Shown: positions 1 to 64,000 of the stretch, in pieces | Layout of the letters: every line of letters starts with the position of its first letter | How positions within the stretch are numbered: position 1 is the first letter of the stretch | NCBI RefSeq assembly: GCF_006345805.1 | Contig: NC_043017.1 | Span: forward strand, 18,042,001-18,106,000 | Source of the DNA: Octopus sinensis | Taxonomy: Eukaryota | Direction: 5' to 3' | DNA length: 64,000 nt | Notes under the pieces: generated by a model | The model's database searches: none | The model's input: only the letters and a program-made list of their open reading frames with translations | Told to the model about the DNA's origin: nothing | Translations under genes and position numbers: made by a program

Positions 1-545
1 AATGTCAGTGTCATACAACCAGTATCATTTGATTCTAATCTTCTATGAAAGCTTTTAGGAAATATTACCTTGTTTAGAAACATAAGGGTTGGGGTAGGAA
101 GAGGACATCTGTCTGATGTACTTCAGCAGATTTTGTCAGGCCTATGTAAGCATGGAAAAGTGAACAATGATAATGATACACACACACACACACCAGTATT
201 ATCTGGTAAATTACTGCTTGATAAGTGTTTTGTTTCAAAGCTAAACCATACGATAGAATATGTCTGTAGATTTTCAGTGAACACCATATGTATAGATAGA
301 TATAAACAGCTTATCAGTATCTTCTTGGGCAGGAAAAAACGATGTCATCCAGATTAGTTCCACACTTGTGTTGGGATCTCATCAGCAACTGCATACCCTA
401 TTGGTAGAATCATTGTATTTCAGACAAATTGTCTTCTTGTATATTTGTTCCAGCTCTCTATGGCCTGAGTTTCAACACTGCTGGGGTCAACTTTGTCTTT
501 CATTCTTCTGGAAGTCAATAAAATAAAGCACCCAGTCAAATTCTA

Positions 546-844
546 GTTCCTTCTCGAGCCATGCCTGGCTCATAAGGGCCGGTTTTCCCGGTTTCTTGGT
601 GTATAGGTCCCCCACCTGGACGGGACGCCGGTCCATCGCAGGTGAGCTGCAAGATGCATGAGGAAAGAATGAGAGAAAGTTGTGGCGAAAGAGTCAGCAG
701 AAGTTTCGCCATTACCTTCTGCCGGAGCTGCGTGGAGCTTAGGTGTTTCGCTCATAAACACACACACTGTCCGGTCTGAGATTCAAACCCACGATCCCTC
801 AACCGTGAGTCCGCTGCTCTAACCACTAGGCCATGTGTCTCCAC
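546..844 (-). mobile_element. tRNA-derived SINE (family A-related)
   Basis: Head with A box (tagtggttagag) and B box (ggtttgaatc) on the minus strand. Confidence 0.8.
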
Positions 845-1169
845 ATCAAATTCTAGGGTTGATTGTAATTTACTATTCTCCCTCCCCCAAATAACATAGG
901 CATTGTGCATATGTTAGAAACTATTGTTAATTATTATGACACTAAACTGACAAAAACCAGGTAGTAATAAACTAAATGTTGAAGTTCATAAAATAAGTAT
1001 CAGTAACATACTCAAGGACCAATGTATTTCACTGTTATAGCCTCCAGAAATTTGTCACCTTGTGCCAATGCTTGAAATTTAATATGTGGTAATGATTAAA
1101 GAAACCAAAATTGATTTTGTAGCATTTGGGAAACTGAAAATTTGATTTAATTTTCTGTTTTATTTTTAG

Positions 1170-1251
1170 TGAATGTTCTATTGTCTTTGGAAGAAACTTA
1201 TGCTGATATTATGCCAGTTCATGTTAATAACACCAGTAAATCTGCTTTTGT
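1170..1251 (+). CDS. CDK5RAP1: CDK5RAP1 internal exon
   Basis: ttttag|TG..GT|gtaagt; [27 protein letters not shown]. Confidence 0.93.
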
Positions 1252-4200
1252 GTAAGTTTAATGTTTTTATTTAAAGTAATATATCTTCTTTAATTAACAG
1301 TGTTCCTTTTGACATCTACAAACTTCACTGTATTACTTCACTGTATTCTGGCATAGAAGACTACCACCACTCTCTTCTTAGACCTTGTCTTTTATTTAGC
1401 TGTTTTGATTGTAAGGAGATTATGTAAGAATATTGACCACAGCAGCGGTTTTCAAACATTTTATATTGAACTGGAGATCAAAATTACTGTTGAACTTTGC
1501 CAGGATGTGACAGTAAATGGAAGGCATCAAGAACAGAGCGCTGGTGGTTCCCAGGTACAAACAGTCTGGGAGAACCAGTAGCTGTGTCACAAAGAATGGT
1601 GCCTTCAGCAGTCGGAAGTGGGAGATAGGCAAACTTGCAACAGGACAACTTGGTAGAAGCTAAATCCAAAGTGTCCAGAGCTGGCTGATCCTGCACAATG
1701 GCAGTTAAATCGATTGCAGCAGGAGATGAAAGGGAGCACACAAGAAGACGAGAGAGTGCGTCAGCAGGCATGTACTCTGTTCCAGCTATGTGCCGAATGT
1801 CACTTGTGAACTGGGAAATGTAGTCCAGGTGATGAAAAGCATGAGGCGAGTGTATGTCCGATTTAGATGACAGAGCAAACATAAGAGGCTTGTGATCAGT
1901 ATAAATCACAAAATCTCGGCCCTCAAATTGATGTTGAAAATGCCGAACTGACAGGTAGATCTGTCAGAAACCTGTAATCAATAATGATACTGTGCACCAA
2001 TTGTGATATAAAATATCCTAAAAATAAACATCTTTGGCAATCGAAAGTTGAGTATCTTGGCCCAGCGATACAACAGTGTCACTGGAAGGAAATGAACTCT
2101 TGACTTCTCATCTGGTATCTTGATTTGAAATTATAGAATCATGATGATGTACATTGGCAAATAATGAATAGAAATAGATTGCAAAATGATGAAATTCTGG
2201 TTGTCTGCTGTTTTTTTAACTATGTGTATTCACTCTTTGTTGGTAGAGACCATCCCTGGTTTACTCCAATTGTGCAGTTTACTTGTGAGAAAAAAATAGA
2301 AGCTTGATGTTTCAAGCACCAGGACCCTTCTGGGGAACTGCTTTTTTCTTTTCTTAGTTTATTTGGTCCTCTCTCTATTCAGAAATTAGCTCTTTTGAAT
2401 GGAGATATTATTTAAATGATTTTAATAAATCCCATCATTGTTTACAGTTTGAAGGTAATACACATTTGTTATTGACAGGTCAATCATGCGTGGTTGTGAT
2501 AATATGTGTTCCTATTGCATTGTGCCCTTTACACGGGGACGAGAACGGAGTAGGCCAGTGGATTCTATCCTGGAAGAAATTCGCATCTTATCAGATCAGG
2601 TAGGAGCAATTTTTGTTGGGTATAGATACAAATATAACTTATCACACCTTTATTCATAAACATTTTTGTATGAACACTAAAATAGCTTAATACCTAATAT
2701 TGTGGGTACCTTTTCCTTCTCTGAACACTAATCTCTGCTTGCGAAGACCTGTTGAGGCAAGTGAAATTTGATGACAGGCACAAGCACCATACGAGCGTGA
2801 TCGCTGCCAGCCTTGCCTTACTGGCACTTGTGCCCCATGCTAGTAGGGTGCTAAGAGCACCATCTGAGCGGGATCGTTGCCAGAGCGGCTAACTGGCTTC
2901 CGTGCCGGTGGCATGTAGGAGGCACCATTCGAGCGGGATCATTACCAACATCGTCTTATTGGCACCTGTGCCGTTGACATGTGTAAAAAATTCAAGCGAG
3001 GTCGTTGCCAGTACCGCCTGACTGGCCCATGTGTAAAAATTCGAACGAGGTCATTGCCAGTATCGCCTGACTGGTCCCCGTGCTGGTGGCATGTAAAAGC
3101 TCCCACTACACTCTCAGAGTGGTTAGCATTAGGAAGGGCATCCAGCTGTAGAAACTCTGCCAGATCCAGACTGGAGCTTGGTGTAGCCATCTGGTTCGCC
3201 AGCCCACAGTCAAACCGTCCAACCCATGCTAGTATGGAAAGCGGACATTAAACAACGATGATGATGGTAACCCTTAATAACTGAAGCCCAACCTATATTT
3301 ATAAACATTCTTGTATACTTGCAAGGTTGCCTGGGTGGGTTGCTGGGTGGCTCATGTGATGCAGCATGCTTTGCCTCAATGACAGCAGTGAGCTTGCGTG
3401 AACTTACCCCAAACCAATCCCGTGTCTTACACTGTTTCATGCTAAAAGCCTTCAATGCAGTACTATGGATGGAGTTCCTGAGATAATCCCATCTCAGCTA
3501 TGACTCTACATCTCAAAGATCTGTGGAAAGGGTATCCTCCATGAACTTGATGAACTCTTTCACTTTTCTGAGTGTCATGTCACAGTTACATTAATTCAAA
3601 CTCATTTATGTCACACCTGATTTGCATATACATCAGATGAGTCTACTCCAATAAAAAAAGACTGATACTTGAAAAGCTACACTGTCACATTCTGATGATG
3701 GCAAGTAATTTGAGGCTTAAAAGGCACGGTTGACCTTTACTTTGAGTGTGTTGGTGAATATAATAATAATATATTTCTTTGCTACCCACAAGGGGCTAAA
3801 CACAGAGTGGACAAACAAGGACAGACAGACGGATTAAGTCGATTATATCGACCCCAGTGCGTAACTGGTACTTATTTTATCGACCCCGAAAGGATGAAAG
3901 GCAAAATCGACCTCGGCGGAATTTGAACCCAGAACGTAATGGCAGACGAAATACGGCTACGCATTTCGCCCGGCGTGCTAACGGTTCTGCCAGCTCGCCA
4001 TAATAATCATCATCATCATACATTCAGTTTCCATGCTGGCATGGGTTGGATCATTTGATGAGATCTGGCCAGCTGAAGAGCTGCATGTCTGTTTTGGCAT
4101 GGTTTCTACAGCTGGATGCCCTTCCTAATGCCAACCCCTTTACAGAGTTTATTGGGTGCTTTTATGTGGCACCAGCAACCACGAGCCCACAAGGAATGCT

Positions 4201-7200
4201 CAGCTGGAGCGGGATGCTGGAGACATGCTTGTGTGCAAGGACAACTACAGTTTTACTTATCTCGATGTGTCTTCTCAAGCACAGCAAACTGCCAGGGGTC
4301 ACAGTCCTCTGTCATCCTCTCTGTGAGGCCCAACATCTGAAGATCCTGGGTTAAGAACCTCTATCGTCCATCAGAAATATCTCGTTTTTTAATTCCAACT
4401 GAATCATCTCATTTTACTTCAATGTTACATTACATTTTCTTATTAGCCTCCTTAAAATTCAGGGATGAAGTTTACTGAGGCTAATATAATGAATTTGAAA
4501 AATATCTCAAGGTGGCACCCTAGCATGATCAGAGTTCGATGACTAAAACCAGTAAATTAAGAAAGAATGTATATATAATTTTGTCATTTATGTTACAGGG
4601 CATCAAAGAAGTCACACTTTTGGGTCAGAATGTGAATAGTTACCGTGACCTTTCCACATGGCAAAGTGGTGTTGACCTCAACCCCACGCAGATGGCATCA
4701 GGCTTTAAAACTGTATATAAATCTAAAAAAGGGGGACTGCGTTTTGCTGACTTATTGGACAAAGTTGCTTCCATAAATCCAGAAATGCGAATCCGTTTTA
4801 CATCACCTCATCCAAAGGATTTCCCAGATTCAGTAAGAAATGTTTATTTTCAATAGAAAGTTGATTTGGCTGCTATTTCTAATAGGTCAAGTAGTTGTAC
4901 TTAAAACTACTCTTGTATTGATGCTGGTGCTTCTGAAAGCAGTGGTTATCATTGTTTCATCTATGTGACTAGATTATCCAATGCATCTTTTGCACTGGAT
5001 ACACAAGTAGGATTAATGAAACAAAGTCAGCAATTAAGGGATTTTTTTTAATATCTTTTCTAAATTTTTAACTTAAAAAATTTTTTTTTGCTAAGTGCAC
5101 AATTAATTCTACTTATTTCATCTTGTGTAGCAAAAAGTTAAAGATACTGAGAACTACCAAGATAGAACATTCCTTTTTAACATGATGACTTTTATATTTA
5201 GGTCAAGGTACCTTGTTTTGTCATTTGAACAAAAAACTAGAACACAGAATATTTAACCTCCCAAACATTTTGCTTCTATTTCAATGATTTGATATAATTT
5301 TTTTGTGTTTCAAAAGAGAATTGTTATTTGTTATTGTATCAATGCTAATTAAGTTTCTCCTGAATCTAGGTGTTGCAGTTAATCAAAGAAAAGCCCAATA
5401 TTTGCAAACAGATTCACCTCCCTGCACAAAGTGGTAACAACTTTATCTTGGAACAGATGCGACGTGGATATACAAGAGAAGCTTACCTTGATCTTGTTCA
5501 TCATGTTCGTCATGTGATTCCAGGTAAAAAGAAAGGCAACATCAGAGATATGTCATTATTCTTAATTTTGTTTTATTGATTTTTTTTTTCATGCTTTGAC
5601 TTAAAAAATATATTCCATAAGGAAAAGGTATAAAGAGATAAAAAGCTTGCGTGTGGACACAATATAGAAAGCAAGTTCTATCTGTAGTCTTGGGGGGGAC
5701 TAAAAACGTAACAAATATTTGGCCACATATGGACATGAACCAAAAAGTTTTGTCCTTGAATTCATACATGTAGCAGGGTCTAAGCTGCTTTTCCAGATGA
5801 GCCATCTTTCCATATCACATAGACCGCACTTTCCACTGCCGTTGGTGTAGGGCTTACACTTGGCTAAAATCTTCCAATGGATGTTGTAACTGACACCTTT
5901 ATCTTCTAATGACCATATATGACTGGATAATTTGGTCATTTTCCTTTTATCCCAGTGCCTAAAGCTCTAAATCACTAAAGTTAAACTCTGGTCATGAGAG
6001 TGGCCAATGGCTTCGCATCTGCGGAAGACGCAGCTTTGTGGACAGCTCATCAGACTCTATACAAAGACAAATTTAACTATTCACCTCGTGGAGGTGGAGA
6101 AACACTATGGTCAATTGGTGAAACGGCTGTCAGAGAAAAACAAAACTGTTAGTGAGGACGAGTTGTCTCCCCTGGGTTATTCATTTCGTCAGTTCTCAAA
6201 CTGTTAGTGAGGATGGGTTGTTTCCCCTGGGGATTTATTTCGTAAGGGAGACAACCCGTCCTCACATTTTTTTTCCCCTCAATTTCCTTGTCCGCTTGCT
6301 CTCTCTCCTCTCTAGCGTTGTATGTTTCTTTTACCCACCTTTCCTATTCCTTATTATTGTTTCTCAGTTTCTCTCCCTCATTTTCTTCTTCCTACTTTGT
6401 ATTACTCTTTCTTCCTCACACTGTTCTTTCCTCTCTCTCTGTTGTCTATCAAACTTTCTCTGATTTTCTGTAATTCCAGACATAAGCCTGTCCAGTGACT
6501 TCATAGCTGGTTTCTGTGGTGAGACAGAGGCAGCTCATCGTGACACCGTCTCCTTGATGGAAGAGGTCTGCTACAACTTTGCCTTCACTTTCCCATACAG
6601 TATGAGGCAGGTGAGCTGAAGGGGAACATATCTTTATATTTATTTTCATAGATTCTTGTTGAATATAGTAGTGGAGTAGCAGGTGACAGTAGTGTGTCAG
6701 AAGGCTGCCGTGTGATACTTGCTTATGATGTCTCTTTACATTTCATGTTTAACTTTGCCTTTCATCCTTTTGTGATTAATGAAATAAAGTGCCAGTCAAG
6801 TAATGTGTATGTATGTGGGGCGGTAATTTGTCCACTCTCCTCAAAATTGCTGACCTTGTACCAGAATTTGAAAGAATTATCATTGTTGTGATACAAGGGA
6901 TAAACTGGAAGAATCAGTAGAGCCTTTTGTATTTTGTTGGACTCTTTAACATTCTGAGTTCCAAATCCTTGATAATCAACTTTAATTTTGATCATTTGGA
7001 GGTCGACACAATAAGTTTCAACTAAAGATTGGTGTTGACGTAAATAACTGTTCCTCTCCATCAAATTTCTGTCTTAATGCTTAATACTAAAAATAATTAT
7101 CATCATCATCATAGTATATTTATAACTTACAATTTAATCTCTCTAATCTGACACTTGGTCTGTTCTCCCTTACTCCTGCTCCAGAGCGTCGGCTGTGGGG

Positions 7201-10200
7201 TCACTCTGAAAAGATTTCATCTCAGTCGAAGGAGAGGGGCTTTCTCCGTCCGGGTTGTGGATCCGTGGAATAAGCTGCCGGACAAGATAGGGAAGATGCC
7301 AACGACCGCTCAGTTCAAAGTCTCTCTTGACCAGAAATGGCCTGAACTCTTTGCATGAACACCTTCCTGTACATAACTCCATGTCTCCCTACATGGCTTT
7401 GCTTTTTGAGCCAAAAATTTACTATGTCTTGAATCATGTTTTTTGTAATTATTTTCTTTTATTTCTTGAATTAAACAGAAAACCCGTGCTCACCATCGAC
7501 TCATTGATGATGTCCCCAGTGAGATTAAAGCCAGGCGACAGGCTGAACTGGCAGAGACATTTCGCAAAGGAGCTTTAGAACTGAACACACAGCAGATTGG
7601 GCAGTTACAAATTGTTCTCATCAGTGGAGTAAGTTCTTTGATTACTACACTTAGCAAGATGCAAAGCCAAGTAGATTGTTATTCTTATGATCTTAAGTCC
7701 ATGTATGCAATTTCTGGGGCTATTAGTGCATTGAGCAAGGGACCCCATTTGGGGTTGTTCAGTGCACTCAGCTGAAAATGAGCTGCATGCTTGATAGAAA
7801 CAAACCCAGGCTAAATCCTTATAGTCATACCCTGGGTTTTTTTCAAGTACCTTTACTGTATGCATTTGAACCAAACTCCTACTTTCCTCTCGTCACCCAT
7901 GATTTTAATACAGATGTTACAGTGGCTAGAATGAGATACAAATGGAAGAAGTTCTGGGAACCAAGTGGCATGCTAATGAAGAGGGGGAGTGAAACTGAAA
8001 GGAAATGTGTGTACTGCATGTGTGAGGTGTGCTATGACTCATGGGTGTGAGACCTGAGTAATGGGCGCAAAGCAGTAGAAAAGAACAGAAATAATGGTTC
8101 GGTGGATGAGTGAAGTATTGTCAAGAGAGGAAGATAGATTACGAATTGCAGAGGATGACAGGAATAGGGCCAGTGGATGATTGGAGTATTGCTGAGAAGG
8201 AAATGAATTATAGAGGATGATAGGAAGAAATAGAGCCACTAAATGATGTTCGAGGAGAGAAGTGGAATGAAAAGGCTAGGTCATGTGTGAGAGGAATGAT
8301 GGATTTGTACATGAAAGTACATAGAGGAAGATGAAGACTGAGAAAGACAAAGCTAAAGGTGATTGAGTTGGTTAGGAAGCATGTAGAGGATAGAGCAAGA
8401 CAGATTGGTGAGGAGGGATATAGAGGCCCACAATGCTGATCCCTGATTCAATCTCAATAGTCTGATTAGGTATGGAAAGATTAAACCCAATGCTGTTCCT
8501 CATGGCTATGGCATCAATTATCCACTGGTAATGTTTACTGAATTCTTTATCTATCACCCAGACGAGTAAGCGGTCTCAACTGGATCTTGCTGGCCGGAAT
8601 GATGGCAACACAAAAGTTATTATACCACAGACCAAAATACCAATTTTTGAAGAAGCAGAGCCAACAAGAACAATAGAAGTGGGTGACTACATTGTTGTTC
8701 GAGTGAGTAATATTGTTTCCATATCTAAAGATTACTAATGGAGCATGATGGATGGGGGCCGAAATTTCAAACCCGTGACGCTAATTATATTGTTGATAAG
8801 CCCTAGCTCTACCTTGATCAAGCCATGTATAATTAAAGGTATTCCATTCATGACTATCATGTTTTTTTTCTGATTTATTGTATTTAGCTCTGCAGTACTT
8901 GATGTACAAATCACATTAACATCTTTTGAAAAGCTGGTAATGTGATTTGAAGGAGGTTTGGCTGGCATTTCTAACACTGTAATGGGGCTGCTTTGTTTAT
9001 ACCTCTTACCTAGGGAGATACATTGCAGAGAACAGTCAGCCTAGCTATAAAGCTTGACACAACCAACTAATCGGGATCCTCTTTCAGACCACATAACCTA
9101 CTAAATTTCCAACCAAATCTCCCTCAAATTACTACCATTTTAACAAGTTTTCATTTAACCTAAATAGCTATGTTTTATATACTTTTTTCATTGTAACATT
9201 CTGGTAAGATTATTATTACAAGATAATATAGTCTATTTTGTTTTAGAAGGTTCTATATAAAAGTGTAGTTCACCATTTTTCAACTGAGGGTATGTTTCTG
9301 CTCCCTGCTGAAGGACAAATTCAACAGTGGAGGCAGAGAAATCACACTTGATTTTCTTGTTTAGCCCAGAAATTCATATTTTTCTTATGTCATGCAGAAT
9401 TTACCAGCGGCTTACAACTCTGTTGTTAGTGTTGAAGTTCAATGTAAGAAAAGCAGTGACAATTTTTATTTTCCTTTTTTTCATACTAGCATGAGTTAGA
9501 CAATCATAATTACTGAGGGATTGCTTTACAACCAGATACCCTTCATGTTACTAATACTTATTTATAATTTGTTGACAAAAGAAATAACATCATTATTTTG
9601 TAGCTCAGCAATTTCCAGATACATGCAAGTGTAAATAGACAGACACACACAATCATCATCTATTTCTAGATCTACCTATTCTATAGGTTCCCTTCACAGT
9701 TAGAGATCAGCACTTCTTTATGCAGCTGTCCTCATCCACCAAGTCTACAGTGGAGGTGGATATTCTGAGAGTGTAGCTGCTAGAATAAGAATAGGCTGGG
9801 CAAAGTTCAGAGAGCTCCTTCCTCTGCTGGTAACAAAGGGCCTTTCAGTCAAAGTGAAAGGTAGACTATGATGCCTGTGTACAAACAGCCATACTGCACA
9901 GCAGTGAAACATAGGCTGTGACTGCTGAGATCATGTGTAGGCCTGACAGAAATGAAGCTAGCATGTTCTGTGTGCTTCAGAAGGTCCGGCAAGCCAAGTG
10001 AGATTGGCCAATGCCTGTTGAACCAATCTGATGTCAGTGCTGCCTGACTTGTAGCACCTAAAAATCACCATTCAAGTGTGGCTGATGTAATTGCTGCCTG
10101 ATCAGCACCTAAAAAGCACCCATTACACTATTGGAGTGGTTGGCATTAGAAAGGGCATCCAGCTGTAGAAACCTTGCCAAATCAGATTGGAGCCCGATGC

Positions 10201-10609
10201 AGCCTCCTGGCTTACCAGTTCTGTCAAACTATCCAACCCATACCAACATGCAATGTGGACGTTAAATGACAATGATAATAGAGATCATCATCATCGTTTA
10301 ACATCCATCTTCATGACAAAATTATTAGGAATGCAATACCATTTTTCTTTTTGTGCCTTATAATTTAACACACTCACCGGTAAAATTTCCACTCGTCTTG
10401 TAACCTTTTCAATAGTCTTGACTCTGTTTTTACTAAATTCCTTCTTCTAAAATCTTGATCATATTGAAAATCTATCATTTTCCCTTCTCTTCCAATAGAT
10501 AACTGGTGCCTCTTCTCAAGTGCTGAAAGGTGAACCTCTGTACCACACAACTTTGGTAAACTTCAGCAGAAAACAAACCCCCCAAAGAATCCAATATTGC
10601 CACAGTTAA
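1170..10609 (+). CDS. CDK5RAP1: CDK5RAP1 / MiaB-family tRNA 2-methylthiotransferase, 5'-partial gene (8 coding exons in window)
   Basis: join(1170-1251,2479-2599,4599-4832,5370-5523,6480-6610,7479-7628,8562-8702,10499-10609). All introns are GT-AG and the phases match. Radical-SAM motif [13 protein letters not shown], plus [40 protein letters not shown] and a C-terminal TRAM-like region. N-terminal exons lie upstream of the window. Confidence 0.96.
1484..1975 (-). mobile_element. Ty3/Gypsy pol fragment (RNase H to start of integrase)
   Basis: [39 protein letters not shown]...ADALSRL, H..SHPG. Confidence 0.88.
2479..2599 (+). CDS. CDK5RAP1: CDK5RAP1 exon with radical SAM CxxxCxxC motif
   Basis: gacag|G..CAG|gtagga; [40 protein letters not shown]. 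Confidence 0.96.
2700..3265 (-). mobile_element. Short retroelement family C with ~5 internal ~60-bp tandem units
   Basis: catcatcgtttaa.gtccgc.ttccatgctagcatgggttgg consensus. Other copies at ~4020-4370, 9965-10270, 11263-11445, 14178-14285, 15962-16105, 43490-43660, 49108-49295 and 60040-60205. Confidence 0.82.
3772..4000 (-). mobile_element. SINE family B
   Basis: ggcgagctggcagaa..ttagcacgccgggcg...ttctgagttcaaattccgccgaggtcgac...ccccttgtggg. Confidence 0.85.
4599..4832 (+). CDS. CDK5RAP1: CDK5RAP1 exon
   Basis: tacag|GGC..TCA|gtaaga; [17 protein letters not shown]...[15 protein letters not shown]. Confidence 0.95.
5370..5523 (+). CDS. CDK5RAP1: CDK5RAP1 exon
   Basis: tctag|GTG..CAG|gtaaaa; [39 protein letters not shown]. 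Confidence 0.95.
5700..5975 (-). mobile_element. Penelope-like element, C-terminal (GIY-YIG endonuclease-distal) fragment
   Basis: [18 protein letters not shown]...Y.I.WKI...KPY...SGKC.LC..E...I...N.R..L...C....K.LL. Confidence 0.8.
5994..6060 (-). ncRNA. Type I hammerhead-ribozyme-like motif with variant core
   Basis: Minus strand AGAGU-CUGAUGA-stem II-GAA-G(cc auu gg)C-C-ACUCU; G15.1-C16.1 in place of the canonical A-U. Confidence 0.4.
6480..6610 (+). CDS. CDK5RAP1: CDK5RAP1 exon
   Basis: tccag|AC..CAG|gtgagc; [44 protein letters not shown]. Confidence 0.95.
7168..7395 (+). mobile_element. CR1-type LINE 3' end
   Basis: [23 protein letters not shown]...FKVSLDQKW is the typical CR1 ORF2 C-terminus. 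Confidence 0.8.
7479..7628 (+). CDS. CDK5RAP1: CDK5RAP1 exon
   Basis: aacag|AAA..GGA|gtaagt; [31 protein letters not shown]. Confidence 0.93.
7915..8380 (+). mobile_element. Degenerate RTE-clade LINE fragment
   Basis: [16 protein letters not shown]...KG.VY.ACV...HG.ETW remnants. Confidence 0.6.
8562..8702 (+). CDS. CDK5RAP1: CDK5RAP1 exon (TRAM domain)
   Basis: cccag|ACG..CGA|gtgagt; [21 protein letters not shown]...VGDYIVVR. Confidence 0.93.
9745..9965 (+). mobile_element. RTE LINE RT C-terminal fragment
   Basis: [34 protein letters not shown]... Confidence 0.8.
10499..10609 (+). CDS. CDK5RAP1: CDK5RAP1 last coding exon
   Basis: pyrimidine tract + aatag|ATA; [36 protein letters not shown] (TAA). 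Confidence 0.9.
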   Translation: MTGASSQVLKGEPLYHTTLVNFSRKQTPQRIQYCHS

Positions 10610-10965
10610 TTGGTCATTTGCTTGAGTAATAGGAGTGAAATCTACATTTCAACCTCATCAATTTGCAGTCCACTTTCATCAGCTGCAACTATGAAAATAT
10701 CCAGCTAACAGTCCATGAACAATCAACCTGCAAGAGAACACAACTAAATCTTTCTCAAGTCAACCCTACCATCTTAAAACAAAGCATTTAATTGTATAAC
10801 TTAGAATACAATTAAAAAAAAAAAGCAGTGAGAAGAAAGATGATACCTGCAAAACCCAAACTGCCTCAGGGAGGACTATAGCCTAGGATTGAACAGTAAT
10901 GAAAATAATTTATAATAAACAAAACAAAACAAAGCTAAACAAACATCACATTTATAATCACAATA

Positions 10966-11229
10966 TTATTTCTTCTTCTGACGCTTACGTCTTTGTTTAT
11001 GCTTTTTTTGATGTGTTGGTGGTTTTGGCACATTTTTTGATGCTGCCGTTGTCTGGTTCAGCAAAACACTACGAGCAATAGGTCTGATAATGGTACCCAT
11101 CTTGGTCTCAATTTTAGGTTTAATCAGTTCTTTTACCACAGTTTGAGGATTCCAGTCTTTACCAATAGGAGCTGCTATGCTCACAGCAAAGTCTTTGGCA
11201 TTTACATAAGGAAATGGTAATTCTTTTAC
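10966..11229 (-). CDS. UTP14: UTP14 last coding exon
   Basis: ttcag|VKELPFPYVNAKDFAVSIAAPIGKDWNPQ...GTIIRPI...KKK* (TAA). Confidence 0.94.
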   Translation of the reverse strand, partial: VKELPFPYVNAKDFAVSIAAPIGKDWNPQTVVKELIKPKIETKMGTIIRPIARSVLLNQTTAASKNVPKPPTHQKKHKQRRKRQKKK

Positions 11230-14200
11230 CTGAAATATATTATATGAATAGCATTAAATTCATCATCATCATCGTTTAACGTCCGTTCTCCATGCTAGCA
11301 TGGGTTGGACGGTTCAACCGGGGATCTGGGAAGCCAGAAGGCTGCACCAGGCTCCGGTCTTATCTGGCAAAGTTTCTACAGCTGGATGCCCTTCCTAACG
11401 CCAACCACTCCGTGAGTGTAGTGGGTGCTTTTTACGTGACACCTGATTGTGCCATTGACAGTTGTTGCAGTGATGATGAGGCAGGTGAAACTTGCGTGTA
11501 GACTTTAAGTTAATAGGGAAGCTTCTATATGATTGCTTGACCTACTAGAAATGGTAACCACATATTTTTCAAATCATACAATCTTTAAAAAATTGGAAGT
11601 ATAATATAGTTCTAGATACACTATGTCTGGGGGGAAAAAACAGAGCCAGGATAGTTTGCTGAGTGGCTAAACAACAAAACTAAGAAACCAAAGTTTTGTT
11701 TGAAAACATCTGCCATATTACAAAAGCGATAGATGCCAGAGTTGTGTTGCTGTAACAATAAATTATAGTTGTGGTAATGATGGATATGTAGTATTAAGTA
11801 TAATGGAACAACAGTAATGGTGGGGAAGATCTTAAGTCAGACAAGAAGGGAAAGTGCCTATGAAAATCTTTCTAACTTTCTTGAAACTGGTGTGGTTGAT
11901 GTTTAACTCTTTAGTGTTCACATTATTCTGCCAAAATTAATCCTTTTTATCCAAATTGTTTTGAATTAATCATGCATTATCTTGTAGCGATGAGATTTTG
12001 ATGAGGTAGCTGTTAATTTTTAAAACGATATTGTAGGGTTGGTGTGAGAGACCAGATCCGGCCACTTTGTACATAAAACAGGCAGAATACTTTCGGACAG
12101 ATATGGCCGGTTTAAATGCTAAAGGGTTAACCTGAACATTTATAAAGACTTTCAGTGGACTGTAGTTCTAGGTAGGCTGGACTACATGAAGTATTTAGTG
12201 CAGGGTGAGGAAGGTTAAGCTCAGTAAAGAGTAACAAAAGAAGGGTGTAAGTTTAGGTGGTGTTCAAAAGAACGTGATTATTATGGAAGTAGAAAAAAAA
12301 AAAGAGAGGAAAGTATGCATCTGCAGTGTTGGCTTAACTAACAGCTACTGAATTAATGGTGGGGATCTCTTTAACCCTTTCTTTACAAACCCAGCTGAAA
12401 CCGGCTCTGAGTACAAATGTCTTGTTTTCATAAGTTTTGAATTAAAATCTTCCATTAACCCTTAGTCACAATTTATGTTCCTAACACTAGCTGAATGATA
12501 ACTAAGCTATTGTACTAAATTCTTTGTTATATTTAAAGTAACTGAAAGAAACACAGAGCATCTCAATAAATACAGTAACGAAAGGGTTAAGGTCAAACAA
12601 GCTGCAAGAGAAAACAGCCAGACTTCCCTAATATACAATATTGTCTTTAAAAAGGGAAGAAAGCATTGGACAATGTAGTTCTAGATATACAATATTTGAA
12701 TAAAAGGTCAAGATGAACAGAGCTGGTCTGCTTGATCAAGGTTGACCCAGCACAACACATCACTAGTTAAATTGTTGTGATGGTAATGTAACAGAGAATG
12801 CAAAATGGTCATGTGTTGATGAGGCAATAAATGTTGGATAAAAGATCTGGAAGAGTAACACTTACCTGATATTTACTTATAGCAGTGTCTCTGGTTTCGT
12901 CAATGATCACATGTCCAAGAGGATCATCTTTTTGAGGTTCTGGTGGTGGTGGAGTCTTCTTCATACATCTGAGAAAAGAGAAAAACATTACTATATATAT
13001 ATGCCATACAGTGTTACAAACATGTATGTACCAATAAATATCAATAAACACTTGCAAACTGATGTAAATGCTCTACAAACAGCAACTATAAACCTATAGC
13101 CTGATATGTGTGTGTGTGTGTGTGTGTGTGCTGTATAAACATTATATATAGGTACAACCCGATAACACATACGTGTGTGTTGTATAAACATACTAGCTCA
13201 AAATAACTAATAACAGAAATCCAAACTTACTGTTTTCTCTTCCTCCCGCTGACTTGCAATCCATCTCCAGCCCAGGATCCCCAACCAGGAAGAGTAAGGT
13301 CAATGTCCTTGGGCCTATTTCTTTCCTTTACTGCCTTTTTTTCCTCCTTAAACTCTTCAATGACATCATCATTGGCAAATGCCTGGCTTAGCGTCAATTT
13401 GTCATCATTGCCATCAGATTCACCAGCCTTGTCCTCTTCCATCTCATCTTCCTCCTCTACCATATTTGTCTGGATAGATGTTGCAATTGGAGTGCTCATA
13501 TCAAGGATCTGTTTTGGATCAAGACTGATATCACTTGTTGGAACAAGTGGTTCAGCATATTTAGATCTGGGGGCAGTATCTCGCAGCGATTTAGGAATTT
13601 CATCCATAGCTTCCTCAACAATCATGTTGTCGTCATTTTGTATTGACTGAGCTGTTGACTTCAACTTCTTTACTGTAATGCGAGTGGCACACATCCATGC
13701 ATTACTGCCTCTCGCGCTTACACTTTCTGTGTTTTCTGGCAGGCTATCATCACTTTCATTATCACTCCCTCTGCAATCTTCATCATCATCATCATCATTA
13801 TCTTCTGCAATAACAGGTAGTTTCTTTGTTAGCTCTCGGTTTTTTTTAACCATATCACTTATTCTTTGCTGGGTCTAAAAAAGAGCAATAGAGAAGAAAA
13901 ATGCATGAGAGATACAAAGACAGAGATAAGAAATGGATGAATAATTATAAATCAAAAATATAAAGGTAACACTACAGAGTGGATAAAGGAGATATATTGG
14001 AGTGAGGTAATTACAGAGGCATTAAATTTAGATCAGATTATGAAAGTTACAGAAAGAGCTATAGCTGAACTGATTAGGAAGAGAATTAATTTGGATGAAA
14101 CATAGTCCACCAACTTCATCTGAAATCCTCCTTCCAAGTACAAAGCTGAAGACTAACCTCAAGATGTATCTTACGCATCATCATCGTTTAACGTCCGTTT

Positions 14201-14287
14201 TCCATGTTAGCATGGGTTGGATGGTACGACCGGGGTCTGGGAAGCCAGGAGGCTGCACCAGGCCCAGTCTGATCTGGCAGTGTTTCT

Positions 14288-14365
<78 letters not shown>

Positions 14366-17300
14366 AAAGGCGGCAAGCTGGCAGAATTGTTAGCACGCTG
14401 GGCAAAATGCTTAGCGGTATTTCGTTTGCTGTTACATTCTGAGTTCAAATTCCGCCAAGGTCAACTTTGCCTTTCATCCTTTCGGGGTCGATAAATTAAG
14501 TACCAGTTATGCACTGGGGTCAATGTAATCGACTTAATCCGTTTGTCTGCCCTTGTTTAGCCCCTTGTGGGTAATAAAGAAATATATATATATATATATA
14601 AACATATGTATGTACATGGATGATGATGACATACATATATACATTATTATTTTAAAATCCATTTTCCATGCTTGCATGGGTTGGGTGAGATTACATTAGA
14701 GCAGAGTTCTCAATGGTTGAATGCCTTATCACTGAACCTCTTTGAAACAAGGTAATAATTTCACAGTTCATCCAACAGCACATAACCTTGACGTGGGTAC
14801 ACAGAAAACTGGAAACAAACAACATCACATGAACAGGCAATTTAATCAAGCAAGATCATGCTTTTGCAGTGGACTGCAAGCAGAGAGTACAGTTTGCATG
14901 AACATGTAACTTTACATGTAGTTACTACATGTAAAGAAACAGAAAAAATATAAAATCATTCTCATACACACATATAACAGACTTCTTTCAGTTTCCACCA
15001 ACCAAATACCCTCTTTTGGTTGGTCTGGAGTCACAATATAAGACACTTGCCTAAAATATCATGCACTGAGACTGAAACTACATGGTTGGAAAGTGAACTT
15101 CTTAACCACAAAGCCATGCATGTGGTGTGTCCATGCATACACATATTATGGTTCCGGCTGTCTAGTTGACCACAATTCACACTAGCTAAGATCCAAAGTA
15201 AAACAGTTAACTCACATTAGGATCATATTTGGCATACATCATCTGTCTTTTCTGGAATTTACTACCTCCACGATGTTTTAATGAAATCCGTTCCTGAAAA
15301 TATGGAAAAAAAACAAACAAAATAAACAAAGAGGAAAAATCCTTAGAAAATAACAGAACTGGTGCTGCTGCTTAGCAAAAACAACGCACTGGAAAATACA
15401 TTACAAGCCATAGATATGCTATGTTTTTGGAAAAGAATACAAGGTAGTTACAGCTGATCATAGTTATGTTCAGTCAAAATTAACCAGGGCTTAACAACAA
15501 TTGTATACAGTTGAAATTTAGTTGCTATGATTCACCAATGACAGCTGGCTCTCCAACTTACCTTAGCATGAGATTTTTCAACGATCTTCATTTGGTTCAG
15601 GAATTTTTCCGGATCATCTGTTGCCAATTCATTAACACGAGATTTTTCCTTCTCAAGCTTGTCTCTTTTCAACACACGTCGATAACTACAAGAGAAATTA
15701 AAGATTATATTACAAAATGCAAGAATACTGATCATAACACTGAAACACACACCAGCATATTAATGCTGCTGTAAGTAAAATTGTAGCTACTTTACAAATC
15801 TGGGACCTACAGTTACATTTTTCACACCCTGGTTACATCCCTACTTAATAATTGATAACATAGTCCAGCACTGATACCATTATCTACTACATATGTGGGG
15901 AAATTCTGTCTGGGTGTGTTTGTTTACGGAGTTGTTAGCTTTAGCTAACTCCTCCTACATTCATCATCATTATCATCGTTTAACGTCTGTTTTCTAAACT
16001 AGTATGGGTTGGATGGTTTGACTGTGGTCTGGGAAGCCAGGAGGTTGCACCAGGCTCCAGTCTGATTTGGCAGTAGTTTTACAGCTGGATGCCCTTCCTA
16101 ACACCAACCATTCTGCGAGTGAATGCAATGAGCATTAACAAGGTCCAGAGACAGTCCTTGAACATGGTAGGTTTGAACCTTGCAGAACCAATTTTCTCCC
16201 ATGGCCAACTTTATGTGGGACGGTCAAGAGTCAGCAATCCTAATTATTTGTTTATTTATGCCCCACAATGAAAGAACAAAAATGTTATTTATCAAGAAGC
16301 TCTGCAAATTTAGTAAGATTCACCAAATCATCAGGTATTTATTATTTAATTGTAATGTTTGTAAGTGTATTGATAATCTACATATTTTATTTTTAAATCT
16401 ATATACAAATTTATTTGTATGTCTACTGTAAAACTAAATATCAGTGCTTCTACATTCATTGTAAATCTATTTCAACACTAGCACCCCTGAGGGTAATATT
16501 CTCTGGGAATGCACAAAAGCCCTTTTCAAAGTTATTTACTTTGAATTATTATATCATATCTGATTAGCCTGTTGTTACGTAACATGCTTCACGATTTTAG
16601 TATACATACCTTATTGGTATTTCCTCCTAAGTTCTATATACTGTGGGAACGCATTAAAGCCCTTTTTGGGGCTACTTTATTTGAATTCTTACTATCGGGT
16701 AACTAATTTCCTGTTATTACATGACTGACTTCACAATTTGGGTATTCATAATTTATTGGGAATTCCTAAAATCAAAATCCTATGTAAGACAGGTTGGTAT
16801 TCTCTGTAAATGCACAAAAACCGTCTTAAGGGCTACATACTTTGTATTGTTGTTATTGGATTAGTGAAACAATTATGAGAAATGAAACCAAGGGATAAGC
16901 CCCGCTTTTCCGGGAATTACCAGGTATGTCAGCTAGTAAACCACTAAGTGTTTGCTCCACATATATCTTCACCAATGAGGTTAATATTTCTCCTGCAAAA
17001 AATAGTTTTTACAAGTTGATGGCTCACCTTCATCTGCTCAACCCCAGTCTTATTCTAACAAACACGTCACTCAATTTCCCCTTCATTCCTTTCCAGTTGA
17101 CAATCCCTTGATAACACACCTGTTTTTTATTCATTATTTTTGTTTAGCTCTGGATTAGCCTAACAGAACTATGATCAAAACATCCTGACCATGACCATTC
17201 CATTTTCAGAGACATCTAGGACCACATTATCTAATGTGTTCTTTGTTTTTTAGGATAGCAGAGTGTGGATCAAGGGAAATCTAGCATCTGTTTTTAGTTA

Positions 17301-20300
17301 AGTCAAACGACCCCACAGAGAGTTTCTCTCTTTGGTTTTTGACTAAGTTGTTTCACATTTTCTTTTGATAGATCTAACATACCCCACAGTTTAACACCAT
17401 TCACTCTGTTTCAAGCCCACATTTTCTCTACAGATGTTGAAGTTGAACATCAATCACATAAATCTAGAAGGATCTGCAAATATAAACACTATCTTCCTGC
17501 CTCTGACCAACTGATACAAAAACTTTTAAGTCAGTCAACAGATAATTATCATTTGGAAACATACCGCTTGCTTTTAATTTTGTTTTTCCACCGCTGCTTA
17601 ATTTCTTGGTAACTTAACAAGGCTCTATATTTCATCAACTCACTTCGCCGTATTTGGGCCTGAAAGAGAAAATAATCTCATATTAGGACATGTTCTTATC
17701 AATTACATGCTAATTGGAACTTTGCACACCAGTTTTTCATGTAAACAAGTTTAATAGCCCTTTGCTTAACCCTTCTCCATTTCAAAACGAAGGGACAATC
17801 TAAGTGGTATCCTCAGTGTAACATAGCCAATGCTGTGGCAGAGAGAAGAATCAATTCCACACAGAAAAGAGAAAAACCAAAATTAATCTTGATGAGATTT
17901 GAACTCATAAAAGGAAAAAAAAATAGAAGGCATTCTACCCGACGCTCAAACTTCTCTGCCAATCTACCATCTATTTCACTTAGTGAATTAGGGGATCTAA
18001 ATGTGTGTGATGTGTGCAAATCTTCCAACCAGTCACAGAAATAGAAGCTCTGTACTCAGTTACAGATTCTGTAAGCAGATGAGAGACAATATTCTCGTTG
18101 AATAAGATGATAGTATATTCCAGACAAACTTACCTCACAAAAAAAAAATAAAAGGTTTTATACCTATTTCTTCAACTTAATAAAAAGAGGTAAGAAAAAT
18201 GCTTTGTTCTTACAAGTATAATGAAATGCCTAAAATTGAAAATAAATTTGTGACCAAAGACTTGCTAGCTGGATAATTTATACAACTGGCAACTATATGG
18301 ATATTACAAATATCACAAAAACCAAAATGAGACTTTGGTAAGAGGTAAGAGCTAAGCACATCCCACCACACCTGTTTGTTTTTTTTAATTGCTAACAGGA
18401 TTAACCCTAGTATAGACATCAGTCTATTAGAAGTCCTAAATGATCAGGTAATTATTCTTACAATTAAGGTGAACTAAGGCTATAGTGTACTATTCCAGAA
18501 ACACTATGATGAGAGAGAAATATCTCCTGCAATAGAAGAACAGTCTATCATAGAAAACACTCCTAAATGACCAAGGAGCTATTCTTATCAACAGTTGGCA
18601 ATTGCATTGTACAATATATCATACTGCCACAAAGAAAACAATATGAGATAAATTTCTTCCTGGATATGAAATCAGTCTATCACAAGTAATATTTCTTATC
18701 GATCAACATCAATGGAAATTGCAGCTGTGATATCAGTGCCGGTGGTACATAAGAGAACCATCTGAACGTGGCCGTTGCCAGCGCCGCCCCGACTGGCCTC
18801 GTGCCGGTGGCACATAAAAAGCACCATCAGATTGTGGCCATCGCCAGCCTCACCTGGCCCCCGTGCCGGTGGTACATAAAAAGCACCATCCGATCGAGAC
18901 CATTTGCCAGCCTCGACTGGCACCTGTGCCGGTGGCACTTAAAAAGCAACCACTACACTCACGGAGTGGTTGGTGTTAGGAAGGTCATCCAGCTGTAGAA
19001 ACATTGCCAGATCAGACTGGGCCTGGTGCAGCCTTCTGGCTTCCCAGACCCCAGTTGAACCGTCCAACCCATGCTAGCATGGAAAGCGGATGCTAAACGA
19101 AGATGATGATGATGTAATACCTAGTCTTACTGACAGCTATCTGGAGAGAATTAAAGTAGAATATAGAGGACCACACAACAGAGAGATTACGTCTCCTTGG
19201 ATATGAGAGTCTATCTAAGATAGTAATTCCTGATGATCTGCTGCTACCTATTAATAGACAAGCTAAGTGAACAGGGGTTTTAAGAAATTTTGTAATACAT
19301 CAGCATTTACGGTAATAATAAAAAATCCACATATACACATGGATATATGTATATTTGCATAACTATATACAGAGTGTTTGGGTTAAACTTGACAGTTTGC
19401 ATAAAAGGAAAAGAAAACAATATCCCATCCAAAAATAAAGGTATTTTAAAAAATCAAAAAATATCAATTAGCTACGGCTGGGAGATAATCTACTATAAGT
19501 AACTATCCTCACCTTCCACCATGGTCTCAACACAGCCCCAGAATTTAGCACATGCATTCCTCACTGCGTCCCTAAGAAGACCCTTAAACACCTCTTTGAT
19601 CTTAGCCACCTGCTCAGCCTTGGTGTTGCATGTAGAGTAGTTCATGTCTTTCTCAACCATGTCCCACAGATATTCATGGGATTACAATTGGGGGAATTAG
19701 TAAGTCAGAAATTGGGGTTGAAGTTATAGAAATTCTCCAACAACCACTTCAGACTCTTTGTGGAGGAATGGCAAGGAACCAAATCCTGCTGCCACACAGA
19801 AGGCCTTCCAGGAGCAACTTTCTCCAACCAGGATTTGACCAGTCTCCAACAGCTTCATAAAGCTGCATGAATTGAGCCCAAGGCCCAGTTCAAAGATGAG
19901 GGATAGCATCCCTGGCTCAACAGGATGCCCCAGCTTGTTCAGGAGCTTCTTTACTTTCGTCAAGTAGTTCTCCTTGCCCCAAAACAAATACCACAAAATA
20001 TTATCTATTATTGATGACGATGAAGAAGAAGAGGAGGAGGAGCAATCAGAGAGTGCAAACCTCCACCAAGACAACACCAACGTCCTCAACAATTAGCCAG
20101 AGATGATTTTTAAAATGAGAATATCTAAAATAAACTCAACTGCTCTCACAAATGAGAATGATAAAAATGGACGCTCTCAAAAATTAAGTAAAAAAAAACA
20201 AGAAAAATAATCCAGAATCCTCGTCCAGTACTGGATTAATCCCAAAATCTAATCAGTTTGTGCCAGTCACAAGGCCAAACATCCTTGAAAGTTTCATCCA

Positions 20301-23300
20301 AATCCATCCAGCAGTTCTTGAGATATCTTGACCATGGACATACATACATACAAACAAACATAACTGAAAACAATACCTCTGCCTTCGCTAAGGTGGAGGT
20401 AATAATATTTGATCTGCAGGCACAAGCTCGTAGGCAAAAGTCCACAAAAATACAAATAACTAGAATGACTCTAGAATTTGGCAGGTGATCATTTTATCAA
20501 ACCAGGCAGATAAAGTTATCAGCAGGATTAAAAACCAGAATATAAACAGACATCATGAAATACCATAAGTCATTTCATCCCATGCTCTGAAAATTCAACC
20601 ACTAACCAATTTCATTATTAATAGTAATTAAAAAAATATAAGACTTAATAATAACACAAATCATTATATAATTAATAAACAAGATAGTTTTTACCTTCTT
20701 GAGATCCATTGCTTTCAAAGCACGTTGTTCAACTTTTGATAGAGGCTGGGTTTCAGTTGGCATGTGTTCATCTCCATGAAGTAGCTTATACACCTCAATC
20801 TCAAGAGAATTTTGAGGCTGTGAAGAACATGACAAATGATAAGAATAAAATGATTTATAACACATTGGCACAAGGCTACAAATGAAAATATCTGAGTACA
20901 GAATGTAAGCAAAAATCACAGTGAATTTCATGTGATAGTATACTGATTCTACAAGCCAAGTGTGTGTGAGTGCACAAACATGTATGTTTGTGCACACAAA
21001 CGTTTGCTTACTATTGTGCTTCTCTGAAAATCACTCAGCTACTGCCAAATCCACTGTCAACAGGTCATCCATTGACTTTGCACCTTTAAAGGCATGTGGA
21101 ATAAGACCTTAGAGTTTGTGACAGGAAGGGCACCTGGCTGTAAGACAAGGCCTTAAAATCCTTAAAAATGTTTCAGCCCGAAGGCCGCAGCCATGCTGGG
21201 GCACCACCGCTGAAAATATATTTGTCTAACCCATGCTCGCATGGTAAAATAGAACCATAGGGATGTGTAAACAATCCAACCCAAGAAACTATAAAAGAAA
21301 CACTAAATGTGGAATAATAATGAAAGCTTAATTTTTGCTGAGTAGGTGATTACAAAAACCTAATTAGATTGGGTTGTCTGGGGAAAGTCATACTGCCTTA
21401 GTATCTAACACACTCATCGGTCCAATTTCCACTCCATTATTATTATTTTTTTTTTTTGTCTTTCAAAAATTTACATTGCTTTTGCAACCTTATCAATGGA
21501 TGTTGATTCAGTCTGTAATTGGAGATGCATTTTACTTTTGCATTTGAGACTCTGTTATATGCGTGTGCATGGGTGCACACCAGTGTACTTGTGTGAGCAC
21601 ATATGTATGTATTCTGCATATTAGTTTTTTTTGTTTGTGTGTGAGTGTGTGTGTCTATTTGTGTGTAGCTCTGCCAAAGACCAACATGGAGACACACTGG
21701 GCCAACTTGACTTCCACATTTTACCCAAGCACTTGAAGGCCCCATCACTCAGACAAATACATGAATACATCCTCATAAATAAAACGTACCCCATACTAAA
21801 TAGGAAAAACACATAGGAGGTAGAGATACCCCAATACCTACAGAATATACATGCATAAGTACATTTGCTAATAGGCAGTTAAGTAGGTAAATAGATATGT
21901 AGGTAAACAGATAGATAGGTAGGTAGGTAAGTACTTAGGTAATATGGAGACACACACACACACTCAAAAGGAGACGGAAATACATGACCATATATACACA
22001 CACACTCCACATATGCACACAAAGACACATCCATATATAACAGACACGCGTACAAAATCACAAACTCATACATACACATGCAAGGAAGCAGAGCTACACA
22101 CACAAGCATACAAGCACACAAACACATGAATATGCAGAATACATACATACACACACATGCATATACACACACACATATGTACACATGCATATACACATAC
22201 ATATGTGCATATGCATATACACACACACGCACATGTACATATGCATATACACACACACACACACGTACATATGCATATACACACACACACACACACACAC
22301 GTACATATGCATATACACACACACATATGTAGAATACATACATACACACACACATGCATATACACACACACATATGTACACATGCATATACACATACATA
22401 TGTGCATATGCATATACACACACACGCACATGTACATATGCATATACACACACACACACGTACATATGCATATACACACACACACACACGTACATATGCA
22501 TATACACACACACACACGTACATATGCATATACACACACACATACGTACATATGCATATACACACACACACGTACATATGCATATACACACATACATATG
22601 CATATACACACATACATATGCATATACACACACATACATATGCATATACACACACATACATATGCATATACACACACATACATATATACACATGCATATA
22701 CACACATGCATATACACACACATATACACACATGCATATACACACACATATACACACATGCATATACACACACACATACATATATACATATGCATATACA
22801 CACACACATACATATATACATATGCATATACACACACACATACATATATACATATGCATATACACACACACATACATATGCATATACACACACACATACA
22901 TATATACATACACAAGCATGCAACAAAATCCCAAACAGACAAAAGGAACACAACTATAATAACCGGCAGTCAACATCTGTTGCAAAAGTAACGAAAATTT
23001 TTGGAAGACACAAATAAATCAATACCCTGCTTTTGCTTACACGTACAGGGTAAAAAAATTAAATGAATGGAAATTGAACCGGTGCATGTATTGGATATTA
23101 AGACAGTATGACTCCTCCCACAAATTCACTTAAAGACTCTTGCAAATCAGATACAAAAATAAAGCTAATTAGATTAGATTTTACCTTAAAATATTTCTGC
23201 ATACTGGTTTTATCAAGAACTTCCACTCTTTCGTTTTTCTCTGGAAATTGAAGAACATCCTTCTGCAAGCAGTGATAGAAGACGGAAAAGAAAATAGTAC

Positions 23301-25272
23301 ATCATAATAATAGGACAAAGGGCATGTCTACTGCATAAAGAGCAGATGAGAGAGAGAACGAGAGAGAGAGGGAAAGAGTATGTGTGTGAGGCTATGGCCA
23401 AATGATTAGTAAGTTGACTTCACAAGAACTGAGATTCAATATAAATGTGCCCATCTATATTATCACACCCACATAAATACAAGTGTGGGGTATACTCAAA
23501 TGGTTATTAAGTTCACTTCACAGTCATCGGGTCCTAGTTCTCTCCAACTATATGGCATCATTGGCAAGAGTTTTACCATAAATTCAGGTCAACTCAAGCT
23601 TTGAGAGTGAAAAGAGATAGAAACTGGGTGGAAACCTATTGGTCAGAGAAATCCTACAATTTAAAGACCCAACTTTATTACTAATTAACTCTATGACTAT
23701 GTCAGACATGATCAAATAGACTTGTGGTCAAAGACATTCCATCAATGACCACCTTGTCCTTTTTTCATTAAATAGTGTATCTAGGAAGACCATTATGTAA
23801 TGTCTTACTTTTTTCAAAGTAGTATGGCTGCAGTATATAGCAGAATAAGTCAATATAAAGGCTACCTTGTAGATGGAAATATGTTGAATCTGCCTGAAAA
23901 TTATGCAAATAGTATATGTGTCTGTGGAATATTCAGCCTCTTACTCCATAGTTCAGTAAGTAGGTGGTTTCTTTGTTGAACCACAAAGACACTCATACAT
24001 GGAAATCCCATCGGGTGTGTGTAATTCTTTTTTTAAATAAATTGGTCGGAGTAAGAGGAATACTACCCATGACTTTCATGCATGCTTCGAAACAGGTGAG
24101 ACTGAATTAGCTAATGCCCAGCCCTTAATGGATTCTACAATTTCAATGTGTGCAAGACACGAGATCAGCAATATAACAGAAGGAAATCTGTTAAAAAAAT
24201 GGTGGTGTAAGTCAGGCATTACATCTTTTCCTACGATACAAATAAAAGCATTCAAGACCTGATGGTGATGGTGGTGTTAAATATCTGCAGCAACAAAAGA
24301 GAAATGAGCTGAGCAGAGTCCACTGAATGTGTATAACTAAGTTGTGAAAGTTTGAATGAATGCTTGTGAAATAAAGAACTGGGTTTACCAGAGGTGTCAA
24401 CTTAAGTAACAAGAAAAGGAGATACTGGTAGACATATAAGTGTACATGGGTGGCTCAAATAACAGAAGTTGACTGCCATAAATAAAGTCTGCCTTGGTCT
24501 TCCAAGCTTATGGAGACAGAGCTTATATATATGGGTCTCCAAGGAATTCAGTTAAGTGAGACTTCAAGACTTCCTCCTGAACAGATTTCCAGTCTGTCAC
24601 AAGGCGAACTCCTAACTGCTACTGGTACATATTTTTAGTTGAGTGGGCTGGAGCAGAGAGAAATGAAATGTCTTGCTCAAGAATACAATGTGCTGCCTGG
24701 TCTGAAAATTAACTCCATGAACCCTAACGACCTAACCACAAGGCCACAAACCTTCACTTGACTGCCATAAGGAGAACAAAAATGAAGTGGAGCAATGAAT
24801 AAAAACAAGAAAATTATGTGTGTGTGTGACTTTATGCAGGAGGAAAAAGATTTCATAACAAAAAGAAAAGAAACTCAAGAGATGAGCACAATGTACTGTC
24901 CCAGAACATACCTTACGGTTATCCCAAACTACATTGTCCCACATTGACAGTTCTTCACAAGTTTTAGTGAATGCAGTAGCTCGGTCAATCTGTGAAATGA
25001 AAGATTTTAAATTAGTTTATGTAAAAAAGAAAATAAAAAGGATATATTTTATAGTTTGAAATAGAAAAAAATAACTGAACTATTTTAAAACAGTCCGGTA
25101 AACACAAGTTATTAACAACATTCATGCACACACACACATAACACGACGGGCACAGGCATAGCTGTGTGGTAAAGAAGATTGCTTCCAAACCATGTGATTT
25201 CAGACTTCTACTATAGTTTGAACCAGTCAAAGCCTTTTGAGTGGATTTGGTAGTTGGAAACTGAAAGAAGCC

Positions 25273-25324
<52 letters not shown>

Positions 25325-28300
25325 CCCTTGTCATGACATCATGTGATGGCTCTAAATAAGTGTCACCATCATACAAGTAGTTCATTTCTAGTCTTCCATG
25401 AGGAAATAATGCTTTGTTTGTTAACAGGAAGTATACACAGCCATACAAAATCAGCCTCAACAAACTTATTCAAGCACAGAGAAGTAACTGTCAAAACAAT
25501 GATGATAGATTTTGACACAGTTTCTACTGATTCTACCCACAAGGCATTGTTCAGCTTGATATAGGCAGATGACACTCGCCCAAAATATCACACAATCAGG
25601 CTAAACCCGAGACCATGTGGATGCAAAGCAAACTTCTTAACCACACTGCCACATCTGTGCCTTCTGATTTATTAAGAAAATATAATATTGTCATGGAAAT
25701 ATTGTGTATGTATGGTATGTATCAGCAACCACACCTCCACCTTGCTCATCATTCACTACACATTCACCTCAACTTGAATCTCTAACCCTTTGTTATTTTC
25801 CTCTCACACTTTAATGAACATATCCTATTTCTTTACTACCCACAAGGGGCTAAACGTGGAGGGGACAAACAAGGACAGACTGACAGATTAAGTCGATTAT
25901 ATCAACCCCAGTGCATAACTGGTACTTAATTTATCGACCTCAAAAGGATGAAAGGCAAAGTTGACCTTGGCGGAATTTGAACTCAGAACGTAATGGCAGA
26001 CAAAATACCTATTTCTTTACTACCCACAAGGGGCTAAACACAGAGACAAACAAAGACAGACAGACGGATTAAGTCGATTATATCAACCCCAGTGCGTAAC
26101 TGGTACTTAATTTATTGACCTCAAAAGGATGAAAGGCAAAGTTGACCTTGGCGGAATTTGAACTCAGAACATAAAGACAGACGAAATACCGCTAAGCATT
26201 TCACCTGGCATGCTAATGTTTCTGCCAGTTCACCGCCTTCACTTTAATGAACATATCCACCTGTCCACATTTTCTCTTATACTCACCTTCTTGTATCTTG
26301 AAAGTACACTCTGACACCTCCTCACCATCTTTGTTTTCTTTTCACCTTCTCCCACACACCCTAATATAATGTGAAGTAGACATGTATTTCCTCTATAGCA
26401 AGGCACCTGTATCTGTCACTGTACCATACTTTAGCCTCTCAATACCTGGTATAAAGTCATTCCCTTCAAAACTACACCTGTACTCTGTCAAAAGGTCCTC
26501 GACAACAAGACCACCATTTGTAGCTCAGTGTAAAAAAACACATGGACACATGTAAGTGCATGAACAAACACTCATATCATCATCATTGTTTGATGCCTAC
26601 TTTTCCATGGTTGCATGAGTCAGACAATATTTGTTGAGGTTTCTTTTCTACAGTCAAAAACCTTTCTGTCACCAATCCTTACATTTTCTCTATGACCAGA
26701 CATGTTTTTCACAAAAGACTAGAAACAAACATTGTTTGTATGAGGTGATACCTGTTTACAATATTCACATGATGTCATGGCAATGCTACACACACACACG
26801 TTGGGCATCTTCAAACCTGGGACAAAAATAGAAGACACGTACCCAAGGCGTCACACAGAAGGACTGGACCTGAGACTACATGGTCAAGAATCGAGCTTCT
26901 TAACCATAAAGCCACAGATACATACATACTTTTCTTTCAAACATGTTATATTAAAAACATGTTTTATTTATGAAGAATTTTTATTGTTTTTTAGAATCTT
27001 TTACATTTATCCAAGGATCCACATGCCTATATACGTAGATTTACTGTTGCGAAAGCTCAATACAAATTATTACCTTCTCTTTTTCATGTTTAAGTAATGG
27101 TTCTCTAATCACATTCCTCTTTCCTTGGATATTCCTCAAAGTTTTCGCTAGCTTTTTCTTACTGGTTTTATCTTTCAAAGACTGTACCAAGTCTTGAATG
27201 TGGACTTTGCTAAGGGCTTCACAGAAAATAAACCACAAGAAAAGAAACTCATTAAAACAATGATAAAAATGAGAACACTTTTGATAAGTATTTATCAAAA
27301 CATTACTGATATTTAATTATAAACAATCAATTTGTTATTATACACTGATATACCGAATACCAGAGGCACCTGAAGAAGGATGGTTGGTACAGGAGCTGAA
27401 ATAGTGTAGAGGAAGATACTGGTTTGAATATATCAGTAAATAATAATAATTCCTCATCTCAGAAATTCATTAAAAAAAAAAAAATCATTCTTTTACTCAT
27501 GTATAACAGAAGGAAATCTGTTAAAAAATGGTGGTGTAAGTCAAGCATTACATCTTTTCCTACGATACAAATAAAATCATTCAAGACCCGATGGTGATGG
27601 TGGTGTTAAATATCTGCAGCAACAAAAGAGAAATGAGCTGAGCAGAGTCCACTGAATGTGTATAACTAAGTTGTGAAAGTTTGAATGAATGCTTGTGAGA
27701 TAAATAACTGGGTTTACCAGAGGTATTAACTTAAGTAACAAGAAAAGGAGATACTGGTAGACATATAGTGTACATGGGTGGCTCAAATAACAGAAGTTGA
27801 CTGCCATAAATAAAGCCTGCCATTGCTATCCCATTAGCCATCTGTCTTTTTGTCTGTCAGTTTATAATACTTTTTTTCATCTCCTTTTCATTTATCTGTC
27901 TACTTAACACTATTTTCATCTATCTACCCCTCGCCTTAATCCTTTATTCTTCATATTTTTGTCTGTCTATCAATCTATAAATCTTCTCTCTTGTTTATAT
28001 GTCTGCTTCTCATTTGTCCACCAGCCTATCTCAGTACCTATTAATCTCTCACTCTCAGCCCCACTTAACACATTTTTAAATCATTCTCTAGCAAACGTCC
28101 CTCTGAAATATCAAAATTCCTTTTGCCGTCCCTAACGATACTCAATCTTCTTCCATTTTATGAACTTTATTGGACTGATTTCTTGCCTATGACTATGGGA
28201 CTTTCTATATTCATTTGACTGGCTAGAAACAGCACAAAACATGCTATCCTAACGAGACGTCTGTGTTGGCTGGGTCATGCCCTCCGTCATCAACCAGGAG

Positions 28301-31300
28301 AATTCATCTATGAAGCAATTGCCCCAGCTCCCCTTCAGGATAGACGGAAACTGAAAGAAGCCCATCGTATATATATGTATATATGTGTGTGTATGTGTTT
28401 GTCCCCCTAGCATTGCTTGACAACCGATGCTGGTGTGTTTACATCCCCGTCACTTAGCGGTTCGGCAAAAGAGACCGATAGAATAAGTACTGGGCTTACA
28501 AAGAATAAGTTCCGGGGTCAATTTGCTCGACTAAAGGTGGTGCTCCAGCATGGCTGCAGTCAAATGACTGAAACAAGTAAAAGAGTAAAAAGTATAGGTT
28601 TACTTAATGAAGGCTGACCTGGAGCTAAACAATTAAGCCTGCTAAAAATAAAGAGTTAGACTGGGTAAATGCTTTCTAACATTTTAATTCTAAGTCAATT
28701 TTGCCTTTTAGTGACTCTTGTCAAGAACTAGTAACCTTACTGGAGAAGGGAGAACAATTCATGAAACAGCTGTTTCTCTTACAAAATAATTTTTAAAAAA
28801 AAGTAGGGATCAAAAATGGTTTCAAGGGCCAAAATTAAAGAACCAACATAAAACAAATCGGTCACCTACCATTTGCTGCTCCAAAGTTGAATTCTGAGAC
28901 ATTTTTGCCAACCACAGTCCTCTGGTTGTAGCGAGCCCTGAATGAGAATAATTTACACAAATTGGAAAACTGAATCTATAAAGTTTCTCTTCTATGAAAG
29001 ATTTGTATTGGTAGAATTGCCAGGTTGGTCCTCATCAAGCAGACCTTTTTGTTATATGGACACTTCTACCTTTCACAAGAGATGATACATATATTTGTAC
29101 TTTGGTTGGATGACGCTTCCACAAGATTTTGAGCTCTCATAAGGAGGCGAGTGTAAGTTCCATCCAACCGCCTCTCAAGCTTCTTTGATAACGTCCAAGA
29201 CCAGTCATCAAATGTATCCTTTCTTATTTAAGACAGTAATGTAATTTGACTGTTGTTTCTAGAAGTTAGAATAACCACATAGAAGGTCTTTCAATAAAAC
29301 AGTTATCTAATTATGCAAAATTAACAGTGTACCACAGGCCAAAGGCTAATACAGATAACAGAGAATATAACACCTAGAATAAATGTTCAATTTTTACAAT
29401 TCAATTAAATGAATACAGATGATGTTAACAAATCCAAAGATATATTTCAAATTCTTGCTTAAAACTGCTCCCTTCACTTACATGTCATATTCTTTTGTAA
29501 AACCATGAACATCACAATTTTCTATTGATACCATGTATAGTAATCATTCTGTGGAGGCGCAATGGCCCAGTGGTTAGGGCAGCGGACTCGCGGTCATAGG
29601 ATCGCGGTTTCGATTCCCAGACCGGTCGTTGTGAGTGTTTATTGAACGAAAACACCTAAAGCTCCACGAGTCTCCAGCAGGGGATGGTGGTGATCCCTGC
29701 TGTACTCTTTCACCACAACTTTCTCTCACTCTTACTTCCTGTTTCTGTTGTACCTGTATTTCAAAGGGCCGGCCTTGTCACTCTCTGCGTCACGCTGAAT
29801 ATCCCCGAGAACTATGTTAAGGGTACACGTGTCTGTGGAGTGCTCAGCCACTTACACGTTAATTTCACGAGCAGGCTGTTCCGTTGATTCGGATCAACCG
29901 GAACCCTCGTAGTCGTAACCGACGGAGTGCTTCCAACAAAAAAAGTAATCATTCCATATTTCCCACATTGTTCAGTAACAACTATGTAGTGATTTTAGCC
30001 GTTCAAGTTTGTCCTAAAATTAATTCCATTTTGTACAATTATTCTATCATAGCTTGCTTTAGATTTTAATTTTAAATCATGCTTTTTAACTCACCCTAAA
30101 ATTAATTCTATTTTGTTCTATCACAAATGTATTTAGCTAACACAGCAATGAAACACAAAATCTCTCAAAGGAAATTAATATAAATACTTACTTTTTGTTG
30201 TTAAGAGCAAGAACTGAGTCTATGAGTCTTTTCCTTGTTCTGTCATCATCCACACCCTACAAGACAAAAATAAAAGAAAAATGATAAAACTACTGAAAAA
30301 CCAGAGAATACATTATTTTTCGTTTTTACTGATGGTTTAATTTACCCTCTTCTTTTCGGTGGGTGAGTCCCCAAACATTATAATCTCCATACATTATCGG
30401 GGTACTAGTAGCGTACACTGGACCCGGTTTGCGCACATGCGCGTCTGCGCTAGCCTGACGTAGGCAGTCGATCCTACGAGCTGACTGGCGCATGCACAAT
30501 ATATACTTGTATATATCGCATGCACGATATATACAAGTATATATCGTGCATGCACCAGTCAGCTCGTAGGATCGACTGCCTACGTCAGGCTAGCGCGGAC
30601 GCGCGTGTGCGTAAACCGTGTCCAGTCTACGCTACTAGTACCCATTATCAGATGTGGTAGCTACAAAATATTCAGGCCAGGAAGCACACAGCACTCCAAC
30701 ATTCTAAGAGTATTTTGATATTTTTATAATCATACACAATATTCCACATGAATTACAATAATTTCCTAAACACAATATTCCCACATTCCTATAACAAGAG
30801 ATGATACAGGTGGTAATTTCCCATATATTTGTACGTATGTCAGTTGGTACCATTTCTGGTAAGAGCTTTGAAATAAAACCTAGAAGTTCCAGACACCCAG
30901 CTGAACACTTAACAGACACTGACTTTGCTGACGACATCGCTCTTATCAGTGATTCTCTCCGACTTATCAGCTCCTGTTAACCCTTTCAATACCAACCCGG
31001 CTAAAACTGCCTCTGGCTCTGTAGTATAAATGTCTTGTTTTCATAAGTTTTGAATTAAAATCTTCCACCAAACCTTAGTCACAATTTATGTTCCTTACAT
31101 CAGCTTAACCCTTTTGATACTAACTCTGGCTCTGTAGTACAAATGTCTTGTTTTTATAAGTATTGAATTAAAATCTTCCACCAAACCTTAATCACAATTT
31201 ATGTTCCTAACACTAGTTTAATGATAACTAAGTTCTTTTACTAATTCTTTGTTATATTTAAAATTAATTGAATGAAACATAGAGCATCTCAAAATAAATA

Positions 31301-32225
31301 CGGTAACGAAAGGGTTAATGATCACTAAGTTATTTTACTAAATTCTTTATTAATTCAAAATTAATTAAAAGAAATACAGAGCATCTCAAAATAAATACGG
31401 TAATGAAAGGGTTAAACCATCTAACCCACTCCTGTATGAAAAACAGATATTAAATAATGATCATGATGATGATCTTATGTAATAAGAGACATCAATAATA
31501 GAATCAGTATGTAATGTAAAATGGTAAAGCTGGAATACTGTGTCATAACAATGTTGGAATATTGTGGACAGGGAGATGTGCTCTAGAGGAATCTGGAGCT
31601 GCAAGGTATGCCTCCCCAACTGGTTGGGCTGATGGCAGTCGAAAATTTTGTGTACTGACTCTAGTCTTGGCTTTAACAGAATTAACGGATCTTTTCCTTC
31701 TGAACGGCAGTTTTTAACACAATTTCTAGTTAACTCGACACTTTTAAACTTCGTATACTGGTAGAATGTGTCAAAATAAAACAATTTTTTCCCTTGGCTT
31801 TCTAGAGAAAATTGTAATTTGTAAGTTTAACGTAGTTTAATTTTTCGAATTTTAACCAATCCTATCGCCTCTATTGATCTGAAATCATTTGCTGCGTCTA
31901 AAACTGAGACAACATCCTGTCACTAACCCTAAGCCAAGAGAAAAAAAATGTTTTATTTTGACATATTCTACCAGTATACGAAGTTTAAAAGTGTTTAGTT
32001 AACTAGAAATTGTGTTGAAAACTGCCGTTCAAAAGGAAAAGATCCAAATTAACTTCTCATCTGTGCGATCTAAGTCCCCACCCATTTGTTTCTTTTGCCA
32101 TATTGACCATGGTAAACAACTGTAATGAAAAACTTGTATTGAATAAACTTACTCACCTGAACATCTTCACTGTCACTTATCTCTGCTTCTTTCAAATCAT
32201 CCTCGTTAGCTGCTAATAAATCCAT
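10966..32225 (-). CDS. UTP14: U3 snoRNA-associated protein 14 homolog (SSU processome), complete CDS, 13 coding exons, 643 aa
   Basis: complement(join(32225-32157,30256-30192,28937-28870,27216-27074,24989-24912,23262-23185,20817-20695,17659-17565,15685-15562,15293-15216,13874-13231,12968-12866,11229-10966)) = 1932 nt in frame, all GT-AG. Utp14 motifs: ERISLKH, KIKSKRYRRVLK, LTLPGWGSWAG, LPFPY...IAAPIGKDWN...GTIIRPI. Confidence 0.94.
11907..12126. mobile_element. piggyBac-like MITE
   Basis: TTAA|ctctttag...ctaaaggg|TTAA. Confidence 0.7.
12375..12586. mobile_element. piggyBac-like MITE (second family)
   Basis: TTAA|ccctttc...gaaaggg|TTAA; same family as 30981-31411. Confidence 0.8.
12866..12968 (-). 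CDS. UTP14: UTP14 coding exon 12
   Basis: ctcag|CMKKTPPPPEPQKDDPLGHVIIDETRDTAISKYQ|gtaagt. Confidence 0.92.
13231..13874 (-). CDS. UTP14: UTP14 coding exon 11 (large acidic exon)
   Basis: tttag|TQQRISDMVKKNRELTKKL...AFANDDVIEEFKEEK...LTLPGWGSWAG...RKRK|gtaagt. Confidence 0.95.
14367..14583 (+). mobile_element. SINE family B
   Basis: Same consensus as 3772-4000. Confidence 0.85.
15216..15293 (-). CDS. UTP14: UTP14 coding exon 10
   Basis: ttcag|ERISLKHRGGSKFQKRQMMYAKYDPN|gtgagt. Confidence 0.93.
15562..15685 (-). CDS. UTP14: UTP14 coding exon 9
   Basis: tgtag|YRRVLKRDKLEKEK...EKSHAK|gtaagt. Confidence 0.92.
15883..16936 (+). mobile_element. Deleted Helitron retaining the C-terminal PIF1-like helicase fragment
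   Basis: A|TC at 15883; helicase remnant AMSINKVQRQSL..VGLNLAEPIFSHGQLYVGRSRV (~16110-16310); degenerate hairpin 16910-16924 then CTAG|T; SINE inserted at ~15962-16105. Confidence 0.8.
17565..17659 (-). CDS. UTP14: UTP14 coding exon 8
   Basis: ttcag|AQIRRSELMKYRALLSYQEIKQRWKNKIKSK(R)|gtatgt. Confidence 0.93.
18735..19115 (-). mobile_element. Short retroelement family C with ~4 tandem units
   Basis: Same consensus; gccagcct..ctggc...gtgccggtggcac.taaaaagcacc units. Confidence 0.85.
19370..20010 (-). mobile_element. Degenerate Tc1/mariner (maT/DD37D-like) transposon fragment
   Basis: VKSWLEKVAPGRPSVWQQD..PCH..KSLKWLLENF..NSPNCNPMN with stops; TA|CAGAGTG terminus at 19370. Confidence 0.75.
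20170..20405 (+). mobile_element. Helentron-associated (HINE/DINE-like) fragment
   Basis: (ACAT/ACAA)n followed by terminal hairpin cctctgcctt-cgct-aaggtggagg (20376-20399). Confidence 0.5.
20695..20817 (-). CDS. UTP14: UTP14 coding exon 7
   Basis: cacag|PQNSLEIEVYKLLHG...LSKVEQRALKAMDLKK|gtaaaa. Confidence 0.92.
21945..22920. repeat. Compound alternating purine-pyrimidine minisatellite ((AC)n / ACATATGCATAT units)
   Basis: ~24-30-nt variable units; the RY alternation excludes stop codons, which explains the stacked pseudo-ORFs. Confidence 0.95.
23185..23262 (-). CDS. UTP14: UTP14 coding exon 6
   Basis: tgcag|KDVLQFPEKNERVEVLDKTSMQKYFK|gtaaaa (NAGNAG acceptor). Confidence 0.87.
24172..24493 (-). 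repeat. Intronic ~320-bp segment, copy 1 (contains an H/ACA-snoRNA-like module at ~24203-24350)
   Basis: High identity to 27502-27821; both copies are in UTP14 introns in the same orientation. Confidence 0.9.
24912..24989 (-). CDS. UTP14: UTP14 coding exon 5
   Basis: cacag|IDRATAFTKTCEELSMWDNVVWDNRK|gtatgt. Confidence 0.9.
25826..26238 (-). mobile_element. SINE family B, tandem dimer
   Basis: Two consecutive near-identical ~185-bp bodies sharing one head. Confidence 0.85.
27074..27216 (-). CDS. UTP14: UTP14 coding exon 4
   Basis: LSKVHIQDLVQSLKDK...REPLLKHEKEK|gtaata; acceptor is 27216 or 27209. Confidence 0.85.
27502..27821 (-). repeat. Intronic ~320-bp segment, copy 2
   Basis: High identity to 24172-24493. 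Confidence 0.9.
28870..28937 (-). CDS. UTP14: UTP14 coding exon 3
   Basis: ttcag|ARYNQRTVVGKNVSEFNFGAAN|gtaggt; an alternative donor at 28866 is possible. Confidence 0.82.
29020..29200 (-). mobile_element. RTE-X-like LINE fragment
   Basis: KKLERRLDGTYTRLLMRAQN.SW..HPTK.QIY. Confidence 0.65.
29551..29937 (+). mobile_element. tRNA-derived SINE family A, full length
   Basis: ggaggcgcaatggcccagtggttagggcagcgg...gtttcgattccc; near-identical copy at 42910-43290. Confidence 0.88.
30192..30256 (-). CDS. UTP14: UTP14 coding exon 2
   Basis: tgtag|GVDDDRTRKRLIDSVLALNNK(K)|gtaagt. Confidence 0.85.
30400..30642. mobile_element. Palindromic MITE (Merlin-like)
   Basis: Almost fully self-complementary; termini GG(G)TAC/GTACC; flanks CATTATCG / CATTATCA (8 bp, 1 mismatch). 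Confidence 0.85.
30880..30960 (+). mobile_element. LINE reverse-transcriptase catalytic-motif fragment
   Basis: RHPAEHLTDTDFADDIALISDSL. Confidence 0.65.
30981..31411. mobile_element. piggyBac-like MITE with a second copy (31109-31314) nested in its internal TTAA
   Basis: TTAA at 30977-80, 31105-08, 31315-18 and 31412-15; CCCTTT/AAAGGG ends. Confidence 0.85.
31687..32045. mobile_element. GGATC-family MITE (Merlin-like), ~113-bp TIRs
   Basis: ggatcttttcc...ggaaaagatcc; flanks GAATTAAC / AAATTAAC. Confidence 0.88.
32157..32225 (-). CDS. UTP14: UTP14 coding exon 1
   Basis: caccATG; MDLLAANEDDLKEAEISDSEDVQ|gtgagt. An acceptor just upstream implies a non-coding first exon that I did not locate. 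Confidence 0.8.
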
Positions 32226-32355
32226 GGTGTTCACCTCAATACTGTGTAGCTAAGTACAAAGTCAGTATAAAATCCACACTAAAACTGTATGGTAGGGTCA
32301 GCTACAATAATAAACAAAGTTTATTACATATACAAGCTTGCAAGAAAATTCATTT

Positions 32356-34283
32356 GGTTAATATAGGGCGTAACAAATATCAGAAAATCAAAAAAAAAAT
32401 GTGTGTAATAGGTGTAAAACAACTTCCTATGAACGAATATGAAAAAAAAAATTCGCGCACGCGAAAGGGGGTGGGGGAGAGGCCTCGGAAAATTCACATC
32501 GGGAAGTTCCGAAAGCGTCTGAGGAGCTGACCCGGGCACCAAAACAAAAACAAAATAGTGTAATATGTATAAAACAACTTGCTCTAAACGAATATGACAA
32601 AAAAAAATGCGCTCTCGCGAAAGAGGGGTGGGGAGAGGCCTCGGAATATTTATATCGGGAATTTCCGAAAGCGTCTGAACCGGGCACAAAAACAAAAACA
32701 AAAACAGCGTAATAGGTGTAAAACAACTTGCTCTAAACGACTATCATGAAAAAAATGCGCGCTCGCGAAAGGGGGGTGGGGGAGAGGCTTCGGAAATTTC
32801 ACATCTTCAGTCCACGGCCTTTAAACTAAGAAAAAATAGTGTAATTGGTGTAAAACTACTTGTTCTAAACGAGTATCAAGAACACACACTCACACATGAA
32901 TCATAAACTCCGTATTTCGCAAAAAAAAAAAATAAAGAGAAGAAATTCTGGAAAAAGTGAAGAAATGTTGGATCTCATTCCTTGGTTAAAGCTATTTTAA
33001 ACATTAAATTTATGCTTTTCTTTGAAATAGTTCAGATATATGCAATTCTTTTCACTTATTAAGATGCATTTATCAGAAAAAAAGAGACAGAAAAAATTAT
33101 TATTTTGTGTCAATCCTTCCCTAATTATCCTTTATTAATTAGTTTTGGCGTGTATTTTTTTCCCAAATTTATTTTTTCACCTTTACAACACTGTTTAGTA
33201 AAGCAATTAATTATCTTTATAATTTGCATATTTGACTTATTAATCAAAATTCTCTAGATGTAATATATACTAAGTAATGCATCCTTCATTTATGTGTTCC
33301 GTTCTGTATTATGCATGCGTGACTGTTTGTATGTAAGTGTGTTTAACTGTGCACATGAATGTGAATATTAAAGAACATATTTATTTACTATGATTGTTAT
33401 TTTCAGAACAAATAAATCTTTTGGCTGTTATGTTATTGATGTTATTATTATTGCTAGTTAAAGGGTGGTGACTTGGCTGAATATTTTGAGTCTTGTAGTA
33501 TGTAGTTGTGTTAGTCAATATTCTGAGTTCAAATCCAACTCATTTCTTTATCATCATTATCGATGGACCACTCAAAGAGGTATGTATACATTATCATTTT
33601 CGTAACATAATTTCTGTAGTATTTCAAGATGTTTCTGACACGTATTTTGATTCACATGGCGGAGATCCAACATTTCTTCACTTTTTCCAGAATTTCTTCT
33701 CTTTATTTTTTTTTTTGCGAAATACGGAGTTTATGATTCATGTGTGAGTGTGTGTTCTTGATACTCGTTTAGAACAAGTAGTTTTACACCAATTACACTA
33801 TTTTTTCTTAGTTTAAAGGCCGTGGACTGAAGATGTGAAATTTCCGAAGCCTCTCCCCCCCCCCCTTTCGCGAGCGCGCATTTTTTTCATGATAGTCGTT
33901 TAGAGCAAGTTGTTTTACACCTATTACGCTGTTTTTGTTTTTGTTTTGTGTGCCCGGTTCAGACGCTTTCGGAAATTCCCGATATAAATATTCCGAGGCC
34001 TCTCCCCCACCCCTCTTTCGCGAGAGCGCATTTTTTTTGTCATATTCGTTTAGAGCAAGTTGTTTTATACATATTACACTATTTTGTTTTTGTTTTGGTG
34101 CCCGGGTCAGCTCCTCAGACGCTTTCGGAACTTCCCGATGTGAATTTTCCGAGGCCTCTCCCCCACCCCCCTTTCGCTGTCGCGCGAATTTTTTTTTTCA
34201 TATTCGTTCATAGGAAGTTGTTTTACACCTATTACACACATTTTTTTTTTGATTTTCTGATATTTGTACGCCCTATATTAACC
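32356..34283. mobile_element. Non-autonomous long-TIR DNA element (Merlin-like): ~621-bp TIRs with internal ~120-bp subrepeats, 685-bp spacer
   Basis: Arms 32356-32976 and 33662-34283 are near-perfect inverted copies; termini GGTTA/TAACC; perfect 8-bp TSD ATTCATTT (32348-32355, 34284-34291). Confidence 0.9.
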
Positions 34284-34286
34284 ATT

Positions 34287-34336
<50 letters not shown>

Positions 34337-34568
34337 AGAGTTTACGAAAAAAACAAAAAACTAAGACAGGTGGTGTACAAAACAAAGAGATGTATTAGTA
34401 TAACGCTCAAGAATAGAAAAAGTCTTTTATTTTATAAATATATATATATATAATTAATTAATAAGGGTGAGAGAATTAGATACTAATTTAATAGCATATC
34501 TATTCAACACCAAGTTTCTAGTGCTAGAATGAGCCACATAGTGACCATTCTCTTATATGTATTATTAT

Positions 34569-34600
<32 letters not shown>

Positions 34601-35990
34601 CATACATATACATTTATATATATTACAGGGATAGCTCAACTTACATAATTTGAGTTACGTCTTTTTTGACTCTGCATTATTTTTTAAAGAAATTAATGGA
34701 AAAAATAAACCTAAACTTCAGTTGATTTATCTGACTTATATGAAATTTTTTTAAAAAACACTTAAAAACTACAACTGAAGTGGAAAATCTAATAAAATAC
34801 ACATGGAAATATGTACAAATAATTTATTAGAACAGATAAGAGGTAATAATTTTTTTTAGTATGTACATAATTATATTGTTTATACTTGTACACGATTTTT
34901 GGGACTGATAGTTCCAGCATTTCACTGCAATATATATATATATGTATTTATATTGTATAGAGGGCATTATTACACATAAATGCCACACGCTAAGAGGGAC
35001 ATAAGTCATTACTACCAAAATTTAACGAATCATATATATATATATTGCTCGCGTCAAAATCTCTGACCCTTTCAATGAGATACGATATATCCGGCGGAAT
35101 TGCAAACCATTTCTGCTTATTATACAGTCAAAAACATTTCGTAACTATGAGGACTAGGGTTCGACTCTACTGTACGGTGACTTGGGCAAACTTCTTTCTT
35201 CAAACACATATTAAATCCACTTTCATATACGATTATGATAAAACTACTTGTAAAAAAAAATTAAAGCCATTCATAATACTGAAAGCGAGAAATATACACA
35301 GACAGGTCGATAAAGAATTATATTGCCTTACAACAACCTCTCACTATGTCAAAGACTACAAGATTCAGTAAATGCTTATATAAAAATAATAAATAATATT
35401 AATGTAATATAAAAAAAAGGAAAAATAATCGAAACAAAATCCCTGAACTTGCCTCCGGTCCTGGATGTTTAAGCACTCCACGTGTTTGATGCTTCAGTTT
35501 CTGACTGTCGTAAACATTTCCTAATACGTTTTGGATTAAACCAAAGACAAATGTTAGCTTTAATAATGTTATTACTGCTTATCATTCATTTACTTTTCAT
35601 GTATATGGATATTAATTACTAAATAGGTAATCTATATTAAAGATTGAGCTAATATTATTACGACACAAATCGCGGCATTGTTTCGATTTCCTTTATGATA
35701 TTTCTTGTAATAACAAGAAAAGAGGGTTCGAATCCCACTGCTGTCTGTATTTTATTGTGTTGTGTTCTTCGTTTACTTCAGTTGGTAAATTTTTACTATT
35801 ACACCCGTCGGGTGAGATGGGTATAATAGCAGAGGGTTTTCGTATTTATTTACTGAATGTAGAAAATCAGTCCCCGACCTCCGCCTATATATATATTTTA
35901 ATCAATTTAGGGTAGCAAAAAATTCAATAGAGATTATTTTGCCACCAGCGGTCTAGTGAGAAAGAGGAAATAGTCAGAGACTATGAATAA

Positions 35991-36252
35991 ATTCAACAAC
36001 AATTGAAGAACGGCTACAATAGGCCGTTCGACCCACTAGAAATAGCAGCCAGGGCTCCAACCGCAAATAGTAGTAATTCCGAAATCTAAGGAAAAATTAA
36101 AAAAACATTTACCCTGTCTAAAGAACAGGGTAAATGTTTTTTTTAATTTTTCCTTAGATTTCGGAATTACTACTATTTGCGGTTGGAGCCCTGGCTGCTA
36201 TTTCTAGTGGGTCGAACGGCCTATTGTAGCCGTTCCTCAATTGTTGTTGAAT
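35991..36252. repeat. Near-perfect foldback palindrome (127/128-bp arms, 7-nt loop)
   Basis: Arms 35991-36117 and 36125-36252; one mismatch and one homopolymer indel. Confidence 0.95.
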
Positions 36253-37089
36253 ATATTTATATATATAATAAGAAAATGGAGGAATATATATTGGTTCACC
36301 AAAACTTAGGTTAGTCTGGAGGTTTCGATGTAATCTTTGGTTTGTATGTGGGATACCTTGAAGATTAAGTCTAGATTTCCTCCTGTGGGTTGAATTATCG
36401 ATAGTTATTAAGAGGGTTAAAGAAGGTCGAGTTGCGTCCCCTAGACCGTCTCTGGTTTGTGTTTAATACACAAATTGTCTTGCTATGTGTGCCACATATG
36501 ATGTAATTAACCGATTTTTTTCTAGTAATAACGTATCCTATTGGAATAAAAAGGGCCTTATAGCTCCTTGGAGCAGACATGATGATCGCTGTGAATTTCA
36601 AAAAAAAATCCTGCCAATTTGTTAAAGATATTATCGAAAATATGTCATCTTGAATTTGAACACGATTTCCCAAAATGGCATGATTTTATCGATTTTTTTC
36701 TGATGGTAAGGTATTGCATGGAAAACTAACGTCAGAATTAAGTTCCTTAGGGTAACATTAAGCTTCACCATGAGTTTGGTGAAAATCGATTGCAAGTTGC
36801 GAAAACTACAGCGGAAAATGTGTTGCATGTGATAAGCTTAGATTCTCGACCCCATGTCGAATTTATCGATTTTTTTTTTTCAGAACTGGGGGAACTTTAC
36901 AAAATTTTCGCTGCGTTAGTTTTTAATTATGACATTGGGCTATGTATGTGTCAAGTTTCATCAGAATCGGTTGAAAGCCGTGGTCAGGGTGAGGGTACAA
37001 CCTAGCTAAAACCAAAGTCCTAAAAAGTAGGAAGGCAGGCAAACCACAGATTCCTTCAGGTAGATGGCCCTGCTCAATCTGCAGATAAG

Positions 37090-37625
37090 GCGTAGGTAAA
37101 AACTCTATAAGTGTACCCAGTGTAAGCTATGGATACATAAGAGGTGCAGCAATATCAAAGGAAGGCTAACTGGGAAGATACTTTTTGTATGTGACAGATG
37201 CTTTGGAGCAATAAACACTGAAAATGTGCAGAGAACAACTTCTGTCACATTCCAGGGAGAAAAACTAGAAGTAATTGATACCTTCCTTTACCTAAGTACC
37301 AAGTCGAGGAGGGTGAACTGAAAGTGTAGCTGCTAGAATAAGAATAGCCTGGGCAAAGTTCAGAGAGCTCTTACCTCTGCTGGTGACAAAGGGCATCTCG
37401 CTCAGATTAAAAGGTAGACTGTATGATGCATGTGTATGAACAGCCATGCTACATGGCAGTGAAACATGGGCCGTTACTGCTGAGGACATGCGTAAGCTCG
37501 CAAAGAATGAAGCTAATATGCTCCGGTGGATGTGTAATGTCAGTATGCATACACGACAGAGTGTAAGTACCTTGAGAGAAAAGTTGGACTTAAGAAGCAT
37601 CAGATATGGTGTGCAAGAGAGACAG
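37090..37625 (+). mobile_element. RTE LINE fragment
   Basis: Same family as 9745-9965: [47 protein letters not shown]. Confidence 0.82.
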
Positions 37626-37979
37626 TACTTGCGTGTATGTGCGCACGCACGCAGCTGTATATGCATGCACTAGCACTATGACTTGGCGTTGCCGCGTCAT
37701 AGTGCTAGTTTACATATATTTGCCCAACATCAGTGTTTTATCCATACATAAAGCGCACCTGTGTTTAAAAGACCTATAAAGCTATAAGTCCGTAGCTAGC
37801 TTTTTTGTTGTTGACACGTATGTGGTTTCAAAATACCTTATTTTTCAACTATGAGATGTATTGTTATCATCATGATTTTATCTTATTCTAATCAACAACA
37901 AACACATTTCATCGATATAAAAGTCTTTATTAGATTAAAAATAACATTATCAAAACAAGGAGGTAAAACAAAACAAATA

Positions 37980-38350
37980 GCGGCTTATACACCGGGAAAT
38001 ACGGAAATTGTAGAAGCAGTGACAAGTTCGCTCGCTGGTTGATTGTTGATAGTGTAGAAGGGAGGGAACGAAGTAGGAATGCACAGTGCTGACTAGAAAG
38101 GATAAAGGTGGCATTGTTTTCGCTCGGCATACAAATAGAACAGGTTGGTGGCGTTTAGTTGAGATGACCCGGAAGTTGTTCCTCTTCGATTATTATCGCA
38201 AACAACAGTAACGTTCTTCAATCGAATACACGGTGCTGACTGGTTGAAATTACCGAAATACGACAACTTTAACACCAATAATTTTTAAAATACCAAATTT
38301 TGTCAGAAACGTTCGGAGTAAACTGTGTTCTGCGTGAGACATTGCACCAA
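37980..38350. promoter_or_regulatory. CpG-enriched segment with ETS site, candidate UTP14 promoter
   Basis: Local CpG enrichment in an AT-rich background; CCGGAAGT at 38169-38176; lies between UTP14 (-) and ZNF-A (+). Confidence 0.35.
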
Positions 38351-38929
38351 TATACGAAGTTTCAAACTGTTTAGTTAAAAAAATCTGTGCGCCAAACTGA
38401 ACAGATCCCTTTTGTCTACCAAAGGTTGGAAACCACTGGTTTAGAATAAGTACGAGCCTTTAAAAATAGTAATAACGTCAAGGCAGTGCCCAGCTTGGCT
38501 GCAGTACGACGACTGAGACAAAGAGAAAAGATAAAAATCTTTATTATAATCATACGATCTTACATAGATTTGGACATAACAAGACAAACAAATACAGAGA
38601 ATGTTATGAGAGTTCGAATGAGACTTAAGAATTTAGTTATATGACATAAACGAAAACTTGGCTTACTTTTGCCTTTAAACGAATCATTGGCTTACTTTTG
38701 CCTTTATAACGAGAACTTTAGTGCGTTTTTTTTTTTTTTAAACATTAGAAAACATAACATATGTTAAAATGAAAAGGGGGAGGAGTGCAGGTTCCGAATT
38801 TTGAACCCGGTGGCCTATGAGGCCCAGCAACTAATTTTGGATCTTTTCCTAATTGTTCCTTTCTGACAAAGAGAAAAGATAAACACACACTCATATATAT
38901 GTATTAATTAATACACATTTAAAAAGACT

Positions 38930-39270
38930 AACGCCCCAATCTTACCAATTGACCAATGAAATTTCAAATAATTCAACTTCCGCTTTGGTTCCCGAACAAT
39001 AAGTTACCATTATTCCACTGTGATTCTCAGGAAAGACTAATTTATCTCAAACGATTCCAGTGTTGCTGGTTTTCTTTAAGACAGTGTTCTGTCAGACCAA
39101 TTCCATTGACAATTAACCATTTATTTTGACGTCCACGTACACTACTTATACACAAACAGTCTACGATATTTCTTAACCAACTCTTGGAAGCTAATAATGG
39201 ACAGAGACCAAGCTACTTTTCTACCAATTCAAACATCGGCGTTACCCAACTAGAATTATACGAGGTATCT
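38930..39270 (+). promoter_or_regulatory. Candidate promoter and non-coding first exon of ZNF-A
   Basis: Three CCAAT (38936-38957), ETS-like ACTTCCG 38976-38982, and a module ending GAG|gtatct at 39264 that is homologous to 44740-44870 and 51640-51769. Confidence 0.5.
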
Positions 39271-40096
39271 TTTTAATTTAATGTTATTTCCGCTGAAATG
39301 TCATTTCTTCGTTCATCAATAATATTTGTTTTTCTTTAATATAACAACCTGCCTTTTATAAACTGCTCGGTTAGGACTTAGGGGTGTTTAGTCTGCTAGA
39401 AATAGTAGCCAAAATGACATACCTACAACTTAGTCACCTCAATCGCCCTAGTTTCTTTCCTCGTAACTTTTTCAAAAACTCCTCTAAGGAAATTTTGCGG
39501 ATGAACGTTTTCCAATGTGTAGATTACGATTATGTTCATGAATTGTTGCTCAATCTGGAAGAAGAAAAAAATAATAGCTAGATTTTCCATCAAATTTAGA
39601 TGCTGCTAAGTCAACATATTTTGGCATATGCTTATATTTTTAATGCTGCTTTACTACAGTTTCGTGCCCCAGCATATCGTCTTTGTTCCTGCATAAATTT
39701 CCCGAAAAATACATATTTTGCTGGCATTGTTTTCGCAAGTGTAGATTATGATAGTAATGATAAGAATTTTGGTAAATTGTGTGTGTGTGTGGGGGGGGGT
39801 GATAGGTTTCGGATGGTTTTTTTCCGAGTAATTTTAATTCTTCTTTAAAGTGCATATTTTTAAATGACATTTTGCAGAAATACGTTTTCGAGAATGTAAC
39901 TTACGTAATGTTGATGCTTCAAGCATATATTTATTATCTCCCTTCACCTGTTTCCAAGCAAGGTGATGTTTTCTCATAGCTTCATAGGTTTTTTTTTTTA
40001 CAGAAGACTGGAAACAAACAACTTGTAAGACAATGATGCTGATTTAGAACCATCATATTCCCTTTGTAAATCGACAGGGATACACACACACATGCA

Positions 40097-40144
<48 letters not shown>

Positions 40145-40160
40145 CATTTATATATATATA

Positions 40161-42044
40161 TAAATGAGAGTCAAGAATTTTGAAGTTATATTTTGTCTAA
40201 ATTTAAGCTAATTTGTTAGCTCAGTGTTTAAAACCTTTAATCTATTAGCATTCCAGTTGCTACTTCCCATTGTTACATAATACATTTTTTTTATTAGATT
40301 ATTTAATGGAGTTATAAGTTTTGCATCCTCAATATTTTATACTGTTCCTCTATTGTTTCAGAAGAAAGGATGACATTGGTGTAAAAGAAATTTTTTACTT
40401 TGGATGCATCATCAGTACATACAAATGTTTAAAGAAGAAAAGCAGATGCCTTACACAATCGATGTAACCCTGTATGCATAAATTTATGGTGGAACTACAA
40501 TGAAATGAAATATCTCTTGTGAAGTGAGAGTAAAAGCATTGTCATTTTACTTCACTGTTTGGAAAATTTTGCATTCTGATTAAATTTGGACAAATTTTCA
40601 AATGGAATTGTTGCATCTTGTGAAATTGACTAAGTAAATAGTTGATTGACAGAGGTATAACAGTAGAAATATTTGTTTGGAAACAAATGGAAAATTGAAC
40701 AGGAGTAAAGTGAAATTGAAGAGGTATTATGGCAAACGAAGCTGAATGTAAAACAGAGTTTGAAAGAATTTATCTTCCTGATGAAATACAGGCAACCAGA
40801 GGAAAAACAATGTACTACTGTGATATCTGTGATAATTCATTCTCTCAGAAATGTAACTTGACTACTCACAAATGTGTTCCTATCAGAGAAAAACCATATC
40901 ACTGTGATATTTGTGGTAAATCATTCTCCCAAACCAGTAACTTAACTACTCACATACGCATTCATACAGGAGAGAAACCATTTCACTGCAATGTCTGTAG
41001 TGAATCATTCTCTCAAAGAAGTCACCTCACTAAACACAAACGTATTCACACAGGAGAGAAGCCATATCACTGTAATGTCTGTGGCAAATCATTCTCTGGA
41101 AGTGGTGATTTAACCACTCACATACGTACACATACAGGGGAAAAGCCTTATCATTGTGATATCTGTGGTAAGTCATTCTCTGGAGGCAGTGATTTAACAC
41201 GACACAAACGAATACATACTGGGATTAAGCCTTATCACTGTGATGTCTGTGGTAAGTCATTCTTGTCAAATAGCGACTTAACTACTCACAAACGTATTCA
41301 TACAGGAGAGAAGCCATATCACTGTGATATCTGTGGTGAGTCATTTTCTGGAAGTAGTAACTTAACTAAACACAAACATGTTCATACAGGGGAGAAACCG
41401 TATCACTGTGATATCTGTGATAAATCATTCTCTCATAATAATGCTCTGACAACACACAAACGCTTTCATACTGGAGAGAGACCATATCACTGTGATGTCT
41501 GTGATAAATCATTCTCTGTAAGTAGTCACCTAACAAAACACAAACGTATTCACACAGGAGAGAAGCCATATCACTGTGATACCTGTGGTAAATCATTCTC
41601 TGGAAGTAGTGATTTAACTACTCACAAACGTATTCATACGGGTGAGAAACCATATCACTGCGATATCTGTGGTAAATCATTCTCTAAAAATCATAACTTA
41701 ACTACACACAAAAGCATTCATACTGGGGAGAAGCCATATCATTGCGATATCTGTGGTAAATCATTTTCTCGCAGAGATAACCTAACTAGACACAAACATA
41801 TTCATATTGGCAAAAAGCGATATAACTGATGTCTGTGACAAGTACACCTTTCAAAAAAGCAACTATTCATGTATTCATACAGAAAAGCAACCATCAATTT
41901 CAAGTCAACTTATATAAAAAAAACTAGTTCATATAGCTGTAAATAGATCCATACAGAAAATATGGTATAACATGGTGATGCTGAACTCTCAACACTATTT
42001 TATAAAACTGCAATTACATCCACAACAGTGAAATTTTTAATAAA
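40161..42044 (+). repeat. Segmental duplicate copy A (intron end + ZNF exon 2 + 3' UTR)
   Basis: High identity to 46196-47876, starting after a (TA)n tract and ending at AATAAA. Confidence 0.93.
40729..41829 (+). CDS. Tandem C2H2 zinc-finger protein, paralogue A (366 aa; 1 degenerate + 11 canonical fingers)
   Basis: Intact ORF of CxxC-x12-HxxxH repeats with TGEKP linkers; acceptor gtttcag| at 40361; AATAAA at 42039-42044. Confidence 0.92.
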
Positions 42045-42338
42045 TAGTATGCTGATGTTGTTTAGTCCTATATGATCAAAGGGGATACTCCTCTTACCAT
42101 TACAGCTCCTAAGGGTTGTCTAAGACCACATCATTTAATTCAACATTAATGGTTTATAGCTGTTATCTCAACACATATTTTTAATCGGTATATCTTTACT
42201 ACCTCTAAAGAGGTTCATCTTATAATGATTTTAATTTTATAAATTAATTATCTAAAGATTACTGAATTGAAAGAGATATCAAATATAATTAATAAATGAT
42301 TTTATTAACTACCCCTGTATTTTTTCCTTATTTCTTAA

Positions 42339-42387
<49 letters not shown>

Positions 42388-42591
42388 CATACATACAACT
42401 AATGTAGGATCAAATTTTTTTCGAAAAAAAAAAATTTTATCAATGGCCAGCATATCAAAGGTGTATATATATATATATATATATATATCCAATGTAAACA
42501 AACAAGTAGAAAGATGAATTTTTATTCAACATGTGGATACTGAACAGTATATATAAAGGATAAAGTCCATTTTTTTCTTCTAAAAGCAGAA

Positions 42592-42724
42592 AAGTTTGTT
42601 GGCAGCCAGCCATGAGGATCGAACTCACATCCCTCCAATATCCAGTTGGAATGCTTAACCATTTAAGTTAAACTGGATATCAGAGGGATGTGAGAATGAT
42701 CCTCATGGCTGGCTACTGACAAAT
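42592..42724. repeat. Imperfect inverted repeat built on a tRNA-like sequence
   Basis: Arms ~42592-42647 and 42671-42724; the minus strand has A-box-like taacttaaatggtt and B-box gagttcgatcc. Confidence 0.8.
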
Positions 42725-42909
42725 TTGCTTTGCGAGAAGAAATGTTTTATCGAAGGCGTGTCTTGTTGAATTGCCTGAAATACGGATTAGAAAAACCAGC
42801 TGACAACTGCTGACGGGTTGTTTATTTTGATGCTTGTTTGGTTTTCCATTTGTTTCTTTCGTTGTTGCAAAAAAAAGTTCATATTCCCTGCATACATATT
42901 TTGTATCTA

Positions 42910-43290
42910 GGAGACTCAATGGCCCAGTGGTTAGGGCAACGGACTCGCAGTCGTAGGATCGCGGTTTCGATTCCCAGACCGGGCGTTGGGAGTGTTTATT
43001 GAGCGAAAACACCTAAAAGCTCCACGAGGCTCCGGCAGGGGATGGTGGTGATCCCTGCTGTACTCTTTCACCACAACTTTCTATCACTCTTTCTTCCTGT
43101 TTCTGTTGTACCTGTATTTCAAGGGGCCGGCCTTGTCACTCTCTGTGTCACGCTGAATATCCCCCAAGAACTACGTTAAGGGTGAACGTGTCTGTGGAGT
43201 GCTCAGCCACTTACACATTAATTTCACGAGCAGGCTGTTCCGTTGATCGGATCAACTGGAACCCTCGTCGTCGTAATCGACGGAGTGCTT
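42910..43290 (+). mobile_element. tRNA-derived SINE family A, full length
   Basis: Matches 29551-29937. Confidence 0.88.
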
Positions 43291-43949
43291 CTCTCCATTT
43301 TGTATCTCACATTTTCGTTTCTTTATATTGTTTACGTTCCATGACGTCCTGTGCCCACCTATATATATATTGGCCAGCGGGATGGCGTCATTTGAAGGCT
43401 GAAACAATGTGAAGCGCATTGTGACCAGCGATGTGTAGCAACATCTGATAGTCTGTCGGTCACGGTAATATATATATATATATATATTCGTCGTTTAACG
43501 GCTGCTTTCCATGCTGGCATGGGTTGAAAGGTTTGACTGAGGACTGGCAAGCCAGAAGGTTGGACCAGGCTTGAATCTGATCTGGCAAGGTTTCTACAGC
43601 TGGTTGCCCTTCCTAACACCAACCACTACAAGAGTGCGGTAGGTGCTTGATATGTGCCACTGGCTTCTTTCAGTTTCCATTAATCAAATCCACTCACAAG
43701 GCTTCAGTCGGCCTGAGGCTATAGTAGAAGAAACTTGCCCAATGTGCCACGCAGTGGGACTGAACCGGGAACCATGTAGCTTTGAAACCAAAAGAGTTTT
43801 ACATTGATGGGATTAAAAAGCTTGTAACTAGATGGAAGGAAGTCAGAGATAATCGGGGAAAGTACATTGATGAATAAATTCCAATTAAATATTACATTTG
43901 ATCACTTGTTTTCTTTATTCAAAATTCGGACAGAACTTAGGGAAGACCT

Positions 43950-44034
<85 letters not shown>

Positions 44035-44479
44035 GTGAGTGTGCATCTTTTTTAAAAATTGAACTTAGAATCGTAATCTTCGTATTTTTCTACGTATTTC
44101 GCAAAAAAAATTTCTGGGAAAAGTGAAAATAAGTGGGGCGGGTTTACTTCAAATTTTTCAAATGCGATTTTTAAAAAAAAATTTTTTTTTTCAGAATCGC
44201 ATCCTCCGTTACCCAAAACGTGGGATTCCGTAAAAAAAGATCAATATATATATATATATATATATATATATCCATTTTACTGGAAGTTACGAAGGAAAAA
44301 TCGGATCTTGTGAATTTTCCGAAAGCCCCCTCCACCCTTCAGGGTCGTGAGCGCACATGGTTTTTTTTTTTTTTCATATTCGTTTTCCACGTATTTAACG
44401 TCCACCAGGCTGGTTAATGTTCCCCCCCCCCGGGTGACGGATCTTTATATTGACCAAAATAAACGACCTTTGCTTTTCC

Positions 44480-45024
44480 ATTCGGTACTTCACGGAACTC
44501 TCGTTTATTTTTTATATATTCCCAAAATTAGTTGTGCTCCTTGGACGTTGCTAGACATCTTGCCACATGACCAAAACTAACCAATGAACATCCAACATTG
44601 TTTCCCCCACTCCTTCCATTCATTCCTCAGTAAGCCACGAAGGGAAAGGCTTATGTAATACGATTCCTCTGCTGTTTCCAAGATACTGTTGGTTTCAGTG
44701 TTTTGTGAACCAATTCCATACACAACGTACATTAATCCCTTTATCTTGACGTACACCAGCAACAGTTACACACGACAATCTACAACATTCCTTAACTAAC
44801 ACTTGGAAGCCAACAATCGACGAAGACCAAGCTACTATCTGCCAATTCAACATAGTTATTATTATATGAGGTATTTTTTTTTTAATGTTTATTTTATTTA
44901 ATTCATCCGTCTTTTCTTCGAAAATCGATAGAACAACCTACTTGTTATAGATCTGTTGAATGACGGCTAATCTGGGACTAAATAATGAGCCTCTGCTACA
45001 AATAGTAACTAATTTTGGCACTAA
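44480..45024 (+). promoter_or_regulatory. Candidate promoter and first exon of ZNF-B (duplicated at 51401-51921)
   Basis: Module ...gaagaccaagctact...tatgag|gtattt with donor at 44870/44871; diverged homologue upstream of ZNF-A. Confidence 0.55.
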
Positions 45025-45562
45025 TTAGATACAGGGGTCTCGGTGCATCTTTGTAAAGAAATTTTGCATTAGCACCAGTTTCTTTGGTAAATTTTTACAA
45101 TTGCACCCCCACGCTTTTTGCTAACAAAAAAAATGTGGTTTTGGTTAATGTTTACCTTGTAATATTGTAAATATTAACCGGGCTTTTTTTTTTTTTTTGC
45201 TCAAATCCTAAGAATGGACCATCTTTCGGCTAAACAAAATCCTTGTTTTGCTTCCACATCATCATTCCATCAAATGTATTTATGGGGCAAAAAATATTGA
45301 AAAAACCCATCAAGGCCTGTTAGAGTAACAAGTAAACGAGGATGGAACCAGGTATTTGTAGGATGTGCTAGAAACAACAGCTAAATCTCCCTTAAATCGC
45401 ATATCTTCTCGTTTGAAAATTTTGAAATTCTGAACTACTGAATTGCAGATTTGGTTTAATTGTTCAGTTTAGTGATATTAAAAAAGTAAATGAAAATTAA
45501 GGGGGAGATAATTAGTCAATTAAATATAGTAAGGTACCCTGGCCAATTACAATTTTCGCACA

Positions 45563-45935
45563 AGGCGGCGAGCTGACAGAACCGTTAGCACGCCGGGCGA
45601 AATGCGTAGCCGTATTTCGTCTGCCGTTACGTTCTGAGTTCAAATTCCGCCGAGGTCGACTTTGCCTTTCATCCTTTCGGAGTCGATTAAATAGATACCA
45701 GTTACGCACTGGGGTCGATATAATCAACTTGATCTGTTTGTCCTCTCTGTGTTTAGCCCCTTGTGGGTAGTAAAGAAATAGGTATTTCGTCTGCTTTACG
45801 TTCTGAGTTCAAATTCCGCTGAGGTCGACTTCGCCTTTCATCGATAAATTAAGTACCAGTTGCGTATTGCGGTTGATCTAATCGACTGGCCCCCACCCCA
45901 CAAAAGTTTCGGGCCCTCTGTCTAGAGCAGAAATG
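45563..45935 (+). mobile_element. SINE family B with internal duplication and 17-bp TSD
   Basis: Flanks aattacaattttcgcac (45546-62) / aattacaatttttgcac (45936-52). Confidence 0.88.
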
Positions 45936-46195
45936 AATTACAATTTTTGCACGTGTATAAATTTGTAATTAGTCCACGCTGTGCAAACCACTGAAGAATC
46001 TTATCTTGTGATTCGGTTAATTGGGTGATATTCCAATTTTCCTCAAAGATTGATTCACAGTTGAGAATTTCAGTTTCAGGAACAATGAATTGCGGTCCCA
46101 CTAGTCTTCCACCTGCCATTCCAATTAATTCCAAAGTAAATAGGCGCAGGAGTGACTGTATGGTAAGTACACACATATATATATGTATATATATA

Positions 46196-47876
46196 TAAAT
46201 GAGAGTCAAGAATTTTGAAGTTATATTTTGTCTAAATTTAAGCTAATTTGTTAGCTCAGTGTTTAAAACCTTTAATCTATTAGCATTCCAGTTGCTACTT
46301 CCCATTGTTACATAATACATTTTTTTTATTAGATTATTTAATGGAGTTATAAGTTTTGCATCCTCAATATTTTATACTGTTTCTCTATTGTTTCAGAAGA
46401 AAGGATGGCATTGGTGTAAGAGAATTTTTTACTTTGGATTCATCATCTGTACACACAAATGTTTAAAGAGGAAAAGCAGATGCCTTACACAATCGATGTA
46501 ACCCTGTATGCATAAATCTATGGTGGAACTACAATGAAATGAAATATCTCTTGTGAAGTGAGAGTATAACAGTAAAAATATTTGCTTGGAAACAAATGGA
46601 AAATTGAACAGTGAAGAGATATTATGGCAAACGAAGTTGAATGTAAAACAGAGTTTGACAGAATTTATCTTCCTGATGAAATACTGGCAACCAGAGAAAA
46701 AACAATGTACTACTGTGATATCTGTGATAATTCATTCTCTCAGAAATGTAACTTGACTACTCACAAATGTGTTCCTATCAGAGAAAAACCATATCACTGT
46801 GATATTTGTGGTAAATCATTCTCCCAAACCAGTAACTTAACTACTCACAAGCGCATTCATACAGGAGAGAAACCATTTCACTGCAATGTCTGTAGTGAAT
46901 CATTCTCGCAAAGAAGTCACCTCACTAAACACAAACGTATTCACACAGGAGAGAAGCCATATCACTGTAATGTCTGTGGCAAATCATTCTCTGGAAGTGG
47001 TGATTTAACCACTCACATACGTACACATACAGGGGAAAAGCCTTATCATTGTGATATCTGTGGTAAGTCATTCTCTGGAGGCAGTGATTTAACACGACAC
47101 AAACGAATACATACTGGGATTAAGCCTTATCACTGTGATGTCTGTGGTAAGTCATTCTTGTCAAATAGCGACTTAACTACTCACACACGTATTCATACAG
47201 GAGAGAAGCCATATCACTGTGATATCTGTGGTGAGTCATTTTCTGGAAGTAGTAACTTAACTAAACACAAACATGTTCATACAGGGGAGAAACCGTATCA
47301 CTGTGATATCTGTGATAAATCATTCTCTCATAATAATGGTCTAATAATTCACAGACGTATTCATACAGGAGAGAGACCATATCACTGTGATGTCTGTGGT
47401 AAATCATTTTCTGTAAGTAGTCATTTAACAAAACACAAACGTATCCATACGGGTGAGAAACCATATCACTGTGATACCTGTGGTAAATCATTCACTAAAA
47501 ATCATAACTTAACTACACACAAACATATTCATACTGGAGAGAAGCCATATCATTGCGATATCTGTGGTAAAACATTCTCTCGCAGAGATAACTTAATTAG
47601 ACACAAACATATTCATATTGGCAAAAAGCGATGTAACTGATGTCTTTGACAAGTACACCTTTCAAAAAAGCAACTATTCATATATTTATTCATACAGAAA
47701 AGCAACCATCAATTTCAAGTCAACCTATATAAAAAAAACTAGTTCATATAACTGTAAATAGATCCATATAGGAAATATGGTGTAACATGGTGATACTGAA
47801 CTCTCAACACTATTTTATAAAACTGAAATTACATCCACAACATTGAAATAATATACACTGTGAAATTTTTAATAAA
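46196..47876 (+). repeat. Segmental duplicate copy B
   Basis: Matches 40161-42044 with ~120-bp and ~14-bp leader deletions and an 84-bp finger deletion. Confidence 0.93.
46624..47640 (+). CDS. Tandem C2H2 zinc-finger protein, paralogue B (338 aa; 1 degenerate + 10 canonical fingers)
   Basis: Near-identical to A but exactly 28 aa shorter; acceptor at 46396; AATAAA at 47871-47876. Confidence 0.92.
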
Positions 47877-48429
47877 AGCCTTGTTTCAGAATGGTCTTAA
47901 CTATTTTATTAAGCATATTTCCAAAAAGTGAAAATGCACTTTATATGAATTTGATGTTGTCGGTAAAATAGCATGTGTGTATGTATATTTATGCATAAGA
48001 AAGCCTTCTTGTTTTGACATATACGAATTGTAATGAAATGACATCACCAGTGTTGTTTGTTTGCAACCTTTCTTATGAAAACATGTTAATACTGGGGGAA
48101 AATACTATGTAGCTTAGAAACGAAGTTGGTAATAGAAAAAGTATATGGCCATAGAAAATCTGCTTCTACAAACGCCAGAAAGTGAACATTATAACAATGA
48201 TGCAAAGTGAAATTCTATATTAAAACATTCACCATCTTTCCTATTGCCAACCACTTTCAGAGTGAACTGGGCACATTTTCTAGTAGCATCAACACTAGAC
48301 AGTTTGAATAATAGGATCTCAGAACTCTATACATTCTCTGCTGACCACTATACAATCTGTATTGGGCAATTTTTTTGTGGTACCTTCACAAGACAGATTA
48401 TTTTGCTCACTGGCCACTCTTGAGGAAGA

Positions 48430-49590
48430 GTGACTCAACAGATTTCCATTGTGGTACTAGTACAGGAAGTGGGTAGATTTGGCTTTTGACAGGGTGTCAT
48501 GCCCTGCTAATGTGGTGGGCACTAAGAAAGTAGGTGTAGATGAATGGCTTGTGAGGGTTGTACAAGCTATGTACAATGATGTAGTAAGTAAAGTGAGTCA
48601 GTACTGAGTTCAGTATTGTATTTAGCGTGAAGTTAGGTATTCATCAAGGGTCAATCCTAATCTCTCTTATTCATCAGGTCATGACAGAGGAATTTAAGAT
48701 TGGCTGTTCATGAGAACTCCTATATGACACTGATCTAGCTGAAAATGTAGAATCAGAGGAGAAATTCTAGATATGGAAGCTAAACCTAGAATTGAGAGGT
48801 TTCGAGGTTAACGCGGGAGAGAGTTTAGGACTCCAGTACTATCAAGGAAAGGGCTTTGATTGTCATGCAGAAAAGGAGTGGGTAAAAACAACATATGCTA
48901 CACCCACTCTCAACTCTGGACCAAGAAAAGATGTAGAATCACTGGCATTAACAGTGAAGGCACTGGAGCATGATGCACTTAGAACCCATGGAAGTAGAAT
49001 TTCTTACATGCCCAGTTGACTTGCTTGAAATAATGGACAATTTCTGTTCCCTAGGAGGCATAAGTAGCAGAGAGTTGGTTGCTCAAATTATAGTTGCCAG
49101 TTTAGAACATCATCATCATCATCGTTTAGCGTCCGCTTTCCATGCTGGCATGGGTTGGACGGTGCAACTGGGGTCTGGGAAGCCACAAGGCTGCACCAGG
49201 CCCAGTCTGATCTGGCAATGTTTCTACGGCTGGATGCCCTTCCTAACGCCAACCACTCCGTGAGTGTAGTGGGTGCTTTTTACATGCCACCGGCAAACAG
49301 GTTGGAAAAAATTCATGCTGCTGGTTCCTTTGTTAACAACAAATGTTTTCTTCCTTGGAGTGCAGGCAAATTTTATATGCATGTGTTAAAACTACTGTGC
49401 TGGATGGTGATGAGACATGGGCCCTGAATGCAGGAGATTTGCAAAGGCTAGAAAGTGAGGAAGCAAGCAAGCTCTTGTATACGTGTAATGTTAGTATGCA
49501 TATATCACAGAGTACAGATGAACTGAAGAGGAATCAGACTGTACAAGAGAGAAAGGTGTGTTAGTTTGGGTGTGTGATATGTGGTGCTGC
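48430..49590 (+). mobile_element. Degenerate RTE LINE, split by a SINE at ~49108-49295
   Basis: AFDRV..W....VGV.EWLVRVVQAMY, G.HQGS.LS, YACVKTTVLDG.ETWAL remnants. Confidence 0.7.
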
Positions 49591-50559
49591 AAAAGGCTTA
49601 ATTTCCATGGCATAACATATCCTGATACGAGGATAAGATTTACAATTTGAAGTTCTTTGTTGCTTTTATGGTTTGGATATTTCTAACTACGACTATCTAA
49701 TAGGAAGATATGGGATATGTATAAAAGCATTAAAGCTTATGTGAAATACCGAAACGAAAATCAAGTGACAGCTCATAATTTCATAACGAGAACACGAAGA
49801 GACAACAAATTCTATCAAAATTAACAGAATTTTCTCATTATATCGCGTCCACACACATCTACTTTTATAACATATATGGACTCTAATCGCGCGGGAGCCC
49901 ACTTGTCTTCGAGCAAGCTAGCAACCTGGCCGGTCTGCCAGTGTTTATATATGTGTGTGAGGGTGTGTCTGTGTGTGTACCCCCCCCCCCATCGATTGAC
50001 AATCGATGTTGTTCTATTTGCATGCCCATAACTTACACGTTTGACAAAACACACCGATAGAATAAGTACTAGGCTTACAAAGAATAAATCCAGGGATCGA
50101 TTTCTTCGACTAAAGGTGGTGCTCCAGAATGACCGCAGTCACTTGTCCGAAACAAGGAAAATAATAATAAAAAAAAACTGTGCCATTTTAATCCTGAACA
50201 ACACCAGGTATCTCTGCTAGTATAAAATAAACTCGTTCTATGCATTAACTACGTTACATTAATTCTTTCCATCAGGTTATCAGATGTCACTGTCTTCACG
50301 TCCGTCCAATTATGGCCCTAAAGGATTTCGGCATCTTAGAAGTATTTAATTAGAAACCACACTAAAAAAGAGAAAAACTAAAACAAAAAAGGATTATACG
50401 GAAAAATGGTGTAAAAGATTTAAATTTAATATTCAACGAAGTAATTGTTTATAAACACGCGTTTGCTAGGCAGGGAAGTATTTGTGACAATGAAGCGACA
50501 GCAAATAGATCGTACATTTTCTAAATTTCTGCTCATTCATTCGAATGAACAAAAATTTT

Positions 50560-51356
50560 GGCGATTTTATGGTATAAGTACCGATGTACCGGATACATTA
50601 AAAAAAAGTGTTTGTTTTTTTTATATATGGGGGGTTAGGGTTAAGGTTTGTGTTAGAGTTGGGTTATGGGTGGGGAAAAAGGGTTGGTAAAAGGGTTTCT
50701 GTTACCTTGAGATAGGTAAACAATGTCACGTGTGTACATATACCGAAGCATCGCCACATACCTTAACCCTAACGCAAACCACACCCCATATCTATATATA
50801 TAAAACTTCGATTTAGATTCCTAACTCCTCCCACATTTTGCGGTGCAGTTTAACCAAATTATCTTATAGTCGTGATTAATATCGAGCCCGTCTGAGTATT
50901 AGCGCGCGTCTACGATGAGTCTACGATTTTAAAAATAATTTAACATCATTTTTTATTCCATTTTAATGCATAATTTTTCGTGTGTCGATGGCGGCGGAGT
51001 TGGCGTCCATGCTCAAACACCTGCACCTGTGTTTGCTTCTCCCCCTTCTTCCCTCCCTCGTGAAGCTGTGGGGAAGGCAGTGTAAGGAAATCAACGTCGT
51101 AAAGCGTTGTCAAGGAGACCAGCGTTCTTTTAGAACAACGACTTCATGGCTTGAAGACACCAAAGCAGAAATGGCTAAGAAAGCCCGAATTGGCATCTAT
51201 AAGAGAATTAACTCTCTAAAAATGCTTATATAGTTATTTCCCTTACAAACCCGAGCAACGCCGGGCGATACTGCTAGTATATATATAAAAAAACACTTTT
51301 TTGAAATGTATCTGGTACTTTGGGAAGTACACCGGTACTTATACCGTAACATCGCC
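50560..51356. mobile_element. GGCGA-terminal MITE (Merlin-like) with degenerate telomere-like repeats, hosting a Helitron
   Basis: ggcgattttatggtataagtaccg... versus ...ccggtacttataccgtaacatcgcc; flanks AAAATTTT / AACATTTT. Confidence 0.72.
50791..51277 (+). mobile_element. Non-autonomous Helitron
   Basis: A|TC start, CTAG|T end, GC hairpin cccg-agcaacgc-cggg at 51250-51265, no TSD. Confidence 0.85.
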
Positions 51357-51400
51357 AACATTTTAAGTTACCTAAATATTTTCGTTTTTTTTTTTTTTAT

Positions 51401-51921
51401 ATTCGGTACTTCACGGAACTCTCGTTTATTTTTATATATTTCCCAAAATTAGTTGTGCTCCTTGGACGTAGCTAGACATCTTGCCACATGACCAAAACTA
51501 ACCAATGAACATCCAACATTGTTTCCCCCCACTCCTTCCATTCATTCCTCAGTAAGCCACGAAGGGAAAGGCTTATGTAATACAATTCCTCTGCTGTTTC
51601 CAAGATACTGTTGGTTTCAATGTTTTGTGAACCCAATTCCATACACAACGTACACCAGCAACAGTTACACACGGCAATCTACAACATTCCTTAACTAACA
51701 CTTGGAAGCCAACAACCGACGAAGACCAAGCTACTATCTGCCAATTCAACATAGTTATTATTATATGAGGTATTTTTTTAAATGTTTATTTTATTTAATT
51801 CATCCGTCTTTTCTTCGAAAATCGATAGAACAACCTACTTGTTATAGATCTGTTGAATGACGGCTAATCTGGGACTAAATAACGAGCCCCTGCTACAAAT
51901 AGTAACTAATTTTGGCACTAA
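51401..51921 (+). promoter_or_regulatory. Recent copy of the ZNF-B promoter/first-exon module, upstream of the Merlin ORF and ZNF-C
   Basis: Near-identical to 44480-45024 apart from a ~22-24-bp deletion between acgtaca repeats; donor retained at 51769/51770. Confidence 0.6.
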
Positions 51922-51922
51922 G

Positions 51923-52175
51923 GGATCTTTTCCTTTTGAACGGCAGTTTTCAACACAATTTCTAGTTAACTTAACTCTTTTAAACTTCGTATACTGGTAG
52001 AATGAGTCAAAATAAAACATTTTTTTCTCTTGGCTTTCTTGAGAAAATTGTAATTTGTAAGTTTAATTTTTCAAATTTTAACCAATCCTATGGCTTCTAT
52101 TGAGCTGAAATCATATGCTGCGTCTAAAACTGAGACAACATCTTGTCACTAACTTTAACCCTCACCCTAAATTTT
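51923..52175. mobile_element. GGATC-family MITE, truncated copy
   Basis: Left TIR and core match 31687-31930; it terminates the duplicated promoter module. Confidence 0.8.
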
Positions 52176-53749
52176 AGCCTGCAGTCAAATGGCTGAAACA
52201 ACAGAATAAAAGAACGTCCACTATATTTATGTTGACTTTTGTCCCTTCACTATTTATCTTCCTCTTTTTATTTCCTTTTTTAAATATCCCTAAATTGAAC
52301 AACGACCCAGATTTGAACTGTTTTTATTTTAAAATCATGACCTTGAAAAAAAGGCGGGTTTGGCGCCCAGCCACCACCACCACCCACTTCCGAAAGCGAC
52401 CCCCACCCCTTTTTTTTTCATCGGATTTTTATGTTTTTGATGACGAATATGGTCAAAAACACGTTTCCAAAATTTTTAATTTCAAATATTTTATGAAAAA
52501 CTCCGAAATTGATCAACAACCCCCCCTCCTCACCCCATCCTGCTGCGTGGATTTATATTGAAACAGCAACAGGATCACGGCATGTGAAGCCCTCACTACG
52601 AAACTCTGTATGCTAAAAATAACAGCTAAGTGTGTTGAGAAGTTTTGTGTTTGTGTGTGTGTGCGCACAACAATTTCCGAATGAACAGAGAAAGAAGTAC
52701 ACAGAAATCTATTTTACATACCTGTCGTATACGTCGGTTGTTGTTTTTTGCTTTAAAGGTAAATGATTCTGATAGATGCAATTACCTGGGTGTCCATTCG
52801 TTAGAGTAATCCCAATAAAATACTACAAATTTAGTCACTGGCTCAGCACCTATGTTTGTGGTCTTCCTTCCAAAATAATAAAAACTTTAACATACTTCCA
52901 AAATGGGACGTCATCCATGTGTATCCGCGTGTCTAAGTGTGTGTGTGGGGGGGAGTGGTGTTGGTGTGCAAGAAAAACATCACACATCTGAATTTCTTTT
53001 TAAATTGTGATAATGAAATAGGGGGTTTGATCGTCACCACCAAAATTCCCCTTGTGTTTTCTCTCTTTTGCACTATTCAATTAAAAAAGAATATGTTATC
53101 AACAAGTTAAAACTTTATCGATCTGTCATTGAACCAGGATTTTAATTTCATTTGACAAACGCTTTGCTATCAATAATATGGAGAATTGCAAACATGGCAT
53201 ATAAAGATAACTTATTTTAATAGAAATTTTACAAGTACATTTCTGTAAATGTTTTTGTTGATTCCCACACACACATACACACCTGCCCGCAGATACACAT
53301 GGATGAAGTCCCATGCTGGAAGTATTTTATTTATTTCAGTCATTTGACTGGAGCCCTGCCTGTAGTCAAACAAATTGACCCCCAAGACTTATTCTTTGTA
53401 AGCCCAGTACTTATTCTATCAACCTTTTTACTGAACTGCTAATTACAGAGACATGAACACACTAACATCGGGTGTCTGGTGATGGCAGGGGTACAAACAC
53501 ACACGCACATATACGACGGGCTTCTTTCAGTTTCTGTCTACCAAATCCACTCACAAGGCCTTGGTTGGCTGGGGGCTATAGTGGAAGATACTTGCCCATG
53601 TTGCCATTCAGTGGGACTGAAACCAGAACCATGTGGGTGGGACGCAAGGTTTTTACCACACAGCCACTCCTACATGTTAAAGTTTTAGACACTGGGATGG
53701 GGTGGCAAGGTGGGTGTTGATCAGTTTTGGAGTTTTTCATAAAAAATTT

Positions 53750-54420
53750 GAAATTAGAATGTTTTTTTTTGCCCCATATTCTCAATCTCTATATTTTTCC
53801 ATGTAGATTGAGAAAAAGAATTTCGGGAAAATGTTAAAAATTTTGCAAACGTGGTTTTTTTGCATGTTCGGAATCTCCGTCATCTAAAACAGGAATCTGG
53901 TTAAAAAAAAAAAGAAAGAATATTTTGGTGACCGGGAGCTAAACTAGATCCTGAAAATTAAGAAGGGGAGAAAAACTAGATCATGGGAACTTTCATACAG
54001 TCCTCTCCCCACCCCATCGGAAAACACATTCCCCACAAATTTCTTTATAATTGTAATTTATGTTGTTTGAAAGGTGCTTCTGTAAAATTTCACTAAAAGA
54101 TATCCATTTTCCTGAAAGTTCTGAGGGGAAAGAACAGATTGTGTGAATTTTCTGAGTCCTTCCCACCTTTCAGAAAAAATTTCCTCAGAAATGTCTTTAT
54201 AATCATAATTTGTGCCATTTGAATGGTATTTCGATAAAATTTCATCAATATATATCCATTTTCCTGAAAGCTATGAGGGGAAAATTGGATCTTGTGAATT
54301 TTCTGAAAGCCCTCTCCCCACCACCCTATGTTTGTGCAAATTTTTTCTTTCATATTTGTTTTCTACACAGTTGTTAATACCTAGCAGGCTGGTACTTTTT
54401 TGTTTTCGTTAACAGGTCTC
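53750..54420. repeat. Diverged relatives of the 32356-34283 TIR subrepeat (also ~44060-44420)
   Basis: gtgaatttt.cgaaagccc.ctcc.cacc...ttttttcatatt.gtttt motif shared with the long-TIR element. Confidence 0.55.
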
Positions 54421-55044
54421 AAATTCACAATTCTGTGAAAATTCCCCACCCGAAAAAAAAAAAAAAGTTGAGGTGTTATATATATTGTGTTTGGATCAGA
54501 ATTCTGCCTATTAGACAATGTGAAAGGGTTATCTTTCAGACAAAGTTTATCGAAACTAAAAGTGTTTGTTCAGTTTCCATAAAGATTTTTTATTTCCTTA
54601 AACCACCCCCTTTTTTTTCCAGGTGAATCGCATATGTTTGTGTATTTTTTGTGTATGTATGTATGTGTTCTATGTCCATGTGCATAAACATATATTTACG
54701 CAAGTATGCACACATACACACATAAACATAAGTGATTCAGTTGGGTAAAAAATTTAAGACAGACTTTTCCCAAAAGATATCCATGTTGTTAGTGTTATAG
54801 CTTCCGTGAACTTATTACTAATGTCATTGAGCTGGCTTAGTATGTAGCAGGGATATGCTGCCTGAATAAAATAAATTGATAGCAACATTTTCCTTTTATC
54901 GCAAAATATGCATCTAATTCCATAAAATTATGAAGGTTACTCTGATTGCTATGTATAAAATGCAAAATTAAAAATTTTTTTGTAGATTAGGTAGGCATAA
55001 TTTTCCCCTGTTTTTCAATCTCAGTATTTAAGCTACACATAGTG

Positions 55045-55360
55045 CTGGTGGCATGTAACAAACACCATCCGATCGTGGCTGTGCCAGCCTCGCCTGGCTT
55101 CCGTGCCGGTAGCACGTAAAAAACACCATCCGAGCGTGGCCGTTCGCTAGCCTCGTCTGGCACCTGTGTCGGTGGCACATAAAAAGCACCCACTACACTC
55201 ACGGAGTGGTTGGCGTTAGGAAGGGCATCCAGCTGTAGAAACACTGCCAGATAAGACTGGCTTGGTGCAGCCTTCGGGCTTCCCAGACCCCAGTTGAACT
55301 GTCCAACCCATGCTAGCATGGAAAGCGGACGTTAAACGATGATGATGATGATGATGATGA
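55045..55360 (-). mobile_element. Short retroelement family C with ~3 tandem units
   Basis: Same consensus, (GAT)n end. Confidence 0.85.
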
Positions 55361-55918
55361 TAGTACTGCTGTAGTATATGTGCTGCATACATTCCTACAA
55401 TACCGTTTTCTGTACGTACTATAAAAGCAGAAGTAAATCTGCCTTCAACTCAGTCATGCGCCTGTGTTTCGCTTATTTTTTAATGTTTTACTATATAAAG
55501 GCAGCCAACTGAGTAATTACTGATCACATGTGCCTGGTGTGTAGTCATTATTATTTATTGCTATGAAATTTCTGCTATTGAATTTCTCTTGCCTACTCTT
55601 TATATCTTCCACTTTTTCTCTCTTTCAGAAAACCAGATTATGTTGGCATAAACATCATTTTCAGAGGATAAAGGACATATAGTAAAAGAATATAAAATCT
55701 TTTCTGTTTCTGTTGCAGTTTTCTATTGTTCCGAACTGTATTCTGCTTAAAACTACTACCACACTTGTCTGTTTTCTTTGACGAGTTCCTATTTTCTGAG
55801 CATTATTTTCATCTCAGCGGTTTTTTTTTTTGTGAAACTCATATTTTTGGTTGCTGTCCTGTCACTACCTCATTTTGAACTGTGTGTTTTCCTGGATCTT
55901 TTCAAACTAAATAGAAGT

Positions 55919-56809
55919 ATGGCCACAGCCAACTCTCACCTTTCAAGTCTGATGGAGAAATTGAAAACTGAGGAGGATGTGGTTTCTTATTTACAAGAAA
56001 AGGGTATTATCCCTAAAAGGAAATTATGTGCAAACAAACACTATATGAAGAAAAGGATGCGTGATGGAACGATTTGTTGGCGATGCTCCCACAAAGCATG
56101 CGGTGTGCGTATTTCTGTCCGAAGAGGAACATGGTTGGAAGGTAGCACTCTTCCTCTTAAAACTGTAGTGCTTTTCCTTTACGCATGGTCCAAGGAATTG
56201 ACTTCAATCCGTTTTTGTATTGAAGAACTCGGGATCAACCACGGCACAGCTGTTGATTACAACAGCTACGTTCGTGAAATATGTGCAGAGGACTTGCTCC
56301 GCCACCCAGTTCAGATAGGTGGTCCTGGGAAGACTGTTGACTTAGACGAAATAGTCTTCTCAAGAAGTAAACCTAACCGAAGAAGTTTGCTACCTGAGCA
56401 GTGGGTGTTTGGAGGAGTGTGTCGCGAGACCAAGGATGTTTTCCTTTACGCGGCATCATGTCTGAATCGCGACACACTAGAGGAATGCATACGTCAGTCG
56501 GTTCTTCCAGGAACCACAATTTTCAGCGACATTTGGGAGTCCTATTCTCCCATTCTTAAAATTGATGGTTACGAGTTGCGTTATAGAACAGTGAACCACA
56601 GTGTGGAATTTGTTAACTCAGAAGGTGGTATCTACATGAAACTAGTGGAAAACACAGGGATCCCTTTAAAACGACGGAGAAAACAACGTTGTGGGACCGA
56701 AAGTTCTACCATTGACTTGTATCTCTGTGAGAGTATGTGGCGCAAGAGATATAAGAATTGTAATTTGTTTGAGAAACTCCTTGAGTGTATTTTAAGCTTT
56801 TGTTTTTGA
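55919..56809 (+). CDS. Merlin/IS1595 (ISXO2-like) DDE transposase-derived ORF, 296 aa, uninterrupted
   Basis: GGPGKTVDLDE (D143), QWVFGG, LPGTTIFSDIWESY (D204), TVNHS, E244, YLCESMWR; N-terminal C/H-rich ribbon with SVRRGTWL. ATG at 55919 follows a pyrimidine tract and AG. No TIR or TSD seen. Confidence 0.88.
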   Translation: MATANSHLSSLMEKLKTEEDVVSYLQEKGIIPKRKLCANKHYMKKRMRDGTICWRCSHKACGVRISVRRGTWLEGSTLPLKTVVLFLYAWSKELTSIRFCIEELGINHGTAVDYNSYVREICAEDLLRHPVQIGGPGKTVDLDEIVFSRSKPNRRSLLPEQWVFGGVCRETKDVFLYAASCLNRDTLEECIRQSVLPGTTIFSDIWESYSPILKIDGYELRYRTVNHSVEFVNSEGGIYMKLVENTGIPLKRRRKQRCGTESSTIDLYLCESMWRKRYKNCNLFEKLLECILSFCF

Positions 56810-56859
56810 ATTTTCTCAATAAAAATGTATTGCTTTTTTTTGTTTGTTTTTTAATTTAA

Positions 56860-57860
56860 TTTTTGACAAAAGAACTTGGCAGGTGTAAAGCCTTTGCACT
56901 CTTTCGCATTTTTTCAAAAATTTGTTTGGATTCCTGTTTTTGATATAGGAGATTATGATTTTGCCCAAAAAAAAAACATTTTCAAAATTTATTTCCCCCT
57001 TCCCTACCCCAATTAAATTTTTTTTTTTATTCAGTGTAGAAAAATACAGAGATGATACATACACACTGGGTAAAACATGGATTATGTTATTTCTTGCTAT
57101 TTGCATGCGGAAAACTACAGCTCAACTCCAATTGAAACCAACTTTTTTCTGATTAGCGTATTTAAAAATCTGATCTTCAATATGAACTCAAAATGAACTT
57201 TTTTAAGAAATTATGTCATTTAGCTGTTATTTCTAGCATGTCAGGTTTTTCTGCTAATGATTTGATACTTTTATTCCATTGTTTTAGTAGAAATCTACGC
57301 GGTGCCCCAGCATGGCCACAGCTCATTAGCTGAAACTGGAAAAATCAAAATCAATCAAAAATGGGTAAAACATGAAGTTGTTAGCTGAAAGCTGGGAAGT
57401 GGAGGAGGGGAGGGAAATTGAGTGTTTTTTAAGAAAAATCAAAATTTAATTAAAAAAATTTCTTTTGCCAGTTTGTAATCTCTGTATTTTTCTGTGTGGA
57501 TTAAAAAATTGAGATGGGGAGGGGGAAATTAATATTTTGAAAATGTGTTTTTTTGGCAGAATCATAATCTCTGAAATCAAAAACAGGAATCCAAAGAAAT
57601 TTTTGAAAAATAAAAAATAAACAGAAGTGGGTAGAGATGCAAACACTTCTGCTTATTTTTTCTTTTTCAAAAATTTCTTTGGATTCCTGTTTAGGGTAGG
57701 GATGCAAACACTTTACTTCTGCCAAAAATTTAATTTGGGATTTTCCCTTTCTAAATTGCTTATATTCCTATTTGAAAATTCTACCCTAACCTTAACTCTA
57801 CACCCCCAACTCTAAATTTTAATTCTTACCCTAAGCTCCAACCCCAACCTTAGCATATAG
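56860..57860. repeat. Old diverged inverted/tandem repeat block with degenerate CCCTAA-like repeats
   Basis: ~56905-57060 is inverted at ~57480-57610; aaccct/accctaa units at 57780-57850. Confidence 0.6.
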
Positions 57861-58279
57861 TTTGTTTGTTTGGTAATATTTTTCAAAACAATTTTATTCT
57901 CAACTTTTTTTCCTTTTTAAATTCTTTACATGCTTGTTTCACCATTTTACATTAAATGTTCATTAAATATTATTAAAACTTCAGAACTTCTTATAATGTA
58001 TGCCATCATAATGTTTTGCTTTCATTTTATTTAATGAAATTTTATGGTTATAATATTTTTACTTTCATTCTGTGATAGCCTCTCATGCCAAAGATGCCAA
58101 CCTTCAGATCCTATTTTCTGGTTGGATAAAAATTATCAAACTTTAAACCTATGTAACATTTTTCAAAAAAAAAAATGTTGGAATAGTGAATAAGAGAATC
58201 AGATTCAGCATGAAAAATTATATCAATATACCAAATTTGAAAATTTTCTCTTAATTTGAAAATTTCAATAATTGCAACA

Positions 58280-59040
58280 GCAATAGAAATGACCTGGTAT
58301 CTATAAATCTATGGTTGAATGCATTCAGAATGAGCTTGAATTAATTTTCAAAGAAATATCCAAAATCTTCAGATTAGAACAAAGACCTCATTGATAGAAA
58401 TAAAACTGTAGAAATACTTGTTAAGTATGATGTATACATGTTACAGTGAGAAAAGTAATATCAACGAAATTGTGTGAAGAGGCAAAAGCAAAACTGCCTA
58501 AAAGGATTGATTTTCCTGAAGACCATCATATTACTGTGATATCTGTAGCAGATCTTTTTATAATAAATATACCTTAATTACTCACAAAGGCAGCCTCGCA
58601 GGAGAAAAGCCACACCGCTGATATTTGCGATAAATCCTTCTCTCCTTCCTAGATGTAATTTAACCACTCAAAGACACATTCAAATATGAGAGAAGTCCAT
58701 GACAGCAGTGTGCATAACATATCTATGTGATATCTATGGCAAATCATTCTCTGGAAACAGACTTGACTAGATACAAATACATTCATTCAGGAGAGAAATC
58801 ATGTCACTTTGTTATCTGTGGTATATCGTTCTCTAGAAGTAGGAAATTAACTAAACACAGTTAAACAGGCCAGAATATTGGGTACTATTTTCCTGGCACC
58901 AGCACTAGTGAGGTTGCCATGTGATATTTGTGGCAAATCATTCTCTAGGAGTTATTTAACAGAACATCAATGCTTTCACACCAGAGAAAAGCTACTTCTA
59001 TTTGATATCTGCATTAAATTATTCTCTCACAGCTATTCAC
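58280..59040 (+). pseudogene. Decayed C2H2 zinc-finger paralogue C (remainder of exon 2)
   Basis: YCDICSRSFYNKYTLITHK...[28 protein letters not shown] and other fingers with stops and frameshifts. Upstream 58290-58530 aligns by eye with the exon-2 leader of A and B. Confidence 0.85.
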
Positions 59041-60224
59041 AAACTGAAACGGATGCAGTGGAATTGTGCTTATCACCAGGATAATGAAGTGCACAGAAAA
59101 ACCGCTAAGTGAAGGGGACGTAAACACCAGCATCGGTGGTCAAGCAATAGTAGGGGGACAAACACAGACACACATACATATATACGACAGGCTTCTTTCA
59201 GTTTCCGTCTACCAAATCCACTCACAAGGCATTGGTCGGCCCGGGGCTATAGCAGAAGACACTTGCCCAAGGTGCCACGCAGTGGGACCGAACCTGGAAC
59301 CATGTGGTTGGTAAACAAGCTACTTACCACATAGCCACTCCTGCACCTATATTATATAACTTCTTTTTTTTTAATCTTTGTACATATTTCAGTCATTGGT
59401 CTGCTGCCATGCTGGAGCACCACCCTGAAGAGTTTCATCAAACAAATTTACACCAGCACTTATTCTGTCAGTGTCTTTTACCTCACTGCTAAGTGATAGG
59501 AATGTACATAAACCAACACTGGTCGTCAGGTAGTGGTGGGTGACAACCACATATATATATAGATAATGGGCTTCTTTCTGTTACTGCATATCAAATCCAC
59601 TGACAAGGCTTTGCTTGGCCCAAGGCTTATTGTAGCGGACACTTCTACTATAGTGGAAGAACTGAAAACCATGGTTGGAAAGCAAACTTCCTACCACACA
59701 GATGTAGATAGATATACAGCCAGCATCTGTATATATTTTTGTACACCTGTATATCTATGCACTGACCATGTCCATGACAAAAATCACAGACTACAGCATA
59801 CATGTGATCACAAAAACACAAATTTCACAACCTGCAAAGTAAACCCAATGATATCATATGGCACATTACCTCATGAAGGTCACTGCTAGCTCTCACTGTG
59901 CGCACAACCGTATGCTGCTATCTTGTATATATACTGAGATACGTGGCACCTTGCTGTCCTCAAGAAGACCTGTCCTATATGGCAGAAGTGTTAAGGTTGC
60001 TCTCTCTGGTGAGGAGGATTGGCCTACAAGGGTTCTGTGCCAGTGCCACAAGGGTCCTGTAATAGCACTCGTGCAGTATCATGTTAAAAGCACCCAGCGC
60101 ACACTGTAAACCAAGCCAAATCAGACTGGATACTGGTGCAGCTCTCTGGCTTACCAGCTCCAGCCAAACCATCCAACCTATGCCAGCATGGAAACATTAA
60201 AGGATGATATCTCTTTACTCTCTC

Positions 60225-60580
60225 TCTTTTACTTGTTTCAGTCATTTGACTGTGGCCATGCTGGAGCACCACCTTTTAGTCAAGCAAATCGACCCCAGGA
60301 CTTATTCTTTGTAAGCCTAGTACTTTTTCTATCGGTCTCTTTTGCCGCTAAGTCACGGGGACGTAAACACAACAGCATCGGTTGTCAAGCGATGTTGGGG
60401 GGACAAACACGCACACACATATATATACGACAGGCTTCTTTCAGTTTCCGTCTACCAAATCCACTCGCAAGGCTTTGGTCGGGCCGAGGTTATAGTAGAA
60501 GACACCCAAGATGCCACGTAGTGGGAATGAACCCGGAATCATGTGGTTGGTAAGCAAGCTACTTACCACACAGCCACATA
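60225..60580 (-). mobile_element. tRNA-derived SINE family D
   Basis: Head gtggctgtgtggtaagtagcttgcttaccaaccacatg..ttccgggttc. Other copies or fragments at ~14985-15120, 25143-25280, 25490-25660, 26790-26915, 28340-28590, 43660-43778, 49960-50155, 53335-53672, 59095-59350, 59385-59700 and 60590-60844 + 61226-61310. Confidence 0.85.
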
Positions 60581-60844
60581 TCTTTTACCTTTATTTGTTT
60601 CAGTCATTTGATTCAATCGCAGTGCTTATGTTTTTAAAACCTGATACTTATTCTATCTGTTTCTTTTGCTGAACCACCAAGTTACAGGGATGTAAACACA
60701 CCAACACCCATCGTCAAGTGGTGGTGGGAACAAACACAAATGCAAAGACACACAGCTACACAGATGTACAATAGGCTGCTTTTAGTTTCCATCTACTAAT
60801 TCCACTAACAAAGCTTTGGTAGGCCCAATACTATAACAAATGAC

Positions 60845-61217
60845 GGATCTTTTCGGTTTGACCGGCAATTTTTTTAATAATTTCCACGTAACTAAACACG
60901 TTTAAATTTCGTATACTGGTAGAATGTGTTTATAAAACATCTTTTTCTCTTGGCTTTATTGAGAAAATTCTATAGTTTGTAAGATATTTGTTTTTTTCTT
61001 CAATTTCAACCAATCAATGACGTCTATTGAGATGAAAACATTATGTGCCGTATGAATATGTCCCTCGTTTAAGAAACAGATTGGGTTTATACCCTTCCCC
61101 CCACCCCTAACCCTAAAACAGATTGAAATGCAATAGATCGATACTAGGGTCATAATTATGGGTGACAATTTCATATGACACCGCTAGAAAAAACTGCCGT
61201 TCAAACCGAAAAGATCC
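60845..61217. mobile_element. GGATC-family MITE subfamily inserted into a SINE
   Basis: ggatcttttcggtttga...tcaaaccgaaaagatcc; flanks CAAATGAC / CAGACGAC; the host SINE resumes at 61226. Confidence 0.82.
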
Positions 61218-61329
61218 CAGACGACACTTGCCCAAGGTACCATGCAGTGGGGATGAACCTTAAAACACGTGGTTAGGAAGCAAGCTTTCTACTACACAGC
61301 CACACCTGTACGTATACACACATACATAT

Positions 61330-62100
61330 AATGATGTGCTCGGAAAGTAATTGCGTATTTTTTTTGTTTTTGACCACTATGAAATATGTATCAACCAATC
61401 AAGTCACAGTTAAGGTCGAATGGGAGGGAAATGCCTAGAAATAGTATATCGTCTCTTCTATCAAAGCTATTTCAGTAATTAATTCCATGGATGAAAAGAA
61501 ATTTCACAAACAACATATTCGTCATTGTTTACTGTATGAGTTTCGAAGGAATAGTTCCACTACAGAAGCAATGAAAAACATTTGTCAAGTGTATCCGGAT
61601 GCAGTGAAAGCTCGTACGTGTCGGCTGTGGTTTAAAAGGTTTAAAGATGGTGATTATGACATATCCGACAGGCCTCGCTCTGGAAGACGACCTGCCCTGA
61701 ATGACGAATTTTTGAATGAGACTATTGAATCAGATCCGCGTCAAAGCACCAGAAATTTAGCGCAAAAATTTAACGTGTCACGTTCAACTGTCCACGAACA
61801 TCTCAAGCAAATTGGCAAAACATGCAAAGAAGGAATTTGGGTTCCACATGAGCTCACGCTTGAGAACCAAACACAACATTCCATCGCCTGCTGCAAACCC
61901 AAGACGGAAAAGGAAGATCTTTAGGATGGTAAGTTCTTCCACATCCTCCATACTCACCCGACTTAGCACCTACAGATTTCCATCGTTCCGATTATTAGAA
62001 GATTTTATAAGAGGCAAATCCCATTCAGAAACAGAGTCAATTGAAGACTTCAGATTATTTTTTTCAAGAAAAGAAATAGGATTCTTTGAACGTGGCCTAA
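61330..62100 (+). mobile_element. Internally deleted mariner element; ORF 61487-61924 encodes the intact N-terminal HTH DNA-binding region
   Basis: IRHCLLYEF..WFKRFK.GD...D.PRSGR..WVPHEL; C-terminal relic PHPPYSPDLAP at ~61936-61971; left TIR-like ggaaagtaattgcgtattt; most of the catalytic domain and the right TIR are absent. Confidence 0.9.
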
Positions 62101-63352
62101 AAAAAGTTACACACACACACACACACACACACAACATAACGTGAACTTTCAGAAATGTTTGCCTTTCATTGTGTTGCTATAAATACTGACAATTTTTCAT
62201 GGTTCTTTCTACCTGCCCACTGTTTTCACTGATCTCTTCAAATGCACATATCTTTTGTCTTTCATCTTCATTGAACTTGTTCTTTGTAAAAACAATAATA
62301 CGTAATATTTATTTTAGTGTTAATAAAGTGTTTTGTTATTGGAGTTGTTCTCCTTGACTATAGCAAATGTATATTAAATCTATCTATCTTCTATCTACCT
62401 ATCATCTATCTCTATCTATCTATCTATCTATCTATCATCTATCTATCTATCATCAATCAATCAATCAATCATATATACAAAATATACACACATATAAACA
62501 AACAAGGAGTATGTGCGAGATTCCAATGTGCACAAACGTGTTGTATCGAAAGTTATGACATCCGCTTCGTCGCTTTATTCTGAGACTACGAATTCTTGAC
62601 TAAAGGCTGGAAAGGTTACAAAGTTAAAAATCATTACACCAGGGAACAAAAAAAAAAAAAGATATTTCTCGTCTATCTGATTTCTCTCTACAAGATAATG
62701 CTTCCAAACTGAAATTTTCACGTTTTATTTTTGAAAACCCAGGATTAACTGTTACAAATAGGAAGTAAATTACAGATTTGGTAATTGAAGTCCTTTTAAT
62801 GTTGCTAGTCACACGCCTACATTCATTTTATTTTCACTGGTCTGAATTCAGCGATTTAACAAATATAAACAATTACATGCTTGCTTGAAGTATCCTAATA
62901 ACCTTTATACGTGTATGTAGTCTATTATTTAATTAGGGGTGGGGCAAAATGAGTAAGTTCTGATTTCTGCTTATTCTTTCCTTTCCTGTTTGAAATCATT
63001 ACATTGGAAATATTCCGTCGTTATTTTGTACTGTTGCGTCATCTTCAGGAGTAAAAATTGATCAGCATAGTTGTTGAAGTTGAGGAAGCCCAAAACGTAG
63101 TCAGGTGGCCTTTTTCAGTAAATTTTGATATTTTCACCGAAAAAACGAAAAAACCCTCGGGTTTTTCCATGTAATCAAGTACCCTGACCTAATATGCTAC
63201 AAACCACTTACTTTTGTTCGAAAAAAAACTCCCTCTGATTAGAATAGCCGCGCATCACGTCGTTTGATTATTTTAGATAAAAGTACACTGTATCCTGGAT
63301 TTCTTATTCCTGCTTTAAATCAAAGCTTGCTAATTACTATAGCGACATCTAT

Positions 63353-63465
63353 GTGTTTAGGTGTTTTCGCTCATTAAACACTCACAACGCCCAGTCTGGG
63401 AATCGAAACCGTGATCCTACGACCGTGAGTCTGTTCCCCTAACCTCTAATCCATTGCACCTCCAC
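63353..63465 (-). mobile_element. SINE family A, head only
   Basis: Reverse complement of the family A 5' end. Confidence 0.75.
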
Positions 63466-63612
63466 ATGTAGATAGCTATGTGCACACACTAAATATGTAG
63501 GCTATATACACATATACTTAGACCAATATATGCACAAAATATGTAGAATATATGTACTATATACGCAGACAAGCATCCCCTGTATCTTATACTGTTTCTT
63601 TTTTTATTTCAG

Positions 63613-64000
63613 AAATATCAGATGACATTGGCACACAAAAATATTTTACTTCAGTTCCATCAACAATATTTATCTTTTCAAGACTAAAGGATGATGTTTC
63701 AGAGAACAGATATAACCCTACTTACATAAATCCATGATGGAATTTATTGGGAAATGAAATATTTCCTGTGAACTGGGAATAATAGCAAAACTTTTCTGCT
63801 TCATTGATTGGAATAAGTTAAGGCAAATTTACAAAAGAGTTTACAACAACTCCAGATATTGACAAAAGTAACCGGTGATGGAAATAAAACAGTAGAAATA
63901 TTTTGTGGAGACAGATTTAAAAAGCTAAAACTAGAAAAAAATATCTGTATTGTAGGGAAAGAGAAGCAATATTAAGAAAAATGAGTTGTGAGGGGACAGT
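63613..64000 (+). other. 5' part of exon 2 of a fourth ZNF paralogue (fingers predicted beyond the window)
   Basis: atttcag| acceptor at 63612, then sequence homologous to A 40362-40680 (gatgacattgg, aacccta..cataaatc.atg.tggaa, gaaatgaaatat, aacagtagaaatattt). Confidence 0.65.

Follow-up and report, generated by a model that had tools for sequence, protein, structure and literature searches.

An open Merlin transposase frame in an octopus zinc-finger cluster: a credible but unproven candidate for host take-over

A transposase frame within a split zinc-finger exon

Cephalopod genomes are known for their transposon load and their expanded C2H2-ZNF clusters, and one exon of Octopus sinensis, in which a transposase reading frame lies between two pieces of a zinc-finger gene, raises the question whether that frame is kept open by the host or by luck. 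The window, by which is meant the whole stretch of 64,000 nucleotides that was analysed, contains a Merlin transposase ORF that is a credible but unproven candidate for host take-over, because its 296-codon frame remains unbroken at the orthologous position in three octopus species. Merlin is a eukaryotic DNA transposon superfamily related to bacterial IS1595/IS1016 (Feschotte 2004; survey PMC8101967). The interrupted gene, ZNF-C, is a C2H2 zinc-finger paralogue within a tandem ZNF cluster. The features of the locus are as follows, in positions of the window.

51500-51921, + strand: copy of the ZNF-B upstream/exon-1 region, 92% identical to 44579-45024 and 72% to 39157-39289, with a GT donor after 51769, read directly from the sequence
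55589-55628, + strand: intron end before ZNF-C exon 2, with polypyrimidine tract and acceptor AG (55627-55628), aligning to the acceptor regions of ZNF-A, -B and -D (p <= 0.003)
55629-55694, + strand: left piece of the ZNF-C exon-2 leader, aligned together with the intron end
55695-55720, + strand: left TIR, terminal GG mutated to AA
55721-55918, + strand: native 5′ UTR of the element, with the tract ...TAAATAGAAGT just 5′ of the ATG
55919-56809, + strand: transposase ORF of 296 aa, with an N-terminal Zn-ribbon/helical part and an RNase H-like core containing D143, D204 and E244
56819-56824, + strand: AATAAA polyadenylation signal, 10 nt 3′ of the stop codon, read directly from the sequence
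56864-57855, no strand assigned: nested foreign insert of 992 bp in the 3′ UTR of the element, filling a gap in the family homology
57856-58294, + strand: 3′ subterminal region of the element and right TIR (58270-58294), which ends ...GACC
58295-58526, + strand: right piece of the ZNF-C exon-2 leader, matching ZNF-B and ZNF-D
58527-59032, + strand: decayed, frameshifted C2H2 finger array of ZNF-C, 66-77% identical to the fingers of ZNF-A and ZNF-B (E 1e-25 to 8e-25)

The first-pass annotation had proposed that a Merlin element inserted into the leader of the large exon of ZNF-C, and the alignments support this. On the left, the intron/exon-2 junctions of three paralogues can be aligned with 55589-55662, at shuffle p values of 0.003 for ZNF-A, 0.003 for ZNF-B and <0.0003 for ZNF-D, and none of 300 control windows reaches the score; on the right, 58297-58334 aligns to ZNF-B 46506-46543 (p 0.005) and 58343-58419 matches ZNF-D 63826-63903 (E 3e-5). 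The left leader piece alone (55629-55694) has no significant similarity to the paralogues and is significant only with the adjoining intron end. A match of 55686-55710 to ZNF-D 63778-63802 (E 0.55) was rejected as a leader match, as this segment is the left TIR. The split of the leader is real, but its junctions are 55694|55695 and 58294|58295 and not the initially placed ~55680 and ~58290. The insertion, which the first-pass annotation proposed as the event that killed ZNF-C, is in the untranslated leader, ~230 nt upstream of the paralogues’ translation start.

The element itself, 55695-58294, consists of ~1.6 kb of family sequence and the nested insert, and homology to other genomic copies extends from 55697 to 56863 and again from 57856 to 58292-58298. 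The nested insert contains two pairs of inverted repeats (56910-57004 with 57516-57610, and 57581-57629 with 57644-57692), and its first ~28 nt are also present in O. bimaculoides. The earlier statement that there is no TIR was wrong: TIRs of 23-25 nt and of the GG type are degenerate but clearly recognisable, with arms at 55698-55720 and 58270-58292 that are complementary at 83% of positions and lie where other family copies have their termini. The right end retains ...CC, the left GG reads AA, and the flanks, read directly from the sequence, match at just 5/8 or 5/9 positions, which does not demonstrate a TSD. As the TIRs can still be recognised, their loss is not available here as a sign of domestication. 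A pyrimidine tract with AG four bases before the ATG is present as described, but it is not an acquired acceptor, because the same sequence, which is native family 5′ UTR, is also found in dead copies.

An extinct family and an immobile copy

Merlin elements are recognised by TIRs of at least 24 nt with a terminal 5′-GG, an 8- or 9-bp TSD, the PF12762 domain, and a DDE triad in three conserved blocks, the first two of which are 50-70 aa apart. The consensus of the present family has TIRs of this kind, with the terminus GGATCTTTTCTGTTGCTGTCACAG at both ends, and encodes an open 296-aa Merlin transposase with canonical motifs; one family copy (L026) is flanked by a perfect 8-bp TSD, CTATTCTA. 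In the O. sinensis genome the family has at least 368 candidate places by DNA and at least 2001 candidates at the protein level, and younger Merlin subfamilies coexist with it. A genome search with the window copy returned a single 100% match and no other copy more than 77% identical, so the window copy is an old, dead family member; the copy-number comparison that had been suggested for this ORF found no near-identical young relatives. The window copy is one ancient member of an extinct Octopus Merlin (IS1595-related) cut-and-paste family. It diverges from the consensus by 17.3% (median of dead copies 16.5%), and on the tree its lineage is a single star-like branch with a stem of 0.134, followed by branches of 0.053 (O. 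sinensis) and 0.028 (O. bimaculoides).

The ORF at 55919-56809 is stop-free over 296 aa, as first reported, and D143, D204 and E244 are present by index and align with invariant or near-invariant columns. The spacing from D143 to D204 is 61 aa, within the range for the first two blocks, and replacements have occurred at several residues next to these in the blocks. Against PF12762 (DDE_Tnp_IS1595) the window protein reaches 25.7 bits, just below the 27-bit cutoff, compared with 32.0 for the O. bimaculoides ortholog and 37.4 for a paralogue, and nearly all of its profile-search matches are PF12762 proteins. The motif changes seen at first pass are borne out by the consensus, in which RRKYNRGR, HRTVNH and HTQQVESTW stand in place of the RSKPNRRS, YRTVNH and YMKLVENTG of the window, and four residues that are invariant in active Merlin transposases (G155, H222, T240 and W247) are lost. 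Near-invariant residues were also lost after the species split, E144K and G237S in O. bimaculoides and H239Y in O. sinensis, and W247 is replaced by different residues in these two species. An AF2 model of the protein (pLDDT 82.2) has RNase H-like topology, wherein strands 139-146, 162-168, 174-179 and 200-204 and helices 184-194 and 237-256 follow the order beta1-beta2-beta3-alpha1-beta4-...-alpha, with acidic residues on beta1, after beta4 and on the helix. The best PDB matches to this model in Foldseek are retroviral integrase cores (E 1e-5). Set against the Merlin superfamily, the window copy is a fossil, with a mutated left GG, a nested insert, no recognisable TSD, a Pfam score slightly short of the cutoff and replacements at several block residues.

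O. vulgaris (99% aa) and O. bimaculoides (88% aa, ~34 My apart) both have the same ORF, unbroken and in the syntenic position; it is 296 aa long in all three species without any indel, and together with its flanks forms one collinear block with O. bimaculoides (L061) and with O. vulgaris (L062). The search for syntenic ORFs called for at the outset thus found the same frame open in the three octopus species available, two of which are 99% identical, and the insertion is older than the divergence of O. sinensis and O. bimaculoides. Accordingly, the window copy is single-copy and orthologous across the three species as well as immobile, the state looked for in a domesticated transposase. In the O. 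bimaculoides assembly a gap of 682 N begins 80 nt after the stop codon and hides the region 3′ of its start, that is, the 3′ end of the element and ZNF-C. A deletion of these parts in O. bimaculoides was considered and withdrawn, because the assembly gap is exactly there.

An open ORF with a DDE triad and recognisable TIRs, in a genome with younger Merlin subfamilies, could also belong to an autonomous Merlin that is still active and maintained by selection for transposition. This reading is effectively refuted by the mutated termini (left terminal GG lost, TIRs 83% complementary), the 992-bp nested insert and the want of any copy above 77% identity, which make the window copy immobile, as well as by the fixation and orthology of the insertion in three species and the loss of invariant residues. 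Its stem N/S is also neutral, unlike that of lineages that stayed active (pN/pS 0.10-0.23).

Frame survival and amino-acid constraint

Neither a stop nor a frameshift interrupts the window copy, against ~4-12 stops and 2-10 frameshifts in copies of the same age. In a calibrated neutral model each substitution creates a stop with P(stop) = 0.044. For the 3888 substitutions in 36 dead copies this amounts to 171 expected stops, where 157 were counted in a hand tally of per-copy counts, and the dead copies have 0.031 frameshifting indels per substitution. An indel rate taken from non-coding flanks (7 per kb, with 6 ORF indels predicted) was replaced by the rate in the ORF region of dead copies, 0.045 per substitution, which is about half of the flank-based rate. 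The consensus and the window copy are ~154 substitutions apart, a distance over which a copy stays free of stops with P ~0.001 and free of frameshifts with P ~0.008. The per-copy probability of neither over ~154-184 substitutions is ~1e-5 to 1e-6, and therefore ~0.002-0.02 such intact copies are expected genome-wide. The claim that the ORF has been kept open agrees with these figures, its intactness across three species being far beyond calibrated neutral decay.

It is nevertheless quite possible, if short of probable, that a neutrally decaying dead copy escaped stops and frameshifts by chance, in which case the gene annotation merely reflects an open frame. Against such an escape stands the small expected number of intact copies. 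A rare lucky survivor is conceivable because the family has hundreds to thousands of copies, and the O. bimaculoides branch, which is free of ascertainment, stays intact with P ~0.15 (0.04-0.15 across two indel calibrations). Another old family copy, C27 (L002), likewise has an intact ORF; no annotated ortholog of this paralogue was found in other species, which is uninformative. The decay of catalytic-neighbour residues, some of it independent in both lineages, also favours chance, as does the pattern of substitution, which is statistically neutral over the whole ORF and the long stem.

Over the whole ORF the ML omega is 0.65, not significantly below 1 (p = 0.13), and 44 nonsynonymous changes are observed against 48.6 expected at the calibrated neutral rate. 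O. sinensis and O. vulgaris differ by 3 nonsynonymous and 5 synonymous changes. A dN/dS near 1 had been named in advance as evidence against a kept gene, and on this point the whole-ORF value, indistinguishable from 1, goes against the first-pass proposal. An NG86 dN/dS of 0.48 (Fisher p = 0.01) was rejected as a sign of purifying selection, because stop-filled copies give 0.40-0.78, neutral simulation yields no deficit and the ML test is not significant. Measured against the consensus, the pN/pS of the window copy is 0.51, in the middle of that same range for stop-riddled copies. On the stem, an N/S of 2.56 compares with 2.66 under neutrality and 2.84 in dead copies, and no region, codons 153-216 included, departs from this pattern, so that any constraint must be recent or patchy. 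If the ORF is a chance survivor, the locus would show that an open, syntenic and annotated ORF with an uncalibrated dN/dS of ~0.5 is insufficient evidence of domestication, since the ratio is no different in dead members of the family.

One segment departs from this neutral pattern in a way that neutrality does not predict.

56375-56566, + strand: codons 153-216 (beta2-beta4 and alpha1 of the core, including D204), the sole segment in which purifying selection can be detected after O. sinensis and O. bimaculoides diverged

Here, 1 nonsynonymous change is found against 10.2 expected, a tenfold deficit that does not extend to synonymous changes, of which there are 6 (scan permutation p, corrected, = 0.0085), and the ML omega is 0.077 (p = 0.0037). 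In the N-terminal DNA-binding part omega is ~1.2. On balance, the ORF is probably maintained by selection for a non-catalytic role.

Possible roles and known domesticated transposases

Under maintenance by the host, selection at the host level rather than luck would keep the transposase frame open. It would oppose truncation and, for the last ~34 My at least, would also act on codons 153-216, the half of the RNase H-like core that holds beta2-beta4 and alpha1, while the N-terminal DNA-binding part and the E244 helix may drift freely. Judged from its sequence, the product is most likely a catalytically impaired transposase derivative with a non-catalytic role, because those two parts drift and G155, H222, T240 and W247 are gone. 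Our best guess at its role is a partner or dominant-negative regulator that would bind Merlin transposases or their ends, a guess prompted by the younger Merlin subfamilies that coexist in the genome. A preserved frame and half core with a free DNA-binding end, if true, would fit a dominant-negative or ends-binding regulator of more recently active Merlin subfamilies.

Transcription may start within the element, in its own 5′ part, or else further upstream at the copy of ZNF exon 1, with splicing to the acceptor 55628|55629; this copy, at 51500-51921, could provide a first exon and a promoter to transcripts that enter the locus. The native ATG (55919) would serve for translation, and the AATAAA at 56819 would mark the end of the transcript; this hexamer is identical in O. 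vulgaris and reads AGTAAA in O. bimaculoides. An exact-sequence look-up of the window protein returned no contig, and its orthologs were found only on their genome assemblies, so that these databases yielded no transcript of the ORF. Expression of the ORF is implied only by the O. vulgaris annotation, which has a second, spliced isoform of the ORF gene, alternative forms in that annotation having been added by PASA from transcript data. This isoform, P0073 (CAI9738361.1), joins transposase aa 1-149 to a 34-aa remnant of ZNF-C (exon 58761-58864).

56367-58760, + strand: intron of the O. vulgaris chimeric isoform, with GT-AG sites in O. vulgaris and in the window

The ORF could be maintained within the ZNF-C transcription unit as a host-transposase chimera, either as the O. 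vulgaris isoform or as a transcript from ZNF exon 1 into the transposase. Conservation of the canonical GT-AG sites in the window, the ZNF exon-1-like copy with its donor 3.9 kb upstream and the intact leader acceptor speak for such a chimera. It is nonetheless improbable, since the only constrained segment is spliced out of the chimeric isoform, the added tail of 34 aa comes from a frameshifted pseudogene, and the AG that precedes the ATG came with the transposon; whether O. bimaculoides retains ZNF-C is hidden by the assembly gap.

Apart from any such chimera, selection on the ORF for a non-catalytic role invites comparison with the classical domesticated DDE transposases, among them SETMAR, the PGBD family, THAP9 and the pogo-derived CENP-B/Tigger-derived genes. 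Like these, the Octopus ORF is single-copy, immobile and orthologous and has lost the neighbours of its catalytic site. In the classical domesticated DDE genes strong purifying selection covers the greater part of the protein and as a rule the DNA-binding domain too, whereas the Octopus ORF combines a non-significant whole-ORF omega with an N-terminal value above 1. To our knowledge, Merlin is among the few cut-and-paste superfamilies without an established domesticated descendant in animals. The ORF may, at a doubtful estimate, be an Octopus host gene derived from a Merlin transposase, the first documented in an animal and kept for >34 My (possibly >100 My by a crude clock), with its frame and half of the RNase H-like core preserved and its DNA-binding end free. 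A transposase-derived gene within a C2H2-ZNF cluster, if true, would be a new case of exaptation and a tractable test of how a dead transposase is kept under weak, partial constraint.

Putatively domesticated Merlin ORFs have been described from Stentor, Symbiodinium and Perkinsus, where domestication was proposed from ORF preservation alone (PMC8101967). Those cases resemble the present one in being old insertions with a preserved ORF, and they are sometimes syntenic and sometimes have degenerate catalytic motifs (PMC8101967). They differ in that the Octopus host is an animal, its TIRs are recognisable and preservation is quantified against dead copies of the same family, a quantification that reveals weak, local constraint rather than a conserved protein.

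The nematode developmental gene MAB-31 of Caenorhabditis elegans was absent among the best 120 profile-search matches, and a 2010 paper reports that it has no similarity outside worms. NCBI names Merlin-like proteins of a mantis shrimp ‘mab-31-like’, and this hints, as a lead from the database name only, that MAB-31 is Merlin-derived.

Structure of the Merlin insertion

The locus is firmly identified as an ancient, immobile and TIR-bearing copy of a Merlin transposon, located in the leader of ZNF-C, a decayed member of a tandem C2H2 zinc-finger cluster. The features of the window are as follows:

40720-41829, ZNF-A
46615-47640, ZNF-B
55695-58294, Merlin element, limits taken from family homology and the inverted repeat
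55919-56809 (+), Merlin/IS1595-type transposase frame (the ORF)
56864-57855, nested foreign insert of 992 bp in the Merlin 3′ UTR, with long inverted repeats
63613 onwards, ZNF-D

The split leader proposed by the first-pass annotation is borne out on both sides. Positions 55570-55694, the end of the intron included, align with ZNF-A (p = 0.003), -B (p = 0.003) and -D (p < 0.0003) over the splice acceptor and the beginning of exon 2, at scores reached by none of 300 control windows, and the right flank (58297-58334) pairs with ZNF-B 46506-46543 (p = 0.005), with more leader and finger homology downstream. In ZNF-B coordinates the element was inserted about 110 nt into the exon, 5′ of the start codon of the paralogues. 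An exon-1-like copy lies 3.9 kb upstream, with a GT donor after 51769; this region (51500-51921) is 92% identical to the region upstream of ZNF-B (44579-45024), whereas the ZNF-C fingers are merely 66-77% identical to those of ZNF-B, so that ZNF-C may combine two pieces that were duplicated on different occasions.

A BLAST comparison of 54401-59200 with 30-60 further copies in the genome set the limits of the element: shared homology covers 55697 to about 56863 and resumes at 57856, ending at 58292-58298. An inverted repeat (55698-55720 and 58270-58292, 83% complementary) agrees with these limits, as does the position of a terminal consensus, GGATCTTTTCTGTTGCTGTCACAG, found on both ends of other family copies; the earlier reading that TIRs are lacking was therefore mistaken. 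Merlin elements as published have GG-TIRs, 8-9-bp TSDs and an IS1595-type DDE domain, and the family fits this definition in view of its GG-TIRs, its IS1595-type DDE domain and the perfect 8-bp TSD of one copy (L026). In the window copy the left GG has become AA and the TSD matches at 5 of 8 positions at best. The pyrimidine tract and AG noted before the ATG are real, but they belong to the native 5′ UTR and are also found in dead copies (same-family copies with stops or frameshifts), so that no acceptor was acquired. The nested insert, probably a MITE-like element, contains inverted repeats (56910-57004 and 57516-57610), a near-perfect 49-nt hairpin (57581-57629 and 57644-57692) and, around 57780-57850, a degenerate CCCTAA-like stretch; its first ~28 nt also occur in O. 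bimaculoides.

Preservation of the reading frame

The ORF is open through 296 codons, as had been reported, and collinear sequence in two other species carries 296-aa orthologous frames, in O. bimaculoides (XP_014790827.1, 88% identity, diverged some 34 My ago) and O. vulgaris (CAI9738362.1, 99%, about 2.5 My). Between O. sinensis and O. bimaculoides 63 of 891 ORF sites differ with no indels, and non-coding collinear blocks differ by 7.9% with 7 indels per kb. The element’s 3′ end and any ZNF-C remnant are hidden in the O. bimaculoides chromosome assembly by a 682-N gap (10972-11653 of the orthologous locus, L061) that begins 80 nt past the ORF stop.

Candidate family places number at least 368 at the DNA level and at least 2001 at the protein level, and no copy in the genome-wide DNA-level search is more than 77% identical to the ORF. 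Taken as a majority consensus, 48 other copies give an open 296-aa frame with the canonical motifs that are lost from the window copy, which lies 17.3% from this consensus (dead copies, median 16.5%). In the tree the window lineage is a single long star-like branch among dead copies, and younger subfamilies are also present.

It is a serious, though less than evenly likely, alternative that the ORF is a lucky relic, open by chance. Here, a neutral model was calibrated with the substitution spectrum of non-coding sequence (ts/tv 1.68, CpG excess); in it, a substitution creates a stop with P = 0.044 and is synonymous with P = 0.26. For 36 dead copies (3888 substitutions) it predicted 171 stops, against 157 in a hand tally of per-copy counts; these copies carry 0.031 frameshifting indels per substitution. 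The N/S of the model, 2.83, agrees with the 2.84 of dead copies. Over the ~154 substitutions from consensus to window copy, a neutral frame would escape stops with a P of about 0.001 and frameshifts with a P of about 0.008, and would stay intact with a joint probability of about 1e-5 (about 1e-6 with the O. bimaculoides branch), so that fewer than 0.02 chance survivors are expected even among 2000 copies. The ascertainment-free part, an intact O. bimaculoides branch, has a P of about 0.04-0.15 only.

Amino-acid constraint and possible function

What favors chance survival is that amino-acid evolution of the ORF is close to neutral. Whole-ORF ML omega between O. sinensis and O. bimaculoides is 0.65 (LRT p = 0.13), and where the neutral rate predicts 48.6 nonsynonymous differences 44 are observed; the NG86 ratio is 0.48, dead copies likewise giving 0.40-0.78; and N/S on the stem preceding this split is 2.56 against a neutral 2.66, which holds across every region. 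Codons 153-216 (β2-β4 and α1, with D204) are the exception, with one nonsynonymous change against 10.2 expected and six synonymous (scan-statistic permutation p = 0.0085, ML omega 0.077). Three nonsynonymous and five synonymous differences separate O. sinensis from O. vulgaris.

D143, D204 and E244 are all retained, as first described; in an alignment of 29 Merlin proteins they fall on columns that are invariant or nearly so, and they occupy the expected places in an AlphaFold model (pLDDT 82) with RNase H-like strand and helix order. Among solved structures this model best matches retroviral integrase cores. The protein does match Pfam DDE_Tnp_IS1595, but at 25.7 bits falls slightly below the 27-bit cutoff (O. 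bimaculoides ortholog 32.0, a paralogue 37.4). The catalytic neighborhood is decaying: in that alignment near-invariant residues are substituted (G155R, H222Y, T240M, W247G/R and position 145), and some changes are later than the species split, namely E144K and G237S on the O. bimaculoides side and H239Y on that of O. sinensis.

The proposed domestication is supported in part. It draws on frame integrity and the local core segment, which together make selection on the ORF slightly the better bet, but is weakened, to the benefit of the lucky relic, by near-neutral protein evolution, the decaying catalytic neighborhood and a small species sample. If selected, the ORF would join the domesticated transposases, a class already known. 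Its protein, if functional, is most likely non-catalytic, and our preferred guess would be a regulator interacting with Merlin transposases or their ends.

The O. vulgaris annotation includes a second isoform, CAI9738361.1, joining transposase residues 1-149 to a 34-aa ZNF-C remnant through canonical GT-AG splice sites (window positions 56366/56367 and 58760/58761). Transcription of the locus is implied, since PASA added alternative forms using transcript data. Because the constrained codons are intronic in this isoform, any selected product is probably a different one. Both O. sinensis and O. vulgaris have the hexamer AATAAA after the stop, where O. bimaculoides has AGTAAA.

Other Merlin copies and further features

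Further intact ORFs of the same family are found at C27:10839503-10840375 (L002, LOC115225419), C28:2967696-2968529 (L035), C11458:34976-35722 (L037) and C28:4907820-4908512 (L040). L002 is similar in age to the window copy (terminal branch 0.127) and stop-free with one in-frame indel only; the others form a divergent subfamily with terminal branches near zero (LOC115225578). All four are possibly more exaptations or recently active copies. A second Merlin family (31-35% protein identity), with dozens of copies and intact ~305-aa frames, looks young and is possibly active even now.

Multi-copy Merlin-like proteins of the mantis shrimp Oratosquilla oratoria are named ‘male abnormal protein mab-31-like’ by NCBI, which hints at a possible Merlin origin for MAB-31 of C. 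elegans, a protein for which a 2010 description gave no relatives outside worms.

Elsewhere in the window, an open frame at 13227-13874 (-) matches the Utp14 domain (PF04615, 93 bits) and is a putative exon or retrocopy of a UTP14-like gene. A retroelement RT_RNaseH remnant lies at 1484-1963 (-; 23.8 bits), and a ~1.1-kb low-complexity TG/CA-rich tract (21879-23018) is the source of spurious ORFs, 290-380 aa long, in several reading frames. At 61445-61924 (+; 75.9 bits) lies an N-terminal fragment of the mariner-type HTH_48 kind, and its orthologous piece in O. bimaculoides is annotated as a 144-aa gene (L061 13354-13788).
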